Shown in pieces: positions 1 to 64,000 of a DNA stretch of 64,000 nt. Under the pieces are notes generated by a model, which worked only from the letters and a program-made list of their open reading frames with translations, did no database searches and was not told the origin of the DNA. The first letter of the stretch is position 1, and each line of letters starts with the position of its first letter. This stretch comes from Gammaproteobacteria bacterium. GTDB lineage: Bacteria; Pseudomonadota; Gammaproteobacteria; JABABF01. The position numbers and the translations under genes are program-made. The DNA is taken from assembly GCA_965237805.1 (NCBI GenBank), contig OZ250153.1, forward strand, positions 64,001-128,000, given 5' to 3'.

Positions 1-302
1 CCCAGCTGCTGGAGCAGCAACACTTCTTGGTCGAGACGGCGGCACCGTTTCCCGATAGCCTGCTCGACCAGCACGCCGCTTGCCAGCGGCGGGACGCCAC
101 ATCGGTGGAAATACCACTGGGTCGCGACCAATCGCTACAGGAGATGCTGGCTCCGCTGAGCGAGGCCGGGGTGCGAGTCACGAGTATCCGGCCAGCGAAA
201 AATCGATTGGAGCAATTCTTCCTATCGCAGACTAGGCCTCACGCAGCATTGCGCAGCTCGTCCTCGGACGCAGCTGCCGCCGAACAGGCTACCCAGCTGT
301 AA
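1..302 (+). CDS. ABC transporter ATP-binding protein, C-terminal part (YadG-like), truncated by window edge
   Basis: Frame is open from the window start. C-terminal 'SIRPAKNRLEQFF' resembles the YadG-family tail, and it lies directly upstream of an ABC-2 permease. Confidence 0.65.
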   Translation, partial: QLLEQQHFLVETAAPFPDSLLDQHAACQRRDATSVEIPLGRDQSLQEMLAPLSEAGVRVTSIRPAKNRLEQFFLSQTRPHAALRSSSSDAAAAEQATQL

Positions 303-321
303 GCGGGGCATCTAGGCGCGG

Positions 322-1101
322 GTGGCATCGGTGATAAACGCACAATATGTGGCCTTGACGACGATTGTTCGGCATGAAGTGCGTCGTGTGTTGCGTATCT
401 GGAGCCAGACCTTGGTGCCGCCAATGATCACCATCAGCCTGTATTTTCTCATTTTTGGCGGCTTTATCGGCTCGCGAATTGGCACCATGGATGGCCAACC
501 CTACCTCGACTTCATCGGGCCTGGACTGATCATATTAGCCATCATAAACAACTCATATATGAATGTTTCATCTTCAGTTTTTAGTTTCAAGATACAGCGT
601 AGTATTGAGGAGATTTTGGTTTCCCCAGCACACCCGTTGACCATTTTGGCTGGTTTTGTGCTCGGCGGAGTGTTTCGCGGTTGCCTAGTCGGCCTGCTGG
701 CTACCGGTGTGGTTTATCTGTTCGCGCGCCCGGCTTTTCACAATGTGCCACTGACACTGGCGGTGGCAGTCATGACTGCCTTGTTATTCTCGCTGGCGGG
801 CTTCATCAACGGTGCCTATGCCCGTAATTTTGACGATATCAGCTTGGTGCCAACCTTTGTGCTGATGCCGCTGATCTATCTCGGTGGGGTGTTCTACTCG
901 GTGCAGCTGTTACCAGATGTTTGGCTCAGGCTGTCCTTGCTCAACCCCATTCTCTATTTGGTCAACGCATTGCGTTACGGCATGCTGGGGGTCTCTGATG
1001 TGCCGCCGAGCTATGCGGTCGGCATGTCCCTGCTGTTGATTGCCCTCGCCATCGCCTTCGGGCTCTATTTGTTGCGTGCCAATGGGCCGTTGCGGCAGTA
1101 A
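322..1101 (+). CDS. yadH: ABC-2 type transporter permease (YadH-like)
   Basis: 259 aa, multiple TM segments; motifs 'RIWSQTLVPP', 'SIEEILVSP', 'LGGVFYS', 'NPILYLVNALRYG'. Confidence 0.85.
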   Translation: MASVINAQYVALTTIVRHEVRRVLRIWSQTLVPPMITISLYFLIFGGFIGSRIGTMDGQPYLDFIGPGLIILAIINNSYMNVSSSVFSFKIQRSIEEILVSPAHPLTILAGFVLGGVFRGCLVGLLATGVVYLFARPAFHNVPLTLAVAVMTALLFSLAGFINGAYARNFDDISLVPTFVLMPLIYLGGVFYSVQLLPDVWLRLSLLNPILYLVNALRYGMLGVSDVPPSYAVGMSLLLIALAIAFGLYLLRANGPLRQ

Positions 1102-1296
1102 AGCAGTGCCGGACACATTCCGCGGCGAGGCTCTGCTGGGAGGCAATGAATTTCCAGATGGGTTAGAATACGAGCTGTCACTTGCTGTGACCGTCAACTG
1201 CAACTTGGAACTTGGATCTATCTGACTCCGATTCAGTTGTGGATCACAAGACATGCAGACAAACCGTTCAGCCACCATTTGGAGATGCGCTGCACC

Positions 1297-1545
1297 ATGA
1301 GTAGTAGTGTTGAGGAAAAAGTCAAGAAGATCACCGCCGATAAACTTGGTCTCGAGGTAGAAAAGATTGATATCAAAGCTGCGTTCACCGAGGATTTGGG
1401 CGCTGATTCGCTGGATACAGTTGAACTTGTCATCGCCTTTGAAGAGGAATTCCACACCGAGATCTCCGATGAGGATGCCGAGCAAATCACCACGATCCAA
1501 GCTGCTGTCACCTACATTCAGAAGCACTTGGACAAAGCGGGTTAA
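1297..1545 (+). CDS. acpP: Acyl carrier protein
   Basis: '[13 protein letters not shown]' phosphopantetheine motif. ATG at 1297 with GGAG upstream. Confidence 0.95.
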
Positions 1546-1642
1546 TCCGCTAGCGACGCGACTTGTTGCCGGTCAGGCCGCGCTTTGCCTCACCACCATC
1601 TTGATGTTCTCCAGTGCCCTGCTTAGCCCCCAAGCCTGATTC

Positions 1643-2890
1643 ATGCGCGGCGAGCGACGGGTAGTCGTCACTGGCTTAGGTTTGGTTTCGCCGCTAGGAC
1701 TCAATGTTGACGACAGTTGGCGCACCCTGCTGTCAGGGCATAGCGGCATCCGTCCTATCGCCGCCTTCGATGCCAGCCAATGGCCGACGCGCATCGCTGG
1801 CGAAGTATGGGGTTTTGATCCCTCAGCTTGGCTAAGCCCGCAGGAGACCAAGCGCAGCGACCTGTTCATCCAATATGCGGTCGCTGCCAGCACCCAGGCC
1901 TTGCAGGATGCTGGCCTGATACCGGAGCCGGATCGGCCAGAGCGCATTGGTGTCTTCATCGGCACCGGGGTCGGTGGCATCGGCACCACTGAAAGGGCGG
2001 TGGCAACCCTGTCTGAGCAGGGGGTGCGCCGAGTGTCTCCCTTCACTGTGACTGGCATGGGGCACAACATGGCCAGTGGCTTGCTGGCGGCGCGATTCGG
2101 CCTGTGTGGCCCCAATCTCTCAGTCTGTTCAGCCTGTGCCAGTGGCACACACTCCATCGGGATGGCGGCGCGGGCGATTTGCTACGGCGATGCCGATGCC
2201 ATGGTTGCCGGTGGTGCCGAGGCCGGTGTCACCCCCATCGGCATCGCCGCTTTCTCGGCGATGCGCGCCCTGTCGCAGCACAATGAGTCGCCCGCCGCTG
2301 CCAGTCGTCCGTGGCACTTGGAGCGCGACGGTTTTGTCGCTGGTGCCGGTGCTGGCGCACTGTTGTTGGAAGAGCGGGAGCGAGCCCTTCAGCGCGGGGC
2401 AACTATCTACGCTGAGCTACTGGGCTTCTCCGCCACCGATGACGGTGTCCATATCGCCGCGCCGCCAAAAGATGGAGACGGTGCGAGACGGGCGATGTCG
2501 CTGGCCTTGGCGGATGCCGAGATCGAGGCAGGGGAGGTCGACCATATCAATGCCCATGCCACCGCGACGCCACTCGGCGATATCGCCGAGGTTCGCGCTA
2601 TCCGTTCGGTGTTCCCGAGGCGGTCGGGCGGTATCGCCGTCAGCGCGACAAAATCGATGACGGGCCACATGCTCGGTGCTGCCGGTGCTATCGAGGCGAT
2701 CTTCACGGTGTTGGCGCTGCGAGACCAGGTGGTGCCGCCGACCATCAACTTGGATCGGCTCGATCCAGAATGCGTCCTCGACTGGGTGTCGGCAGAGGCG
2801 CGGGAGTGGCCAATGCGCTATGCCATCAGCAATTCCTTCGGCTTTGGTGGTGCCAATAGTGTGCTACTGTTCGGTTGTGGCGAGGGCTGA
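1643..2890 (+). CDS. fabF: 3-oxoacyl-ACP synthase II
   Basis: 'RRVVVTGLG', catalytic 'SACASG', 'HINAHATAT', 'KSMTGH', 'SNSFGFGG'; follows acpP. Confidence 0.95.
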   Translation: MRGERRVVVTGLGLVSPLGLNVDDSWRTLLSGHSGIRPIAAFDASQWPTRIAGEVWGFDPSAWLSPQETKRSDLFIQYAVAASTQALQDAGLIPEPDRPERIGVFIGTGVGGIGTTERAVATLSEQGVRRVSPFTVTGMGHNMASGLLAARFGLCGPNLSVCSACASGTHSIGMAARAICYGDADAMVAGGAEAGVTPIGIAAFSAMRALSQHNESPAAASRPWHLERDGFVAGAGAGALLLEERERALQRGATIYAELLGFSATDDGVHIAAPPKDGDGARRAMSLALADAEIEAGEVDHINAHATATPLGDIAEVRAIRSVFPRRSGGIAVSATKSMTGHMLGAAGAIEAIFTVLALRDQVVPPTINLDRLDPECVLDWVSAEAREWPMRYAISNSFGFGGANSVLLFGCGEG

Positions 2891-2918
2891 GCGTCGCCCC
2901 GGCACCCGAGGAGTTGCG

Positions 2919-3926
2919 GTGTTCTCCCCCGGACTGATCAGAGGTACGGCTTTGGTGACAGCTCTGCTCGCAGCTGTCGCAATTGTCGATTGGCACTACC
3001 TGCACTATCCGTTGCGCACCCACGGCGAGGCGTTCTCGGTCCTCGTGCTGCCGGGCGCTTCCTTAAATCAAGTGGTATCGGACTTGAATCGGCGCACCCT
3101 CCTGCGTCAGCCGCACCTATTCAACTGGCATGCTCGTGCCGTCGGGCTACACCTGAAATTGATTGCCGGGCGCTATCTGTTGCCCGGCGATAGCTCCCCG
3201 CTGCAGCTGATCAGAACCCTCAGATCATTGCCCAATGTCCATGAAGAGGCCACCTTGGTGGAGGGCTGGACGCTAGCGCAGGCCCGTGCCGAACTCCATG
3301 CCAACTATGCCCGGGCGACGTTGGTGGGGCTGGTGGATCGGGCTTTACTCAAGCGCCTCGGGATCACTGGCTTCCGATCGGCGGAGGGGTTGTTCTTCCC
3401 GGACACCTATCACTACGCTACCGGTGTCAGCGAAGAGCTGGTGCTGCGCCAAGCACATCTGCGCATGATGGAGCTGTTGTCCGAAGAGTGGGAGGCGCGC
3501 TCGCCTGAGCAGCCCTACGAGACGGCCTACCAAGCCTTGATCGCGGCCTCGATTATCGAGCGTGAGACCGGACTCAGCGAGGAGCGCGGCCAGATCGCCG
3601 GGGTGATCGCCCGGCGCCTGCAACGCGGTATGAGATTGGAGATGGATCCGACGGTGGCCTATGGCTTGGGCGATGCGTTGCAGGGCAAATTAACCCGCAC
3701 ACACTTGGCCGATGCCCGCAATCCCTACAACACCTACCGTCACGCTGGTCTGCCGCCGACCCCGATCTGCCTGCCCAGCCGCGCCTCGATCCATGCCGCG
3801 TTGAACCCGGTGCCCGGAGACAGTCTCTACTTCGTTGCCCGCGGCGATGGCAGCCATCGCTTCTCGGCCACCTTGGCGCAGCACAAGGCCGCTGTGCGCA
3901 GCTATCGGGCGAGCCTCAAGCAATGA
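2919..3926 (+). CDS. mltG: Endolytic transglycosylase MltG (YceG)
   Basis: N-terminal TM, 'ASIIERET', 'LEMDPT', 'YNTYRHAGLPPTPI'. GTG start chosen after GAGGAG at 2908-2913. Confidence 0.9.
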   Translation: MFSPGLIRGTALVTALLAAVAIVDWHYLHYPLRTHGEAFSVLVLPGASLNQVVSDLNRRTLLRQPHLFNWHARAVGLHLKLIAGRYLLPGDSSPLQLIRTLRSLPNVHEEATLVEGWTLAQARAELHANYARATLVGLVDRALLKRLGITGFRSAEGLFFPDTYHYATGVSEELVLRQAHLRMMELLSEEWEARSPEQPYETAYQALIAASIIERETGLSEERGQIAGVIARRLQRGMRLEMDPTVAYGLGDALQGKLTRTHLADARNPYNTYRHAGLPPTPICLPSRASIHAALNPVPGDSLYFVARGDGSHRFSATLAQHKAAVRSYRASLKQ

Positions 3927-4606
3927 CAAGCAGGCGTGGGCGCTTCGTGGTTCTGGAGGGAGGCGAGGGTGCCGGGAAGAGTCGCAGTTTGCAGTACTTG
4001 GAAGGGCGCTTGCGGCGCTTGGGGATCGGCGTGCTCTGCTCCCGGGAGCCGGGTGGCACACCGCTGGCTGAGGAGCTGCGGCAGCTGTTGTTGGCGCAGC
4101 GCGAAGAGCCTGTGGACCCCATCGCCGAGCTGCTACTGATTTTCGCTGCGCGTGCGCAACACTTGGCTCATCGCATCCGTCCGGCGCTGATGCGCGGTGA
4201 TTGGGTGCTGTGTGACCGTTTTACCGATTCCAGCTATGCTTATCAGGGGGTCGGTCGTGGTTTGGGTGCTGCACCAGTGATGCAATTGGAGAAATTGGTG
4301 CAGGGCTCGCTGCGCCCAGATCAAGTGTTGTTATTAGATTTGCCGCCCGAGCTGGGTGTGCAGCGTGCCGATGCCCCTCAGCGCCGAGCCTCGGGGCAGC
4401 CGGTCGCGGCAGCGACGTTGCCCGGCGACCGCATTGGCGAGGAAGCTTTGGCTTTTCACCGCCGGGTGCGCAGCTGCTATCTGGCACGTGCGGCGGCGGC
4501 ACCCCATCGCTACCGCCTGATCGACGCGAGTCGCCCTTGGGAGGCTGTGCGCGGCAGTTTGCAACGCAGCTTGGACGCCCTGTTGGACGCCGATGACCAG
4601 CCTTAG
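3923..4606 (+). CDS. tmk: Thymidylate kinase
   Basis: P-loop 'EGGEGAGKS', 'REPGG', 'CDRFTDSSYAYQG'; ATGA overlap with mltG. Confidence 0.95.
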   Translation: MTSRRGRFVVLEGGEGAGKSRSLQYLEGRLRRLGIGVLCSREPGGTPLAEELRQLLLAQREEPVDPIAELLLIFAARAQHLAHRIRPALMRGDWVLCDRFTDSSYAYQGVGRGLGAAPVMQLEKLVQGSLRPDQVLLLDLPPELGVQRADAPQRRASGQPVAAATLPGDRIGEEALAFHRRVRSCYLARAAAAPHRYRLIDASRPWEAVRGSLQRSLDALLDADDQP

Positions 4607-5597
4607 CCCAGGCGAGAGCCTGCCGCCTTGGCTGCGGGACAGCATGGCGCAGCTATTCGCCCCTTTCGCCCAGCAGCGCGCCCCCCACGCCCTGTTGCTC
4701 AGCGCCCCCGAGGGCGGCGGCTTGGAGCTGCTGTGTCGACAGCTGATCGGGCGCCTGCTGTGCCATGGCGCTGCAGCGGAGGACATCGCGCCCTGCGGTC
4801 ATTGCCGCTCATGCCACTGGTTGCACACTGAGGGCGGGGGGTACCACCCCGATCTGCACTGTACGATGCCCGCAAGAGCAGGTGCTCAGATCACCGTTGA
4901 CCCGTTGCGTGCGGTCATCAATTTTGTCAACACCACATCGCATCAAGGCGGCTGGCGCATCGCTTGGCTGATGCCGGCCGAGTGCATGAATACCAAGGCA
5001 GCCAACGCTTTGCTCAAGAGCTTGGAGGAGCCGCCATCGCAGCTGCTGTTTCTGTTGGCCAGCCACAATCCGTGGCTGTTGCCAGCCACCGTACGCTCGC
5101 GTTGCCAGCAGCACAGCTTGCCGATGCCGACACCGTCCGCTGCGTTGGCTTGGCTCGGCGAGTGCGGTTTGGACGCTGAGTTGGCAGTCGCCGCGCTGGC
5201 TGCTTCCCGCGGGCTACCGTTGGCGGCACTGGCCATGCAGCGCGCTGGTCAGCTCGAGCTGCTCGCGGCGCGCCGCCGCGACTGGGAGCGCTTGCTCGTG
5301 CGGCGGCAGGGGGTCTCGGCGCTCGCTGCGGCTTGGCAGGATGACGCCGAGCAGCTGCTGCTTTGGCTCGCCGATTGGCTCAGCGAAGCCATTCGGCACG
5401 AGCTCTCCGATGGCCGCGCCTTGGCCGGTCTGTCGGCTGCTTTCGAGTCGGTGTTGCAGTCTCGGCACCTGCTGGGGGCGCATGCCGCGACCAATCTGCG
5501 TCCGCGCCTGGTGCTCGAGCAGCTGTTGCACCAGTGTCTGCACAGTGTGTCGCCAGCTGTTGGGCGGGCAGTGGTGGGCAGGCGCGGCGATGTTTGA
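4593..5597 (+). CDS. holB: DNA polymerase III subunit delta'
   Basis: Zn motif 'CGHCRSC', 'AANALLKSLEEPP', 'TVRSRC'; follows tmk. Confidence 0.9.
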   Translation: MTSLSPGESLPPWLRDSMAQLFAPFAQQRAPHALLLSAPEGGGLELLCRQLIGRLLCHGAAAEDIAPCGHCRSCHWLHTEGGGYHPDLHCTMPARAGAQITVDPLRAVINFVNTTSHQGGWRIAWLMPAECMNTKAANALLKSLEEPPSQLLFLLASHNPWLLPATVRSRCQQHSLPMPTPSAALAWLGECGLDAELAVAALAASRGLPLAALAMQRAGQLELLAARRRDWERLLVRRQGVSALAAAWQDDAEQLLLWLADWLSEAIRHELSDGRALAGLSAAFESVLQSRHLLGAHAATNLRPRLVLEQLLHQCLHSVSPAVGRAVVGRRGDV

Positions 5598-6645
5598 TCG
5601 TGGTCTGATCGAGGGCTTCTACGGGCGCATGTGGACTTGGCGCCAGCGCCACACCATATTGCCCTTTATGCGTCGGCATGGCTTCGACAGCTATATCTAT
5701 GCGCCCAAAGGAGATGCCAGACTGCGCCAGCTTTGGCAGCGCGACTGGCCGTTGCGCCAGCGGCGGTCACTGGCCAGTCACCGCGCCGCATGTCGCGCTG
5801 CCGGGCTGCGCTGGGGCGTGGGGCTGAGTCCACTATGCGATGTCGATGGCATGGTAGACAGCGCTGCGTTGCGTCGCCGCCTCGACCAGCTGGCGGCTTT
5901 GGAACCTGACTTGCTGTGCCTGCTGTTTGACGATAGCAAAATCGTCGACGGTGCCGCCGCGCGCCAAGCGCAGCTCGTCGCCGAGGCGCGGCAGCAGCTG
6001 GGAGCCTCGGTGCGGCTGATTGTCTGTCCCAGCTACTACTCCACCGATCCGGTGCTGGCACAACTGTTCGGTCCGATGCCGGAGGCGTATTTAGAGCAGC
6101 TCGGCCAAGCCCTCGCGCCCGACATCGATGTGTTCTGGACTGGAGAGCGCGTCTGCAGCGCTGATTTTTCGGCACCGCATCTGCGCTGGGTCGGCGAGTT
6201 GTTGCGGCGCACGCCGGTGCTGTGGGACAACTACCCAGTGAACGATGGCCGCCACAGTTGCCGGCACCTGCATCTGTTGCCATTTCCGCCGCGCCCGGCG
6301 CATTTGTGTGAGCTGGCCAGTGGGCATTTCATCAACCCGATGAACCAGAGTCGATTGTCACAGTTGCCACTGGCGGTGCTCGGGCGCTGTCCCGATGGCA
6401 GTGCCGAGGCTGTCGCGCAGCACTGGTCAGCGGCGCTGACCGAGCTGTACAGCGCACCGCTGGCGGCACTGCTCTCACGCGATGCCCAGCGCTTCGCAAC
6501 GGGTGGTTTGGATGCGTTGACAGCGCTGCAACGCCGACACCTGAGTGCCGAATACGGGCGCGTGTCCGAGCCGGCCGCGCGCGAAATCAGGGAATGGTTA
6601 GACGGCGACTACGCCTTTGATCCGGCTTGCCTCAGCGCGGTCTAG
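5590..6645 (+). CDS. GH84-type beta-N-acetylglucosaminidase domain protein
   Basis: 'GLIEGFYG', 'YIYAPKGD', catalytic 'LLFDD', 'WTG', 'WDNYPVND'. No signal peptide seen. ATG at 5590 overlaps the holB end. Confidence 0.8.
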   Translation: MFDRGLIEGFYGRMWTWRQRHTILPFMRRHGFDSYIYAPKGDARLRQLWQRDWPLRQRRSLASHRAACRAAGLRWGVGLSPLCDVDGMVDSAALRRRLDQLAALEPDLLCLLFDDSKIVDGAAARQAQLVAEARQQLGASVRLIVCPSYYSTDPVLAQLFGPMPEAYLEQLGQALAPDIDVFWTGERVCSADFSAPHLRWVGELLRRTPVLWDNYPVNDGRHSCRHLHLLPFPPRPAHLCELASGHFINPMNQSRLSQLPLAVLGRCPDGSAEAVAQHWSAALTELYSAPLAALLSRDAQRFATGGLDALTALQRRHLSAEYGRVSEPAAREIREWLDGDYAFDPACLSAV

Positions 6646-6667
6646 TGAGCGTGGTCGTCGGCGACCG

Positions 6668-6673
6668 TACAAT
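6668..6673 (+). promoter_or_regulatory. Putative sigma70 -10 element for tRNA-Ser
   Basis: TACAAT 11 nt upstream of the tRNA 5' end; no clear -35. Confidence 0.45.
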
Positions 6674-6684
6674 TATCGCCGCTA

Positions 6685-6772
6685 GGTGAGGTGTCCGAGT
6701 GGCCGAAGGAGCGCGCTTGGAAAGCGCGTACAGGCTTATCCCCTGTCGAGGGTTCGAATCCCTCCCTCACCG
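6685..6772 (+). tRNA. tRNA-Ser(GGA); 3' CCA not encoded
   Basis: Acceptor GGTGAGG/CCTCACC, anticodon arm CGCGC-TTGGAAA-GCGCG, long variable arm, T-loop GGTTCGAATCC, discriminator G. Confidence 0.95.
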
Positions 6773-6789
6773 CGCGTTGCGCCCTCGCC

Positions 6790-7359
6790 TCAGAAAAATA
6801 ATCCGACAGTGGGGCCGGTGACCACATTCCAATCCAGTAGCACTTCACGCCGCAGCATGCGGTAGCTGTCGTCTGTCGCCAGCAGCTGGTCTTCGCGTCG
6901 CCCGGTGTAGACATCGCGCCGTCCATGGCGGCTGTAGTACAGCAACAGGTTGTTGCGGACCGTGAGTTGGTCGCCATCGATGGCGACCAATTCGACATTG
7001 CTGACAAAACGGCGGGTGAAAGGCGGTGGGTTATCGCTCCAAGAGATGCTTTTTTTTGCGCGGTCTGCGCGCATCAATAGCTGGAAGTTGTTTTCATCGC
7101 GCATCGGATTGTCGTGGGCACCGACACCGCTGGTCTCACGGGCAATGTTGTGTGCTTCATCGTCGCCCTCGCTACCGGTCTGCCGCTCGGCGGCAGGAAC
7201 AAAGCGGCTCAGCACCACATAGCGCACGCTTTGCTCCAGCAGGCCATGCCACTCCATGTAGCGGCGCTCGTCGAGCAACCGCGCCTCCCGGTAGTAAAAC
7301 TGCTGCAGGGTGCAGAGCAGGGCTGGATCAGCCAGCGGCGCGGTCTTGGTGGTGCTCAC
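6790..7359 (-). CDS. Aromatic ring-hydroxylating dioxygenase beta subunit
   Basis: 'FYYREARLLDERRY', 'SWSDNPPPFTRRFVSNV', 'GRREDQL', 'RREVLLD'; coupled to the alpha subunit. Confidence 0.9.
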   Translation of the reverse strand: MSTTKTAPLADPALLCTLQQFYYREARLLDERRYMEWHGLLEQSVRYVVLSRFVPAAERQTGSEGDDEAHNIARETSGVGAHDNPMRDENNFQLLMRADRAKKSISWSDNPPPFTRRFVSNVELVAIDGDQLTVRNNLLLYYSRHGRRDVYTGRREDQLLATDDSYRMLRREVLLDWNVVTGPTVGLFF

Positions 7360-8639
7360 TACGCCACGGCTTGGGTGCCTGCGAGATCGTCCCGCCAGCG
7401 CTGATAAAAACTGCGCGCATAGTGCTCGTTATAGCAGCTGCCGACGAGGCCTGGCAATTCGGGGTGCTCGCGTTCCTCGCCGCGACCCAAGCCGTAGTAG
7501 TACGGGCGGTCGCTCAGCGACACGATGCTACTGCCGACATGCTGTTGCATCCAAGCATCACTGTCTTCTTGCTCCAGCGCGCCGCCGGGGCCGAAAAAGA
7601 AGATGTACTGTTTGCGCAAGCTGTCGCGGACTTCATCCGGTGCATCGCGCGGCGCAACCCACCACGACCACACTTCCACCTCGCCGGGTCCGCGCGGATG
7701 GGAGACGCGCAAGGTGGCGTTGGAGCCGATGATCGACAAATTGGGGTAGACCCCGAGCGTCAACGGCTTGATGCGGGCGTGGCGAGGTGACAGGCGCTCG
7801 GCCAGCTGCTTTTGCACATCCAACAGATATTCCTGTAGCACCGGGTTCGGTTCGATGACACCCTCCAGCCCCCAAGAGCGCTGCTCGTCGGAACTGTCCT
7901 CCGGCATATAGCGCACAGCGGCACCGTGTCCGGGTGCCGCCACCGTCGTCAGGCCGTAGTCCTCAACTTCCTTGACGCCCTGAACACCGCCGATCAGGGC
8001 ACCGTGCAGAAAGGGGGCGTGGCCAGCATCGCCGAGCTGATTTTCCACCGGCAGTTTCCAGTTGCTGTGCAGGCACCATTTATGTGGCGGCCCGACCAGC
8101 TCGATGCCGCCGGGGAAGCGTTGTAAAAAGCATTCCAGATAGAACTTCATGTCGCCGAGATACTCGTCCAACGATGGAGCCTCGGGATCCATGTTGCCGA
8201 ATACCAGACCTTCGTATTGGTCGATGCGGGGCACTTTGTTCAAACCCAAGCCGCTGAGATCTGGCAGCCGCTCAAGCGCGCGTTCTTGCGGCACTTTGTT
8301 CAGTTGGCCGTCGACGCTGTAGACCCACCCGTGGTAGGGGCAGACAAAATACTTGGCATTGCCTTGATCGTTGCGGCACACTGGCAGGCCGCGGTGCGAG
8401 CAGCTGTTGATGTTGGCATGGATGGCACCGTCCTCACCGCGGGCGACGATGATTGGGGTTTCGCCCATGAAAGTGGTGAAATAATCGCCGGTCTCAGCCA
8501 CTTGGTCACGGTGGCACAAAAACAACCAGTTGCGGTTGAAAATACGCTGTTGTTCCAGCTCGTAGATCGACTGCTCGCTGAAGACGCGCCGACTGATGTG
8601 GCAGTAATCGTCACTGACCAGCTGCGATAAGCTCTGCAT
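7359..8639 (-). CDS. Aromatic ring-hydroxylating dioxygenase alpha subunit (Rieske oxygenase)
   Basis: Rieske 'CSHRG...CPYHGW', mononuclear Fe site 'NWKLPVENQLGDAGHAPFLH' and 'EQEDSD'. Confidence 0.92.
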   Translation of the reverse strand: MQSLSQLVSDDYCHISRRVFSEQSIYELEQQRIFNRNWLFLCHRDQVAETGDYFTTFMGETPIIVARGEDGAIHANINSCSHRGLPVCRNDQGNAKYFVCPYHGWVYSVDGQLNKVPQERALERLPDLSGLGLNKVPRIDQYEGLVFGNMDPEAPSLDEYLGDMKFYLECFLQRFPGGIELVGPPHKWCLHSNWKLPVENQLGDAGHAPFLHGALIGGVQGVKEVEDYGLTTVAAPGHGAAVRYMPEDSSDEQRSWGLEGVIEPNPVLQEYLLDVQKQLAERLSPRHARIKPLTLGVYPNLSIIGSNATLRVSHPRGPGEVEVWSWWVAPRDAPDEVRDSLRKQYIFFFGPGGALEQEDSDAWMQQHVGSSIVSLSDRPYYYGLGRGEEREHPELPGLVGSCYNEHYARSFYQRWRDDLAGTQAVA

Positions 8640-8695
8640 AGGCTAAATGTCCCCAGCAGGTAATTGGACTCAGCATAGCACAAAATCTGGGGGCT

Positions 8696-9514
8696 TTACC
8701 CCGCTCCGGCGGCAAAGGCGAAGAAGCGCTCGGCGGTCGCGCTCGTCTCCAGAGCAAGCTCTGCCTGCGGACGTCCGGCGGCAGTCGCCACGGCGCGCAG
8801 GATGTGGGGTAGGGCACAGGGCTCGTTGCGGGAGGATTGAGCGACCACGCCCGGCGGCAGGTCGCGCGGCAGCAGATAGGGGGCATCGGTCTCGATCATC
8901 AGCCGGTGGCGCGGGATCTCAGGCAGCAATGGGTGCAGGTGGGTGCCGCGCCGAGGATCACACAGCCAACCGGTCAGACCGATGTGCAGATCCAAATCTA
9001 AATAACCGAACAGGGCGTCGCGGTCACCGGTAAAGCAATGGATGACGGCGTTGCCCAACTGGTCGCGGTGGGCGCGCAGCAGCTCCAGCATCGGCTGTGC
9101 GGCATCGCGCTCGTGCAGAAACAGCGGCAGGCCGATGTCGGCAGCCAGCTCCAATTGCCGCTCCAAGGCAAAGCGCTGTTGTGCGGTCGATGCCAAATTG
9201 CGATTGAAATCTAAGCCGGCCTCGCCGATGGCCAAGACTTCGGGTGTTCGCGCCAAGCTGCGCAGCTGGTCGAGCAGATCGGCGCTACAGTCAGCGGCGT
9301 GGTGTGGGTGCAGGCCGGCAGTGGCGTAGAGCAAATCCGGCTCGGCGCGAGCCAGCATCAGCGCCTGCTCGCTACTGTCCGCGTCGGCACCGGTGACCAC
9401 GATGCGTGCGACCCCGTTGTCGCGGGCGCGTTGTAGCACTTGTGGCAGATCCCGCTCGAAGGCGGGGTGGCTGAGATTGGCGCCGATGTCGATCAACGAC
9501 GCGTGTGCTTCCAT
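8696..9514 (-). CDS. tatD: TatD family DNase/hydrolase
   Basis: 'LIDIGANL', 'GLHPH', 'GEAGLD', 'FLHER', 'IHCFTG', 'ETDAPY'. Start may be 9523. Confidence 0.88.
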   Translation of the reverse strand: MEAHASLIDIGANLSHPAFERDLPQVLQRARDNGVARIVVTGADADSSEQALMLARAEPDLLYATAGLHPHHAADCSADLLDQLRSLARTPEVLAIGEAGLDFNRNLASTAQQRFALERQLELAADIGLPLFLHERDAAQPMLELLRAHRDQLGNAVIHCFTGDRDALFGYLDLDLHIGLTGWLCDPRRGTHLHPLLPEIPRHRLMIETDAPYLLPRDLPPGVVAQSSRNEPCALPHILRAVATAAGRPQAELALETSATAERFFAFAAGAG

Positions 9515-9621
9515 CTGTGCCATGCCAGCCTCTGCGGGGGACACCCCAGCCGATGCCGTATTATCTTGTGCCATCCCACTCCACCGCAATATGCGCGAGC
9601 CTGCCAGTGTCGGATACCGCA

Positions 9622-10083
9622 TTGAAGACTCTACTGCTGTTACTGGCGCTCGGCCTGTTGACTGCCCCGCTGATGGCTGCTTGGCCTTCTGCTGCTGAGC
9701 GCCGCCGGGGTGCCTTGCGGCGTTGTGCGATGCGACTCGGCCTGCGGGTGCGCTTGGCCGACATGCAGCAGACTGGTGCCACCGCTGCCAGCTACGATCG
9801 GGATATCGCCTACTCGCTGGTCTTGCCGCCGCGGGCAGGCGCTGCGGAGCAGGGGCGGCGGCGCTGGTTGCGCACCGGTGATACTTGGCAGGTGCAGGGG
9901 GGGGGAGCTGTCGATCGCTCCTCAGCGCAGCGCTTGGAGCGAGTGTTGGATGCATTGCCGCAGAGCGTCCACGCGGTTGAATGCGGCGTTGGAAACATCG
10001 CGGCCTATTGGCATGAGGAGGGCACTGAGGCAGATGTCGCGCGCATCGCCGAGGCCTTGCGCACGGCTCGTGGCATTTCCTAG
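9622..10083 (+). CDS. Hypothetical membrane-anchored protein
   Basis: N-terminal hydrophobic helix followed by 'LRRCAMRLGLRV'; fills the gap upstream of topA. Start uncertain. Confidence 0.55.
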   Translation: MKTLLLLLALGLLTAPLMAAWPSAAERRRGALRRCAMRLGLRVRLADMQQTGATAASYDRDIAYSLVLPPRAGAAEQGRRRWLRTGDTWQVQGGGAVDRSSAQRLERVLDALPQSVHAVECGVGNIAAYWHEEGTEADVARIAEALRTARGIS

Positions 10084-10144
10084 CCACCTGACCTTTGATG
10101 CAATATAGTCAATCTCAATCTTGTCGTTGGAGCACAACATCACG

Positions 10145-12937
10145 ATGAAAAAAGCCTTAGTGATTGTCGAATCCCCGGCCAAAGCTCGTTCCATCAGCCG
10201 TTATCTGGGTGACAACTATGTCGTCAGTTCCAGTGCCGGACATGTGCGCGATCTGCCGACTAGTAGCACGAAGGTGGCTGCTGGCAAGCGTGCTAAGGCC
10301 GGGGTCAAGAAGAAAGCGACCAGCACCCGCGATGCCGCGATGGAGCGCTTGGTGCGGCGCATGGGAATCGATCCAGACAAGGGTTGGAAGGCGCATTACG
10401 AAATCATTCCCGGCAAGGAAAAAATTGTCGCGCAGCTGCGCCGTTTGGCGGCCGATGCGGAGACGATTTACTTGGCGACTGACCGGGATCGAGAAGGAGA
10501 AGCCATCGCTTGGCATTTGCAGGAGTTGGTGCAGCGTTCCGATGAACAGCCCGGCAACAGTTCCGATAAACGCTATCTACGCGTGGTGTTTAACGAGATC
10601 ACGCAGCGGGCGGTACGCGCTGCTTTTGACGAACCCCAACAGCTCAATATGGATCGTGTGCAGGCGCAACAGGCGCGACGCTTTCTAGATCGCATTGTCG
10701 GCTTCATGATCTCGCCATTGTTGTGGCGCAAGGTCGCGCGCGGCTTGTCGGCCGGTCGCGTGCAATCGGTGGCGGTGCGTCTGCTGGTCGAGCGCGAGCG
10801 GGCGATTCGTGCTTTCTTGCCCGAGGAATTCTGGGAGCTCAGGGCGGATTGCGCCACTGACTCGGAGCAGGCGATCTGCTTGGCCGTGCGAGTGGCGGAC
10901 GGCACCAAATTCCGTCCATCCAGCGAGTCTGAAGTGTCGGCGGTGATGGCGGACTTGCAGCATAGCCAGCTCCGAGTGAGCGAATACAGTGGCAAATTGG
11001 TGCGCCAACGGCCCGGGCCGCCACTGATCACTTCGACATTGCAGCAAGCTGCCAGTAACCGGCTCGGCTTTGGTGTGCGCAAAACAATGACTGTGGCGCA
11101 ACGGCTCTATGAGGCGGGCTATATCACCTATATGCGTACCGACTCGACGCGGCTCAGCAACGATGCCATTGGCGACTGCCGAGAATACATCGCCGGGCGT
11201 TGGGGGGATCGCTATCTGCCGGACAAGCCACGTCGCTATGCCAGTGCCAAGAACGCGCAGGAAGCGCATGAGGCGATCCGCCCGACCGAGGTGTCACGCG
11301 AGGCGAGTGCACTGTCCGGCATGGATGCCGCTGCCTGCAAGCTCTATACATTGATTCGCGGCAGTTTTCTGGCTTGTCAAATGGTGCCGGCGGAATATCT
11401 GGCGACCACGGTGCGGGTGCTGGCCCAAGTATCGGAGTCACAGCGGCGGGTGGCCGCAGAGTACGAGCTCGGGGCCAGTGGTCGCACGCTGCGTTTTGAA
11501 GGTTTTCTGTGCGCCCTGCCCGCCGCGACCCAACAGCGCGATGCCGAGCCTGAGTTGCCAAGCTTGGTCGAGGGAGAAGTGCTGCGCTTGGTCGAGCTGT
11601 TACCAAGTCAACACTTCACGCGACCACCGCCGCGTTTTACCGAGGCCAGTTTGGTCAAAGAGCTCGAGCAGCTCGGTATCGGTCGTCCTTCGACCTATGC
11701 GAGCACGATTTCCACAATCCAAGAGCGCGGTTATGTGGTGCTCAAGGCGCGGCGCTTCCACGCCGAAAAAATTGCTGATATCGTCACGGATCGCCTGCTG
11801 GAATGCTTTGAAAATCTGATGGATTACGATTTTACCGCGACCATGGAGCGCGAATTGGATCGCGTGGCTGAGGGCGAGTTGTCATGGAGCAAACTGCTCG
11901 ATAATTTTTATACGGACTTCAAGCAAAAACTGGAGCTCGCTGAGCAAAGTGACGGCGGAATGCGCGCCAACGTGCCGACCACCACTGAATTGCTATGCCC
12001 GGACTGTGAGCGCAATATGCAGGTGCGCACCGCTTCCACTGGTATTTTCCTCGGTTGCTCCGGCTATGGTTTGCCCGAGGCAGAGCGTTGTCGAAAAACG
12101 ATCGATTTGCTGAGCGAGGATGATCTCGTCGCAGAACTCGCCGCAGTGGAAAAAGTGAGCAAAGCAACTGCGGGTGCAGATCTGGCAGAGCGATCAGCTC
12201 AGGTCAATAAAACCGAAGAGGACGACGAGACGCGTGAGGCGCGTCATCTGCGCGAGCGGCCACGTTGCCCGCGGTGTGACACAGCCACCGAGTGCTATGC
12301 CGTCGACGACACACGACGCCTGCTGCTCTGTGGTAATTATCCTGACTGTAGCGGTTCCATCGTCGAGCGAGGAGAGTTTCCTTTCCCCGGAACGATTGGC
12401 CCCACCCTGCTCTGCGATCGTTGTGGTGCCGATATGCATTTGCGCAACGGTCGCTTTGGACGTTTTTTCAGCTGCTCGATCGAGGACTGTAAGAACACCA
12501 GGAAAATCCTCAAAAACGGGGAGCCAGCACCGCCGAAAATGATTCCGGTGCCGATGCCTGAGCTGCGTTGTGATCAGGTGGATGACCACTTCGTGTTGCG
12601 CGATGGTGCGGCGGGGCTGTTTCTCGCCGCGAGCCGTTTCCCGAAAAATCGTGAGACGCGTGCGCCGTTTCTCGAAGAGTTGCTCGTGCATCGGGATGCG
12701 GTGGATCCCAAATATGCTTTTTTGTTTGAGGCTCCGGTCAATGACAGCGCCGGACAACCTTTTGCTGTGCGTTTTAGCCGCAAAGACAATGCCCAGTATC
12801 TGAGTAGCGATGGTGCCCGCGGGCGTTTTAAAGCGACCTATAGCGATGGTCGTTGGAGTGAACAAAAAGACAGTTCGCCGCGCCGTCCCAAGCGACGCGC
12901 TGCGACTGGCAAACGCGTCTCGCGCAGCGTCAGCTGA
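10145..12937 (+). CDS. topA: DNA topoisomerase I
   Basis: 'LVIVESPAKA', 'ATDRDREGE', 'SAGRVQS', catalytic 'ITYMRTDS', C-terminal Zn ribbons. Confidence 0.97.
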   Translation: MKKALVIVESPAKARSISRYLGDNYVVSSSAGHVRDLPTSSTKVAAGKRAKAGVKKKATSTRDAAMERLVRRMGIDPDKGWKAHYEIIPGKEKIVAQLRRLAADAETIYLATDRDREGEAIAWHLQELVQRSDEQPGNSSDKRYLRVVFNEITQRAVRAAFDEPQQLNMDRVQAQQARRFLDRIVGFMISPLLWRKVARGLSAGRVQSVAVRLLVERERAIRAFLPEEFWELRADCATDSEQAICLAVRVADGTKFRPSSESEVSAVMADLQHSQLRVSEYSGKLVRQRPGPPLITSTLQQAASNRLGFGVRKTMTVAQRLYEAGYITYMRTDSTRLSNDAIGDCREYIAGRWGDRYLPDKPRRYASAKNAQEAHEAIRPTEVSREASALSGMDAAACKLYTLIRGSFLACQMVPAEYLATTVRVLAQVSESQRRVAAEYELGASGRTLRFEGFLCALPAATQQRDAEPELPSLVEGEVLRLVELLPSQHFTRPPPRFTEASLVKELEQLGIGRPSTYASTISTIQERGYVVLKARRFHAEKIADIVTDRLLECFENLMDYDFTATMERELDRVAEGELSWSKLLDNFYTDFKQKLELAEQSDGGMRANVPTTTELLCPDCERNMQVRTASTGIFLGCSGYGLPEAERCRKTIDLLSEDDLVAELAAVEKVSKATAGADLAERSAQVNKTEEDDETREARHLRERPRCPRCDTATECYAVDDTRRLLLCGNYPDCSGSIVERGEFPFPGTIGPTLLCDRCGADMHLRNGRFGRFFSCSIEDCKNTRKILKNGEPAPPKMIPVPMPELRCDQVDDHFVLRDGAAGLFLAASRFPKNRETRAPFLEELLVHRDAVDPKYAFLFEAPVNDSAGQPFAVRFSRKDNAQYLSSDGARGRFKATYSDGRWSEQKDSSPRRPKRRAATGKRVSRSVS

Positions 12938-12948
12938 TGCGGTGACCG

Positions 12949-13356
12949 ATGTCAAACACGCCTCAAGTCGCAGACGCCCGCTTGGGCAGTGCTCGGTTGC
13001 TGTTGGAGTTGGCGCAAGAAATAGGCGATGGTAGCGGGGCATTGCGCGAGTCTGCCACCTTGCAACTGGGATTGGCCTATCGCTTGCTATTGGTGGAATT
13101 GGCACCGGCGGGTGTGGGCGTGGATAGGCCTTTTTTCAATGCGACCGAATTGCGGGCCACGATGCCGTCCGAGTCGTTGATTCCATTGCGCTTAGAGCGC
13201 TTGGAACGCAGTGGTTGGTTGGAGGAATTATTGTGCGAGGAGCGTGCACTCAGCGATGCGAGCGAGTTGCCGCCACCCTTGGTACGTTGCCATCTGTGGC
13301 ACAGCGAGTTAGCGCAGCTGCTGAGCGCGTTGCGGGCTGAGTGCGCGGAATATTGA
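12949..13356 (+). CDS. Hypothetical protein downstream of topA
   Basis: 135-aa helical ORF co-directional with topA. Small conserved hypotheticals occupy this position in pseudomonads. Confidence 0.6.
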   Translation: MSNTPQVADARLGSARLLLELAQEIGDGSGALRESATLQLGLAYRLLLVELAPAGVGVDRPFFNATELRATMPSESLIPLRLERLERSGWLEELLCEERALSDASELPPPLVRCHLWHSELAQLLSALRAECAEY

Positions 13357-13435
13357 TCGCCGAAGCTCACAATAGTGCTATACTGCTATTCATTCGTGCT
13401 ACGTTCTTCTTTTAATCCCAAAAGGAGCTATCGCC

Positions 13436-13789
13436 ATGCAGATGTATTCTGAATTGGAACTGGTCGAGCTGGATGACGGCGAGATCGTCCTGCGCCAAGC
13501 ACATCGCCGAGTCGGCGATGCCAAGTTAGTGCGCGGCGCAGACGCGGACACGGACACTGTGTCGACAGATACGACTGCCGAGGCACCGATGTTGCGTCTG
13601 CGTTTTTCCGATGAATCGATGGCACAGCTGCACGGCTTGCAGCTGGATATCGCCCACCATATGGTGATGGCTGGCATTCAGCGCTACAACCAGCTCATGG
13701 CCGATTCCATGCAAGCTCTGGATGTGTCTAAATCGGAAGCGGATATGGAACTGCCAGCCGCCAGTGTGCCGCGCCGTTTATTGCACTGA
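13436..13789 (+). CDS. Small acidic conserved hypothetical protein
   Basis: AAGGAG RBS; 'ELVELDDGEIVLR...LRFSDES...IAHHMVMAGIQ'. TGc-TATACT extended -10 at 13379-13384. Confidence 0.7.
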   Translation: MQMYSELELVELDDGEIVLRQAHRRVGDAKLVRGADADTDTVSTDTTAEAPMLRLRFSDESMAQLHGLQLDIAHHMVMAGIQRYNQLMADSMQALDVSKSEADMELPAASVPRRLLH

Positions 13790-13880
13790 CAGTCCTTGAC
13801 TCCCGTGATGGGATAGGTCGCGGTGCCGACCGGTTGATGTGGCTTGAGTCAATATCTTAGGAGCTCGCCACAGCTGGCGC

Positions 13881-14900
13881 TTAGGGCTCGCTGGATTCGT
13901 TCTCTAGCGGGGAGACTTTGATCAGCAGACCAAAGGCTGGATGATCGAGAAAATGCAGGCTGTTGGGCTGCATTTTGCGATGTTGGCGCATGCGCACTAG
14001 GGGACGTGCCGACACGGCGGTCGCCTGTATCTGTCGCAACACATTGGACAAGCCGTCCTCAGCTGGATCGTTGCCGTCGCCCGGTTGTCCGGCAATGATT
14101 GGGTCGCGGCTGAGGGCGGCAGGCAACACTGGTAAGAGCGAGAGGACCCGCGCCTTTTTGCCGTGGCCGCGCCGTAGGCGTCGCTCGTCCTCCAGCCATA
14201 GGTCCGCATCCAAGTGCAGGTGGCGGCTGATACTGAGCTGGAGGTGACCGGACAACTCACCACGCGGCCCGAGATCCGGACGCCCCCCTTCGATCAGCAC
14301 CGACTGTGCTTCCTGCCGGCTGTGGATCGGTTGCACCCACGCTTCGTGAAACAGGACGCGATAGCCGTTGTGGTCTTGCCGTAAATTGCGGTCGGCGACG
14401 CTCAGCTGCCATTGGTCGACCGGTAGCAGTTGGTAGGCGGTAGGCAGCCCGTCTGCCGCTGCGGGTGGCCGGGCCTTGCTCTGGCTCGTGCGGTTTGCCG
14501 TCTCGGGGACTGCGGCCGCAATGCCATCGACCGCTGGCACCGCCGGTGTCTCCCACCACTGGGGAGCGGGCGTGGTGCTGTCGTCGACAATAGGAGCATT
14601 GTCCAGCTCCCAGACATCGGCCAAGTTGGCGGGGGCATCGCCGCCGCTGTAGGAGGCGATGTCCTCCTCCGGCGATGTCAGGCGCACGAGTCGCGATGGA
14701 TAGCTCAATTCCTGAGTGTAGAACAGCTCGTCGTTGGCGGCTTCTGGCTCCAGCCTCTCATTGGCAAAAACCAGCAGTTCCACATGGTACCATTCCGGTA
14801 CCGCCGCGCCATCCTGAGCTTGCACTGTGGTGGTGATGGCCAGCGACACCACCAGCGAGGCAGTGAGCGGCAGCTGGCGGCATAGGGCGAGCAAAGGCAT
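13881..14900 (-). CDS. CsiV-family periplasmic peptidoglycan-binding protein
   Basis: Signal peptide, 'WYHVELLVF', 'YRVLFHEAWVQP', 'RHLHLDADLW', C-terminal 'HFLDHPAFGLLI'. Confidence 0.8.
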   Translation of the reverse strand: MPLLALCRQLPLTASLVVSLAITTTVQAQDGAAVPEWYHVELLVFANERLEPEAANDELFYTQELSYPSRLVRLTSPEEDIASYSGGDAPANLADVWELDNAPIVDDSTTPAPQWWETPAVPAVDGIAAAVPETANRTSQSKARPPAAADGLPTAYQLLPVDQWQLSVADRNLRQDHNGYRVLFHEAWVQPIHSRQEAQSVLIEGGRPDLGPRGELSGHLQLSISRHLHLDADLWLEDERRLRRGHGKKARVLSLLPVLPAALSRDPIIAGQPGDGNDPAEDGLSNVLRQIQATAVSARPLVRMRQHRKMQPNSLHFLDHPAFGLLIKVSPLENESSEP

Positions 14901-14951
14901 GGTATCGTGTGATGTCTGCCAGTCTGTTCGATCGACCAGCTGGATGTCGTC

Positions 14952-14981
14952 ATTGTAGCCAACATGTGATGCCTCTAGAAT
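14952..14981. promoter_or_regulatory. Putative divergent -10 elements (csiV-like gene / exeA)
   Basis: Minus-strand TACAAT at 14952-14957 and plus-strand TAGAAT at 14976-14981. Confidence 0.4.
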
Positions 14982-14987
14982 AGAACG

Positions 14988-16589
14988 ATGTACCGCGACT
15001 ACTTTGGTCTCAGTGGCGTGCCGTTCTCGATTGCACCGGATCCGCGCTATCTGTACATGAGTTCCGGCCATCGGGAAGCCTTGGCGCATTTGTTGTACGG
15101 GACGCAGGGCGGTGGTTTCGTCATGCTCAGCGGCGCAGTGGGGACGGGGAAGACCACAGTTTGCCGTTGCTTTCTCGAGCAGTTGCCAGAGCATTGCGAT
15201 GTCGCGCTGATCCTCAATCCGCTCCTGACCGCAGTCGAATTGCTCGCCGCCGTGCGCGATGAGCTCGGTGCCGGGAGGGTAGCTGAGGAGAACAGCCCAC
15301 GCTTGCTGGTCGACAGCATCAACCAACATCTGTTGAGAGCCCACGCCCGCGGTCGCACCACCTTGCTACTGATCGACGAGGCTCAGAACTTGCGGCTCGA
15401 TGTGCTGGAGCAATTGCGCTTGTTGACCAATCTTGAGACCAACGAAAAAAAATTGCTGCAGATATTGCTGGTTGGACAACCCGAGCTGCAGACCATGCTG
15501 TCCGGACCAGCGATGCGTCAAGTGGCTCAGCGCATCACCGCCCGCTACCACCTGTGCGCACTGCCAGCGAGAGAAGTGGGTCACTATGTCAGCCATCGCC
15601 TGCAGGTTGCCGGTTGCCACCGTCCATTGTTCAGCGCCGCTGCGCTGCGTCGGCTGGCTCGGCTCAGTGGCGGTGTGCCACGCCTGATCAATGTGATCTG
15701 TGACCGCGCCTTGCTGGCCGCCTATTCGGAACGTGTGGACCACGTCAATGAGCCGTTGCTGCGCCGCGCTGCAACGGAAGTGTTGCCGCCGAGCCCACTG
15801 TCGGCATTGCGGTGGCCGCGCTGGGGCGCGGTGGCGACCCTCATTGCCTGCGCCATCAGTTTGGCTTGGTTTGCTGGGCAGAGAATCGATGGTGGGCAAC
15901 TGGTGGCGACGCCGGACAGTGTGCCGATCCCGCCCCTCGCCGTCACTGAATTGGTCACGGCATCGGCGGCAGCGGTGGAGGCCAGCCGCAGCACAGCTTA
16001 CAGCCAGCTATTCGCTTTGTGGGGGCTAGACTATCAAGAGCAGCGCGACGGTGCGCCATGTGATTACGCGCGGCATCATGCGTTGCGTTGCCTCTCGGGT
16101 GTTGGCGGCTTCGACGAGTTGCGCCACGCTGACCGGCCAGCCGTGTTGCGTTCCTTCTCATGGCAGGGGCAGGGTGGGCTCTACGCACTGTGGGAGGGGC
16201 TGGACGAGCACGGGGTCTCGCTACAGGTGGGTAATCGCTCATGGCGGCTCGACATGGAGCGGGCCAAGCGCGTGTTGCGCCGCGATTGGGGCGGGGAGTA
16301 CAGTTTGCTCTGGCGACCGCCGGAGGTTTACCGTGGCACTCTGAACCACGGTGGCGAGGGGCCACTGGTGACTTGGCTCGCACACCAGCGCGCACTACTT
16401 GAAGGCGGTGCCAGCGTGATGCCAGAACGCCTCGAGGGTGAATTGCTGGTATGGGCGCGCCAATTGCAGTCGCAAATTGGCCATGGAGATGACCACGCTA
16501 TCGGTCCTGAAGTGTTGATTCATCTCAACAATATGATCGGAACTGAAGCGCCGAGACTGCGGGAGTGGTCACCAGTGGCGGCACCGTAG
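14988..16589 (+). CDS. ExeA/GspA family AAA ATPase with TM segment and periplasmic domain
   Basis: 'PFSIAPDPRYLY', Walker A 'GAVGTGKT', Walker B 'LIDEAQNL', 'GQPEL', 'GVPRLINVICDRALL'. Confidence 0.88.
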   Translation: MYRDYFGLSGVPFSIAPDPRYLYMSSGHREALAHLLYGTQGGGFVMLSGAVGTGKTTVCRCFLEQLPEHCDVALILNPLLTAVELLAAVRDELGAGRVAEENSPRLLVDSINQHLLRAHARGRTTLLLIDEAQNLRLDVLEQLRLLTNLETNEKKLLQILLVGQPELQTMLSGPAMRQVAQRITARYHLCALPAREVGHYVSHRLQVAGCHRPLFSAAALRRLARLSGGVPRLINVICDRALLAAYSERVDHVNEPLLRRAATEVLPPSPLSALRWPRWGAVATLIACAISLAWFAGQRIDGGQLVATPDSVPIPPLAVTELVTASAAAVEASRSTAYSQLFALWGLDYQEQRDGAPCDYARHHALRCLSGVGGFDELRHADRPAVLRSFSWQGQGGLYALWEGLDEHGVSLQVGNRSWRLDMERAKRVLRRDWGGEYSLLWRPPEVYRGTLNHGGEGPLVTWLAHQRALLEGGASVMPERLEGELLVWARQLQSQIGHGDDHAIGPEVLIHLNNMIGTEAPRLREWSPVAAP

Positions 16590-16592
16590 TCG

Positions 16593-17126
16593 ATGTCGTA
16601 CATACTTGATGCCCTGCAGCGCTCCGAGCATGAGCGGCAGCGCGGCGAGCCCCCGTCGATTCATAGCCCGAAGATCAGTCTGCCGAGGCCGGTGCGGGCG
16701 GTGTGGCCTTGGTTGGCGGCCGCCGTGCTGCTGCTCAATCTCACAGTGCTGATCGTCTGGTTTTACCGTGAGCGTTCGGCTCCGCCGCCCCCGGCACCCA
16801 TTGCCGACATCGCGCTACCCGAGCTGACGGTGCCGACACCGCAGCCAGTATCAGCACCAGCGCCGTTGGCGACGCATGCCGTCGGCGGTGCGGTGTTGGA
16901 GATCGCCGAGCTGCCCACCCGCATCCAGCAGTCGCTACCAGCTATCTCGCTGAGCGCCCATATCCATGTTGCCCGCAAACCGGCTCGCAGCTTTGTTGTC
17001 ATCAACGGTATCAAGCTGCGTGAAGGGGAGGCTGTGGACGGCTTGAGCGTGGAGCAGATCAAGCGAGCAGAATTAATCCTCAACTACCGTCAATACCATT
17101 TCAGATTTCCGGTCGATCTCGAGTGA
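16593..17126 (+). CDS. GspB/ExeB family protein
   Basis: 'MSYILDALQRSEHER' N-terminus, TM helix, Pro-rich linker, 'SAHIH...FVVING..LREG'. Confidence 0.85.
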   Translation: MSYILDALQRSEHERQRGEPPSIHSPKISLPRPVRAVWPWLAAAVLLLNLTVLIVWFYRERSAPPPPAPIADIALPELTVPTPQPVSAPAPLATHAVGGAVLEIAELPTRIQQSLPAISLSAHIHVARKPARSFVVINGIKLREGEAVDGLSVEQIKRAELILNYRQYHFRFPVDLE

Positions 17127-17172
17127 GGGATTGCCGCTGTACCCGTCCGCTACGCGGTGATTAAAATCGCAT

Positions 17173-20100
17173 TTAGCTCGGTGTGACAGCTCTTTCCAGC
17201 GCCGCTGTGACTTGTTCCAGCAAGGCGTGGCGCTCGCTTTCTGTGGCCAGTGACCCAGCGTAGCGCAGCGCGTCGCCATCCCAGTGCCAAGCTGGCGGTG
17301 GCGGCAAAGCTGGTGCGCTGTCCGCTGCCGTTTTGGCACGGCAGTAGAGCGCTGCACCGCGCTCGTGTGCTTCGAGTCGGCACAGGCTCAGACGGCGCGC
17401 GCGTTGAGCCAAGACGGCTTGGCGCAACAGCTGGTGTGCCGCTTGGGGCAAGGCGCCGAAGCGGTCAAATAATTCGGCCTCCAAGGTCTGCAAGGTGGCC
17501 TCGTCCTCAGCGGCATCGATACGGCGGTACAAGACCAAACGCTGGTTGACATCCCCGACATAGCTCGCTGGCAACAGGGCGGGGACACCCAATGACACAG
17601 TGACTGGTGGCGGCGGTGGTGGCTCGCCGCGCAATTCTCGTACCGCCCGTTCCAGCAGATCGGTGTAGAGGCCGGGACTGATCACATCCTCCTCGCCACT
17701 TTGGCGCAGACCCAATAATTCACCGCCACCACGCAATTCCAGATCGCGGCGCGCCAGCACGAAGCCAGCACCAAACGCTCGGGTGTCACGCACCGCAGCC
17801 ATGCGCAACAGGGCGGTGGGGCGCATCAGATCGGGGTCGGAGGGAATCAGAAAATAGGCGTGCGCCTGACGCTGGGCGCGACCGACTCTGCCGCGCAGCT
17901 GGTGCAGCTGAGCCAAGCCGAACTGGTCGGCGCGTTCGATGATGATGGTGTTGGCGTTGGGCACATCGAGGCCGCTCTCAATAATCGTTGTGCAGACCAG
18001 CACATTGCAACGACACTGGTAAAACGCGTCCATTACCGAACGCAGCTCGGCGCTCCCCATGCCGCCGTGCACGATGCGTATGGTCGCCTCGTCGTGTATT
18101 TTTCCCAGCTCGCGCGCGCTGCGATTGAGGCGCGAGATTTTATTCTGCACATAATAAACTTGGCCGCCACGTTGCAATTCACGTTGCAGCGCGTCTCTGA
18201 TGGTTCCATGATCCCACGGTGTCACCAGTGTGCGCACCGGTAGCCGTCCCTCTGGAGCGGTGGCGATGACCGACAGGTCGCGCAGTCCGGACAGTGCGAC
18301 ATGCAGCGTGCGTGGAATCGGTGTTGCCGTCAGCGACAGCACATCCACCGCCGCACGCAGTTCCTTGAAGCGCTCTTTGTGGCGTAGGCCAAAGCGCTGT
18401 TCCTCATCGATGATCACCAAGCCGAGCTGATGGAAGCGCACATCCTGTTGCAATAGGCGGTGTGTGCCGATGACGATATCCAACTGGCCGGTGCCGAGCT
18501 CGTCCAGCAGCTGGCCTGTCTCACTCGCCGTGTTCAGACGCGACAGTACGCCGACCCGGACTGGCCAATCGGCAAAGCGTTCGCGGACAGTGGCGGCATG
18601 CTGTTCGGCGAGTATCGTCGTCGGCGTCAGCAGCGCGACTTGGGCACCGCTGTACACGGTGATGAAGGCGGCGCGTAGCGCCACCTCCGTTTTGCCCAAG
18701 CCGACATCGCCGCAGATCAGGCGATCCATCGGTCGATTGCGCGACATATCTTCCAACACGGCCGCTATGGCAGCCGTTTGGTCGGCGGTCTCCATGAAAG
18801 GGAAGCCAGCGGCAAAATGTTGGTAGTCTTGTGCTGGCACCAGTCGTGGCTCGCGGTGCAGCTGTTGGCGGCGCGCCTGCATGGCGAGCAGAGCTGCGGC
18901 CACATCGCCAGCGCGGCGCGCAGCGCGGCGCACGGCTCGTTGCCAGCGCCGCCCGCCCAATCGGTGCAGCTCGGGCTCGACTGTAGCGTCTGCGGCGGTG
19001 ATGTGGCCGCGCACCAGTGACAGATCGCCGACTGGCACATAGAGGCGTGCGGAACCAGCATATTCCAGCATCAGAAAATCGTTGTCAATATCATCGATAC
19101 ACATGGTTTCCAAGCCCAGATAACGACCGAGGCCGTGGTCTTCGTGCACGACCAGATCGCCAACTTTCAGCTCGGATAAATCGCGCACTGCCAGCCCCAG
19201 CGCTAAGCCCCCCCGGCTGGTCTGCGCCCGGCGGCGCAGCGTCTCAGCCGGGTGCAAAGCGGATTCGCTCAGCAAGCTGATGGCCGGTTCGCTCAGCTCA
19301 AAGCTGCGTTCCAGCGGTGCCACGGCCAGCTGGCAGGGGGCTTCGCTGCGCAGGAACTCCGGCCAGCTGTCGATTGGCTGGGCCGCCATGCCAGCGTTCT
19401 GTAATTGTTCACGTAGTATTTCACGGCGGCCTTGGCTGGTGGCTGTCAGCAATAGGCGGTGTCCGTCCCGATGCGCGCTACCTGCACCCAGCGCTCGCAG
19501 TCGCGCACTGGTGTCGCCGGGCGGTATTGCCGGCAGCTGCGCGGCACAATCGAACTTGGCGTTGTCGGTTTCCTGCGATAGCTGCAGTTGGGGCATGCCT
19601 TTGCTGCGCCGTTTCAGCTCGGTGGCATCCAAGAATAGGATGGAGGGGTTCAGCGGTGGCCGTGCGCTGTCTTCGATGCAGTCCCGATGGCGTCTGTGTG
19701 CTGTGCGTTCAAACGCCGTTGCCGCCTCGGCTATATCGCCACAGGCAATCAGCAAGCTGCCGGTGGGTAGGTAGTCGAATAGCGTGTCGGTGTGTGGGAA
19801 AAATAGCGGGGCATAGTATTCGGCACCGATCGCATCGCGCCCGGCGGCGAGATCTCGGTACAGCGGGCTGGCTTGGGGCGGCAGATCGAAATGTTGGTGC
19901 CAGCTGTCCAAAAAATGCTCGATGCCAGCCTCATCCATGCGGTACTCGCGCACCGGGGCTAGCCGCACGCCTTCAGCGCGGGACACGGTGCGCTGGCTGT
20001 CAGGATCAAAATAGCGCAGGCTATCGATCTGCTCATCGCACAGCTCGATGCGCAGCGGGTGCTTGCTACTGGCAGGGTAGAGATCCAATAGCGCCCCGCG

Positions 20101-20598
20101 CACGGCGAACTCGCCGACCTCGCATACCATGTCCACGCGCCTGTAGCCGCCTGCCGACAGCGTTGCTGTCGCCTGCTTCAGTGAATAGTTGTCGCCGATG
20201 TCCAACTCGACTGTCTGCGCCTCGAGCCAGGCGCGGGGCGGCAGGCGGTGCATCGCCTCGGCGACGGTGGTGATGATGGCACCGCCACTCAGTCGTGGCA
20301 GCTGGCAGAGCGTGTCCATGCGCTGGGCACGTAAGCTTTCCGCTACCGGCAGCGCTTCGTAGGGCAGGGTTTCACGCCACGGCAGGCACTGCGCTGGCAC
20401 GCCCGCGAAAAAGTGATACTCCGCCTCGAGCTGACGCATCGCCTCGGCATCGGGGGCAAGCAACAAGGCGCAACGCTGCCAGCGCCGTGCCGCCGTCGCC
20501 GCTGCCAAGCCCGCCGCAGCTCCGCGCAAGCCGCCCCAGCGAATAGATGGCTCGGTCTGCGTCGGCAGGGGGGCGTGGTCAAGTGCAGGGAGAACCAT
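17173..20598 (-). CDS. mfd: Transcription-repair coupling factor
   Basis: 1141 aa; 'VVHEDHGLGRY', 'CGDVGLGKTEV', 'IIDEEQRFG', 'TATPIPRT', 'QLRGRVGR', TRCF C-terminus. Confidence 0.96.
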   Translation of the reverse strand: MVLPALDHAPLPTQTEPSIRWGGLRGAAAGLAAATAARRWQRCALLLAPDAEAMRQLEAEYHFFAGVPAQCLPWRETLPYEALPVAESLRAQRMDTLCQLPRLSGGAIITTVAEAMHRLPPRAWLEAQTVELDIGDNYSLKQATATLSAGGYRRVDMVCEVGEFAVRGALLDLYPASSKHPLRIELCDEQIDSLRYFDPDSQRTVSRAEGVRLAPVREYRMDEAGIEHFLDSWHQHFDLPPQASPLYRDLAAGRDAIGAEYYAPLFFPHTDTLFDYLPTGSLLIACGDIAEAATAFERTAHRRHRDCIEDSARPPLNPSILFLDATELKRRSKGMPQLQLSQETDNAKFDCAAQLPAIPPGDTSARLRALGAGSAHRDGHRLLLTATSQGRREILREQLQNAGMAAQPIDSWPEFLRSEAPCQLAVAPLERSFELSEPAISLLSESALHPAETLRRRAQTSRGGLALGLAVRDLSELKVGDLVVHEDHGLGRYLGLETMCIDDIDNDFLMLEYAGSARLYVPVGDLSLVRGHITAADATVEPELHRLGGRRWQRAVRRAARRAGDVAAALLAMQARRQQLHREPRLVPAQDYQHFAAGFPFMETADQTAAIAAVLEDMSRNRPMDRLICGDVGLGKTEVALRAAFITVYSGAQVALLTPTTILAEQHAATVRERFADWPVRVGVLSRLNTASETGQLLDELGTGQLDIVIGTHRLLQQDVRFHQLGLVIIDEEQRFGLRHKERFKELRAAVDVLSLTATPIPRTLHVALSGLRDLSVIATAPEGRLPVRTLVTPWDHGTIRDALQRELQRGGQVYYVQNKISRLNRSARELGKIHDEATIRIVHGGMGSAELRSVMDAFYQCRCNVLVCTTIIESGLDVPNANTIIIERADQFGLAQLHQLRGRVGRAQRQAHAYFLIPSDPDLMRPTALLRMAAVRDTRAFGAGFVLARRDLELRGGGELLGLRQSGEEDVISPGLYTDLLERAVRELRGEPPPPPPVTVSLGVPALLPASYVGDVNQRLVLYRRIDAAEDEATLQTLEAELFDRFGALPQAAHQLLRQAVLAQRARRLSLCRLEAHERGAALYCRAKTAADSAPALPPPPAWHWDGDALRYAGSLATESERHALLEQVTAALERAVTPS

Positions 20599-20608
20599 GA
20601 TGCGCCGC

Positions 20609-20614
20609 TATAAT
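20609..20614 (+). promoter_or_regulatory. Putative -10 element for the gap-nqr run
   Basis: Perfect TATAAT in the mfd/gap divergent spacer. Confidence 0.45.
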
Positions 20615-20722
20615 AAGTCGCTTGACTGGCTACTGGCGCAGGGCGCTGGGAGTGTCGGGCTAGTTTGGCGACTTTTGATCTTCGCGTCGAGGTGGCCTAG
20701 CCCGGCACATCGGGAATGCATT

Positions 20723-22207
20723 GTGGCTAATAAATCGCAAATAGCGGCTAGACCTCGGCCTAAGGATTACTTCACCGATTGGAAAAAACGCGAATCGTTG
20801 GCAGAGGCAATGATCCCTCTGGTCGGTCAGATGTACCGCCACAACAACATCCATAGCTATATCTACGGTCAGCCCTTGGTCAACCAGTCGGTGCTCGACA
20901 TCATGCGCGCACACCGCTTTGTGCGTTTGGTCGAAGGCAATGAATTGTCAGAATTTGAAACTTTCCCGGTGCTCGCAGCACTGGCCGCAATCAAAGACCT
21001 CGGTAGCGCCGAGATCGATGTCGGGCGCATCACCATCCTCTATGAGGAGCAGGGCAAGCCCGCTGGCCACTCGGTGGCAGAATTCGTGCGCGCACAGGTG
21101 CAAGGGCTGATCGGCAGCTCGCACAAACCCATCGACAAGCCGCGGGATGTTGTGCTCTACGGCTTCGGGCGTATCGGTCGGCTGGTGGCGCGTCTGTTGA
21201 TCGAAAAAACTGCTGGCGGCGACACGCTGCGCCTGCGCGCCATCGTCGTACGCAAGGGCGACGACGGTGACTTGGCCAAGCGCGCGGGCCTGATGCGCCG
21301 CGATTCGGTACACGGCGCTTTCCCAGGCACCATCCGCATCGACGAGGAGCATCAATCCTTCGTCGCCAACGGCAACGAGGTGCGTGTGATCTACGCCGAT
21401 CAGCCCGATGCAATTGATTACCGCAGCTATGGCATCGACGATGCCATCATCGTTGACAACACTGGCCAATGGCGTAGCCAAGAGGCGCTGGGGCGCCACT
21501 TGCACGCCGATGGCGTCTCCCAAGTGTTGTTGACTGCCCCCGCCAAGAGCGGCGTGAAGAACATCGTCCACGGCGTCAATCAACATTTGATCGATTCCGA
21601 TGAGAGCTTGGTCTCGGCTTCGTCATGCACGACCAATGCGGTCACCTTGCTGTTGCACGCGGTACACGATCGCTTTGGCATAGAGGGCGGGCACATCGAG
21701 ACTGTACACGCCTACACCAACGACCAAAACCTGATCGACAACTATCACCCTGCGCCGCGGCGTGGTCGCAGCGCAGCGACCAATTTGGTGTTGACCGATA
21801 CCGGGGCGGCGCAGGCGGTCGGCGCAATATTGCCAGAGCTGGCGGGCAAACTGAGCGGCCATGCCATCCGCGTGCCAGTGCCCAATGTCTCGTTGGCGGT
21901 GTTACAGCTGCGCCTGCGCGAGACGGTCAACAGAGAGAGCCTCAATGAGCATATGCGGCACATCGCCCTGCATTCGCCGTTGCGTCGTCAGATCGGTTAC
22001 ACCAATTCGACCGAGATAGTCTCCAGCGATATTGTCGGCTCGCGCGAGGCCTGTGTGCTCGATTCGGTCGCCACCATTGCAGAAAATGGTCATGAGTGCG
22101 TCCTGTATGGCTGGTACGATAATGAATTTGGTTATGCTTGCCAAGTCTATCGGCTGCTCGAAGAACTGGCGGGCGTGTGCTACCCGATATGTCCGAGTGA
22201 TGGCTGA
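20723..22207 (+). CDS. gap: Glyceraldehyde-3-phosphate dehydrogenase, long N-terminal-extension type
   Basis: 'YGFGRIGR', catalytic 'SCTTN', 'VHAYTNDQ', 'WYDNEFGY'. GTG start inferred. Confidence 0.92.
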   Translation: MANKSQIAARPRPKDYFTDWKKRESLAEAMIPLVGQMYRHNNIHSYIYGQPLVNQSVLDIMRAHRFVRLVEGNELSEFETFPVLAALAAIKDLGSAEIDVGRITILYEEQGKPAGHSVAEFVRAQVQGLIGSSHKPIDKPRDVVLYGFGRIGRLVARLLIEKTAGGDTLRLRAIVVRKGDDGDLAKRAGLMRRDSVHGAFPGTIRIDEEHQSFVANGNEVRVIYADQPDAIDYRSYGIDDAIIVDNTGQWRSQEALGRHLHADGVSQVLLTAPAKSGVKNIVHGVNQHLIDSDESLVSASSCTTNAVTLLLHAVHDRFGIEGGHIETVHAYTNDQNLIDNYHPAPRRGRSAATNLVLTDTGAAQAVGAILPELAGKLSGHAIRVPVPNVSLAVLQLRLRETVNRESLNEHMRHIALHSPLRRQIGYTNSTEIVSSDIVGSREACVLDSVATIAENGHECVLYGWYDNEFGYACQVYRLLEELAGVCYPICPSDG

Positions 22208-22225
22208 GCTGCGCGCTGCCATCCG

Positions 22226-23629
22226 ATGCTCCCACTACTGCCAGCGGTGACTGCCGCCACGCGCAGCTGGCGATTGCGCCGCGGTTTGGATGTGCCCTTG
22301 GCGGGCACACCAGAGCAGCGTGTCGACAGCGTGTCCAACACGCCGCGTCGGGTGGCGCTGATGCCGCCAGATTACCCGGGCTTCAAGCCAGCATTGCACT
22401 GCAAACTCGGCGATCAAGTGCGCCGTGGCGAGCTGCTGTGCACAGATAAGAAGAACGACGCGGTGCGCTATACCGCACCCGCTGGCGGCACCATCAGTGC
22501 CATTCATCGGGGGGGCAAGCGTACCCTGCTCGCCATCGTCATCGAACTGGGGGGCGACGGCGGCGATGGGGAGCAGAAAGTCAGCTTTCCGCTCACGGGA
22601 CGCGAGCGTCTTGCTGCGCTGGCGGCCGATGAAGTGCGTGACAATCTGCTCGCATCGGGTCTGTGGACTGCGCTGCGCACTCGGCCGTTCAGTAAAGTGC
22701 CATCGCCGGATAGCCAACCGCACTCGCTGTTTGTCACTGCCATCGACAGCAACCCGTTGGCTGCTGATCCGGCACCGCTGATCCATGCCGCCAGCGAGGA
22801 TTTTGTCGACGGCCTATGCCTGTTGCGGCGACTGATCGGAGCTGCCCCGTTGTTTCTTTGCCAAGCACCGGGAGCGCGTTTGCCAGCACCGGATGATTTG
22901 GAGCTGCGGGTGGCAGAGTTCGCTGGTCCGCATCCGTCCGGTTTGGTCGGTACCCATATCCACTTGCTCGACCCGGTGCGCGCCGACAAGACGGTTTGGC
23001 ATCTGAACTATCAAGATGTGATCGCTATCGGTCATCTCTTTACCAGTGGTGAATTACCGGTCGAGCGCGTCATTTCCATCGCCGGGCCGCAACTGCTGCG
23101 CCCCCGGCTGTTGCGCACTCGCTTGGGTTGCGAGGTGGCGGCGCTGTGTGCGGGCGAGTTGCGAGCCGGGGAAGAGCATCGGATCATCAGTGGCTCGGTG
23201 CTGTCGGGGCACCAGGCGGAGGGGCCGCGGGCTTTTCTCGGTCGTTACCATCTGCAGCTGTCGGTGTTGCGCGAACAGCGTGAGCGCAAATTGTTCGGCT
23301 GGCTGACAGCTGGTCGCGACCGGCATTCCAATCTGGCTATCTATCTTTCGCGTTTTGCGCGTCGCCCATTGGCGCTCGGGACCAGCACCAATGGCAGCGA
23401 GCGCGCCATCGTGCCCACCGGAAATTTCGAGCGCGTCATGCCGCTGGATCTTCTGCCGACACTGTTTCTGCGCTATTTGGTCGCTGGCGATATCGAGACG
23501 GTTCAGCGCTTGGGTTGTTTGGAGTTGGACGAAGAGGATTTGGCGCTGTGCACTTATGTCTGCTCGGGAAAATACGAATACGGCCCCTTCCTGCGCGATG
23601 CTTTAGCTAACATCGAGCAGGAAGGCTGA
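22226..23629 (+). CDS. nqrA: Na+-translocating NADH:quinone reductase subunit A
   Basis: 'GLDVPLAG', 'RTRPFSKVP', 'GPHPSG', 'LELDEEDLALCTYVC'. Confidence 0.94.
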   Translation: MLPLLPAVTAATRSWRLRRGLDVPLAGTPEQRVDSVSNTPRRVALMPPDYPGFKPALHCKLGDQVRRGELLCTDKKNDAVRYTAPAGGTISAIHRGGKRTLLAIVIELGGDGGDGEQKVSFPLTGRERLAALAADEVRDNLLASGLWTALRTRPFSKVPSPDSQPHSLFVTAIDSNPLAADPAPLIHAASEDFVDGLCLLRRLIGAAPLFLCQAPGARLPAPDDLELRVAEFAGPHPSGLVGTHIHLLDPVRADKTVWHLNYQDVIAIGHLFTSGELPVERVISIAGPQLLRPRLLRTRLGCEVAALCAGELRAGEEHRIISGSVLSGHQAEGPRAFLGRYHLQLSVLREQRERKLFGWLTAGRDRHSNLAIYLSRFARRPLALGTSTNGSERAIVPTGNFERVMPLDLLPTLFLRYLVAGDIETVQRLGCLELDEEDLALCTYVCSGKYEYGPFLRDALANIEQEG

Positions 23630-23645
23630 GGCGGGACTGGGGTTG

Positions 23646-24845
23646 ATGGATCGCTTGCGCGCATTGCTCGACCGCTGTGGCGAGGCCTGCCGACCCGGTA
23701 CCCGCTGGGAGGCGTGGCATCCGCTCTACGAGGCGGTCGACACCATCTTTTACACCCCCGGCAAGGTGACGCGCGGTGCTGCCCACTTGCGCGATGGTGT
23801 CGATCTCAAACGCATCATGATCACCGTGTGGTTTGCCACTTTCCCCGCCATGTTCTGGGGTATGTACAACGTCGGTCACCGAGCCAACGAGCTGTTGTCC
23901 GGCAGTGACGCACCGCAGTCGCTCGGCTGGCGCCACTACTTGTTGGAGCTGTTCGGAGCCTACGACCCCAACAGCGTTATTGCGTGTTTGGTGCATGGTG
24001 CCATTTGGTTCCTACCGATCTATCTGGTCACATTTGCCGTTGGTGGTTTCTGGGAAGTGCTGTTTGCGGTGCGGCGGCGGCACGAGGTCAACGAGGGTTT
24101 CTTTGTCAGCTCCATCCTCTTCGCGCTCAGCTGCCCGCCGAGCATCCCACTGTGGCAGGTCGCGCTCGGTATCAGTTTTGGTATCGTCGTTGGCAAGGAG
24201 GTGTTTGGCGGCACCGGCAAGAATTTTCTCAACCCGGCACTGTGTGGCCGCGCTTTCCTCTATTTTGCCTATCCAGCTCAGCTGTCGGGCGATGGCGTGT
24301 GGACCGTCGTCGATGGCCACACCGCCGCGACGCCGCTGTCGGTTGCCGCCGCCGATGGGATGAGCGGCCTGCACGACGAGCTGTTGTGGACACAGGCTTT
24401 TTTCGGCCAGCTGGATGGTTCCTTCGGCGAGACTTCGACACTGGCCATCCTGATCGGCGGTGCGATCTTGCTGCTCAGCGGTATCGCCTCGTGGCGCATT
24501 GTTGCTGGCACTCTGCTCGGTACCATCGGTGCCTGTTGGCTATTCGGCTTGGGTGCCGCGTCCGACTCGCCGCTGGCGGTGCCTTGGTATTGGCATATCG
24601 TGCTGGGTGGCTATGCTTTCGGGTTGATTTTCATGGCCACCGAACCGGTCACCGCTGCTGTCACTGATACCGGGCGCTGGATCTACGGGGCGCTGATCGG
24701 GGTCATGGTGGTGCTGATACGCATCGCCAATCCCGCCTATCCTGAGGGCATGATGCTGGCCATTTTATTTGCCAATTGCTTCGCCAGTCTAATAGACTAT
24801 TTTGTCGCCGAATCCCATATCCGTAGGCGCATGCGCGATGGCTGA
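23646..24845 (+). CDS. nqrB: Na+-NQR subunit B
   Basis: 'DLKRIMITVW', 'KEVFGGTGKNFLNPAL', FMN-Thr 'ATPL', 'YPEGMMLAILF'. Confidence 0.95.
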   Translation: MDRLRALLDRCGEACRPGTRWEAWHPLYEAVDTIFYTPGKVTRGAAHLRDGVDLKRIMITVWFATFPAMFWGMYNVGHRANELLSGSDAPQSLGWRHYLLELFGAYDPNSVIACLVHGAIWFLPIYLVTFAVGGFWEVLFAVRRRHEVNEGFFVSSILFALSCPPSIPLWQVALGISFGIVVGKEVFGGTGKNFLNPALCGRAFLYFAYPAQLSGDGVWTVVDGHTAATPLSVAAADGMSGLHDELLWTQAFFGQLDGSFGETSTLAILIGGAILLLSGIASWRIVAGTLLGTIGACWLFGLGAASDSPLAVPWYWHIVLGGYAFGLIFMATEPVTAAVTDTGRWIYGALIGVMVVLIRIANPAYPEGMMLAILFANCFASLIDYFVAESHIRRRMRDG

Positions 24846-25680
24846 ACCCCAGTCGAATAAAGAGGGCATCGCCAGAACCATGTCCACTGCTGTGATCATC
24901 TGCGCCGTCTGCTCGGTGGTTGTGTCGATGGCAGCCGTGGCGTTGCGCCCGCTACAGGAGGCCAATCGACGCATCGACATCCAGCGCAATATTTTGTCCG
25001 CTGCCAACCTGTTGCCGACTGGGCGCGCCGATGCTGCAACGATTGCCAGATATTTTGATGCGGTGCAGCTGCGGCTGGTGGATTTGCGCAGCGGGCGCTT
25101 CTTGTCGGACTCGGAGCGGGATGCGGCGTTGGGGGGGCTCGCGGCTCGGGATTACGATCCGCTGGCTGCCCTCAGCGATCAGGCGTTATCCACGGCGGTG
25201 CCCGCAGCGAAAGATATCGCCCGCATCCGGCGGCGCGAGCACTATGTGCCGGTCTATTGGGCTGCCACCGACAACGGCCCCGGCACTTTGGTTTTACCGG
25301 TGCGCGGCTATGGTCTGTGGTCGACGCTATACGGTTATTTGGCATTAAAATCTGATGGTAACACCATTGTAGGGCTCAGCTTTTATGATCATGGAGAAAC
25401 CCCTGGCTTGGGCGGTGAAGTGGACAATCCGATATGGAAAGACAAGTGGCACGGCAAAAAACTCTACCGGCGCGCTTGTCTGTCGGCGGGTGAGCGGGAC
25501 TGTGCTGTCGCCATGGTCGTGCCCAAAACAGTTGGTTCGGCTGGCCCCCATCGTGTCGATGGGATCAGCGGTGCCACGCTGACCAGTCGCGGCGTCGAAA
25601 ATTTATTGCATTACTGGCTCGGTGCCGAGGGCTTTGCCCCCTTCTTGGCCAACTTTCGCAACGGCACGGCTGGGGGCTGA
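24838..25680 (+). CDS. nqrC: Na+-NQR subunit C
   Basis: '[10 protein letters not shown]', '[11 protein letters not shown]', FMN motif 'SGATLTS'. Confidence 0.95.
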
Positions 25681-25685
25681 AGACG

Positions 25686-26375
25686 ATGGCAGGGAAATCG
25701 CTGTGGCGTGAGCGCTTGTTGGAGCCGATCTTCGAAAACAACCCGATCGCCTTGCAGATTTTGGGTATTTGCTCGGCATTGGCAGTGACTACCAGCTTGG
25801 CCCCGACCGTGGTGATGTGTATCGCCTTGACGGTGGTCACCGGTCTGTCGAATTTCTTCGTGTCGCTGATCCGTGCATGGATTCCAAACAATATCCGCAT
25901 CATTGTGCAGATGACCATCATTTCCTCGCTGGTGATCGTGGTCGACGAAGTATTGAAAGCGACTTTCTACGACATCAGCAAACAACTGTCGGTATTTGTT
26001 GGCCTGATCATCACCAATTGCATTGTCATGGGGCGCGCCGAGGCCTATGCGATGCACAACCCTCCGTTGCCGAGCCTTGCCGATGGCATCGGTAACGGCT
26101 TAGGCTACAGCGTGTTGTTGCTGATCGTCGGCACTGTGCGTGAATTACTCGGTGCTGGCACGCTGTTTGGATACACCATCTTGGCACCGGTGACCGCAGG
26201 TGGTTGGTACTATCCGATCAACCTCTTCTTACTCGCACCCAGCGCCTTCTTCATCATCGGATTTTTGATCTGGGCGCTGCGCACATGGAAAGTCGGGCAA
26301 GTCGAGGACAACATACATCCCCTAGCACCAAACACGCGTCCGGCTCTATTGCTTGCGCCGCGAGAGCAAGCCTGA
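25686..26375 (+). CDS. nqrD: Na+-NQR subunit D
   Basis: '[18 protein letters not shown]', '[14 protein letters not shown]'. Confidence 0.95.
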
Positions 26376-26983
26376 TGGAGCACTATTTGAGCCTCTTTGT
26401 GCGCACTGTTTTCATTGAAAATATGGCGCTCAGTTTTTTCTTGGGCATGTGTACTTTCCTAGCCATCTCCAAGCAGGTTAAAGCGGCCTTGGGCTTGGGT
26501 ATTACCGTGGTCGTCGTGCTCGTCGTCACGGTACCACTGAACAACTTGATCTATTACCATCTGCTGGTACCCGGCGCACTGTCGTGGGCGGGTTTAGCTG
26601 AAGTCGATCTGCGTTTTCTCGGCTTCATCAGCTATATCGGCGTCATTGCCGCCTCGGTGCAGATCATGGAGATGTTTCTCGACCGCTATGTGCCGGTGCT
26701 GTACAACGCCCTGGGCGTGTTCCTGCCGTTGATCACCGTCAACTGTGCCATTCTCGGTGCCACCTTGCTGATGGTCGAGCGCCAGTTGCAATTTGCCGAA
26801 AGTGTGGTCTACGGCTTTGGAGCAGGTGTCGGCTGGTTGCTGGCGATCACTGCTTTGGCCAGCATCCGCGAGCGGCTCAAATACAGTGATGTGCCAGAGG
26901 GTTTGCGTGGTCTCGGCATCACTTTCATCACGGTCGGGCTGATGTCGCTGGGCTTCATGGCCTTTGGCGGAATCTCGCTCTGA
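26375..26983 (+). CDS. nqrE: Na+-NQR subunit E
   Basis: 'MEHYLSLF', 'FLGMCTFLA', '[10 protein letters not shown]'; TGATG overlap with nqrD. Confidence 0.95.
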
Positions 26984-26993
26984 GGAGGTGGCT

Positions 26994-28214
26994 GTGGCAC
27001 TGGAGATTTTGCTCGGCGTCTCGATGTTCACCGGCATCGTGCTGGCCTTGGTCTGCCTGATTTTGGCAGCTCAGTCACAGCTGGTTAGCAGCGGTGAGGT
27101 GACGATCGAAATCAATGGCAAAAAAAGTTTGGCGGTAGCGCCCGGCGGCAAGCTGTTGCAGCTCTTGTCGGCCAATGATATCTTTTTGTCTTCGGCATGC
27201 GGCGGCAGCGGCACTTGCTCACAGTGCCGCTGTCATGTTCTGTCTGGCGGTGGGGCGGCGTTGCCAGTGGAGCGCAGCCACTTCACCCGCCGCGAGCAAC
27301 GCGAAGGGTTGCGCTTGGCCTGTCAAGTGCCGGTCAAACAATCGATGCGCATTCAAGTGCCAGAGTCGGTATTTGGTAGCAGCCGTTGGGAGTGTACGGT
27401 TGATTCCAACCCCAATGTCGCAACCTTTATCAAGGAATTGAATTTGCGGTTGCCGCCGGGCGAAGATGTCGGTTTCCGTGCGGGCGGCTATGTGCAGCTC
27501 GAATGCCCGCCACACCGCGTCGCGTTTGAGCACTTCGACATCGAGCCTGAGTACCGTTCGGCATGGGAGAATTTCAGATTTTTCCGCTTCAATTCAGTGG
27601 TCGAGGAGACGGCGTTCCGCGCCTACTCCATGGCAAATTACCCTGAGGAAAAGGGTGTGCTCAAATTCAACATCCGCATCGCTACACCGCCGCCGCGTAC
27701 CGAATTTCCTCCTGGGGTCATGAGCTCGTGGGCGTTCAATCTCAAAGCCGGGGACAAAGTTGCCGTCTACGGTCCTTTTGGCGAGTTCTTCGCCAAGGAC
27801 AGCGATGCCGAGATGGTGTTCATTGGTGGCGGTGCCGGTATGGCACCGATGCGTTCACACATCTTCGACCAGCTCAAGCGCCTGCACAGCAAGCGCACGA
27901 TCAACTTCTGGTACGGTGCTCGCAGTTTGTGTGAGATGTTCTACACCGAAGAGTATGAGCAACTGGCTGCCGAGCACGATAATTTTAATTTTCACGTGGC
28001 GCTGTCTGAGCCACAGCCCGAGGATCATTGGCAGGGTTCTATCGGTTTTATTCATCAAGTACTCTACGACAATTATTTGCGCGATCACCCGGCACCGGAG
28101 GACTGTGAATACTACATTTGCGGGCCGCCGCTGATGAATTCGGCGGTCATTTCTATGCTCGATGAACTCGGGGTCGAATCCGGCAATATTCTGTTCGACG
28201 ATTTCGGCGGCTGA
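26994..28214 (+). CDS. nqrF: Na+-NQR subunit F
   Basis: 2Fe-2S '[10 protein letters not shown]', 'RAYSMANYP', 'GGGAGMAP', 'CGPP', C-terminal 'DDFGG'. Confidence 0.96.
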
Positions 28215-28231
28215 GTATCGCTGGTTGCGGC

Positions 28232-29299
28232 ATGGCTCCATTGCTGGCCACGCCATCGGCATCGTCGCGCACAGTGTGGTGCTGTCTGGCACTGGCCGCG
28301 TTCGTCTCGCTGTGCTCCTGCATCGATGCGAGGCGTGATGTCTGGCAGCTTGATGGCGCTTCGATGGGGACGGCCTACCATGTCACCATTGTCGCGCCGA
28401 CGGGTGCCAGCCGCGCCCTGAGAGCGGAGCTGGAGGCGGGCATCGAGCGACAGCTGCGGCGTCTAGAGCGAGCGATGAGCAGCTATATGCCAGATTCCGA
28501 GCTGTCGCGTTTTAACCGTGCGGCGGCGGGGACTTGGCAACCAGTGTCCAGCGCCACGGTGGCGGTGGTGGCACTGGCGCAGGATGTCGCCGAGCTCAGC
28601 GGCGGTGCCTTTGATATTACGGTCGGCGGTCTGGTCGATTTGTGGGGTTTTGGCGCGATACCGGCGGCCTCGCCTTGGCGACCGCCGAGCACGCTAAGCC
28701 TACAGACAGCGCATGCGGCCACTGGCTACCGGCGGCTGCAATGGCGCGCAACGCCACCAGCACTGCGCAAACTTGCGCCGCTACAGCTGGATCTCTCAGC
28801 CGTCGCCAAGGGCTACGCCGTGGATCGGGTCGCCGACTATCTGCGCAGCCACGGGCTGAGCCGCTATCTGGTCGAGCTCGGCGGTGAGCTGCGCGCACAG
28901 GGGCAAGGTCCCACAGGGCGTGCTTGGCGGCTGGGCATTGAGCGACCCGATTCCGCGCCGGGCACCGTGCAACGCGTTCTCCATATCGATGGTGCCGCCG
29001 TCGCGACCTCGGGCGATTACCGCAATTACCGCCGCTGGCGCGGTCAGCGTTATTCGCATAGTATGGATCCGCGCCGCGGTCGACCGGTGCGCCACGCTTT
29101 GGCTTCGGTCACAGTGGTGGCGCGACGGGCGGCGCGAGCCGATGCCTTGGCCACGGCTCTGCATGTGCTGGGACCGGAGCCGGGTCGGCAGTTGGCTGAG
29201 CGACATGGACTGGCCGCATTCTTTATCATACGTTCGGCAACGGGCGACTGGGAAGATTACGCCACTCCGGCGATGGCCGCTTTTCTGCCGCCGCGCTGA
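28232..29299 (+). CDS. apbE: FAD:protein FMN transferase
   Basis: 'MGTAYHV', 'SELSRFN', 'DLSAVAKGYAVD', 'ATSGDYRN', 'ADALATA'. Confidence 0.92.
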   Translation: MAPLLATPSASSRTVWCCLALAAFVSLCSCIDARRDVWQLDGASMGTAYHVTIVAPTGASRALRAELEAGIERQLRRLERAMSSYMPDSELSRFNRAAAGTWQPVSSATVAVVALAQDVAELSGGAFDITVGGLVDLWGFGAIPAASPWRPPSTLSLQTAHAATGYRRLQWRATPPALRKLAPLQLDLSAVAKGYAVDRVADYLRSHGLSRYLVELGGELRAQGQGPTGRAWRLGIERPDSAPGTVQRVLHIDGAAVATSGDYRNYRRWRGQRYSHSMDPRRGRPVRHALASVTVVARRAARADALATALHVLGPEPGRQLAERHGLAAFFIIRSATGDWEDYATPAMAAFLPPR

Positions 29300-29321
29300 G
29301 CCTGAGGCGAATCCCACAAAG

Positions 29322-29483
29322 ATGTCTTTAATCCCCATTACTTTTGCGGTTTTTCTGCTGGCCTTCATCGGTCTTGGCGCGGGCTTGTGGCTCAGCGGGC
29401 GCCCCTTGCGCGGCTCCTGCGGCGGCGATCGTTGCGGCCTGTGCGCACGGCGCGGGGGTTGTCCCCGGCGTGCCGCGGGCTGA
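29322..29483 (+). CDS. nqrM: Na+-NQR maturation protein NqrM
   Basis: Single TM followed by 'PLRGSCGG..C..C.....C'; lies after apbE. Confidence 0.8.
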   Translation: MSLIPITFAVFLLAFIGLGAGLWLSGRPLRGSCGGDRCGLCARRGGCPRRAAG

Positions 29484-29494
29484 GCGCAGCCACT

Positions 29495-30724
29495 GTGTTT
29501 AGGCCTCTGTCGATCTGCATCGCGTGGCACCTGTTCCGGGGTGGTCGCCGCGAGCGCTTCATGTCCTTGGTCGCGGTCACCGCCTTTGCTGCCATGGCTT
29601 TGGGCGTGGCGGTTCTGATCGTGGTGTTGTCGGTGATGGGTGCGATGGCAGAGCAGACCCAGCAGCGTCTGTTGCGCGCACTGCCGCATATGACCATCGA
29701 GAGCGACAGCGGTGGGCGCGACTGGCGCGAGCTGTCCGCCCGCATCGCCACCTTGCCCGGCATTGAGCGCACGGCACCCATCAGTCGGCGTCAGGTATTG
29801 CTTTCATTCCGCGATGGCGATTACAGCAGCGCTGAGCTGCGCGGCGTGGCTCCCGGTGGCGAGCTGCTGTTGGATGATTTCGAGGGGGGCGATCCGTTGG
29901 TCGGCAGCGATTATGGTTTGGTGTTGCAATACCAGTTGGCGCAACGTTTGGGTGCCGTGCCCGGCGATTTGATCACCGTGCTGTTGCCGAGCTTGCGGCC
30001 TTCAGTTTTTGGCCCGCTGCCGCGTCAGCGGCGCTTCCATCTGCGCGCCGTACTGCCACCCAATGCCGCACCGGGATCAGCGCTGGCGCTGGCTCGTCTG
30101 GAAGATGTCAACCGTCTGTTGTACCTCCCTGCGGAGCCGACTGTGGCCAGTAGTTTAGCTTTGCAGTTGGCGCAGCCGATGCGTAGTGCTGAGTTGACGC
30201 AACGCATTGCGCCACTGTTGGCGGACGGTATGCACAGTGCCGATTGGCGTCAGACACACGGTGCCACTTTCCGCGCCATGGCTTTGGAGCGCACGGTGGT
30301 CTCGTTACTGTTGATGCTGGTCATCATCATCGCCGCTTCAAATCTGGTCGCCATGTTGCAGTTGTCGGTCAGCGCGCATCAGCGCTCCATCGCCCTGTTG
30401 CGCACACTGGGCGCGACGCCACAGCTGCTGTGGCGCAGCTTCGCCGCCCACGGTCTGTTGTTGGGCGCTGCTGGCATTGCTATCGGCTGCGCCCTCAGCC
30501 TCGGCTTGGTGCATTTGCTCAGCGGCAACGATCCCCTGCAGTTATCGCTCACTGGGGCATCTCACACGCCGTTGATATTGTGGTTGCCAGCCCGGGTGGA
30601 ATGGACAGAAGTCGTGCTGGTGGTCGGTAGCGCGTTGTTGCTGTCGTTGCCAGCGGTGTTGCTGGCGGCACACCGTTTACTCGGTGCAGTACCCGACCCG
30701 GAGATTTTGAATCGTGCTGGATGA
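29495..30724 (+). CDS. lolC: Lipoprotein-releasing ABC permease (LolC/E family)
   Basis: 'LGVAVLIVVLSVMG', 'IAASNL', 'IALLRTLGA'; precedes lolD. Confidence 0.8.
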   Translation: MFRPLSICIAWHLFRGGRRERFMSLVAVTAFAAMALGVAVLIVVLSVMGAMAEQTQQRLLRALPHMTIESDSGGRDWRELSARIATLPGIERTAPISRRQVLLSFRDGDYSSAELRGVAPGGELLLDDFEGGDPLVGSDYGLVLQYQLAQRLGAVPGDLITVLLPSLRPSVFGPLPRQRRFHLRAVLPPNAAPGSALALARLEDVNRLLYLPAEPTVASSLALQLAQPMRSAELTQRIAPLLADGMHSADWRQTHGATFRAMALERTVVSLLLMLVIIIAASNLVAMLQLSVSAHQRSIALLRTLGATPQLLWRSFAAHGLLLGAAGIAIGCALSLGLVHLLSGNDPLQLSLTGASHTPLILWLPARVEWTEVVLVVGSALLLSLPAVLLAAHRLLGAVPDPEILNRAG

Positions 30725-31397
30725 TGTCGTGTTGCGGGCCGCAGGGCTCTCCAAGCACTATCGTGACGGCAGCCGCAAACTGCAGGTGCTGTGCGATGTT
30801 GATCTATCCCTAGCCGCTGCTGAGCGGGTGGCGGTGGTCGGTGCATCCGGCTCCGGAAAATCTACGCTGCTACAGCTGTTGGCTGGCTTGGACACGCCCA
30901 GCGCTGGCGAGGTCTGGGTCTCTGGGCAGTCCTTGGGTGCGCTCGACGAATCCGAGCGCGGCGCATGGCGTAATCGCCAGCTCGGTTTTGTCTACCAATA
31001 CCACCATTTGCTGGCCGAATTCAATGCCTTGGAAAATATCGGTTTGCCATTGTTATTGCAGGGGAGCTCCGTGCGCGCTGCGCAGCACCGTGCGCGCGAA
31101 TTGCTAGAGCGTGTGGGGTTGGGTGCGCGCGGCGAGCATCTGCCAGCCGAGCTGTCCGGCGGCGAGCGGCAACGTGTCGCGGTGGCGCAGTCGCTGATCA
31201 CGCGACCGCGCTGTGTGTTGATGGATGAGCCCACTGGCAATCTGGATGCGAGTGCCGCCGCCGCGGTGTACGAATTGATCATGGAGTTGAACCGCGAGGT
31301 TGGCACCGCTTTTCTGCTGGCCACCCACAACATGGAATTGGCCGCCAGTACCGATCGCGTGCTACGGCTCTCCGACGGCGTGCTCGGCGCGGACTGA
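30714..31397 (+). CDS. lolD: Lipoprotein-releasing ABC ATPase
   Basis: 'GASGSGKST', 'GFVYQYHHLL', 'LSGGERQR', 'DEPTGNLD'. Confidence 0.93.
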   Translation: MLDDVVLRAAGLSKHYRDGSRKLQVLCDVDLSLAAAERVAVVGASGSGKSTLLQLLAGLDTPSAGEVWVSGQSLGALDESERGAWRNRQLGFVYQYHHLLAEFNALENIGLPLLLQGSSVRAAQHRARELLERVGLGARGEHLPAELSGGERQRVAVAQSLITRPRCVLMDEPTGNLDASAAAAVYELIMELNREVGTAFLLATHNMELAASTDRVLRLSDGVLGAD

Positions 31398-31410
31398 AGG
31401 GCCACCTCAG

Positions 31411-32631
31411 ATGCCGCTGCCATTGTCGCTACGCCTCGGTTTGCGCGGCCTGTTCGGCGGTGTGGCCGGAAGTGGTATCGCCACGCCGATCTCGAGTCTG
31501 GCCATCGCCATGGCGGTGTTGGTTGTCACGCTGTCAGTGGTCAATGGTTTTGAACGAGTGCTGCGCGAGCGCTTGCTGATCCTGGTGCCGCAGATCACAC
31601 TGTCCGCTGATGGCCCGCTCGCACAGTGGCCCGCGCTACTGGACGAGCTGCACTCCCAGCTCGGTCCGGCCTTGCTGGCTGCGGAGCCAGTGGTCTATCT
31701 GCCGACCATGCTGAGTGCCTCGGGCCGGGTCGCTGCCGCCTTGGTGCAGGGCGTGCCGCACGGGGGGGGCACGGAGGCCAGCTTCACCCCCTATCTGCGC
31801 GCGACCGACGGCACCGCGCTGGCTGAGTATGGCATTGTGCTAGGGGATGCGCTGGCCGAAACGTTGGCGCTAGGCGTGGGCGATCAGCTGAGTCTGCTGG
31901 TCGGGGGCGGGGGTTTTCGCGCGGTGCGCGGTGCGCGTTTCACGGTACGTGGTGTGGTCGATAGCGGCACCAGCATCGACAGTGGTCTCGCCCTGATCGA
32001 CTTCGAGCTCGGTGCCATATTGATGCGCCATCCCGGCATGGCGAGCGCGATCCAGTTGCGCCTGTCGCAGCCGCTGGATGCCGCTCGCTTGGCCGCCCAG
32101 CTACAGGATACGCTCGCTCCCGCTTTTCAAGTTGAGCAGTGGACCGAGCGCTTGGGGCCACTGTTCAAGCTGATCGCTTTGTCCAAGCAGTTGGTCACGT
32201 TGATGCTGTCCACCGTGGTGTTGATCGCCGCCTTCAATATCACCGCCATGCTCGCTGTGATGAGCAGCCGCCGCCGCGGCCAAATTGCCTTGTTGCGCAC
32301 TTTGGGAGCTCCGCCTAGCTTGATTTTGCGCTCTGTCTTGACCCAAGGTGCGGCTCTGGGCACGATAGGCATCTCGCTCGGTGCCTTTTTGGGCACGCTA
32401 TTGTCGCTGGGATTGGACGATCTGGTGTTGGTGTTGGAACGGCACTTCGGCTTTGCCTTGTTGGCTACCGACAGCTATCCACTCGACCATTTGCCCACCA
32501 CCGTGGATTGGGCTGAATTGTTGGTCGTCTGTGGCCTGGCGCTGCTACTGTGTGTATCGGCATCGCTCTACCCCGCGTGGCGCGCCGCCAATTTGTCTCC
32601 CGCCTCGGTCTTGCGCCAGAGCGGCAGTTAG
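31411..32631 (+). CDS. lolE: Lipoprotein-releasing ABC permease (LolC/E family)
   Basis: 'LSVVNGFE', 'IAAFNI', 'SLYPAWRAA'. Confidence 0.8.
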   Translation: MPLPLSLRLGLRGLFGGVAGSGIATPISSLAIAMAVLVVTLSVVNGFERVLRERLLILVPQITLSADGPLAQWPALLDELHSQLGPALLAAEPVVYLPTMLSASGRVAAALVQGVPHGGGTEASFTPYLRATDGTALAEYGIVLGDALAETLALGVGDQLSLLVGGGGFRAVRGARFTVRGVVDSGTSIDSGLALIDFELGAILMRHPGMASAIQLRLSQPLDAARLAAQLQDTLAPAFQVEQWTERLGPLFKLIALSKQLVTLMLSTVVLIAAFNITAMLAVMSSRRRGQIALLRTLGAPPSLILRSVLTQGAALGTIGISLGAFLGTLLSLGLDDLVLVLERHFGFALLATDSYPLDHLPTTVDWAELLVVCGLALLLCVSASLYPAWRAANLSPASVLRQSGS

Positions 32632-32703
32632 CGCGACGGGGCTGGCCGCCCCCGTCGCAGCGTGTAGTATTGAGGTCAACACCACGGAGCCAAGGATGGA
32701 TCT

Positions 32704-34974
32704 GTGCGTATTTGGCTACTGTCGGCGGCTGGCGCGGTTTTGGCGCTCGGTCTGTGTCCGCAATTGCCGCCGCTCAGCTGCGTGCCAGCGCTGGTGGCTG
32801 TGGCTCTTGCATCGCTGCGCTGGACCGGAGGTGTCGCCCGTGCCGTCTGCGGCTGCTCGATCGGTCTGGCTTGGGCCATCTTCAGTGGCCATGCCATGTT
32901 GTCCCAGCGGGTGCCGGTGGAGCTGGAGGGGCGCGATCTGCTGATCAGCGGCTATCTCAGCGCCATGCCGAGCGACACCGCACTGGACAATGGCAGTAGT
33001 CTGCGGCGTTTCGAGCTGAAAGTGAGCGCAGCACGGCCTCTGGCTGGCGGCGAGCGGCTGAGCTTGGGCAGGCTACGCCTCAATTGGTACGGGGGGCCAG
33101 AGCTGCACCCCGGCGAGCGCTGGCGACTGGTGGTGCGGCTCAAACGACCGCACGGAACAGCTTCGCCCGGTGTGATGGATCGTGCGGCGCAACAGCTCTC
33201 GCAGGGTGTCGGTGCCGTCGGCTATGTGCTCGATCATCCCTGCAACAAGCGCTTGGCAGGCATTGAGATCAAGGCACTACACCATCGCCTGCGGCGGCTG
33301 GTCGGCCAGCACTTGGCGGCGCGCGGCGGAGACTATAGCGGGCTGTTGACGGCCTTGGTCAATGGTGATCGACAGCGACCGCCGACCGCTGTACGCGCAT
33401 TGATGGAGCGCACCGGCACGGTGCATCTGCTGGCAATATCGGGTCTACACATCGCCTTGGTCGCCGGGCTCTGCTTTTATTTGGCCCAAGCGATAGCGCG
33501 CTTGCTCGTCGCGCCCTTGCGTTGCTGTCCAGCGCCGATATGGGGGGCGTTGGCGGCGCTGGTCGGAGCCTGTTCCTATGCCGCATTGGCCGGTTTTTCT
33601 CTGCCGACCCAACGCGCTCTGGTCATGGTGGCCAGCCTGATGGCAGCGCGTTTGTTGCGCCGTCGCACCAGTCGCGGGGTCGGTCTCTGCGCGGCGCTGG
33701 CAGTGGTGTTGGCATGGGACCCGCTGGCTGGTTTCTCGGTTGGATTTTGGCTTTCCTTTGTCGCGGTAGCCGCCCTGCTGATGGCTGTGGAGGAGGGTGG
33801 TTCAGCGCGGTTGTGGCGCTTTGCGCGCGCTCAGTTTGCGGTGTCTTTAGCTCTGATCCTGCCCTTGGGTCGCTTGCTTGGTAGCGTGCCGTTGATCTCA
33901 CCCCTAGCCAATGCCTTTACCATTCCTCTGGTCAGTTGGCTGGTGGTGCCGGCGGCGTTATTGGGCAGTGTCATGCTGCCGTGGTGGCCAGCTGCTGCCG
34001 AGTGGCCACTGCGCTTGGCCGAGCTGAGTGCGGCGCTATCGCTATGGCTGCTGGCACTGTTGCCGACGCCGACTTGGCAGCCGCCGCCGTGGCCATTGCC
34101 AGTGCTGGTGCTGGCGGCTGTCGGTGTGGTCGCAGTACTCCACTGGCACCGCTGGCTGCTCGGTGCCCTGTTGTTGGCACCGTTGCTGTGGGTGCCAGTA
34201 CCGAGTACCGAGCTGTTGCGCCTCAGTGTGCTGGATGTGGGGCAGGGCTTGGCCGTGCTGGTCGAGACGGCGCGGCACAGCTTGCTCTATGACAGCGGCC
34301 CGATATACCGCGGCGGCTACAGCGCGGCGCGGGGCATTATCCTGCCATTTCTGCGCCACCGCGGACACCGACGTCTCGACGCCATGGTGATCAGCCATGC
34401 GGACAGTGATCACGCTGGCGGTGCGAGTATTCTGAGCGAGGCGCTTCCCATAGACCAGCTATGGCGCGGCGAGCCGCTGCCGGGGCTGAGGCACGCACAG
34501 CCTTGTCGCGCTGGCCAGCGTTGGAGCTGGGATGGCATCGATTTTGAATTCCTGCATCCGTTGGTGGCGGGCGGCGGCAACGACCAGTCCTGTGTGTTAC
34601 TGATCCGCGTCGCCGAGCGTCTCATCCTGTTGCCCGGTGACATCGGTGCGGCGGTGGAGCGGCGTTTGGCGACCCGGCTACCGGGCACGGTCGATGTGCT
34701 GGTCGCACCGCACCACGGCAGTGCCTCCTCCTCATCGGAGGCTTTGCTGGCGACGGTTAGGCCGCGCCATGTCGTCTTTTCGCGTGCCGCTCGCAATCCA
34801 TTCGGACATCCAGACAGCGCCGTTTTGCAGCGCTACATGGCTGTGGACAGTCGCCTGTGGGACACCGCCTTGGACGGCACCGTGCAATTCGATTGGCGCA
34901 GTGCCGAGACCCCGCCAGCGGTGCGCGCCTTTCGCCGACAGCACCGCCGCTATTGGCACAGCGCAGCCGAGTAA
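32704..34974 (+). CDS. comEC: DNA internalization competence protein ComEC/Rec2
   Basis: 'GTVHLLAISGLHI', 'LPTQRA', 'LDVGQG', MBL 'SHADSDH', 'PHHGS'. Confidence 0.93.
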   Translation: MRIWLLSAAGAVLALGLCPQLPPLSCVPALVAVALASLRWTGGVARAVCGCSIGLAWAIFSGHAMLSQRVPVELEGRDLLISGYLSAMPSDTALDNGSSLRRFELKVSAARPLAGGERLSLGRLRLNWYGGPELHPGERWRLVVRLKRPHGTASPGVMDRAAQQLSQGVGAVGYVLDHPCNKRLAGIEIKALHHRLRRLVGQHLAARGGDYSGLLTALVNGDRQRPPTAVRALMERTGTVHLLAISGLHIALVAGLCFYLAQAIARLLVAPLRCCPAPIWGALAALVGACSYAALAGFSLPTQRALVMVASLMAARLLRRRTSRGVGLCAALAVVLAWDPLAGFSVGFWLSFVAVAALLMAVEEGGSARLWRFARAQFAVSLALILPLGRLLGSVPLISPLANAFTIPLVSWLVVPAALLGSVMLPWWPAAAEWPLRLAELSAALSLWLLALLPTPTWQPPPWPLPVLVLAAVGVVAVLHWHRWLLGALLLAPLLWVPVPSTELLRLSVLDVGQGLAVLVETARHSLLYDSGPIYRGGYSAARGIILPFLRHRGHRRLDAMVISHADSDHAGGASILSEALPIDQLWRGEPLPGLRHAQPCRAGQRWSWDGIDFEFLHPLVAGGGNDQSCVLLIRVAERLILLPGDIGAAVERRLATRLPGTVDVLVAPHHGSASSSSEALLATVRPRHVVFSRAARNPFGHPDSAVLQRYMAVDSRLWDTALDGTVQFDWRSAETPPAVRAFRRQHRRYWHSAAE

Positions 34975-35009
34975 CATACCATCTAAGGCATTGTTCTCCC
35001 GGCGATGTC

Positions 35010-36836
35010 ATGCCCACCCAGACCCACTCTTTGCGCGATCTCCACGTCTATTTACGCGTGTTGCGCATGAGCTTGGTCAATCGCGGTATCTGGGCGGGCT
35101 GCATCGGTTCTTTCGTGCTGTTTTCGCTGAGTTCGGTGCTGTTCGCCGACGGCATGCAATTGGCGATGAATGCGCTGAGTGACCATCCGCTCAAAGAAAC
35201 ACGCAGCGTGTTGGCGCTAGGTTTGCGCGATTGGGTCGAACCGATGTTCGCCAATCCCGACGCCCGGCGTGTGCAGATCCCGTTGCTGTTGCTGTTGATG
35301 TTGGTGTTGCGCAGTGTCGGCTTCGCCGGTAGTGAGTTCGGTATCCGCTACCTGTCTTCGCGTTTGGTGCACGAATTGCGTTGCCAGATCGCCGACAAAT
35401 TGTTGCAGGTTCCAGGTCACTTTTTTGATCGGCACCCCGATGGGCACTTGATCTCAACACTGAACTACAAAGTGCAGCAGATCACTGATAGTAGCGCCCA
35501 AGTGGCGCTGATCGTGCTGCGCGAAGGGGTCACCGCTATCGCCTTCCTGTCCTACATGCTCTACCTCGATTGGCGGCTATCTTTGGTCTGTCTGGCAACC
35601 GCACCCTTGCTGTTGCAGCTGACTCGCTCCGTGGCGCGACGACAGCGGATGCTGGCTAGGCGTCTGCAGGGCACGATGGGCGATCTGACCCATATCACCG
35701 GCGAGGTGGTGCGTGGCAATCAAGAAATACGCATCTTTGGTGCCCAAGCGCTGGAGAGCGCACGCTTTGACCAGAGCAGCAACGACTTCCGCCAACAGAG
35801 TAACAAGATCTCACTGGCCAACAGCTTGCTACAGCCGGGAACCCATCTATTGATCACGCTACCGTTGTTATTTCTATTTTGGTACTTGTTGGATCCGGCG
35901 CGGGCTGGCAGTTTCAGCCCGGGGGCATTGACTGCTTTTCTGGTGGCGGCCATTCTGCTCGCGCGCCCGGTGCGGCGTCTCAGCCAAGTCATCGAGCAGT
36001 TGCAACAGGGGCTGGCCGCCGCCGAGGATATTTTCCAGCTGCTCGATGAAGAGACGGAACCGGACCGTGGCGATCAGCGTCTCCAAGCCGCTGATCTCCG
36101 CTTGGAATTTCGCCATGTCAATTTTTCCTACGCCGTCGGCGACGGCGAGGGCGCGGTGGTGCTGAGCGACATCAACTTTGTGGTGGAGCCAGGGCAGATT
36201 GTCGCCATCGTCGGCAGAACCGGGGCGGGGAAAAGTACCTTGGTGCGCTTGATGACCCGACTCTATCATCCGAGTGGTGGCCAGATATTGATCGGTGGCC
36301 AAGATACCGCCAATGTGCGCATCAGCGATGTGCGTCAACAGTTTGCCGTGGTGTCGCAACAGCCGGTGCTATTCAACGACAGCATCTACAACAACATCGC
36401 TTTTGGTGAATTGCGTGACTGCAGCGCTGAGGAGGTGCGTGATGCCGCCGCTCGCGCCCACGCGGTGGAATTCATCGACCGCCTCCCCGGTGGCTTTGCA
36501 GCCTCTGTGGGCAATCAGGGGACGCTGCTCTCCGGTGGGCAGAAGCAGCGCATCGCCGTGGCTCGGGCGTTGATGAAAGGTGCTCCTTTTCTGATACTCG
36601 ACGAGGCCACCTCAGCTTTGGATAACGAGACCGAGCAACAGCTGCGCACGGTGTTGCAAGATGTCTCCAGCGGGCACTCGGTGATCATCATTGCTCATCG
36701 TCTGAATTCGGTGCGCAATGCCGATCTGATTTTGGTGCTGGACCGCGGTCGCATCATCGAGCGTGGTCGGCATCGCGAGCTGCTTGAGCAGGATGGGCTC
36801 TACGCCCGCTTAGCGCGCGAAGAGCTGCAGCCGTGA
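35010..36836 (+). CDS. msbA: Lipid A flippase ABC transporter
   Basis: TM domain plus 'GRTGAGKST', 'LSGGQKQR', 'LDEATSALD'; directly upstream of lpxK. Confidence 0.88.
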   Translation: MPTQTHSLRDLHVYLRVLRMSLVNRGIWAGCIGSFVLFSLSSVLFADGMQLAMNALSDHPLKETRSVLALGLRDWVEPMFANPDARRVQIPLLLLLMLVLRSVGFAGSEFGIRYLSSRLVHELRCQIADKLLQVPGHFFDRHPDGHLISTLNYKVQQITDSSAQVALIVLREGVTAIAFLSYMLYLDWRLSLVCLATAPLLLQLTRSVARRQRMLARRLQGTMGDLTHITGEVVRGNQEIRIFGAQALESARFDQSSNDFRQQSNKISLANSLLQPGTHLLITLPLLFLFWYLLDPARAGSFSPGALTAFLVAAILLARPVRRLSQVIEQLQQGLAAAEDIFQLLDEETEPDRGDQRLQAADLRLEFRHVNFSYAVGDGEGAVVLSDINFVVEPGQIVAIVGRTGAGKSTLVRLMTRLYHPSGGQILIGGQDTANVRISDVRQQFAVVSQQPVLFNDSIYNNIAFGELRDCSAEEVRDAAARAHAVEFIDRLPGGFAASVGNQGTLLSGGQKQRIAVARALMKGAPFLILDEATSALDNETEQQLRTVLQDVSSGHSVIIIAHRLNSVRNADLILVLDRGRIIERGRHRELLEQDGLYARLAREELQP

Positions 36837-37855
36837 GTGCAGCTGGGAGCGGTCGAGCCGCCCAACAGCAGCTGCGCGACTACTGGCAGCGACCATCGCT
36901 GCCCCTGCGGCTGTTATGGCCGCTGTCCAAGCTCTACCAGACGGTGGCTGCCGGGCGGCGGCGGTGCTTGACGCGTACGGCCCGGCCTTTGGCGGCACCG
37001 GTGATTGTGGTCGGCAACATCAGCGTAGGCGGCACTGGTAAGACCCCGCTGGTGCTGTGGTTGGCGCAGTGCCTGCATGCGGCGGGCCTGCGTCCGGGGA
37101 TCCTCAGTCGGGGCTATGGTGGCAGTGAGCGCGGTCCTCGGCGCATTGATGCCGATGCCGATCCGGCGCAGGTCGGTGACGAGCCTGTGATGCTGGCCAA
37201 ACGCTTGTCCGGAAAGGTGCCGGTGTTGGTCTCGCGCCGGCGTGTGATCGGCGCACAGAGTTTGATCGCCAGTGGCTGCGATGTGGTGATCAGCGACGAT
37301 GGACTGCAGCATTACGATTTGGCGCGCGATGTGGAGGTCGCCGTGGTCGACGGCAGCCGCGGTGTCGGCAATGGTTGGTGTCTGCCCGCCGGGCCACTAC
37401 GCGAGCCGCCAGCGCGTTTGGCAGAGGTAGATTTTGTCGTGATCAATGGTGGCGGTTGGCAGGGCGATGGCTGGCAGATGTCGGTGACACCGAGCACCTG
37501 GCTGCGTCTTCCAGCTTGGGAGCCAGTGGCACTGGATCACCAAGATGCACCGACTGGCTCGGTGCATGCCGTTGCTGGCATGGGCAATCCGGCGCGTTTT
37601 TTTGCCGCGTTGCGGCAGTTGGGGCTGGTGGTGCTGGAACACTCTTTTCCAGATCACCACCGCTACCGGGTGCGGGACTTGTGTTTCGACGATCCTTGGC
37701 CCGTGGTAATGACAGAAAAGGATGCAGTGAAGTATTGCCATTTGTCACCCCCGCCAGCCACCGCCCTGCCGCGCTGGTGTCTGCGGGTCGATGCCTGCCT
37801 GCCAGCAGAGCTCTCCGTGGCGCTGTTGGCGGCGATAGGGCGCGGGCAATCGTGA
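36833..37855 (+). CDS. lpxK: Tetraacyldisaccharide 4'-kinase
   Basis: 'VGNISVGGTGKTP', 'SRGYGG', 'DDGLQH', 'PAGPLRE', 'MTEKD'. Confidence 0.95.
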   Translation: MSAAGSGRAAQQQLRDYWQRPSLPLRLLWPLSKLYQTVAAGRRRCLTRTARPLAAPVIVVGNISVGGTGKTPLVLWLAQCLHAAGLRPGILSRGYGGSERGPRRIDADADPAQVGDEPVMLAKRLSGKVPVLVSRRRVIGAQSLIASGCDVVISDDGLQHYDLARDVEVAVVDGSRGVGNGWCLPAGPLREPPARLAEVDFVVINGGGWQGDGWQMSVTPSTWLRLPAWEPVALDHQDAPTGSVHAVAGMGNPARFFAALRQLGLVVLEHSFPDHHRYRVRDLCFDDPWPVVMTEKDAVKYCHLSPPPATALPRWCLRVDACLPAELSVALLAAIGRGQS

Positions 37856-38631
37856 GCGCAAGTCCGCGCTTCAGTGTCATCATTCCGGCGCGGCTGGAGT
37901 CGACCCGTTTGCCAGACAAGGTGTTGCTGGACATCGGCGGGCGGACGATGCTGCAACGGGTCTATGAGCAGGCGCTTAAAAGTGGTGCGGTGCGCGTTGT
38001 TATCGCCACCGACAATCCGCGCATCGCCGCCGTTGCCGACGGCTTTGGTGCCGAGTCCTGTATCACTTCCGCGCGGCACAATTCTGGCACTGAGCGCATC
38101 TGCGAAGCGGTGGCAAAACTGGCATTGCAGCCGACGGAGACGGTGGTCAATCTGCAGGCAGACGAGCCGCTGGCACCGCCGGAAGCCATCGGGCAAGTCG
38201 CTGCGGTATTGGCGGCGGGCGATGAGATGGCGACGCTGTGTGTGGCGATCGCTAGCGCCGACGAACTGCGTTCCCCAGCTGTTGTCAAAGTGGTGGCGGA
38301 CGGTGCCGGGCGGGCGCTCTACTTCAGCCGTTTGCCGATCCCGTGGGCTGGGGCATCCGGCGACGGTGCCAGCTTGCCGTCGGACGGTCTGTGGATGCGG
38401 CATATCGGCATCTATGCCTATCGGGTCTCGCTGTTGCGCCGCTGGGCTGAGTTGGGGCCCTCAGCGCTTGAGCGTAGCGAGTGTTTGGAGCAATTGCGTG
38501 CGCTATCGGCAGGTGTCCTGATCCGGCTTGCCGTCGTGCGGGAATCCTTTCCACCCGGTGTCGATACCGCCGCCGATTTGGAGCGCGTGCGCCACCACTT
38601 TGCCAGCGTCACCGACCATGGCGCAGATTGA
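37852..38631 (+). CDS. kdsB: 3-deoxy-manno-octulosonate cytidylyltransferase
   Basis: 'IIPARLESTRLPDK', 'SGTERI', 'NLQADEP', 'HIGIYAYR', 'LEQLR'. Confidence 0.94.
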   Translation: MSASPRFSVIIPARLESTRLPDKVLLDIGGRTMLQRVYEQALKSGAVRVVIATDNPRIAAVADGFGAESCITSARHNSGTERICEAVAKLALQPTETVVNLQADEPLAPPEAIGQVAAVLAAGDEMATLCVAIASADELRSPAVVKVVADGAGRALYFSRLPIPWAGASGDGASLPSDGLWMRHIGIYAYRVSLLRRWAELGPSALERSECLEQLRALSAGVLIRLAVVRESFPPGVDTAADLERVRHHFASVTDHGAD

Positions 38632-39631
38632 GCGGCTGCGCCAGCTGCGCCGGGACAATTACCTCGGTGTAGACGCTGTCGCGGAGCATTACTGCGAGGC
38701 CATCGATAGCGCACAGTTGCGCGCTGCTCTGGCTTGGTGCCGACAACGCGGCTTGGTCGTGCATCGGCTCGGAGAGGGCAGCAATGTCGTGTTGCCCAAG
38801 CAGCTGCCGGGACTGGTGCTGAGGGTGCGGTTGCGCGGTCTGCACGAGGAGGGTGACAGCGGTGGGCGGGCACTGTTGCGAGTCGGTGCTGGCGAGTCGT
38901 GGCCAGCATTGGTGCGCCACTGCCTGCGCACGGGACACTACGGTTTAGAGAATTTGGCCGGCATACCGGGAAGTGCGGGTGCCGCACCGGTGCAAAACAT
39001 CGGTGCCTATGGCGTGGAATTGGCCGAATTCCTGCATGCGGTGGAAGTCATCGACAGTGCGGATGGTAGCGTTCGCCGGCTGGCTACGCGCGATTGCCAG
39101 TTGAGCTATCGTCGTAGCATCTTTCAGCAACCCGCCGGTGCCGGACTGTTGATCACTGCGCTGTGGCTGCGCCTACACCGCAGGCCACAACCGCGCTTCG
39201 ACTATCCATCGCTACGCGAGATGCTGGTGCGCAAAGGTATCGACAGCCCAGCTCCGGTCGATATTTACCGCGCCGTGTTGCGACTGCGCGGCGGCTTGCC
39301 CAACCCGCGACAGTTGCCAAATGTCGGCAGTTTTTTTCGCAATCCACAGCTCGATGAAGCACACTACCGCAGCTTGCTCAGCGATCATCCCGAGTTGGTG
39401 GCGCGGCGGCGTGGCAGTGGCTATCAGCTGTCGGCAGGCTGGATGATTGAGCGTGCCGGCTTCAAGGGCAAGGCGCACGGCGGTGTCGCCATGCACCGGC
39501 ATCACGCCTTGGTGCTGGTCAATCCGGGCGGTGTCAGTGGCGAGGAGATCCTTGCCTTTGCCGCCGAGATCCAGGACGCTGTGCAGCGTTTGTTTGGGAT
39601 TGCGCTGGAGCTGGAGCCCCGTGTCCTCTGA
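38618..39631 (+). CDS. murB: UDP-N-acetylmuramate dehydrogenase
   Basis: 'GEGSNV', 'GLENLAGIPG', 'PVQNIGAYG', 'GSFFRNP', 'HALVLVN', 'LELEP'. Confidence 0.94.
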   Translation: MAQIERLRQLRRDNYLGVDAVAEHYCEAIDSAQLRAALAWCRQRGLVVHRLGEGSNVVLPKQLPGLVLRVRLRGLHEEGDSGGRALLRVGAGESWPALVRHCLRTGHYGLENLAGIPGSAGAAPVQNIGAYGVELAEFLHAVEVIDSADGSVRRLATRDCQLSYRRSIFQQPAGAGLLITALWLRLHRRPQPRFDYPSLREMLVRKGIDSPAPVDIYRAVLRLRGGLPNPRQLPNVGSFFRNPQLDEAHYRSLLSDHPELVARRRGSGYQLSAGWMIERAGFKGKAHGGVAMHRHHALVLVNPGGVSGEEILAFAAEIQDAVQRLFGIALELEPRVL

Positions 39632-40217
39632 GCTGCCGCGGGTGCTGGATCCCGGACGCGGTGAATTATTGCTCTATCCTTCGCTATTTGCGGCTGAGGC
39701 ACCGTCTTGGTATCGCGCACTGCGCGATCAGATCCCTTGGCGGCAGGAGAGTGCGCGGCTCTTCGGGCGTTGCCAGCCTCTGCCCAGACTGAGCGCTTGG
39801 TGTGCGGGACCGGGGCAACGCTATCGTTATAGTGGCATCTGTCATGAGCCGATGCCGTGGCCCGCAGCGCTGCAGGCAGCCCTTGCGGCGGTGCAGCGCG
39901 TCCTTGCTATGAACTTCAACAGTGCCTTGCTCAGCTACTACCGCGATGGACGCGATACCATCGGCTGGCACAGCGACGATGAGGCGTCGCTGGGCGCGCA
40001 GCCCCGCATCGCCTCACTGAGCTTGGGGGCCAGCAGAACTTTCCAATTGCGTGAACGGCGAGGGGGGACGACCTTGCGCATCGAATTGGCCGCTGGTGCG
40101 CTGTTGCTGATGCGCGGTGAGAGCCAGCGCCGTTGGCGCCATCGCCTACCTCCCAGCCGCACTGCCGGGGCGCGTATCAATATTAGTTTTCGCCACTTTG
40201 TGGGGACATCGCGATGA
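39621..40217 (+). CDS. AlkB-family Fe(II)/2-oxoglutarate dioxygenase (ALKBH2/3-like)
   Basis: 'PRLSAW', 'YRDGRDTIGWHSDDE', 'IASLSLG', 'WRH', 'RINISFR'. Start inferred. Confidence 0.88.
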   Translation: MSSELPRVLDPGRGELLLYPSLFAAEAPSWYRALRDQIPWRQESARLFGRCQPLPRLSAWCAGPGQRYRYSGICHEPMPWPAALQAALAAVQRVLAMNFNSALLSYYRDGRDTIGWHSDDEASLGAQPRIASLSLGASRTFQLRERRGGTTLRIELAAGALLLMRGESQRRWRHRLPPSRTAGARINISFRHFVGTSR

Positions 40218-42076
40218 GCGTGGCTGCAGCTTTCGATCCCAAGGCCTTTGTGCGCACCCTGGGCACGGGGCCGGGGGTCTACCAGATGTTGGATGCGGAG
40301 GGAGTGGCGTTGTATATCGGCAAGGCGCGCCAGCTGCGCCACCGCGTTGGCAGCTATTTCCAAAGCCATGGTCTGGAGACGCGCACGATGCGCATGCTGT
40401 CCCGCGTCTGCAGCATCCAGGTGACGGTTACCGCCAGCGAGACCGAGGCGCTACTGCTGGAGCAAAATCTGATCAAGCGCCATCGCCCGCGCTACAACAT
40501 CTTGCTCAGAGATGATAAGTCTTATCCTTATCTATATCTTTCAGAAGGACAATATCCAAGAATTTCCATGCGCAGGACGCGCCGATCCAAGCGTGTCGCT
40601 GGGCGCTACTTTGGCCCTTATCCAAGCGCTTCGGAGCTGCGCCACAATCTGAATTTCCTGCACCGAGCTTTTCAGTTGCGCCAGTGTACAGACAGTGTTT
40701 TCCACCACCGTACTCGACCCTGCCTGCAGTATCAGATCGGGCGCTGCACAGCACCCTGTGTCGGTTTGATCAGCGAGCGGGGCTATGCTGGCGATGTGCG
40801 CGATGCGGTGTTGTTCCTCGAGGGCGGTGGCCAAGCCTTGCAAGGCCAGCTGGCCGACCGCATGGAGCAGGCCTCCAAGGACTTGGCATTCGAGCGCGCC
40901 GCCGCGTTGCGCGATCGCATTGCGGCGCTGCGGCGCATGCGCGAGCGCCAGAGTGTGGACAGCACCCGCAGTGGCGGTGACGCCGATGTTGTGGCCTTGG
41001 TCGAGGAGGGCGGCATGCACTGTGCTCAGTGGTTACAGGTGCGCGATGGGCATGTCAGCTCCAGCCACAGCTACTTTCCACAATTGCCGCTGAGCGATGG
41101 TGCGACCAGCCTGCTCAGCGCCTTTGTGCCGCATCTGTACCTGGGTGGGGGCGGGCGCGAAATCCCCCGCGAATTGCTGCTGAGCGCAGAGCCCGACAAC
41201 GCCTCATTGTTGGCCGCAGCACTGGGGCGAGCTGCGGGCAAGCGGGTGCGCATCTCCAGTCCGAAACGTGGTCTGCGCGGGCGCTGGCTCCAGCTGGCGC
41301 TCAACACCGCGTGGGAGAATCTGCGCGGCTTCGCCAGCGGCGGGCAGCGTTTGGGGCATCAGCGCGAGGCGCTGGCGAAGGCGCTGGGGTGCAGCGCTAC
41401 GCCAGAGCGCATTGAAGCTTTCGATGTCAGCCACGGCGGCGGGCGGCACACGGTGGCCTCTTGCGTGGTGGCCGGGGTGGATGGCCTGCGCCCGGCCGAG
41501 TACCGCCGTTTCAATATTCGCGACGCCGCTCCCGGCGATGACTTGGCAGCGCTGCGCGAGGCGCTGGAGCGGCGCTATCTGCGTGGTAGCAGGGCGCGCA
41601 GTGCCCAGCTGCCAGATCTGTTGTTGGTGGACGGCGGCGCGGCGCAGCTGCGCGCAGCGCTTGCGGTGCTGTCCCAGCTGGCTGAGGACGGTGCCTGCGT
41701 CGAGGTGGTCGGTATCTCAAAAGGGGTTTCGCGCCGTCCCGGTTGGGAGCAATTGCACCGCGCGGATGGGCGGAGCGTGGCGCTGCCGCCGGACAGCGAG
41801 GCGCTACACCTGCTACAGCGCTTGCGCGACGAGGCCCACCGCTTTGCCATAGCTGGGCAGCGCCGCCGCCAGCGCCGAGCCGCCGGTTCTGGGCTCGAGC
41901 ACATCGCGGGTATCGGCCCGGCGCGGCGGCGCTCCTTGCTGCGCCATTTCGGTGGCTTGCGGGCATTGCAGCGGGCTTCTAGGGAGGAAATCGTCCGCGC
42001 ACCGGGCATGGGCGACAAACTCGCCACCACCGTTTGCGAGGCGCTCTCGGAACCAGCTCGCATGGCGGACGAATAA
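40214..42076 (+). CDS. uvrC: Excinuclease ABC subunit C
   Basis: GIY-YIG 'PGVY...YIGKA', 'RDDKSYPY', 'FDVSH', 'VDGG', 'RDEAHRFA', HhH tail. Confidence 0.96.
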   Translation: MSVAAAFDPKAFVRTLGTGPGVYQMLDAEGVALYIGKARQLRHRVGSYFQSHGLETRTMRMLSRVCSIQVTVTASETEALLLEQNLIKRHRPRYNILLRDDKSYPYLYLSEGQYPRISMRRTRRSKRVAGRYFGPYPSASELRHNLNFLHRAFQLRQCTDSVFHHRTRPCLQYQIGRCTAPCVGLISERGYAGDVRDAVLFLEGGGQALQGQLADRMEQASKDLAFERAAALRDRIAALRRMRERQSVDSTRSGGDADVVALVEEGGMHCAQWLQVRDGHVSSSHSYFPQLPLSDGATSLLSAFVPHLYLGGGGREIPRELLLSAEPDNASLLAAALGRAAGKRVRISSPKRGLRGRWLQLALNTAWENLRGFASGGQRLGHQREALAKALGCSATPERIEAFDVSHGGGRHTVASCVVAGVDGLRPAEYRRFNIRDAAPGDDLAALREALERRYLRGSRARSAQLPDLLLVDGGAAQLRAALAVLSQLAEDGACVEVVGISKGVSRRPGWEQLHRADGRSVALPPDSEALHLLQRLRDEAHRFAIAGQRRRQRRAAGSGLEHIAGIGPARRRSLLRHFGGLRALQRASREEIVRAPGMGDKLATTVCEALSEPARMADE

Positions 42077-42179
42077 CGGCTAAAATCTAGACCCCAAGTC
42101 AGCTGTGTCACCGCCCCAGACGAGCGGAGCATCGCCCGTTGCAGGAATAGGCTATAGCGCGGGCTGTAGCTGTCATGCC

Positions 42180-42758
42180 ATGATTCAACTATCGCTACCC
42201 ACCCTGTTCACCTTATTGCGCATCGCGTTGGCACCCTGTTTGGTGGTCGCGCTGTGCATGCCCGATGGGCGCGGCTGGCCAGCGGCGGCAATTTTTCTGT
42301 TGGCTATTGCCACTGACTGGCTGGATGGTTATCTGGCCCGCCGTCTGAAATTGGAGACGGCTTTCGGAGCCTTTCTCGACCCGGTGGCAGACAAGATCTT
42401 GGTCGCCACCGCGCTGGTCTTGTTGTCGGCGATCATGCACTCGCTGTGGTTTGCCGTGCCAGCGGCGATTATCGTCGGGCGCGAAATCGCTGTATCGGCG
42501 CTGCGCGAATGGATGGCCAGCGGCAAACAACGTCCCTCAGTGCTGCGCATCGCCAAGTATAAGACGATTTTTCAATACATCGCGATTACCTTGTTTTTGC
42601 TGTTGAGCGACGATAAGGCAACGGGGGCGATGGATGCCATGGATCAGATGGAATTGCAGATGGTTGCCTATGCCATGCTCTATACAGCTGCTGGGCTGAC
42701 ACTCTATTCAATGGCCCGCTATTTAGTTGCCGCTTGGCGGCAACGCCAGCGAGCCTAG
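42180..42758 (+). CDS. pgsA: CDP-diacylglycerol--glycerol-3-phosphate phosphatidyltransferase
   Basis: 'TDWLDGYLAR...FGAFLDPVADK', 'REIAVSALREWMA'; follows uvrC. Confidence 0.93.
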   Translation: MIQLSLPTLFTLLRIALAPCLVVALCMPDGRGWPAAAIFLLAIATDWLDGYLARRLKLETAFGAFLDPVADKILVATALVLLSAIMHSLWFAVPAAIIVGREIAVSALREWMASGKQRPSVLRIAKYKTIFQYIAITLFLLLSDDKATGAMDAMDQMELQMVAYAMLYTAAGLTLYSMARYLVAAWRQRQRA

Positions 42759-42833
42759 CGGTGTCGCCAGCCGTCTCCGGGCGGCTGGGATAGCTTGCAG
42801 CGGCTCCTTAGCACAGCTGGAATTTGGCGGCAA

Positions 42834-42907
42834 GGCTGGATGGCAGAGTGGTCATGTAGCGGACTGCAACTCCGTGTACGCCGGTTCGATTCCGGCTCCA
42901 GCCTCCA
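42834..42907 (+). tRNA. tRNA-Cys(GCA)
   Basis: Acceptor GGCTGGA/TCCAGCC, anticodon loop CTGCAAC, T-loop GGTTCGATTCC, discriminator T, encoded CCA. Confidence 0.95.
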
Positions 42908-42926
42908 TGTCCAGCGGAAGCAGAGC

Positions 42927-43260
42927 TGGTGCGGGGAGCGGGACTTGAACCCGCATGGGGCGATCGCCCCGGCAGATTTTCATCGCCGCCACGGCTTTCG
43001 CCGCCGGGTTGTGTTCCGTTTGGGCGCTGGACTTTGCCTTCGCCGTATCCCGCTAAGCGGGACTTAGGCGGGTGCCGTCAAGTCTCTACACCTTGCCCCG
43101 TATCGCGGCCTTGGCACGGCGTTGCCATCAGCCAGCGGTGGGAGCTACCTGTCGCTGTTGTTAAGGGTTCGCCGTTTTTGACACCTTCTACACCGCGGAT
43201 TTCTCCGCGGGCACTCAATTGCTTTAAGTCTGCTGCGTCTACCGATTCCGCCATCCCCGC
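42927..43260 (-). tRNA. tRNA-Leu(UAA), intron-split (5' exon 43260-43226; 3' exon 42980-42927)
   Basis: Joined exons give acceptor GCGGGGA/TCCCCGC, anticodon arm GCAGA-CTT|AAAA-TCTGC, long variable arm GGGGC-GATC-GCCCC, T-loop GGTTCAAGTCC and ACCA end; 89 nt spliced. Confidence 0.93.
42981..43225 (-). ncRNA. Group I self-splicing intron (IC3-type), 245 nt, no ORF
   Basis: 5' exon ends in U and intron ends in G. P1 ACUU|AA with UUGAGU (U.G at splice site); P2 CCGCGGA-GAAA-UCCGCGG; P3 GGUGUC/GGCACC; P4 ACGGCG/CGCCGU; P7 GAGACU/AGUCC; P8 receptor CCUAAG...UACGG; P9 CGGC-GAAA-GCCG. Confidence 0.93.
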
Positions 43261-43268
43261 TCGTGACC

Positions 43269-43274
43269 ATTGTA
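43269..43274 (-). promoter_or_regulatory. Putative -10 element for tRNA-Leu
   Basis: Minus-strand TACAAT 8 nt upstream of the tRNA 5' end. Confidence 0.5.
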
Positions 43275-43383
43275 GCCCAGCCCCTAGACAATGCCATCGA
43301 TTGACGCTAGCATGAGCGCTTGAGGTTGGTAGCGTCTTCGCTGCCATTGAGAATACGGCTCGAGAGACAACAAGGGGGTGCCC

Positions 43384-44766
43384 ATGAGTAGCGACGATGC
43401 CACTGCAACCACCATCGATTACCGCCAAGCGCCCGATAATCGGGTGCTGTCGCATCTTCCTGGGAGCTATGGTTGGCCCTTTGTAGGACACGCATTGCGA
43501 GCCCGGAACGACCTGCTTGGTTTTCTGCGCACGCAACACGATCGCTACGGCAAGCTGTCGCGTACCGGCTTTGGGCGGCAACGTACCGTGCTGGCTTTGG
43601 GGCCGGAGCTGAGTCAGAAAATTTTTCTCGACCGAGAACAAAACTTCTCTAATCAAATGGGCTATGAGCGCAATATGGCCCCCTTTTTCGGCGGCGGTCT
43701 GATGCTGCGAGATTTTCAAGAGCACCGCATACACCGCCGCATCATGCAGAGCGCTTTCAAATTCGACACCCTCAAGCTGTATCTGCCGCTGATGCATGAG
43801 ATGCTCAGCGCGGGCATGGAGCGTTGGCTACAACAGCCACAAGTTTATTTTCATCACGAAATCAAGGAGCTATTGTTGCGGGTGGCTGCGCGCATTTTTC
43901 TCGGTGTCAAGGAGGATATGGGTGATGAGCTGCAACAACTCAACACAGCTTTCCTCGATAGCGTCGCGGCCTTGAGTTCGGTAGTGCACATAAATTTTCC
44001 TGGCTTCCCATTTCACAGCGGCCGCCGCGGTAGGCGCTTCCTCTACAGTTATTTTTCTGCTCGGGTGCCAGCTCGGCGTAGCTCCGACAGCAACGATATG
44101 TTCACGCTGTTTGCCCATGAGCGCGACGAAGCTGGCGAGTTGTTCTCCGATGACGATGTCGTGCGGCACGTCATCTTCCTGACCATGGCGGCTCACGACA
44201 CCACTACCAGTGCACTGTCCAGCTGCATGGCGGAGTTGGTGCAACAGCCTGATTGGCAGCAGCGCCTGCGTGAAGAGAGCAATGATCTACTGGACGGTCC
44301 GTTGCAATATGAAGACATGGCGAAGCTCGAGTTGATGGATCGCTTCATGCACGAGACTCTTCGTGTGCACAGCCCGGTGCCGATGTCGATGCGGCGTACG
44401 GTGCGCGATTGCGAACTCGGCGGCAAGGACATCCCGGCCCATTCGATGGTGGCCGTGGCCCCGGCTTTTAGCCATTATATGGACGATTTCTGGACGGAGC
44501 CCGAGCGTTTCGACCCCGAGCGTTTTGCTCCGGAGCGCGAGGAACACAAGCGTCATTCTTTCAACTACATCCCCTTCGGCGGCGGTGCCCACAAATGCAT
44601 CGGGATGCACTTCGCCATGATGCAGATCAAATGCTTCCTGTCAAATTTTCTGCGTGACTACGAGGCTGAGCTGCCAGCAGGCTACCAGCTGCCGATCAAT
44701 TTCCAGCATCTGCCTTTCCCAGCTCCCAAAGACCATCTGCCACTGCTGATAAAAAAGCTGGGCTAG
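43384..44766 (+). CDS. Cytochrome P450 (CYP136-like by recollection)
   Basis: I-helix 'AAHDTT', 'ETLR', 'PERF', heme-Cys 'FGGGAHKCIG'. Confidence 0.93.
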   Translation: MSSDDATATTIDYRQAPDNRVLSHLPGSYGWPFVGHALRARNDLLGFLRTQHDRYGKLSRTGFGRQRTVLALGPELSQKIFLDREQNFSNQMGYERNMAPFFGGGLMLRDFQEHRIHRRIMQSAFKFDTLKLYLPLMHEMLSAGMERWLQQPQVYFHHEIKELLLRVAARIFLGVKEDMGDELQQLNTAFLDSVAALSSVVHINFPGFPFHSGRRGRRFLYSYFSARVPARRSSDSNDMFTLFAHERDEAGELFSDDDVVRHVIFLTMAAHDTTTSALSSCMAELVQQPDWQQRLREESNDLLDGPLQYEDMAKLELMDRFMHETLRVHSPVPMSMRRTVRDCELGGKDIPAHSMVAVAPAFSHYMDDFWTEPERFDPERFAPEREEHKRHSFNYIPFGGGAHKCIGMHFAMMQIKCFLSNFLRDYEAELPAGYQLPINFQHLPFPAPKDHLPLLIKKLG

Positions 44767-44807
44767 TTCCCAGCTGGTTCTCTTAGGGTGGCGTTGCGGG
44801 GCAGTCT

Positions 44808-45587
44808 ATGCTGCGCGTGATCACATTCAATGCCAACGGCATCCGTGCGGCTGCTCGCAAAGGCTTTTTTGAATGGTTGGCGCGGCAGCGCGCCGATGTG
44901 GTCTGTGTGCAGGAGACGCGGGCGCGTGAGGAACAGCTCGATGCCCGCCACTTTTACCCAACCGGTTATCAATGCTGGTACTACGAGGCCCAAACCCCGG
45001 GCTACAGCGGCACCGCGTTGTACAGCCGCGTCGCGCCCAAGCAGCTCAGTCGCGGCATGGGTTGGGATCCGATGGATTCGGAGGCGCGTTGTTTGCGCGC
45101 CGATTACTCGCAGCTGAGCATCCTATCTCTGTACCTGCCATCGGGCTCATCAGGGCCGGAAAAACAAGAGAAAAAATTCTTTGTAATGAATAGATTATAT
45201 GAAGAATTTAAGGTGATAATAGAGTCTGGTCTGGAGTGTATACTCTGCGCTGACTGGAATATTTGTCACCGCCCCATCGATCTGAAAAACTGGCGTGCCA
45301 ACCAAGGCAATTCTGGTTTCCTGCCCGAAGAGCGTGCGTGGATGGGAAGCTTGCTGGAAGAGCAGGGCTGGGTGGACAGTTTCCGCGCCTTGCACCCCGA
45401 GCTGGCAGCCTACACTTGGTGGTCCAACCGCGGGCGGGCGCGCGAAAATAATATCGGCTGGCGTCTCGACTACCAGCTGGTCACGCCGCAGCTGGCGCGG
45501 GCGGTGCGCGGTGCCGAGATCTGCCGTTCGCCACAATTCTCAGATCATGCGCCGTTGATCATGGATTATGATGTCAGTCTCAGTTAG
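44808..45587 (+). CDS. xth: Exodeoxyribonuclease III family AP endonuclease
   Basis: 'TFNANGIRA', 'CVQET', 'GYSGT', 'DWN', 'YTWWS', 'GWRLDY', 'SDHAP'. Confidence 0.9.
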   Translation: MLRVITFNANGIRAAARKGFFEWLARQRADVVCVQETRAREEQLDARHFYPTGYQCWYYEAQTPGYSGTALYSRVAPKQLSRGMGWDPMDSEARCLRADYSQLSILSLYLPSGSSGPEKQEKKFFVMNRLYEEFKVIIESGLECILCADWNICHRPIDLKNWRANQGNSGFLPEERAWMGSLLEEQGWVDSFRALHPELAAYTWWSNRGRARENNIGWRLDYQLVTPQLARAVRGAEICRSPQFSDHAPLIMDYDVSLS

Positions 45588-45608
45588 CCGCCGCGAGGGC
45601 ATACCCTC

Positions 45609-45968
45609 ATGTTGATTAGTCTCAGCCAAGCGCAGGATGCCGCAGCATCGGGTGCCTCGGGTAGTTTGCTGTTCCAACTTTTTTTCCTGAGTTCGATTTT
45701 CGCCATTTTTTACTTTCTGCTAATCCGTCCCCAACGCCAACGCCAACGCGAACACGAGATGATGGTCAACACCATCGACAAGGGGACCGAACTGGTGACC
45801 AGCGGTGGTTTGGTCGGACAGGTGACAGCGGTGGAGGGCGACTACCTGCGCCTGCGCGTCGCCACCGACACCGAGCTGTTGTTGCAGCGCCAGTCGGTGC
45901 ATGCTGTATTGCCCAAAGGCACGCTCAAATCGCTCCCACTATCGTGTTTTCAAGCCCGCCGCGCCTGA
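45609..45968 (+). CDS. yajC: Preprotein translocase subunit YajC
   Basis: 'FYFLLIRPQ', 'VTSGGLVG', 'VLPKGTLK'. Confidence 0.9.
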   Translation: MLISLSQAQDAAASGASGSLLFQLFFLSSIFAIFYFLLIRPQRQRQREHEMMVNTIDKGTELVTSGGLVGQVTAVEGDYLRLRVATDTELLLQRQSVHAVLPKGTLKSLPLSCFQARRA

Positions 45969-46963
45969 AACTCTGCGCTGCGCCGACCCCCTTTGCGCCA
46001 CTACCCACGCTGAGTCGCGAGTTGGGTGGGCCGCGCCTGTGGGTCAAACGCGACGATTGCACCGGTGTGGTGGGCAGCGGCAACAAGCTGCGCAAATTAG
46101 AATTTATCGCCGCCGAGGCTATCGCCGACAGCTGTGACACCTTGATCAGCTGTGGTGGCGTGCAGTCGAACCACTGTCGCACCATCGCCTGGGTTGGTGC
46201 CCGTCTCGGCCTGCGGGTGCATTTGTTGCTGCGGCTCGACGGCGAGGCCGCTACGGCAGATACGCCGGACGGCAATCTGCTGTTGAGCCGGCTTTTTGGT
46301 GCCCGTGTTGAATGCTTTGAGCGCGCCGACTATCAGCGCCGACTGGAGCAGCTGATGCAGCTGCGCGCCGAGGAATACGCGGCCCGAGGGCACCGTGCCC
46401 GTATCGTGCCCACCGGTGCCAGCGATGCCACCGGCGTGTGGGGCTATGTCGAGGCCTGCCGCGAGCTGGTGCAGGATTTTCGTCGCCGCGGCATCGCCCC
46501 GCGTCATTTGGTCGTGGCCACTGGTTCGGGTGGCACCTTGGCCGGGCTGACGGCGGGCATTGCCCTGACGGGTCTGAAATTGCGTGTCTGGGGGGTCAAT
46601 ATTTGCGATGATCGTGCTTGGTTCGAGGCCAAAGTACACTCTGACCTCGAAGCTTGGGTGCGCCGTTACGCTCAGTCGCCAGCGCTGGCCCAGCATCCGG
46701 TGCACATCATCGAAGGCTATGCTGGCCCCGGCTACGCACGCTGTGAGGCACCGGTTTGGGCGACCATAGGACGCGTCGCAGCCAGCGAGGGATTAGTGCT
46801 CGATCCGGTCTATACCGGCAAGGCTTTCCACGCTCTACTGGCGGAATGGGACAGCGGTCGATTCGATGGTGGTGACGATATTGTCTTTCTACACACCGGG
46901 GGTATCTTCGGCCTGTTCCCGCAACGTGAGCAACTGCGAGCCAGCGTGCCGTCGCTCGGCTGA
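45944..46963 (+). CDS. D-cysteine desulfhydrase family PLP enzyme
   Basis: 'KRDD', 'SGNKLRKLEF', 'GGVQSNH', 'LDPVYTGKA', 'FLHTGG'. Confidence 0.85.
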   Translation: MFSSPPRLKLCAAPTPFAPLPTLSRELGGPRLWVKRDDCTGVVGSGNKLRKLEFIAAEAIADSCDTLISCGGVQSNHCRTIAWVGARLGLRVHLLLRLDGEAATADTPDGNLLLSRLFGARVECFERADYQRRLEQLMQLRAEEYAARGHRARIVPTGASDATGVWGYVEACRELVQDFRRRGIAPRHLVVATGSGGTLAGLTAGIALTGLKLRVWGVNICDDRAWFEAKVHSDLEAWVRRYAQSPALAQHPVHIIEGYAGPGYARCEAPVWATIGRVAASEGLVLDPVYTGKAFHALLAEWDSGRFDGGDDIVFLHTGGIFGLFPQREQLRASVPSLG

Positions 46964-46970
46964 GCGGTGC

Positions 46971-48056
46971 TCAGCGGTAGCAGCGCTCGACGCGTGCGCC
47001 GAGGCCGCTCAGCAACTCGTAGCTGAGTCGGCCTGCCGCCGCCGCCACCTCAGCGACTGGCAGCTCGGGCCCCCATAGCGTCAGCACATCGCCGGGCTCT
47101 GCTTCGGCACCATCGAGCAGGCGGAAGCTGGTCATGTCCATTGAAACTTGGCCGACACTGGCGGTGACCAGTTGCCCGCGCAATAGGGCGGGTAGCGAGC
47201 GATCGCGCACACAGGGATAGCCATCGCCGTAGCCGATGGCGACGGTAGCCACTGTGCAGGGTTCGGGACAGCGCCAGTGGCCGCCGTAACCCACCGCCTC
47301 GCCAGCATCCAGCTGCCGCACCGCCAGCACCGGTGCCTCCAGCTGCAACACGGCGCGCAAAGTGCAATCGCCGGGGAGCTGCAGTGGGTTGACCCCGTAG
47401 AGCGCCAAGCCGGGGCGCAGCCAACCGCGCCGCAGCTGCGGGTGGTTGAGCAGGGCGGCCGAGTTGGACAGGCTGCTGAGCGGAGTGTCGCTGTATTGCT
47501 CAAACAGTGCCAGCTGTCGTGCGGTGTCTGCATCGCCGGGCTCGCGCTCGGCACAGCTGAGATGGGTCATGCCAATCACTTCGCCGACTTGGCTGGCGGC
47601 ACGCAGGCGTGACAATGCTGCGCCGTACTGCTTCGGTGCCAAGCCGAGGCGGTGCATGCCGCTGTCCAGTTTGAGCCATATATTCAGCCGCCTCGTCGGT
47701 GGGGCATCGAGCACTGCCACCACCCCCGGCTCGTTGTGCACCACCAAGTCGAACTGGTGATGCTGGCATTGCGCCACGGTCTCGGCGTTGCCCGGTGCTG
47801 CCATCACCACGGTGCGCGTGTTGCAACCGGCGCGCCGCAAGGCCAGTGCTTCCTCGATGCGTGCGACACCCAGCGCGTCGACCTTGTCAGCCAGCGCCTC
47901 GGCCACTGGCAACAGGCCGTGGCCGTAGGCGTTGGCCTTGACCACAGCCAGCAGCTGGGTCGCTGGTGCCAAGCGTCGCAACTGTGCCACATTGTGGTGT
48001 AGCGCCGCAAGATCGATGAGCGCCCTCGGTGCCGATAGCATGCTTTGCTCTTCCAT
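46971..48056 (-). CDS. alr: Alanine racemase
   Basis: PLP-Lys 'AVVKANAYGHG', 'KLDSGMHRLG', 'RPGLALYG', 'GYGDGYP', 'VSMDM'. Confidence 0.94.
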   Translation of the reverse strand: MEEQSMLSAPRALIDLAALHHNVAQLRRLAPATQLLAVVKANAYGHGLLPVAEALADKVDALGVARIEEALALRRAGCNTRTVVMAAPGNAETVAQCQHHQFDLVVHNEPGVVAVLDAPPTRRLNIWLKLDSGMHRLGLAPKQYGAALSRLRAASQVGEVIGMTHLSCAEREPGDADTARQLALFEQYSDTPLSSLSNSAALLNHPQLRRGWLRPGLALYGVNPLQLPGDCTLRAVLQLEAPVLAVRQLDAGEAVGYGGHWRCPEPCTVATVAIGYGDGYPCVRDRSLPALLRGQLVTASVGQVSMDMTSFRLLDGAEAEPGDVLTLWGPELPVAEVAAAAGRLSYELLSGLGARVERCYR

Positions 48057-48143
48057 GGTCAAAAGCGCTGGCGAAATACGGCTACTGGCAGCTTATAGTG
48101 TAGCGCTTGAGCACTGCGGGACTGCAAGCAAGGGTCAGGGCTG

Positions 48144-49127
48144 TTGAGCGTTTCCACCAACCAGCGACTTGTCGTCGCCATTTCCTCGCGGGCGCTATTC
48201 GATCTGGCCGAGAGTCACCGCATCTACCAAAGCGAGAGCTTGGCGGCCTACTCGCGCTATCAGATCGAACACGAGGACATCCCGCTTGCTCCAGGTGTCG
48301 CTTTTCCCTTGGTTAGCAAGCTGCTCAAGCTGAATCGCTTGCTCGAGGACGTGCCGACCAGCATCGAGGTGATTTTGCTCTCGCGCAACAGCGCTGACAC
48401 TGGCTTGCGGGTGCTGAATTCGATTCGCCATCACGAGCTCGATATCAGCCGTGCGGCGTTTTGCGGTGGCCAGCAGCCATGGCGCTATGTGCAGCCTTTC
48501 CAATGTGATCTGTTTCTGTCCACTGAGGCTGCAGACGTACGGGCTGCACTGGAGCGCGGCGTCGCCGCCGCCACCATGCTGTCTCCCCCGAGTACACAGG
48601 AGCCAGCCCAGTCGGCGCTGTGCTTCGCCTTCGATGGCGACGCGGTGATTTTTTCTGATGACTCCGAGCGTTTATTCCAGCGCGAGCAGCTGGAGCGCTT
48701 TGCCAAAAGTGAGGCAGCGGCGGCGCGGGAACCGATGGACGGCGGCCCCTTCAAGGGTTTTCTGGCCTCCCTGCAGGGTTTGCAAGCGGCGCTCGCGCAA
48801 CGCCAGCTCGATGGCGCGCTGCGCACCGCTCTGTTCACTGCACGCTCGGCACCGGCCGATGAGCGCGTCATCCGCACGCTGCGAGCTTGGGACATCCGCG
48901 TCGATGAGATCCTCTTTCTGGGCGGACGCAAAAAGGGGCCGTTCCTGAGTGCCTACGGTGCCGATGTGTTTTTCGACGACCAGCTAGAACACTGTGCTAG
49001 CGCGCAGCGCGAGCAGGTGGCTGCCGGGCATGTGCCCTACGGGCCGGTGGGTGCGGAGCAGGATGCGGCTGACAGTGCGGCGGTGTCGCTGGTCGGCGCG
49101 GGGCATTCAGAGGAGAATGAAGCGTAA
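48144..49127 (+). CDS. 5'-nucleotidase (cN-I-like family)
   Basis: 'LVVAISSRALFDL', 'SRNSADTG', 'AFDGDAV', 'TARSAP', 'FFDDQ'. Confidence 0.88.
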   Translation: MSVSTNQRLVVAISSRALFDLAESHRIYQSESLAAYSRYQIEHEDIPLAPGVAFPLVSKLLKLNRLLEDVPTSIEVILLSRNSADTGLRVLNSIRHHELDISRAAFCGGQQPWRYVQPFQCDLFLSTEAADVRAALERGVAAATMLSPPSTQEPAQSALCFAFDGDAVIFSDDSERLFQREQLERFAKSEAAAAREPMDGGPFKGFLASLQGLQAALAQRQLDGALRTALFTARSAPADERVIRTLRAWDIRVDEILFLGGRKKGPFLSAYGADVFFDDQLEHCASAQREQVAAGHVPYGPVGAEQDAADSAAVSLVGAGHSEENEA

Positions 49128-49886
49128 CCCCATCGCGCCCAAAATCAATACCAATAAGATTCGCAATACAGCCTGCGGCATGATGATGCTGAGGCGGGTG
49201 CCCAGATAGACCATCGGCAGGGCACCGCAGAGCAGTCCCAGTAACAGCTTGAAATCGACATTGCCGAGTAGCAGCCAGTGGCTGAGACCGGCGATCAGGG
49301 TTAACGGCACGGCGTGCGCTAATTCGGTGCCGATCACCTCCGATGGAGTGAGTTTGGGATACAGATGGAGTAGCACGGCGGTGCCGATGGCACCGGCACC
49401 TACCGATGACAGCGTGACCAACACGCCGAGTACAACGCCGACCGCAATGGTCATCAACCGCGGTAACTGCCAATCGGGTTGCGGGTGTTGCAGCTGACCC
49501 AACCGCTGCAGCCAAGGGCGCAACAGCAGCACGGTGGCGGTGCCGAGCAACATGACACCGAGGCTCAATTGCAACAGCGCGTCGTAGTTGTGTTGGCCGT
49601 CGAAGATCCACAGTAGTAGCGTGGCGGTCAGGGCTGCGGCGGGCAGGCTGCCACAGGCCAGCAACAGGGCGATGGGCCAGCGGATCGTGCCGTGGCGGTG
49701 GTGGGCGAGCACGCCGCCAGCTTTGGTCACGGCGGCGTAGAGCAGGTCGGTGCCGATGGCGATGCGCAACGGATAGCCCATGAAGGAAAGCAGTGGGGTC
49801 ATCAGAGAGCCGCCGCCGATACCGGTGGCCCCGATGGCCAAGCCGACGACACCACCGGCCAGCAAATTTTGTAAAAATTCGTTCAT
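49107..49886 (-). CDS. TauE/SafE family sulfite exporter
   Basis: 'GATGIGGGSLMTP', 'AIGTDL', 'SSVGAG', 'GTELAHA'; multi-TM. Confidence 0.88.
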   Translation of the reverse strand: MNEFLQNLLAGGVVGLAIGATGIGGGSLMTPLLSFMGYPLRIAIGTDLLYAAVTKAGGVLAHHRHGTIRWPIALLLACGSLPAAALTATLLLWIFDGQHNYDALLQLSLGVMLLGTATVLLLRPWLQRLGQLQHPQPDWQLPRLMTIAVGVVLGVLVTLSSVGAGAIGTAVLLHLYPKLTPSEVIGTELAHAVPLTLIAGLSHWLLLGNVDFKLLLGLLCGALPMVYLGTRLSIIMPQAVLRILLVLILGAMGLRFILL

Positions 49887-49952
49887 ACCCGCCCGCACAC
49901 GGCACCAGCCAGCGCTGTGTGGCAGCGCTGGCTCATCTTGTTGCCGACCAGG

Positions 49953-50723
49953 CTATCGGACACCGTTGGTGGTGGCTAATTGATCTGATGTGATATGTAG
50001 GCCGCACTCTTTTTTGGTCGCCTCTTCCCACCACCAGCGGCCAGCACGCTCGTGCTCACCGGGGAGCACCGCCCGCGTGCAGGGCTCGCATCCGATGCTG
50101 ATATAGCCGCGATTGTGCAATTCATTGTGGGGCACTTCAAAGGCGCGTATATAGGCCCAGATCTCCTCGGAGCGCATCGCTGCCAGCGGGTTGAACTTCA
50201 GTCGTAGCGGGGTGCCGACGGCCAGCGGGTCGCGCTCGACGATTTTGATGGTGGCGCGTGTGTCGGGACTCTGGTCACGACGCTGACCAGTGATCCAAGC
50301 GTCAAACTGTGCCAGCTTGCGTCGCAGCGGTGCCGTCTTGCGCACATCGCAACACTCTTGATGACCATCCCGGTAAAAGCTGTAGAGCCCCTTGTCGCGC
50401 ACCAGCTGCTCCAGCACCTCGGCATCGGGCGAGAGCATTTCGATTTTGAGTTGGTAATGTTCGCGCACGCGCTCTATAAAACGATAGGTCTCTGGATGCA
50501 GACGCCCGGTATCCAAGCAGAAGACAGCGAAGCGATCGGCCGCAGCTTCCTTCAATGCCATATCGATCAGTACCACATCCTCTGCACCGCTGAAAGCGAT
50601 GGCGATGGAGCCTTGGTATTCGAAAGCGGCATGCAATACATCGCGCGCTCCAGCACTCTCCAAGCGGTTCGCCAGCGCAGTGATTTCGGCCTCGGTGGCG
50701 GGCAGTGGTGGGGCGGGGGGCAT
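49953..50723 (-). CDS. cysH: Adenylyl-sulfate (APS) reductase, [4Fe-4S] CysH type
   Basis: 'AFSGAED', 'LDTG', 'ECCDVRK', 'SIGCEPCT', C-terminal 'KECGLH'. Confidence 0.92.
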
Positions 50724-50915
50724 CGAATCATCTGGGGTAGGTTTGGAGAACAAAATATTATACGCCTTGTCTCACTGGCCTCAGTCTTGCAGTGCCCCCG
50801 ATGTGTACATTTGCCTAGATGGTCTGCGGGCGCTAAAGTAATGCTCCAACACAGCGATATATTGCTGATTGCCGCGCGCTCAGTGGCGCACGATGACCGG
50901 TAGGGTTGCCTGCAG

Positions 50916-51542
50916 ATGCGAATTATTTGCCTCGATTTGGAAGGGGTTCTCGTCCCTGAGATCTGGCTTGGCCTCGCCGATGCCACTGGCATTGATGCGC
51001 TGCGCGCCACGACACGGGATATCGGTGACTACGACGAGCTGATGCGCATGCGCTTAGCTCTGCTGAAGCGGCATGGGCTCGGCTTGGTCGAGCTGCGGCG
51101 TGTCATCGATGGCTTGGCACCGCTACCCGGTGCCGCCGATTTTTTGCAACGCTTGCGCGACCGCTTTCAGCTGGCCATCCTGTCGGATACTTTCTATGAA
51201 TTCGCCGCGCCGCTGATGCGTCAACTCGGTCAACCGCTGTTGCTTTGCCACCATCTATCGGTGGATAGCGAAGATCGCATCCACGACTACAAGCTGCGCC
51301 AACCGCGTCCTAAATTTCATGCGGTGCGCTCCTTTCAGGCGATGAACTACAAGGTGTTGGCGGCAGGTGATTCACTGAACGACATCGACATGCTGGGCGC
51401 GGCCGACCGCGGTGCTTTTTTCCGTGCACCGCAGAGTGTGCGCTCTCTGCACCAGCAATTTCCGGCCACCGAGGAATACGACGAACTGTGGCGCTGGTTG
51501 TGTGAGAGCGATGCCGCGCTCGTCGCCGAGGAAGCGGCATGA
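50916..51542 (+). CDS. thrH: Phosphoserine phosphatase/homoserine phosphotransferase
   Basis: 'CLDLEGVLVPEIW', 'ATTRD', 'SDTFYEF', 'AAGDS'; divergent from cysH. Confidence 0.92.
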   Translation: MRIICLDLEGVLVPEIWLGLADATGIDALRATTRDIGDYDELMRMRLALLKRHGLGLVELRRVIDGLAPLPGAADFLQRLRDRFQLAILSDTFYEFAAPLMRQLGQPLLLCHHLSVDSEDRIHDYKLRQPRPKFHAVRSFQAMNYKVLAAGDSLNDIDMLGAADRGAFFRAPQSVRSLHQQFPATEEYDELWRWLCESDAALVAEEAA

Positions 51543-53191
51543 ACGAGCTCGCTCCATCGCTGGGTAATCCCTTGCGCACCTCGCAAGAGCGGGCGACAGA
51601 CGGTGGCTCCCGTTACCGCGAGCGCATCGAGCGCACTGCCGAGCTGCACCGGCGACCGCAGGCTGCGGGTCGCGTCAATGCTGTACGCCAGCACGCTAAA
51701 GGGCGGATGACGGTTTGGGAGCGTATCGAGCTGTTATCTGACAGTCCACCAGAAATTCTCCACCAAAACTGGGGCAAGCAATTGGATGGTGCCTCGTTGG
51801 TCACGGCGTTGATCGACATCAAGGGTCGCAAAGTCGCCGTTTACGGCCATGATTTCACAGTGCGCGCCGGCTCGATCGATGCCACCAATGGGGCCAAGCT
51901 GGTCGCTTTGATCGAATTGGCGTGCAAGTGGGGCATTCCTCTGATCGGGCTCAACGATAGTGCTGGTGCCTTTGTGCCGGCCGGTGTCGGCGGCCTCGAT
52001 GGCTACGCCCAAGTGTTCGCTGCGCTGCGCCGCGCCAGCGGCGTGGTGCCGAGCATTATGTGCATGTTCGGTTTCAATGCTGGTGGCGGCTCCTACCTGC
52101 CGCGCCAAGGCAGCTTCATGATTCAGCCGCAGAACACTTTCTTTGGTTTGACTGGGCCGGGGGTGGTGCAATCGGTGCTCGGCGAGCGCGTCAATGCCGA
52201 CGAGCTCGGCGGTCCGCAGGTGCACAGCCAGAGCGGGGTTGTCGATTTCGTTGTCGCCGATGAGGCGGCGGCTCTGGCCATGGCGCGCCAGTTGCTCGAC
52301 TATTTGCCGGACAACAACCATAGCGCCGCGCCGAAACTGGATTGTTCGGATCCGCCGCGGCGACACACCCAACAGATCGGCGCACTATTGCAGCGCACCA
52401 TCGATTCGCCGACCGGCTTCAACACGCCGCTGGACACCCATCTTGTACTCCAGGAATTGTGTGATCACGGCGACTATCTTGAGACCCAAGCGGGGCGTGC
52501 GCGCAATACCATCACGGCCTTGACCCGCATCGATGGTCATGTCGTCGGTGTGGTCGCCAACAACAGTGCCGTCGCTTCCGGCCAGATAGACATCAGCGCG
52601 GCCTATAAAAATGCGCGCTTCATCCGCTTTTGCAATCTGTACAACCTGCCGCTATTGTTCATTGAGGACACCACTGGCTTCCTGCCGGGGCAGGAACAGG
52701 AGAGAGGTGGGATCATCCAAGCTGGGCGCGCCATGCTGGACTCGATCATCGACCTGCGTACGCCGCGTATCCTCGTGCTGTTGCGCAATGCTTTTGGTGG
52801 TGCCTACGCCGCCTTCAACAACTATGCGGTCGGTGCCGATTTGGTGCTGGCGCTGCCGACGACACGGGTGGCGGTGATGGGGCCAGCCGGTGTGGACTTT
52901 GTCTATAAAAAGGCATTGCGAGCACTGGATGCCGACCCGCGTGGCAATGTCAATTCGGGCAGTGCTGCCGAACGTGCAGCAGCCGAGCAGTGGCGACGCA
53001 GCCAGCGTGCGGAGCTGGATCAGCGCTACGAGCGTGAGCTGATGAACCCCGATGAGGCGCTCAGCTTGGGTTCGATCTCGCGCTTGGTGATGCCCGAGTC
53101 TTTGCGCGCTGAGCTGAGCGAGTCTTTTGCGATGTTCCTGCAGCGCTATCGCCCGCAGGCGATGAGCTCCGTGCAGCGTGAATTTCACTGA
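51539..53191 (+). CDS. Acyl-CoA (probably propionyl-CoA) carboxylase carboxyltransferase subunit
   Basis: 'KGRMTVWERI', 'DFTVRAGS', 'DSAGA', 'AGGGSY', 'TGPGVV', 'DTTGFLPG', 'AFGGAY', 'AVMGPAG'. Confidence 0.88.
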   Translation: MNELAPSLGNPLRTSQERATDGGSRYRERIERTAELHRRPQAAGRVNAVRQHAKGRMTVWERIELLSDSPPEILHQNWGKQLDGASLVTALIDIKGRKVAVYGHDFTVRAGSIDATNGAKLVALIELACKWGIPLIGLNDSAGAFVPAGVGGLDGYAQVFAALRRASGVVPSIMCMFGFNAGGGSYLPRQGSFMIQPQNTFFGLTGPGVVQSVLGERVNADELGGPQVHSQSGVVDFVVADEAAALAMARQLLDYLPDNNHSAAPKLDCSDPPRRHTQQIGALLQRTIDSPTGFNTPLDTHLVLQELCDHGDYLETQAGRARNTITALTRIDGHVVGVVANNSAVASGQIDISAAYKNARFIRFCNLYNLPLLFIEDTTGFLPGQEQERGGIIQAGRAMLDSIIDLRTPRILVLLRNAFGGAYAAFNNYAVGADLVLALPTTRVAVMGPAGVDFVYKKALRALDADPRGNVNSGSAAERAAAEQWRRSQRAELDQRYERELMNPDEALSLGSISRLVMPESLRAELSESFAMFLQRYRPQAMSSVQREFH

Positions 53192-53204
53192 TAAGCGAGC
53201 GACC

Positions 53205-56060
53205 ATGTCCAGCGAGCGCACAGCGAGGCATTTTGTCAATCCATCGCCACTGAGCGAGGATCGGCGCCGCTTGCGTGCGGCCACGACCTGGGAGCGCCGC
53301 TTCGATTGCTCGGCGTTGCGACCGTTGATCATCTGCCGCGGTCCGATCCGTAAAGAGGCGATCGATGTGTTCCGTGAGATGGGCATGAGCCATATCGGCA
53401 TGTTGGTTTCCGAGCGCGACAGTATTGTTTTCGAAGGGGGGCGGGCACCGGAGCTGCGTCACTTGGATGCCGAGTGTGTTCATCCGGTGTCGGATTACAG
53501 CGGTGCAGATCTCGCCGAGCGTCGCGCTCGGATCGAAGAGATCATCGAGATTGCGCGGAACCACAACTACGACAGTATTTTTGCTGGCTACGGTTTTATG
53601 GCCGAAGACGCTGAGTTGGCTGCTGCGCTGGAACGTGCCGGGTTGATTTTCATCGGCCCATCGGCAAAAATTTCCCGCCGCGCTGGGCTCAAGGATGAGG
53701 CGAAGCGCACCGCACGTGCGGTCGATGTCAGCGTGACGCCGGGTGTCGACAACACGGCGCAGCTAAGTTTGCTGCGCAAATATCCGGACCGCAGCGCTCT
53801 GTGTGCGCTGGCGCGCAAGCACCGGTTCGATGTCGACACTGGCTCCGATAGCGATACTGCGACGCTGGCGCAACAGCTGTTGACGGCGGCGCTGGCGCGG
53901 GGCATCGCCCTGTTCAGTCTCAATGAGCTATGTGCGGAGGCAGAGCGCCAAGCGCGTGGGCTATTCGAACAGCACCCGACTTACCGCCTGCGGGTTAAAA
54001 CGGTGGGCGGCGGCGGCGGCAAGGGACAGCGTGTCTTAGACGCGCCGGGCACGGTCGCTCAAGCAGCTCGAGCTGCGGGCGCGGTGCCCGGCGCGGTGCG
54101 CGAGGTGTTGGCCGAGATGAAGGCGCTCGGCCCGGGTGACAATCGCAATGTCTTACTTGAGCTGAATATCGAAAATACGCGCCATGTGGAAATCCAGCTG
54201 ATTGGCAATGGCAGCTGGTGTGTTTCCTTGGGTGGTCGCGACTGCTCGATTCAGGCGCACGAACAAAAATTACTCGAGTTGTCGATGACGACCCAATCGT
54301 TGCAACGGGAGGCCGCTGCCGCTGCCGTTGCCGGTCGCAATGCCGAAGCTCGTAGCTTGCGGCGCGAGGGCGAGCTACTCGAGCAAATGGAAAATGAAGC
54401 GGTGCGTTTTGGTGCCGCTGTCGGCTTGGATTCGGTGTCGACTTTTGAGTGCATTGTCGATGCTAAAAATCACTTCTTCATGGAGATGAACACGCGCATT
54501 CAAGTCGAGCACCGCGTCACCGAATTGTGCTCTGCGCTGGAATTTTGCAATCCCCAAGACATCACAGAGTTCTTCCGTGTCAATTCCTTGGTCGAGGCGA
54601 TGGCTCTGTTGGCAGTACACGGCGATGCGCTGCCAGAGCCGCGCCGGGTATCGCGCGCGGATTGCGCCGTCGAAGTTCGCCTCAACGCCAGCAACGATGC
54701 ACTGGCACCTCATGCGGGCGGCATCATCGAGTCGTGGTCGCCGCTGGCACCGGGAGAAATCCGCGACGATCAAGGCATCTCGTTACCGAACCGTGATAGT
54801 GGGCATTTCGTGCGCTACCGTCTCAGTGGTGCCTACGATAGCAACATCGCCTTGTTGTTGTGCGAGGCTGATAATCGTCGGGCACTGTTGGAACGCATGG
54901 ATAGCATCCTCGGGCGGATGGAGTTAGGCGGCATGGATCTCGCCACCAATCTGGATTTCCACCGCGGATTAATCGCTTGGCTGTTGGGGCAAAATCCCAA
55001 TGCGCGTCCCGGCAATGGCTTCGTGCAGCCGTGGTTGGCGGCGGTGGGCGAGCTGTGTCAAGCAGCCGCACTGATCGATTTGGATCATGCCTGGCAGCTG
55101 TTGCGCGCAGCGCGCGTGGAGGCGGCACCAGCCGCGTTGCGCGAGGCGTGGGAGGCCAGCTTGGACGCCAAGAAGATTCTGTTATTGCGTGCGCTGGACA
55201 CACTCTTCGCGCGCCCGCATCTGTTGGCCGGCTGGCTGGGGCGCTCGCAACAGGCTTTGCACCGTCGCGGTGGGCGGGCGGTGGAATTGCACAATCCGCT
55301 GAGTCAGCTGAGTGGGCTGTACCGGCATCTGGATCTGGCACCGCATCCCAAACGGCCAGCTTCGGATCAAATTTGGGATCATGACCAGCAGCTGCTAGAC
55401 GAGGGTTTGGAGTTTTATCGCGATGTGGCGCAACGCCTGCACGGCAGTGGTGCGGATGCGGTGCCCTATGCGGAGCTGGCCGCTCAGCTGGTTGCCGATG
55501 CAGCGCCCAAGCGCATTGCCCGCAGCCTGTGGCGCGAGCTGCGAGCTGCGCATTTGGGCTACCAGTGCGGCATGGAATTGTTGCACTTGCCGTCGGCGAT
55601 CGGGCGCAGTGTGGGTTTTTACCGCATGCGCTGCCGAGCCGATCTCAGCATCGCTTTGCCGTCCAAGTGGTTGGATGCCGAGCTGCAGGCTCAGATGCGA
55701 CGCGTGCTGGCACCGCCGCCGACCCAGAGCGGTGATGAGATATTGGCTGAGAGCGGTGGCAGCTTCTATTGCCGAGAGGCACCGGATCGCCCGCCCTTTA
55801 TCGAGCCGGGGCAGCACTTTGAGAGCGGCGACACACTGTGTATTATCGAGGTGATGAAAATGTTCAATAAAATGCGTGCGCCTTTTGCCGGCACGGTGCG
55901 CGAGCTGTTGCTGAGCGAAGACGGTAGCGTTGTGCGAAAGGGGCAGCCGCTGTTCAGCGTGCAACCCGATGAGCGCGTCGTGGTGGAGGATCCACGTGCC
56001 AAGCAACAGCTGCGATATGCGCGAACCGAGCGTTTGATGCGCCGGGCGGTATTGTCCTGA
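53205..56060 (+). CDS. Large biotin carboxylase with C-terminal biotinyl domain
   Basis: 'AGYGFMAE', 'GGGGGKGQR', 'RHVEIQ', 'RDCSIQ', 'MEMNTRIQVEH', biotin-Lys 'EVMKM'. Confidence 0.88.
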   Translation: MSSERTARHFVNPSPLSEDRRRLRAATTWERRFDCSALRPLIICRGPIRKEAIDVFREMGMSHIGMLVSERDSIVFEGGRAPELRHLDAECVHPVSDYSGADLAERRARIEEIIEIARNHNYDSIFAGYGFMAEDAELAAALERAGLIFIGPSAKISRRAGLKDEAKRTARAVDVSVTPGVDNTAQLSLLRKYPDRSALCALARKHRFDVDTGSDSDTATLAQQLLTAALARGIALFSLNELCAEAERQARGLFEQHPTYRLRVKTVGGGGGKGQRVLDAPGTVAQAARAAGAVPGAVREVLAEMKALGPGDNRNVLLELNIENTRHVEIQLIGNGSWCVSLGGRDCSIQAHEQKLLELSMTTQSLQREAAAAAVAGRNAEARSLRREGELLEQMENEAVRFGAAVGLDSVSTFECIVDAKNHFFMEMNTRIQVEHRVTELCSALEFCNPQDITEFFRVNSLVEAMALLAVHGDALPEPRRVSRADCAVEVRLNASNDALAPHAGGIIESWSPLAPGEIRDDQGISLPNRDSGHFVRYRLSGAYDSNIALLLCEADNRRALLERMDSILGRMELGGMDLATNLDFHRGLIAWLLGQNPNARPGNGFVQPWLAAVGELCQAAALIDLDHAWQLLRAARVEAAPAALREAWEASLDAKKILLLRALDTLFARPHLLAGWLGRSQQALHRRGGRAVELHNPLSQLSGLYRHLDLAPHPKRPASDQIWDHDQQLLDEGLEFYRDVAQRLHGSGADAVPYAELAAQLVADAAPKRIARSLWRELRAAHLGYQCGMELLHLPSAIGRSVGFYRMRCRADLSIALPSKWLDAELQAQMRRVLAPPPTQSGDEILAESGGSFYCREAPDRPPFIEPGQHFESGDTLCIIEVMKMFNKMRAPFAGTVRELLLSEDGSVVRKGQPLFSVQPDERVVVEDPRAKQQLRYARTERLMRRAVLS

Positions 56061-56488
56061 TGATCAAGGGCATGGCGCATTTGGCTATCGCGGTGCCAGA
56101 GTTGGAGCGCGCCATCCGCCGTTTCAGCGAAGACTTTGGCTTGGTATTCAGCGGTCGCGAAGATGTGCCATCGGCGCAGACTACGACCGCTTTTTTCTCT
56201 TTGCCACAGACCAGCATCGAATTGGTGCACCCGTTGGAAGATCGCGGGCCGATACGCAAATACCTCGACCGCCAAGGCCGCGGCGGCCTGCACCATATCT
56301 GCTTTGAGAGCGACGATCTCGCGGCAGATGTGAAGCGCCTGCGCGATTTGGGCTATGAGTTTCTCAGCGACGAGATCCAAGCGGGGGCTCATGGTAGCAG
56401 TGTTATTTTCATCCACCCGCGCAGCTGCGACGGTGTATTGATCGAGTTGAGCCAGCCGGCTGCCGAGGGGGATACTGGGCATGGCTGA
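56060..56488 (+). CDS. mce: Methylmalonyl-CoA epimerase
   Basis: VOC fold 'HLAIAV', 'IELVHP', 'GGLHHICF', 'FIHP', 'GVLIEL'. Confidence 0.9.
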
Positions 56489-58655
56489 GACGGGCTACCG
56501 TCCGCCCGCCGCCAGTCACGACGACTGGGAGCAGCTGGCCCGGCGCGAATGCAAAGGCGAATCTCCGGACACGCTGGCGCGGGAAATCAGTGAGGAGATC
56601 AAGCTGCGCGCGCTCTACACCCACGCGGACATTGAAGACTTGTCCACCGTCGACACCATGCCAGGTTGCGAGCCTTTTCTGCGCGGCCCCAGGGCCACCA
56701 TGTATGCGCGGCGACCGTGGACTATTCGCCAGTACGCTGGCTTTTCCACCGCCGAAGAATCCAATGCCTTCTACCGACAGAGCTTGGCCGCGGGCGGGCA
56801 GGGCATTTCGGTTGCCTTTGACCTCGCCACCCATCGCGGCTATGACTCCGATCATCCGCGCGTTGCTGGTGATGTCGGCAATGCTGGCGTCGCTGTAGAC
56901 AGCGTCGAGGATATGAAGCGCCTATTCGACGGTATCCCCTTGGATGAAGTGTCGGTGTCGATGACGATGAACGGTGCCGTCTTGCCGGTGATGGCTGGTT
57001 ATATCGTCGCCGCCGAGGAGCAGGGGGTGGAGCAAGCCCAGCTGTCCGGCACCATCCAAAACGATGTGCTGAAGGAATTCATGGTGCGCAACACCTACAT
57101 TTATCCTCCCGATCCATCGATGAGAATCGTCGGCGATATGGTGAGTTACACAGCGCAACATATGCCGAAATTCAACTCCATTTCGATCTCTGGATATCAT
57201 CTCCAAGAAGCGGGTGCCGACCCCGCCCTCGAGCTGGCCTATACCTTGGCGGATGGCAAGGAATATATTCGTACCGCGCTAGCCACCGGCCTCGACATTG
57301 ATCAATTTGCGCCGCGGCTGTCATTCTTTTTTGGCATCGGCATGAATTTCTATCTGGAGATCGCCAAACTGCGTGCGGCTCGGCTGCTGTGGGCGCGTAT
57401 CGTCGACGAGTTCAAACCGAAGTTGGCGCGCTCCAAAATGCTGCGCACCCACTGCCAGACTTCGGGTTGGTCACTGACCGAGCAGCAGCCGTTGAACAAT
57501 GTGGTGCGCACCACGATCGAAGCCATGGCTGCGGTCTTTGGCGGCACCCAGTCGCTACATACCAACGCGCTGGACGAGGCGGTGGCGCTGCCGACCGAAG
57601 AGTCGGCGCGAGTCGCCCGCAATACCCAATTGATCCTGCAGGAAGAGAGCGGCATCAGCGGGGTCGTCGATCCGTGGGGTGGCTCCTATATGATGGAATC
57701 ACTGACCCACAGTTTGTCTGAGCGCGTCTGGCAGCTGATCAGCGAGGTCGAAGAAGCTGGCGGGATGGCCAAAGTGATCGGCAGTGGTGAGCCCAAACGT
57801 CGCATCGAGGCCGTGGCAGCGCGGCGTCAAGCGCGCATCGACCGCTGCGAGGAAGTGGTGGTCGGCGTCAACCGCTATGTTTTGGACACCAGCTCGCAAG
57901 AATCGGAGATCGAAGTGCGAGAAGTGGACAATCGGGCGGTGCGCGAGCTACAAGTGCAACGCTTGGTCGAGCTGCGCGCAGCCCGCGATGAAGCCGCTGT
58001 ACAAGCCGCTTTGGAGGCGTTGGAGCGCGCAGCCCGCGATGACGATGACGGTGCTAATCTGCTCGAGTTGTCGGTGGCGGCAACTAGGCTGCGAGCCACT
58101 GTCGGCGAGATCAGCGAGGTGCTGGAGCGGGTGTGGGGACGTCATGACGGCGCGGTCAGCTTGGTGTCTGGTGTCTATGGTGGCGGGCGGCAACAGGATG
58201 GAGAATGGCATGAGATGACGGGCGAGGTGCAGGAATTTGAGCGGCGATACGGGCGCCGCCCGCGCATGCTGGTGGCGAAAATGGGGCAGGACGGACACGA
58301 TCGTGGTGCCCGCGTGATCGCCAGCGCCTTCGCCGATCTGGGTTTTGATATCGACCTCTCGCCGATGTTCGCCACACCGGCAGAAGTGGCGCGCCAAGCC
58401 TTGGAAAACGATGTCCACGCTGTCGGCATTTCCTCGCAGGCGGCGGGACATAAAACTTTGGTGCCCGAGCTGATCGCCCAGCTTAAAGCGCAGGGTACCG
58501 GGGACATCACCATCATCGTCGGCGGGGTGATCCCGCGACCGGACTACGACTTCCTGCGCCGCGCTGGTGTGGCGGCGATTTTCGGGCCCGGTACGCCGAT
58601 TCCCAGCGCGGCGCGCGAAGTGTTACAAGCGATTCGCGCCGCGCTGCCCGGCTGA
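56481..58655 (+). CDS. scpA: Methylmalonyl-CoA mutase (B12-dependent)
   Basis: 'WTIRQYAGF', 'GTIQND', 'SLHTN', B12-binding 'GQDGHDRG'. Confidence 0.96.
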
Positions 58656-58680
58656 GCTGCCAGCGGCAACGGGGCGGACC

Positions 58681-59649
58681 GTGGAATACCCCGAACTGTT
58701 GCGGAGTTTGCGCGACGGTGATCGGCGTGCGCTGGCCAAGGCGATCACCTTGGTCGAAAGCAATCGCACAGCGGATCGGGAGCAGAGCCGTCGCCTGATC
58801 GGCGAGCTGGGCGAAGCTGCTGGGCAGAGCCTGCGCGTGGGTATCAGCGGGCCGCCCGGTGTCGGCAAATCCACTGTCATCGATGCCCTTGGGCAATTGC
58901 TCTTGGCACGTGGACAGCGCGTGGCGGTGTTGGCCGTCGATCCCAGCTCGCCGGTTGGCGGTGGCAGTATTTTGGGGGATAAGACGCGTATGGCCAGCCT
59001 CGCCCGCGATCAGCGGGCATTCATTCGCCCCTCGCCATCCGGCGGCGCACTCGGCGGTGTGGCTTATCGCAGTCGGGAGACATTGCTGTTGTGCGAGGCG
59101 GCGGGCTATGACATCACTTTGATCGAGACGGTCGGCGTCGGCCAGTCAGAGCACGAAGTGGCGCGGATGGTGGATTTCTTTTTGCTGTTATTACAGCCCG
59201 GTGCTGGCGATAGTCTGCAGGGCATCAAGCGTGGGATCGTCGAGTTGGCCGACGGCGTAGCGGTCAACAAATGTGATGGCGAGCAGGCGGCACCGGCGCG
59301 GCGCACGCGCGAAGAATACGCTGGGGCGCTGCGTTTGTTCCACGGCGATGTCGATGAGGCACCAGCAGTGCTGTGTTGCTCTGCCGCCAGCGGGGAGGGT
59401 ATGGCGGAGTTGTGGGAGATGATCAGCGTGCATTGCGAGGCGGCGCGTGCCAGCGGTGTCTTGCAAAGCCGGCGCACGGCGCAGCGTCGCGCTTGGTTCA
59501 GGCAGCTGCTGCAGGAACTGCTGGCGAGCGAGTTGCGCGATGAGCCGGTGGCGGCACAGTTGGAGCGCGAGGTCGCTGCCGGAGAGACGGCACCGGCCGA
59601 AGCCGCCGAGCGTTTTCTGGCGGTGTGGCGGGGTCGCTCTTCGCGCTGA
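58681..59649 (+). CDS. meaB: Methylmalonyl-CoA mutase-associated GTPase
   Basis: 'GPPGVGKS', 'GGSILGDKTRM', 'IETVGVGQSE', 'NKCD'. Confidence 0.94.
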   Translation: MEYPELLRSLRDGDRRALAKAITLVESNRTADREQSRRLIGELGEAAGQSLRVGISGPPGVGKSTVIDALGQLLLARGQRVAVLAVDPSSPVGGGSILGDKTRMASLARDQRAFIRPSPSGGALGGVAYRSRETLLLCEAAGYDITLIETVGVGQSEHEVARMVDFFLLLLQPGAGDSLQGIKRGIVELADGVAVNKCDGEQAAPARRTREEYAGALRLFHGDVDEAPAVLCCSAASGEGMAELWEMISVHCEAARASGVLQSRRTAQRRAWFRQLLQELLASELRDEPVAAQLEREVAAGETAPAEAAERFLAVWRGRSSR

Positions 59650-59652
59650 AAT

Positions 59653-61017
59653 CTAGCGCGGTCGGCGCGACGCTTGCCGCGCCAATTTTGGTGCCAAGCC
59701 GATATAAGTTGCCGGGCTGAGTGCCAGCAAGCGCTGGCGCGCATCCGCTGGCAAATCCAAGCTGCGCACAAACTCGCGCAAGGCCTCGGCGCTGAGTCGA
59801 CGCCCCTGAGAAAAATTGCGCAGGCGCTCGTAGGCGTCCGGCTGCCCAGCCAGCCGGAGCACGCTCTGCACCGCTTCGGTCAACACCTCCCAGTGCTGTT
59901 CCAATTCTTCGCGCATCTGTTGCGGGGCCGCTTCCAAGCGCGCCAAGCCGCGCTGCGTCGAGCGCCAAGCGAGTAGCGAGTGTCCGAGGGCGACTCCGAT
60001 ATTGCGCATCACCGTCGAGTCGCTGAGGTCGCGCTGTAAGCGCGACACCGGCAACTTGTCGGCAAAGTGCCTGAACAGGGCATTGGCCAGTCCGAGATTG
60101 CCCTCGGCATTTTCAAAATCGATGGGATTGAGCTTGTGCGGCATGGTCGACGAGCCGACCTCGTCGGGCGCTGTGCGCAAGCGGAAATAATCGTGCGAGA
60201 TATAACTCCACAGATCGCGGCAACAGTCGAGCAACACGGTGTTGAGACGCGCCGTCGTATCGCAGAATTCGATCAGCTGGTCGTGGTTCTCGATCTGGGT
60301 GCTGTAGGGGTTCCACGCCAGCTGCAGCCGCTCGCTGACGAAGCTGCGCGACACCGCTGGCCAGTCCAGTTCGGGGCAGGCGATCATGTGGGCGTTGTAA
60401 TTGCCAACTGCGCCATTCATCTTGCCAGACAGTGTTTGCTGTTCCAGCTGGCGGCGTTGTCGCTCTAAGCGCACGACAAAGTTGGCCAGTTCCTTGCCCA
60501 TCGTCGTCGGGCTTGCCGCCTGGCCATGGGTGCGCGAGAGCATCGGTAGTGCCGCCGTCTCGCGCGCCAGTGTACGCAAGGCTTCGAGCAGCTCCGCCAG
60601 CGCTGGCAGCAAGACACTGCGCCGTCCCTCGGCCAGCATTAGCATCCACGACAGATTGTTGATGTCTTCCGAGGTGCAGCCAAAATGCACTAGTGGCACC
60701 AGCGGCGCGGCGCCGTTGATGGCCTCCAAGCGGCTGCGCAGAAACAGTTCCACCGCCTTGACATCGTGCTTCACCCGGCGCTCGATCGCTTTGATCTCGT
60801 GCGCCTCCTCGTCACCGAAGCGATCGGTCAGCGCTGTCAGCTGCCCTTGGATCGCCGGGCTCAGGCTGGGGGCGTCAGGCAGCCGGCTCTGCAGATGTAA
60901 CAGCCATTGAATCTCCACATGCACACGCTGGCGCATCAGAGCGGTCTCGTTGAACAGTGCCCGCCAATCGGCCAGCGCGGAGCTGTAGCGACCGTCCAGC
61001 GGTGACAGCGCGTCCAT
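59653..61017 (-). CDS. purB: Adenylosuccinate lyase
   Basis: 'LSPLDGRY', 'HDVKAVE', 'TSEDIN', 'GSSTMPHKLNP'. Confidence 0.96.
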   Translation of the reverse strand: MDALSPLDGRYSSALADWRALFNETALMRQRVHVEIQWLLHLQSRLPDAPSLSPAIQGQLTALTDRFGDEEAHEIKAIERRVKHDVKAVELFLRSRLEAINGAAPLVPLVHFGCTSEDINNLSWMLMLAEGRRSVLLPALAELLEALRTLARETAALPMLSRTHGQAASPTTMGKELANFVVRLERQRRQLEQQTLSGKMNGAVGNYNAHMIACPELDWPAVSRSFVSERLQLAWNPYSTQIENHDQLIEFCDTTARLNTVLLDCCRDLWSYISHDYFRLRTAPDEVGSSTMPHKLNPIDFENAEGNLGLANALFRHFADKLPVSRLQRDLSDSTVMRNIGVALGHSLLAWRSTQRGLARLEAAPQQMREELEQHWEVLTEAVQSVLRLAGQPDAYERLRNFSQGRRLSAEALREFVRSLDLPADARQRLLALSPATYIGLAPKLARQASRRPR

Positions 61018-61022
61018 GGCCT

Positions 61023-61658
61023 TTACTGCACCGTTACTGTCAATTGGCTCAGCCACGAACGCACCTCTCGGTGTAGCCGTCGCTGGAACAGCAGCTGCAC
61101 GAGGTGGCCGTCCAACTGACGCCACAATAGTGCGCTGCGCAGACCGGCCAGCAGGGCGACGCGGATGCGCGCCACCACCGTTGGCTGCGCCAGTTGCTCC
61201 GGATCGCCGCGCAGGCGGATGCGGAAGTCCAGTGTACTGATCGTGCGCTGGTAAATTTGGTCGATGTTGCGACAGCGCTCGGCCACGGCAGCGGTGCCGC
61301 TGTGGTCGCGGCTCGCCTCTTGTTGGAGGCCATACTGCAGCTCGTCAAACAGGGTGCTCTGTTGTGCAAGTCGCTGTTCTAAGAGCATCAGCTGGCGGGC
61401 GTAGCGCAATGGCACGGCGTGCGCGGCCAAGCCTTCGCTGAGCATCTGGTCCATCAGCTGCAGCCCGCAACGCACGCCGGCAACGCCGTTGTAGATCTCT
61501 TCAGTGCGGCGGGGATCGAAGACGAATAGGCTGGCCAGCAGGGCACCGAAGTCGTCGCTGTCGCTGTGTCCGGTGCAGGCCAGCTGGTTGGCCAACAGGG
61601 CGGACTGTAACAGGCCAGCCAGCGCCAGCGTACGATCGCGCCATAAATCACTCATCAT
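61023..61658 (-). CDS. hflD: High frequency lysogenization protein HflD
   Basis: 'TLALAGLLQS', 'IYQRTIS', 'RVALLAGLRSALLWRQ'; between mnmA and purB. Confidence 0.9.
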   Translation of the reverse strand: MMSDLWRDRTLALAGLLQSALLANQLACTGHSDSDDFGALLASLFVFDPRRTEEIYNGVAGVRCGLQLMDQMLSEGLAAHAVPLRYARQLMLLEQRLAQQSTLFDELQYGLQQEASRDHSGTAAVAERCRNIDQIYQRTISTLDFRIRLRGDPEQLAQPTVVARIRVALLAGLRSALLWRQLDGHLVQLLFQRRLHREVRSWLSQLTVTVQ

Positions 61659-62781
61659 TAGATGTCGCTGGAAGCGGGGCGTCGCCCGCCGTCTGTGTCG
61701 TGATCACACCACCACCAAAACATCGCTCCCCCGCATAGAAGACTACCGACTGCCCCGGCGTGACCGCCCGTTGCGCTTGCTCGAAGCGCACCGACAGCGT
61801 GCTGTCGCCACCAGCCAGTGCCAGCTGATGGTTGATTGTACAGGCCTGTGTCGGTTGGCGATGCCGCAGGCGTGCGCGACAGCATACTGGCGGTGTCACC
61901 CCCGGTGTCACCCAATGCAGCTCGGTGGCATGCAACTGCTTGCGGAACAGCGCTCGGTGTTCGCTGCCTTGGACGACGACCAAGTGATTGCGCCGCCGAT
62001 CCTTGTCGGCGACGAACCACGCGCCCTCGCCGCCGCGCACACCGCCGATGCCAAGACCGCGGCGTTGGCCGATGGTGTAGTAGGGTAGCCCGATGTGTTG
62101 CCCGAGCACGGCACCGGACTCGTCGACGATCGCGCCCGGCGTCACGGGCAGATATCGGCGCAGAAAATCTCGGAAGCGGCGCGGACCGATAAAGCAGATG
62201 CCGACGCTGTCGGCCTTGTTGTGAGTGGCGAGCGAGGCTTGGGCGGCGAGCTGACGCACTTCGGACTTGCACAGTTCACCCAGCGGGAACAGGCAACGCG
62301 AGAGCCGGCTAGCGTCGACTGTGTGCAGGAAATAACTCTGGTCTTTATCTTCGTCGATGCCGCAGAGCAGTTGGGTGCCTTCTGCGCTACCGCCCAGGCG
62401 GGCGTAATGACCGGTGGCGATACGCTCGGCACCGAGCTGCTGGGCGTAGTCTAAGAACAGGCCGAATTTGATCGCACGGTTGCACAGAATATCTGGATTC
62501 GGCGTACGAGCGAGGCGAAATTCGGCGAGGCAATGCTGGAAAACCTGCTCCCAGTATTCGGCCGAGAAGCTGGCTTCGTGCAGGTGGATGCCCAATTGTT
62601 GGCACACCCCACGGGCATCGTCCAAGTCGCGCGCGGCAGTACACAGACCACTGTCATCGTCCTCGTCCCAATTTTTCATGAATAGACCCTCGACGGCGTA
62701 GTGCTGCTCGAGTAGCAACAGTGCTGCCACCGAGGAATCGACGCCGCCGGACATGCCGACGATGACTCGCTTCGCGCTCAT
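61648..62781 (-). CDS. mnmA: tRNA 2-thiouridylase
   Basis: 'SGGVDSS', 'MKNWD', 'TPNPDILCN', 'ATGHY', 'KDQSYFL', 'TPGQ'. Confidence 0.96.
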   Translation of the reverse strand: MSAKRVIVGMSGGVDSSVAALLLLEQHYAVEGLFMKNWDEDDDSGLCTAARDLDDARGVCQQLGIHLHEASFSAEYWEQVFQHCLAEFRLARTPNPDILCNRAIKFGLFLDYAQQLGAERIATGHYARLGGSAEGTQLLCGIDEDKDQSYFLHTVDASRLSRCLFPLGELCKSEVRQLAAQASLATHNKADSVGICFIGPRRFRDFLRRYLPVTPGAIVDESGAVLGQHIGLPYYTIGQRRGLGIGGVRGGEGAWFVADKDRRRNHLVVVQGSEHRALFRKQLHATELHWVTPGVTPPVCCRARLRHRQPTQACTINHQLALAGGDSTLSVRFEQAQRAVTPGQSVVFYAGERCFGGGVITTQTAGDAPLPATSNDE

Positions 62782-62937
62782 GGTTGCAGGCGTGAGCCGC
62801 TCGGTAGGCTGTGTCGGGATGGTCTGCTATACTTCCCGCTACGGCTGTAGCGGCACTGAATTCGGCACAGTGGCGGTGGGTCAGCAGGGCGCTGATGGCC
62901 GCTAGCGGGATCGATCACAGGGACGGTTTTTATCATC

Positions 62938-64000
62938 ATGGCTTATCAACACATCGTGATACCGGAGCAGGGCGAGCGTATCGGTGTCGATACGCAACGC
63001 GATTTTCAGCTCATCGTGCCAGAGCGCCCAATTATCCCCTATATTGAAGGCGATGGCATCGGTGCCGATATCACCCCGGCGACGCTCGCCGTGGTGGACA
63101 CCGCTGTGGAGCGAGCCTATGAAGGTCGGCGTCAGCTGGTGTGGATGGAGATCTTCAACGGTGAGAAAGCGGCCAAAATCTATGATGGGAATTCTTTCCC
63201 AGACGAAACGCTGGCGGCCATCCGCGAATTTAAAGTGGCGCTGAAGGGGCCGTTGACGACGCCGGTGGGTGGCGGTTTTCGATCACTTAATGTGGCCTTG
63301 CGTCAAGTGCTCGACCTCTATGTCTGCCAGCGTCCGGTGCGCTGGTTACAGGGTGTGCCCTCGCCAATGAAAGTTCCGGACAATGTGGATATGGTGATCT
63401 TTCGCGAAAACTCCGAAGATATCTACGCTGGCATCGAATGGCAGGCCGATTCTGCTGAGGTGCGCCAGCTCATCCAATTTCTGCAACGGGAGCTGGGTGT
63501 TAAAAAAATCCGCTTTCCAGAACACTGTGGCATCGGCATCAAACCGGTGTCTGAAGCTGGCACCAAGCGTTTGGTGCGCCGCGCCATTCAATATGCTCTG
63601 CGCCACCGCCGCGATTCGGTGACCTTGGTGCACAAAGGCAACATCATGAAATACACCGAGGGTGCATTCCGCGACTGGGGCTATGAGCTGGTGCGCGAGG
63701 AATTTGGCGGCCAAGCGATAGACGGCGGCCCGTGGCAGCGCGTACCACACCCTGAGGGTGGCGAGGATCTGATCGTCAAAGATATGATCGCCGATGCCAT
63801 GCTGCAACAGCTGCTATTGCGCCCTAGCGAATACGATGTCATCGCCACACTGAACCTCAATGGTGACTATCTGTCAGATGCATTGGCTGCGCAGGTTGGC
63901 GGCATCGGCATCGCGCCCGGGGCCAATCTGGGCGATGGCGTCGCGCTGTTTGAGGCCACCCATGGCACGGCTCCAAAATACGCCGGGCAAGATAAAGTCA
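62938..64000 (+). CDS. icd: NADP-dependent isocitrate dehydrogenase (runs off window end; absent from the ORF track)
   Basis: Manual translation: MAYQHIVIP..., 'IEGDGIG', '[11 protein letters not shown]', 'FRENSEDIY', '[11 protein letters not shown]', 'NLNGDY', '[10 protein letters not shown]'. TGc-TATACT at 62828. Confidence 0.95.

Follow-up and report, generated by a model that had tools for sequence, protein, structure and literature searches.

How does a genome read the leucine codon UUA when ordinary gene finders return no tRNA for it? This question is raised by a 64,000-nucleotide stretch of DNA (here called the window) from a small genome (G000; 1.73 Mb, 61.6% GC). ARAGORN finds 41 tRNAs in this genome, and the Rfam tRNA model finds the same 41 together with two degenerate copies above the cut-off and one sub-threshold tRNA-like element; no other tRNA-Leu(UAA) is present among the 41 ARAGORN or the 43 Rfam tRNA matches. 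UUA is in regular use: in a set of 927 non-overlapping open reading frames of at least 250 amino acids, which cover 77% of the genome, it occurs 1533 times (3.5 per 1000 codons) and in 617 of the frames, including the uvrC and pgsA genes adjacent to the locus described here. On the window, default ARAGORN and the Rfam tRNA model call only a tRNA-Ser and a tRNA-Cys and miss a split tRNA-Leu gene, as a first-pass annotation had foreseen when it suggested that such an intron might escape standard pipelines. Without an intron-aware tRNA search, the genome seems unable to read UUA. The sequence data discussed below indicate that the answer is very probably a single tRNA-Leu(UAA) gene interrupted by a functional, IC3-type group I intron, of which the catalytic activity is deduced from structure.

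The tRNA-Leu(UAA) gene lies on the minus strand (43260-42927) and is split after the first base of its anticodon by an insert of 245 nt. On this strand the 5' half of the tRNA ends in ...GCAGACUU and is followed by 245 nt ending in G, after which the 3' half begins with AAAAUCUGC... and runs to an encoded CCA. The 5' exon (43226..43260, 35 nt, ending in ...GACUU) carries the acceptor strand, the D arm, and the 5' half of the anticodon stem-loop, with U34 as its last base. The intron occupies 42981..43225, from its first A to the terminal omega-G at 42981. The 3' exon (42927..42980, 54 nt, starting with AAAAUC) supplies A35 and A36, the 3' side of the anticodon stem, the long variable arm, the T arm, the acceptor strand, and the CCA end. 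When introns are allowed, ARAGORN (option -i) reports a tRNA-Leu(taa) in which an intron of 245 nt separates CUU from AAAA in the anticodon loop, at the junction of nucleotides 34 and 35, and the exons joined by script give a canonical 89-nt class II tRNA-Leu(taa). The exon and insert coordinates of the first-pass annotation are therefore exact, the insertion is inside the UAA anticodon as it had claimed, and the spliced 89-mer that it proposed to submit to ARAGORN folds as a normal tRNA-Leu(taa). A weak sigma-70-like promoter match (43269..43297, minus strand; ATGGCA, 17 nt, TACAAT; 9 of 12 positions matching in a consensus scan) ends 9 nt ahead of the 5' end of the tRNA. On the other side, tRNA-Cys(GCA) (42834..42907, plus strand) is convergent with the tRNA-Leu gene, and the 3' ends of the two genes are 19 nt apart.

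To what class of RNA does the insert belong? Homologues were collected by two routes. When the split gene was searched by BLAST in 41 related genomes, this one included, its intron part was matched in four of them (G000, G001, G016, and G006), for which ARAGORN -i reports introns of 245, 243, 216, and 252 nt, respectively, at the same site. The copy in G001, which belongs to the same genus, shares 85% DNA identity with the one studied here, and six other relatives, among them the same-family genome G002, have a tRNA-Leu(taa) with no intron. A degenerate pattern of the P7 / J7-3 / P7' core, applied to a species-representative genome collection, gave at least 120 loci from many phyla. Among the 120 matches listed, ARAGORN -i identified 48 tRNA-Leu(taa) introns; the other matches listed fall in genes for Met, Arg, Ser, Phe, Thr, His, or other tRNAs or receive no call. 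Exon ends GACUU and AAAAUC around an intron terminating in G recur in 50 of the 52 tRNA-Leu(taa) intron calls (the 48 among the matches listed plus the 4 found by BLAST), and the two exceptions (L039 and L084) are due to mis-set boundaries. We aligned 47 of these 50 introns, omitting the three longest (L030, L042, and L045; 309-332 nt), and wrote on the alignment a P1-P9 model of 54 pairs in which P7 forms a pseudoknot.

All 54 pairs of this model are standard in the copy studied here. Across the 47 introns, 96.0% of the cells pair, compared to 29.1-40.6% when the 3' partners are slid by 1-3 columns, and 34 of the 54 pairs have changed on both sides; none of 500 shuffles reached any of the five measures. 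For P3, P4, P5, P6, P6a, and P8, the paired fraction is 98.6-100%, with 15 of 24 pairs changed on both sides. Even between the two species of the genus (G000 and G001), 10 of the 54 pairs differ; 3 of these have changed on both sides, and no pair is lost. A covariance model (R2) built from 45 introns of other genera, leaving out G000 and G001, matches 42975-43235 on the minus strand with 196.3 bits (E about 2.9e-69, by a rough calibration). The match covers all 248 positions of the model, contains no pair flagged as non-standard, and is the only one in the window, and a search of the whole genome with covariance model R1 gave no second copy of the intron. The group I identity put forward in the first-pass annotation is thus borne out, and by sequence the insert is a group I intron of the IC3 type.

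One could still suppose that the insert resembles a group I intron by chance, or is some other structured RNA, and that the tRNA halves are unrelated fragments. The lack of an Rfam group I match (see below) and an unremarkable folding energy would speak for this: the single-sequence minimum-free-energy fold has a z score of -1.68, 9 of 200 shuffles are as good, and the pseudoknotted core is not recovered. However, a fold of this kind is uninformative for this ribozyme because it is pseudoknotted. The exons join into a canonical tRNA-Leu, BLAST detects homologous introns in this tRNA gene in other genera, and the joined tRNA, the covariation, and the leave-out covariance model together rule such an origin out; we give it practically no weight.

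The individual helices, all on the minus strand, are consistent with an intact ribozyme. P1 (43213..43229) pairs the exon nucleotides ACUU and the intron nucleotides AA (43229-43224) with the guide UUGAGU (43218-43213); its six pairs are all standard in this copy, and the U.G wobble at the 5' splice site (U 43226 / G 43216) is found in all 47 aligned introns. The P2 hairpin (43190..43212) is closed by a GAAA tetraloop, L2 (43203-43200), and 8 of its 9 pairs have changed on both sides across homologues. P3 consists of GGUGUC (43180..43185) paired with GGCACC (43071..43076, read 43076-43071), with 99.6% of the cells paired and 4 of the 6 pairs changed on both sides. In the domain at 43116..43175, P4 (43175-43170 with 43121-43116) encloses P5 and its extension (43166-43125); P4 and P5 pair in 100% of the cells of the alignment, and in this copy the domain has A-U and C-G swaps relative to the consensus U-A and G-C. 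P6 and the P6a hairpin (43090..43115) pair in 100% and 98.6% of the cells, respectively, and all three P6a pairs have changed on both sides. P7, the putative guanosine-binding helix, pseudoknotted with P3, is made of GAGACU with a bulged A (43081..43086) and AGUCC (43029..43033, read 43033-43029). It is identical in all 47 introns, and this invariance provides no covariation evidence because the pattern used for collecting the homologues fixed four of its five pairs, only the G.C pair 43086/43029 being free.

P8 (43041..43070) has a base of four pairs, three of them changed on both sides, and carries what reads from the sequence as an 11-nt-type tetraloop-receptor motif (CCUAAG at 43068-43063 and UACGG at 43047-43043). 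The 3' part of the canonical 11-nt receptor is UAUGG, from which the UACGG found here is one base off. The P9 domain (42984..43026) comprises an outer helix (43026-43023 with 42987-42984), a variable hairpin, and a hairpin closed by a second GAAA tetraloop, L9 (42999-42996); all four pairs of the outer helix and four of the five pairs of the GAAA hairpin have changed on both sides. P5 carries CCUUAAC...UGAUGG, a variant receptor motif with an extra U compared to the canonical form. From these motifs, peripheral contacts of L2 with P8 and of L9 with P5 may be predicted for this intron. The omega-G at 42981 lies directly before the 3' splice site. Two open reading frames (128 and 239 amino acids) overlap the intron and gave no match in a Pfam scan. 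The intron contains no maturase and is also too short to encode a homing endonuclease. The features singled out in the first-pass annotation (the U.G wobble in P1, the P7 strands, two GAAA loops, and the receptor-type motif in P8) are therefore all there, and its description of the intron as structurally intact and ORF-less stands: no core helix is missing, and the two GAAA loops, the receptor in P8, the U.G wobble, and the omega-G are all in place.

Why, then, does the general model for group I introns not find it? The Rfam 15 model RF00028 (Intron_gpI) gave no match at its gathering threshold on the 64-kb window, none at E<=10 on stretches of 801 nt and 286 nt, and none on the whole genome. 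The first-pass annotation had suggested this search as a check and had taken the lack of a significant covariance-model hit as a sign against the intron; by that rule the miss would wrongly have been counted against it, and a purpose-built model was needed. When RF00028 was run on 20 clear tRNA-Leu intron loci, 16 matched at E<=1, 7 reached the 50-bit cut-off, and 13 stayed below it; no match at all was obtained for G000, G001, G126, and L033. Because only 16 of 20 clear homologues match, and 7 at the cut-off, the missing match looks like low sensitivity of the model and not like a failure of group I membership. As the Rfam model is blind to this intron clade, tRNA genes are probably under-called in many genomes of proteobacteria and acidobacteria. 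The value of the present case lies mainly in annotation, and nothing changes in what is known about group I introns.

Since UUA is widely used and the genome holds no other decoder for it, the intron must be removed. In the splicing route that we propose, the precursor would be transcribed from the minus strand, and the end of the 5' exon, ACUU, would pair with the intron guide to form P1, in which the U.G wobble would mark the splice site. P3-P9 would fold into the catalytic core, braced by docking of the L2 GAAA loop on the P8 receptor and of the L9 GAAA loop on P5. A free guanosine bound in P7 would attack after U34; the terminal G (42981) would then take the place of this guanosine in P7, and the freed 3'-OH of U34 would attack after G 42981. 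U34 would thereby be joined to A35, giving the mature UAA anticodon. A search for sequencing runs that contain this DNA gave two runs of a single study, both stored as contigs, and no RNA run.

Many plastid trnL introns are said to need a host protein for splicing, and the intron described here might likewise be a genuine group I intron that has lost the ability to splice unaided. Autocatalysis is deduced from sequence, the P5 receptor is a variant form, and most homologues have a shorter P5 extension, all of which would be in keeping with such a dependence. On the other hand, the core helices and all the other elements listed above, the omega-G included, are intact, no pair has been lost between the two species of the genus, and the intron carries no maturase or other open reading frame. 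We therefore consider dependence on a host protein unlikely and favor autocatalytic splicing.

It is still less likely, and in our view highly improbable, that the tRNA gene is dead, with its intron decaying and UUA being decoded in some other way. The decoding of leucine in this genome is not fully accounted for, as a tRNA-Leu(UAG) goes undetected although CUA is common, and this leaves some room for the idea. However, there is no alternative tRNA with a UAA anticodon while two thirds of the long open reading frames contain UUA, and the structure has been kept by compensatory change both within the genus and across the 47 homologues. A functional split gene remains the preferred reading. Because this one gene is then the only gate to UUA in so many open reading frames, guanosine- and Mg2+-dependent splicing could conceivably make the translation of genes with UUA codons responsive to stress or to the level of GTP. 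The model for such gating is the rare-codon control by bldA in Streptomyces; for the genome studied here we regard the idea as a long shot.

The set of leucine tRNAs in this genome (GAG, CAG, CAA, and UAA) shows a gap of its own. CUA, with 3233 occurrences (7.35 per 1000 codons), is found in 839 of the 927 long open reading frames and is unreadable for these tRNAs by standard wobble; a tRNA-Leu(UAG) was absent from the genome according to ARAGORN, the Rfam tRNA model, nhmmer, and a regular expression for the D arm and anticodon. In G016, tRNA-Leu(UAG) follows a Pro-Arg-His cluster of tRNA genes; the same cluster in G000 ends with nothing after tRNA-His, where the slot would be expected (G000:C1:20071). 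The tRNA-Leu(UAG) pattern was found in G016 and G056 and not in the same-family genomes G001, G002, and G003. Either the gene is located in unassembled DNA or CUA decoding is unusual in the family. The completeness of the assembly is 97.4%, and the ends of the contig do not overlap. As for the additional Rfam tRNA matches, the sub-threshold element (G000:C1:1712244-1712351, plus strand, outside the window; 25.7 bits) shows well-formed acceptor and T arms, while its anticodon arm is lengthened by an AT-rich insert of about 35 nt that forms an inverted repeat. ARAGORN -i reads this element as tRNA-Asp(atc) containing an intron of 33 nt. The two degenerate copies (G000:C1:1212083-1212152 and 1370677-1370736; 35.5 and 33.1 bits), which default ARAGORN does not call, directly adjoin intact genes for tRNA-Arg(CCG) and tRNA-Thr(UGU).

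In which kind of host does the split gene reside, and how did it get there? The gene order around it is 2OG-oxygenase, uvrC, pgsA, tRNA-Cys (plus strand), tRNA-Leu (minus strand), and cytochrome P450. In Escherichia coli the order is uvrC, pgsA, tRNA-Gly, tRNA-Cys, tRNA-Leu, and the split gene is the positional counterpart of the E. coli tRNA-Leu gene that follows pgsA, tRNA-Gly, and tRNA-Cys. Compared to E. coli, tRNA-Gly is gone from the cluster and tRNA-Leu is inverted; tRNA-Gly(GCC) is now found at G000:C1:63141-63216, beside tRNA-Glu. The 16S rRNA is 84% identical to that of Steroidobacter flavus and 78% identical to that of the alphaproteobacterium Rhodovulum steppense. Together, the synteny and the 16S identity fit a deep-branching gammaproteobacterial host, in support of the host assignment made in the first-pass annotation.

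Synteny with the same-family genome G002 (L175) breaks exactly between tRNA-Cys and tRNA-Leu (window 42834-43260), and the genes that lie downstream in G002 are found 450-630 kb away in G000. A replacement tRNA gene borne by an island is unsupported, as there is no integrase or mobile-element gene nearby and no tRNA-Leu fragment elsewhere in the genome: among the 15 open reading frames scanned between 39.4 and 53.2 kb, none encodes a mobile-element function, 12 match Pfam families of ordinary cellular enzymes, and 3 (including the 2 that overlap the intron) have no match. The GC content shows a small dip over 43-46 kb (0.56-0.58, compared to 0.62 for the genome).

How rare is such an intron? 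Model R1 was run at E<=0.001 on a sample of 151 genomes, in which each family of the same GTDB class is represented once and G000 is included, and it matched in 30. Of the best loci of these 30 genomes, 13 are called by ARAGORN -i as an intron-containing tRNA-Leu(taa), 2 as another leucine tRNA (cag or caa), 4 as Gln, and 1 each as Arg, Met, His, and Lys; 7 receive no call. An intron at the same site of tRNA-Leu(UAA) is thus carried by 13 of the 151 sampled families of the class, and the word rare, used in the first-pass annotation for gammaproteobacteria, overstated the case. In the class sample, the same intron family also occurs in Leu(CAG), Leu(CAA), Arg(UCU), Met(CAU), His(GUG), and Lys(CUU) genes and, in four genomes, in Gln(CUG) (L146, L147, L150, and L152-L158 for all of these). 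In a class relative, the tRNA-Leu(taa) gene (L151, G137:C175:73209-76415; positions 974-1754 of the locus) is interrupted at this anticodon position by 693 nt, in which the intron model matches twice, at separate places (79 and 87 bits); the insert could represent either one intron enlarged by a long insertion or two introns, nested or in tandem. In all 13 intron-bearing genomes of the class sample tRNA-Cys lies in the same locus of about 3 kb as tRNA-Leu, and in 8 of them tRNA-Gly does so too. Ten of the 48 tRNA-Leu loci among the pattern-scan matches listed come from Gammaproteobacteria, including Steroidobacter, Halioglobus, and Carnimonas. Within the family of the window, the intron is confined to its genus: the same-family genomes G002 and G003 gave no match, and neither did G004 of the same order.

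A maximum-likelihood tree of 75 introns over 243 model-aligned columns, in which the bootstrap was not fully settled, joins G000 and G001 (100/99), then G126 (100/95), and places them as sister to the tRNA-Leu introns of Burkholderia and Paraburkholderia (91/82). This group stands apart from the cluster that holds most of the gammaproteobacterial copies, and mapping the host labels on the tree takes 27 changes where the minimum is 11. By these results, the intron is common in the class although its distribution is sporadic, and the relationships among the introns do not mirror the taxonomy of their hosts. Such a mismatch fits repeated transfer and loss, perhaps of the entire tRNA gene, for which the data are short. 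Exon identity between G000 and other genomes is 72% for the intron-less gene in G002, 75% for G126, and 80-81% for G016 and G056. Given that tRNA-Leu is inverted relative to tRNA-Cys, that the exons are only 72% identical to those of G002, and that the intron groups with those of G126 and the Burkholderiales, the genus may conceivably have obtained its split tRNA gene when the entire locus was replaced.

The nearest relatives of the intron on the tree, those of G126 and of Burkholderia and Paraburkholderia (L041, L042, and L056), share with it a C-G at the fifth pair of P4 and GGCA in J8/7; their hosts belong to other families or orders, and their exons are 70-75% identical to those of this gene. 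A tRNA-Leu(UAA) intron has reportedly been found before in a deep-subsurface gammaproteobacterium, in work by Vepritskiy et al. said to have appeared in J Bacteriol in 2002. A point of comparison for the fold is the IC3 intron of Azoarcus, which, unlike the intron described here, sits in tRNA Ile-CAU at another position of the anticodon loop. We take the core strands of the two introns to be very similar in sequence, and ours is presumably about 40 nt longer, mostly in P5 and P9. The L2 tetraloop of the Azoarcus intron docks on the P8 receptor (PMC2709566), and contacts of L2 with P8 and of L9 with P5 are discussed in PMC11571812; the layout predicted here fits these. The Azoarcus intron has in common with ours a short P1 (with a guide of 3-6 nt), a GAAA loop on P2, the P8 receptor, a compact P3-P9 core, and L9.

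For the host gene, a close parallel is given by two Beggiatoaceae, BOGUAY and Ca. Thiomargarita nelsonii, in which, according to PMC4853749, tRNA-Leu-TAA is interrupted. There, as here, a gammaproteobacterial tRNA-Leu-TAA had been missed by annotation, with a putative group I intron interrupting it; those hosts differ in being giant sulfur bacteria rich in mobile elements. A further match is with the map of 5292 intron-split tRNA genes by Williams (2020), in which Leu.3Ug is listed as a classical type. With this type the present intron shares the host gene, the site (CUU/intron/AAAA), the U at position -1, the omega-G, the IC3 subgroup, the lack of an open reading frame, and a length in the range of about 200-330 nt. 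The same study noted that no bacterial sequence was present in the Rfam seed and that its yield increased by 20.2% through the use of a model for bacterial tRNA introns. The copy studied here differs in that it sits in a small-genome, uncultured gammaproteobacterial lineage and scores nothing with the Rfam model used in the first phase of that work. The intron belongs to a family that is already known and widespread and is an unexceptional example of it, a fairly common element that is overlooked by standard gene finders.
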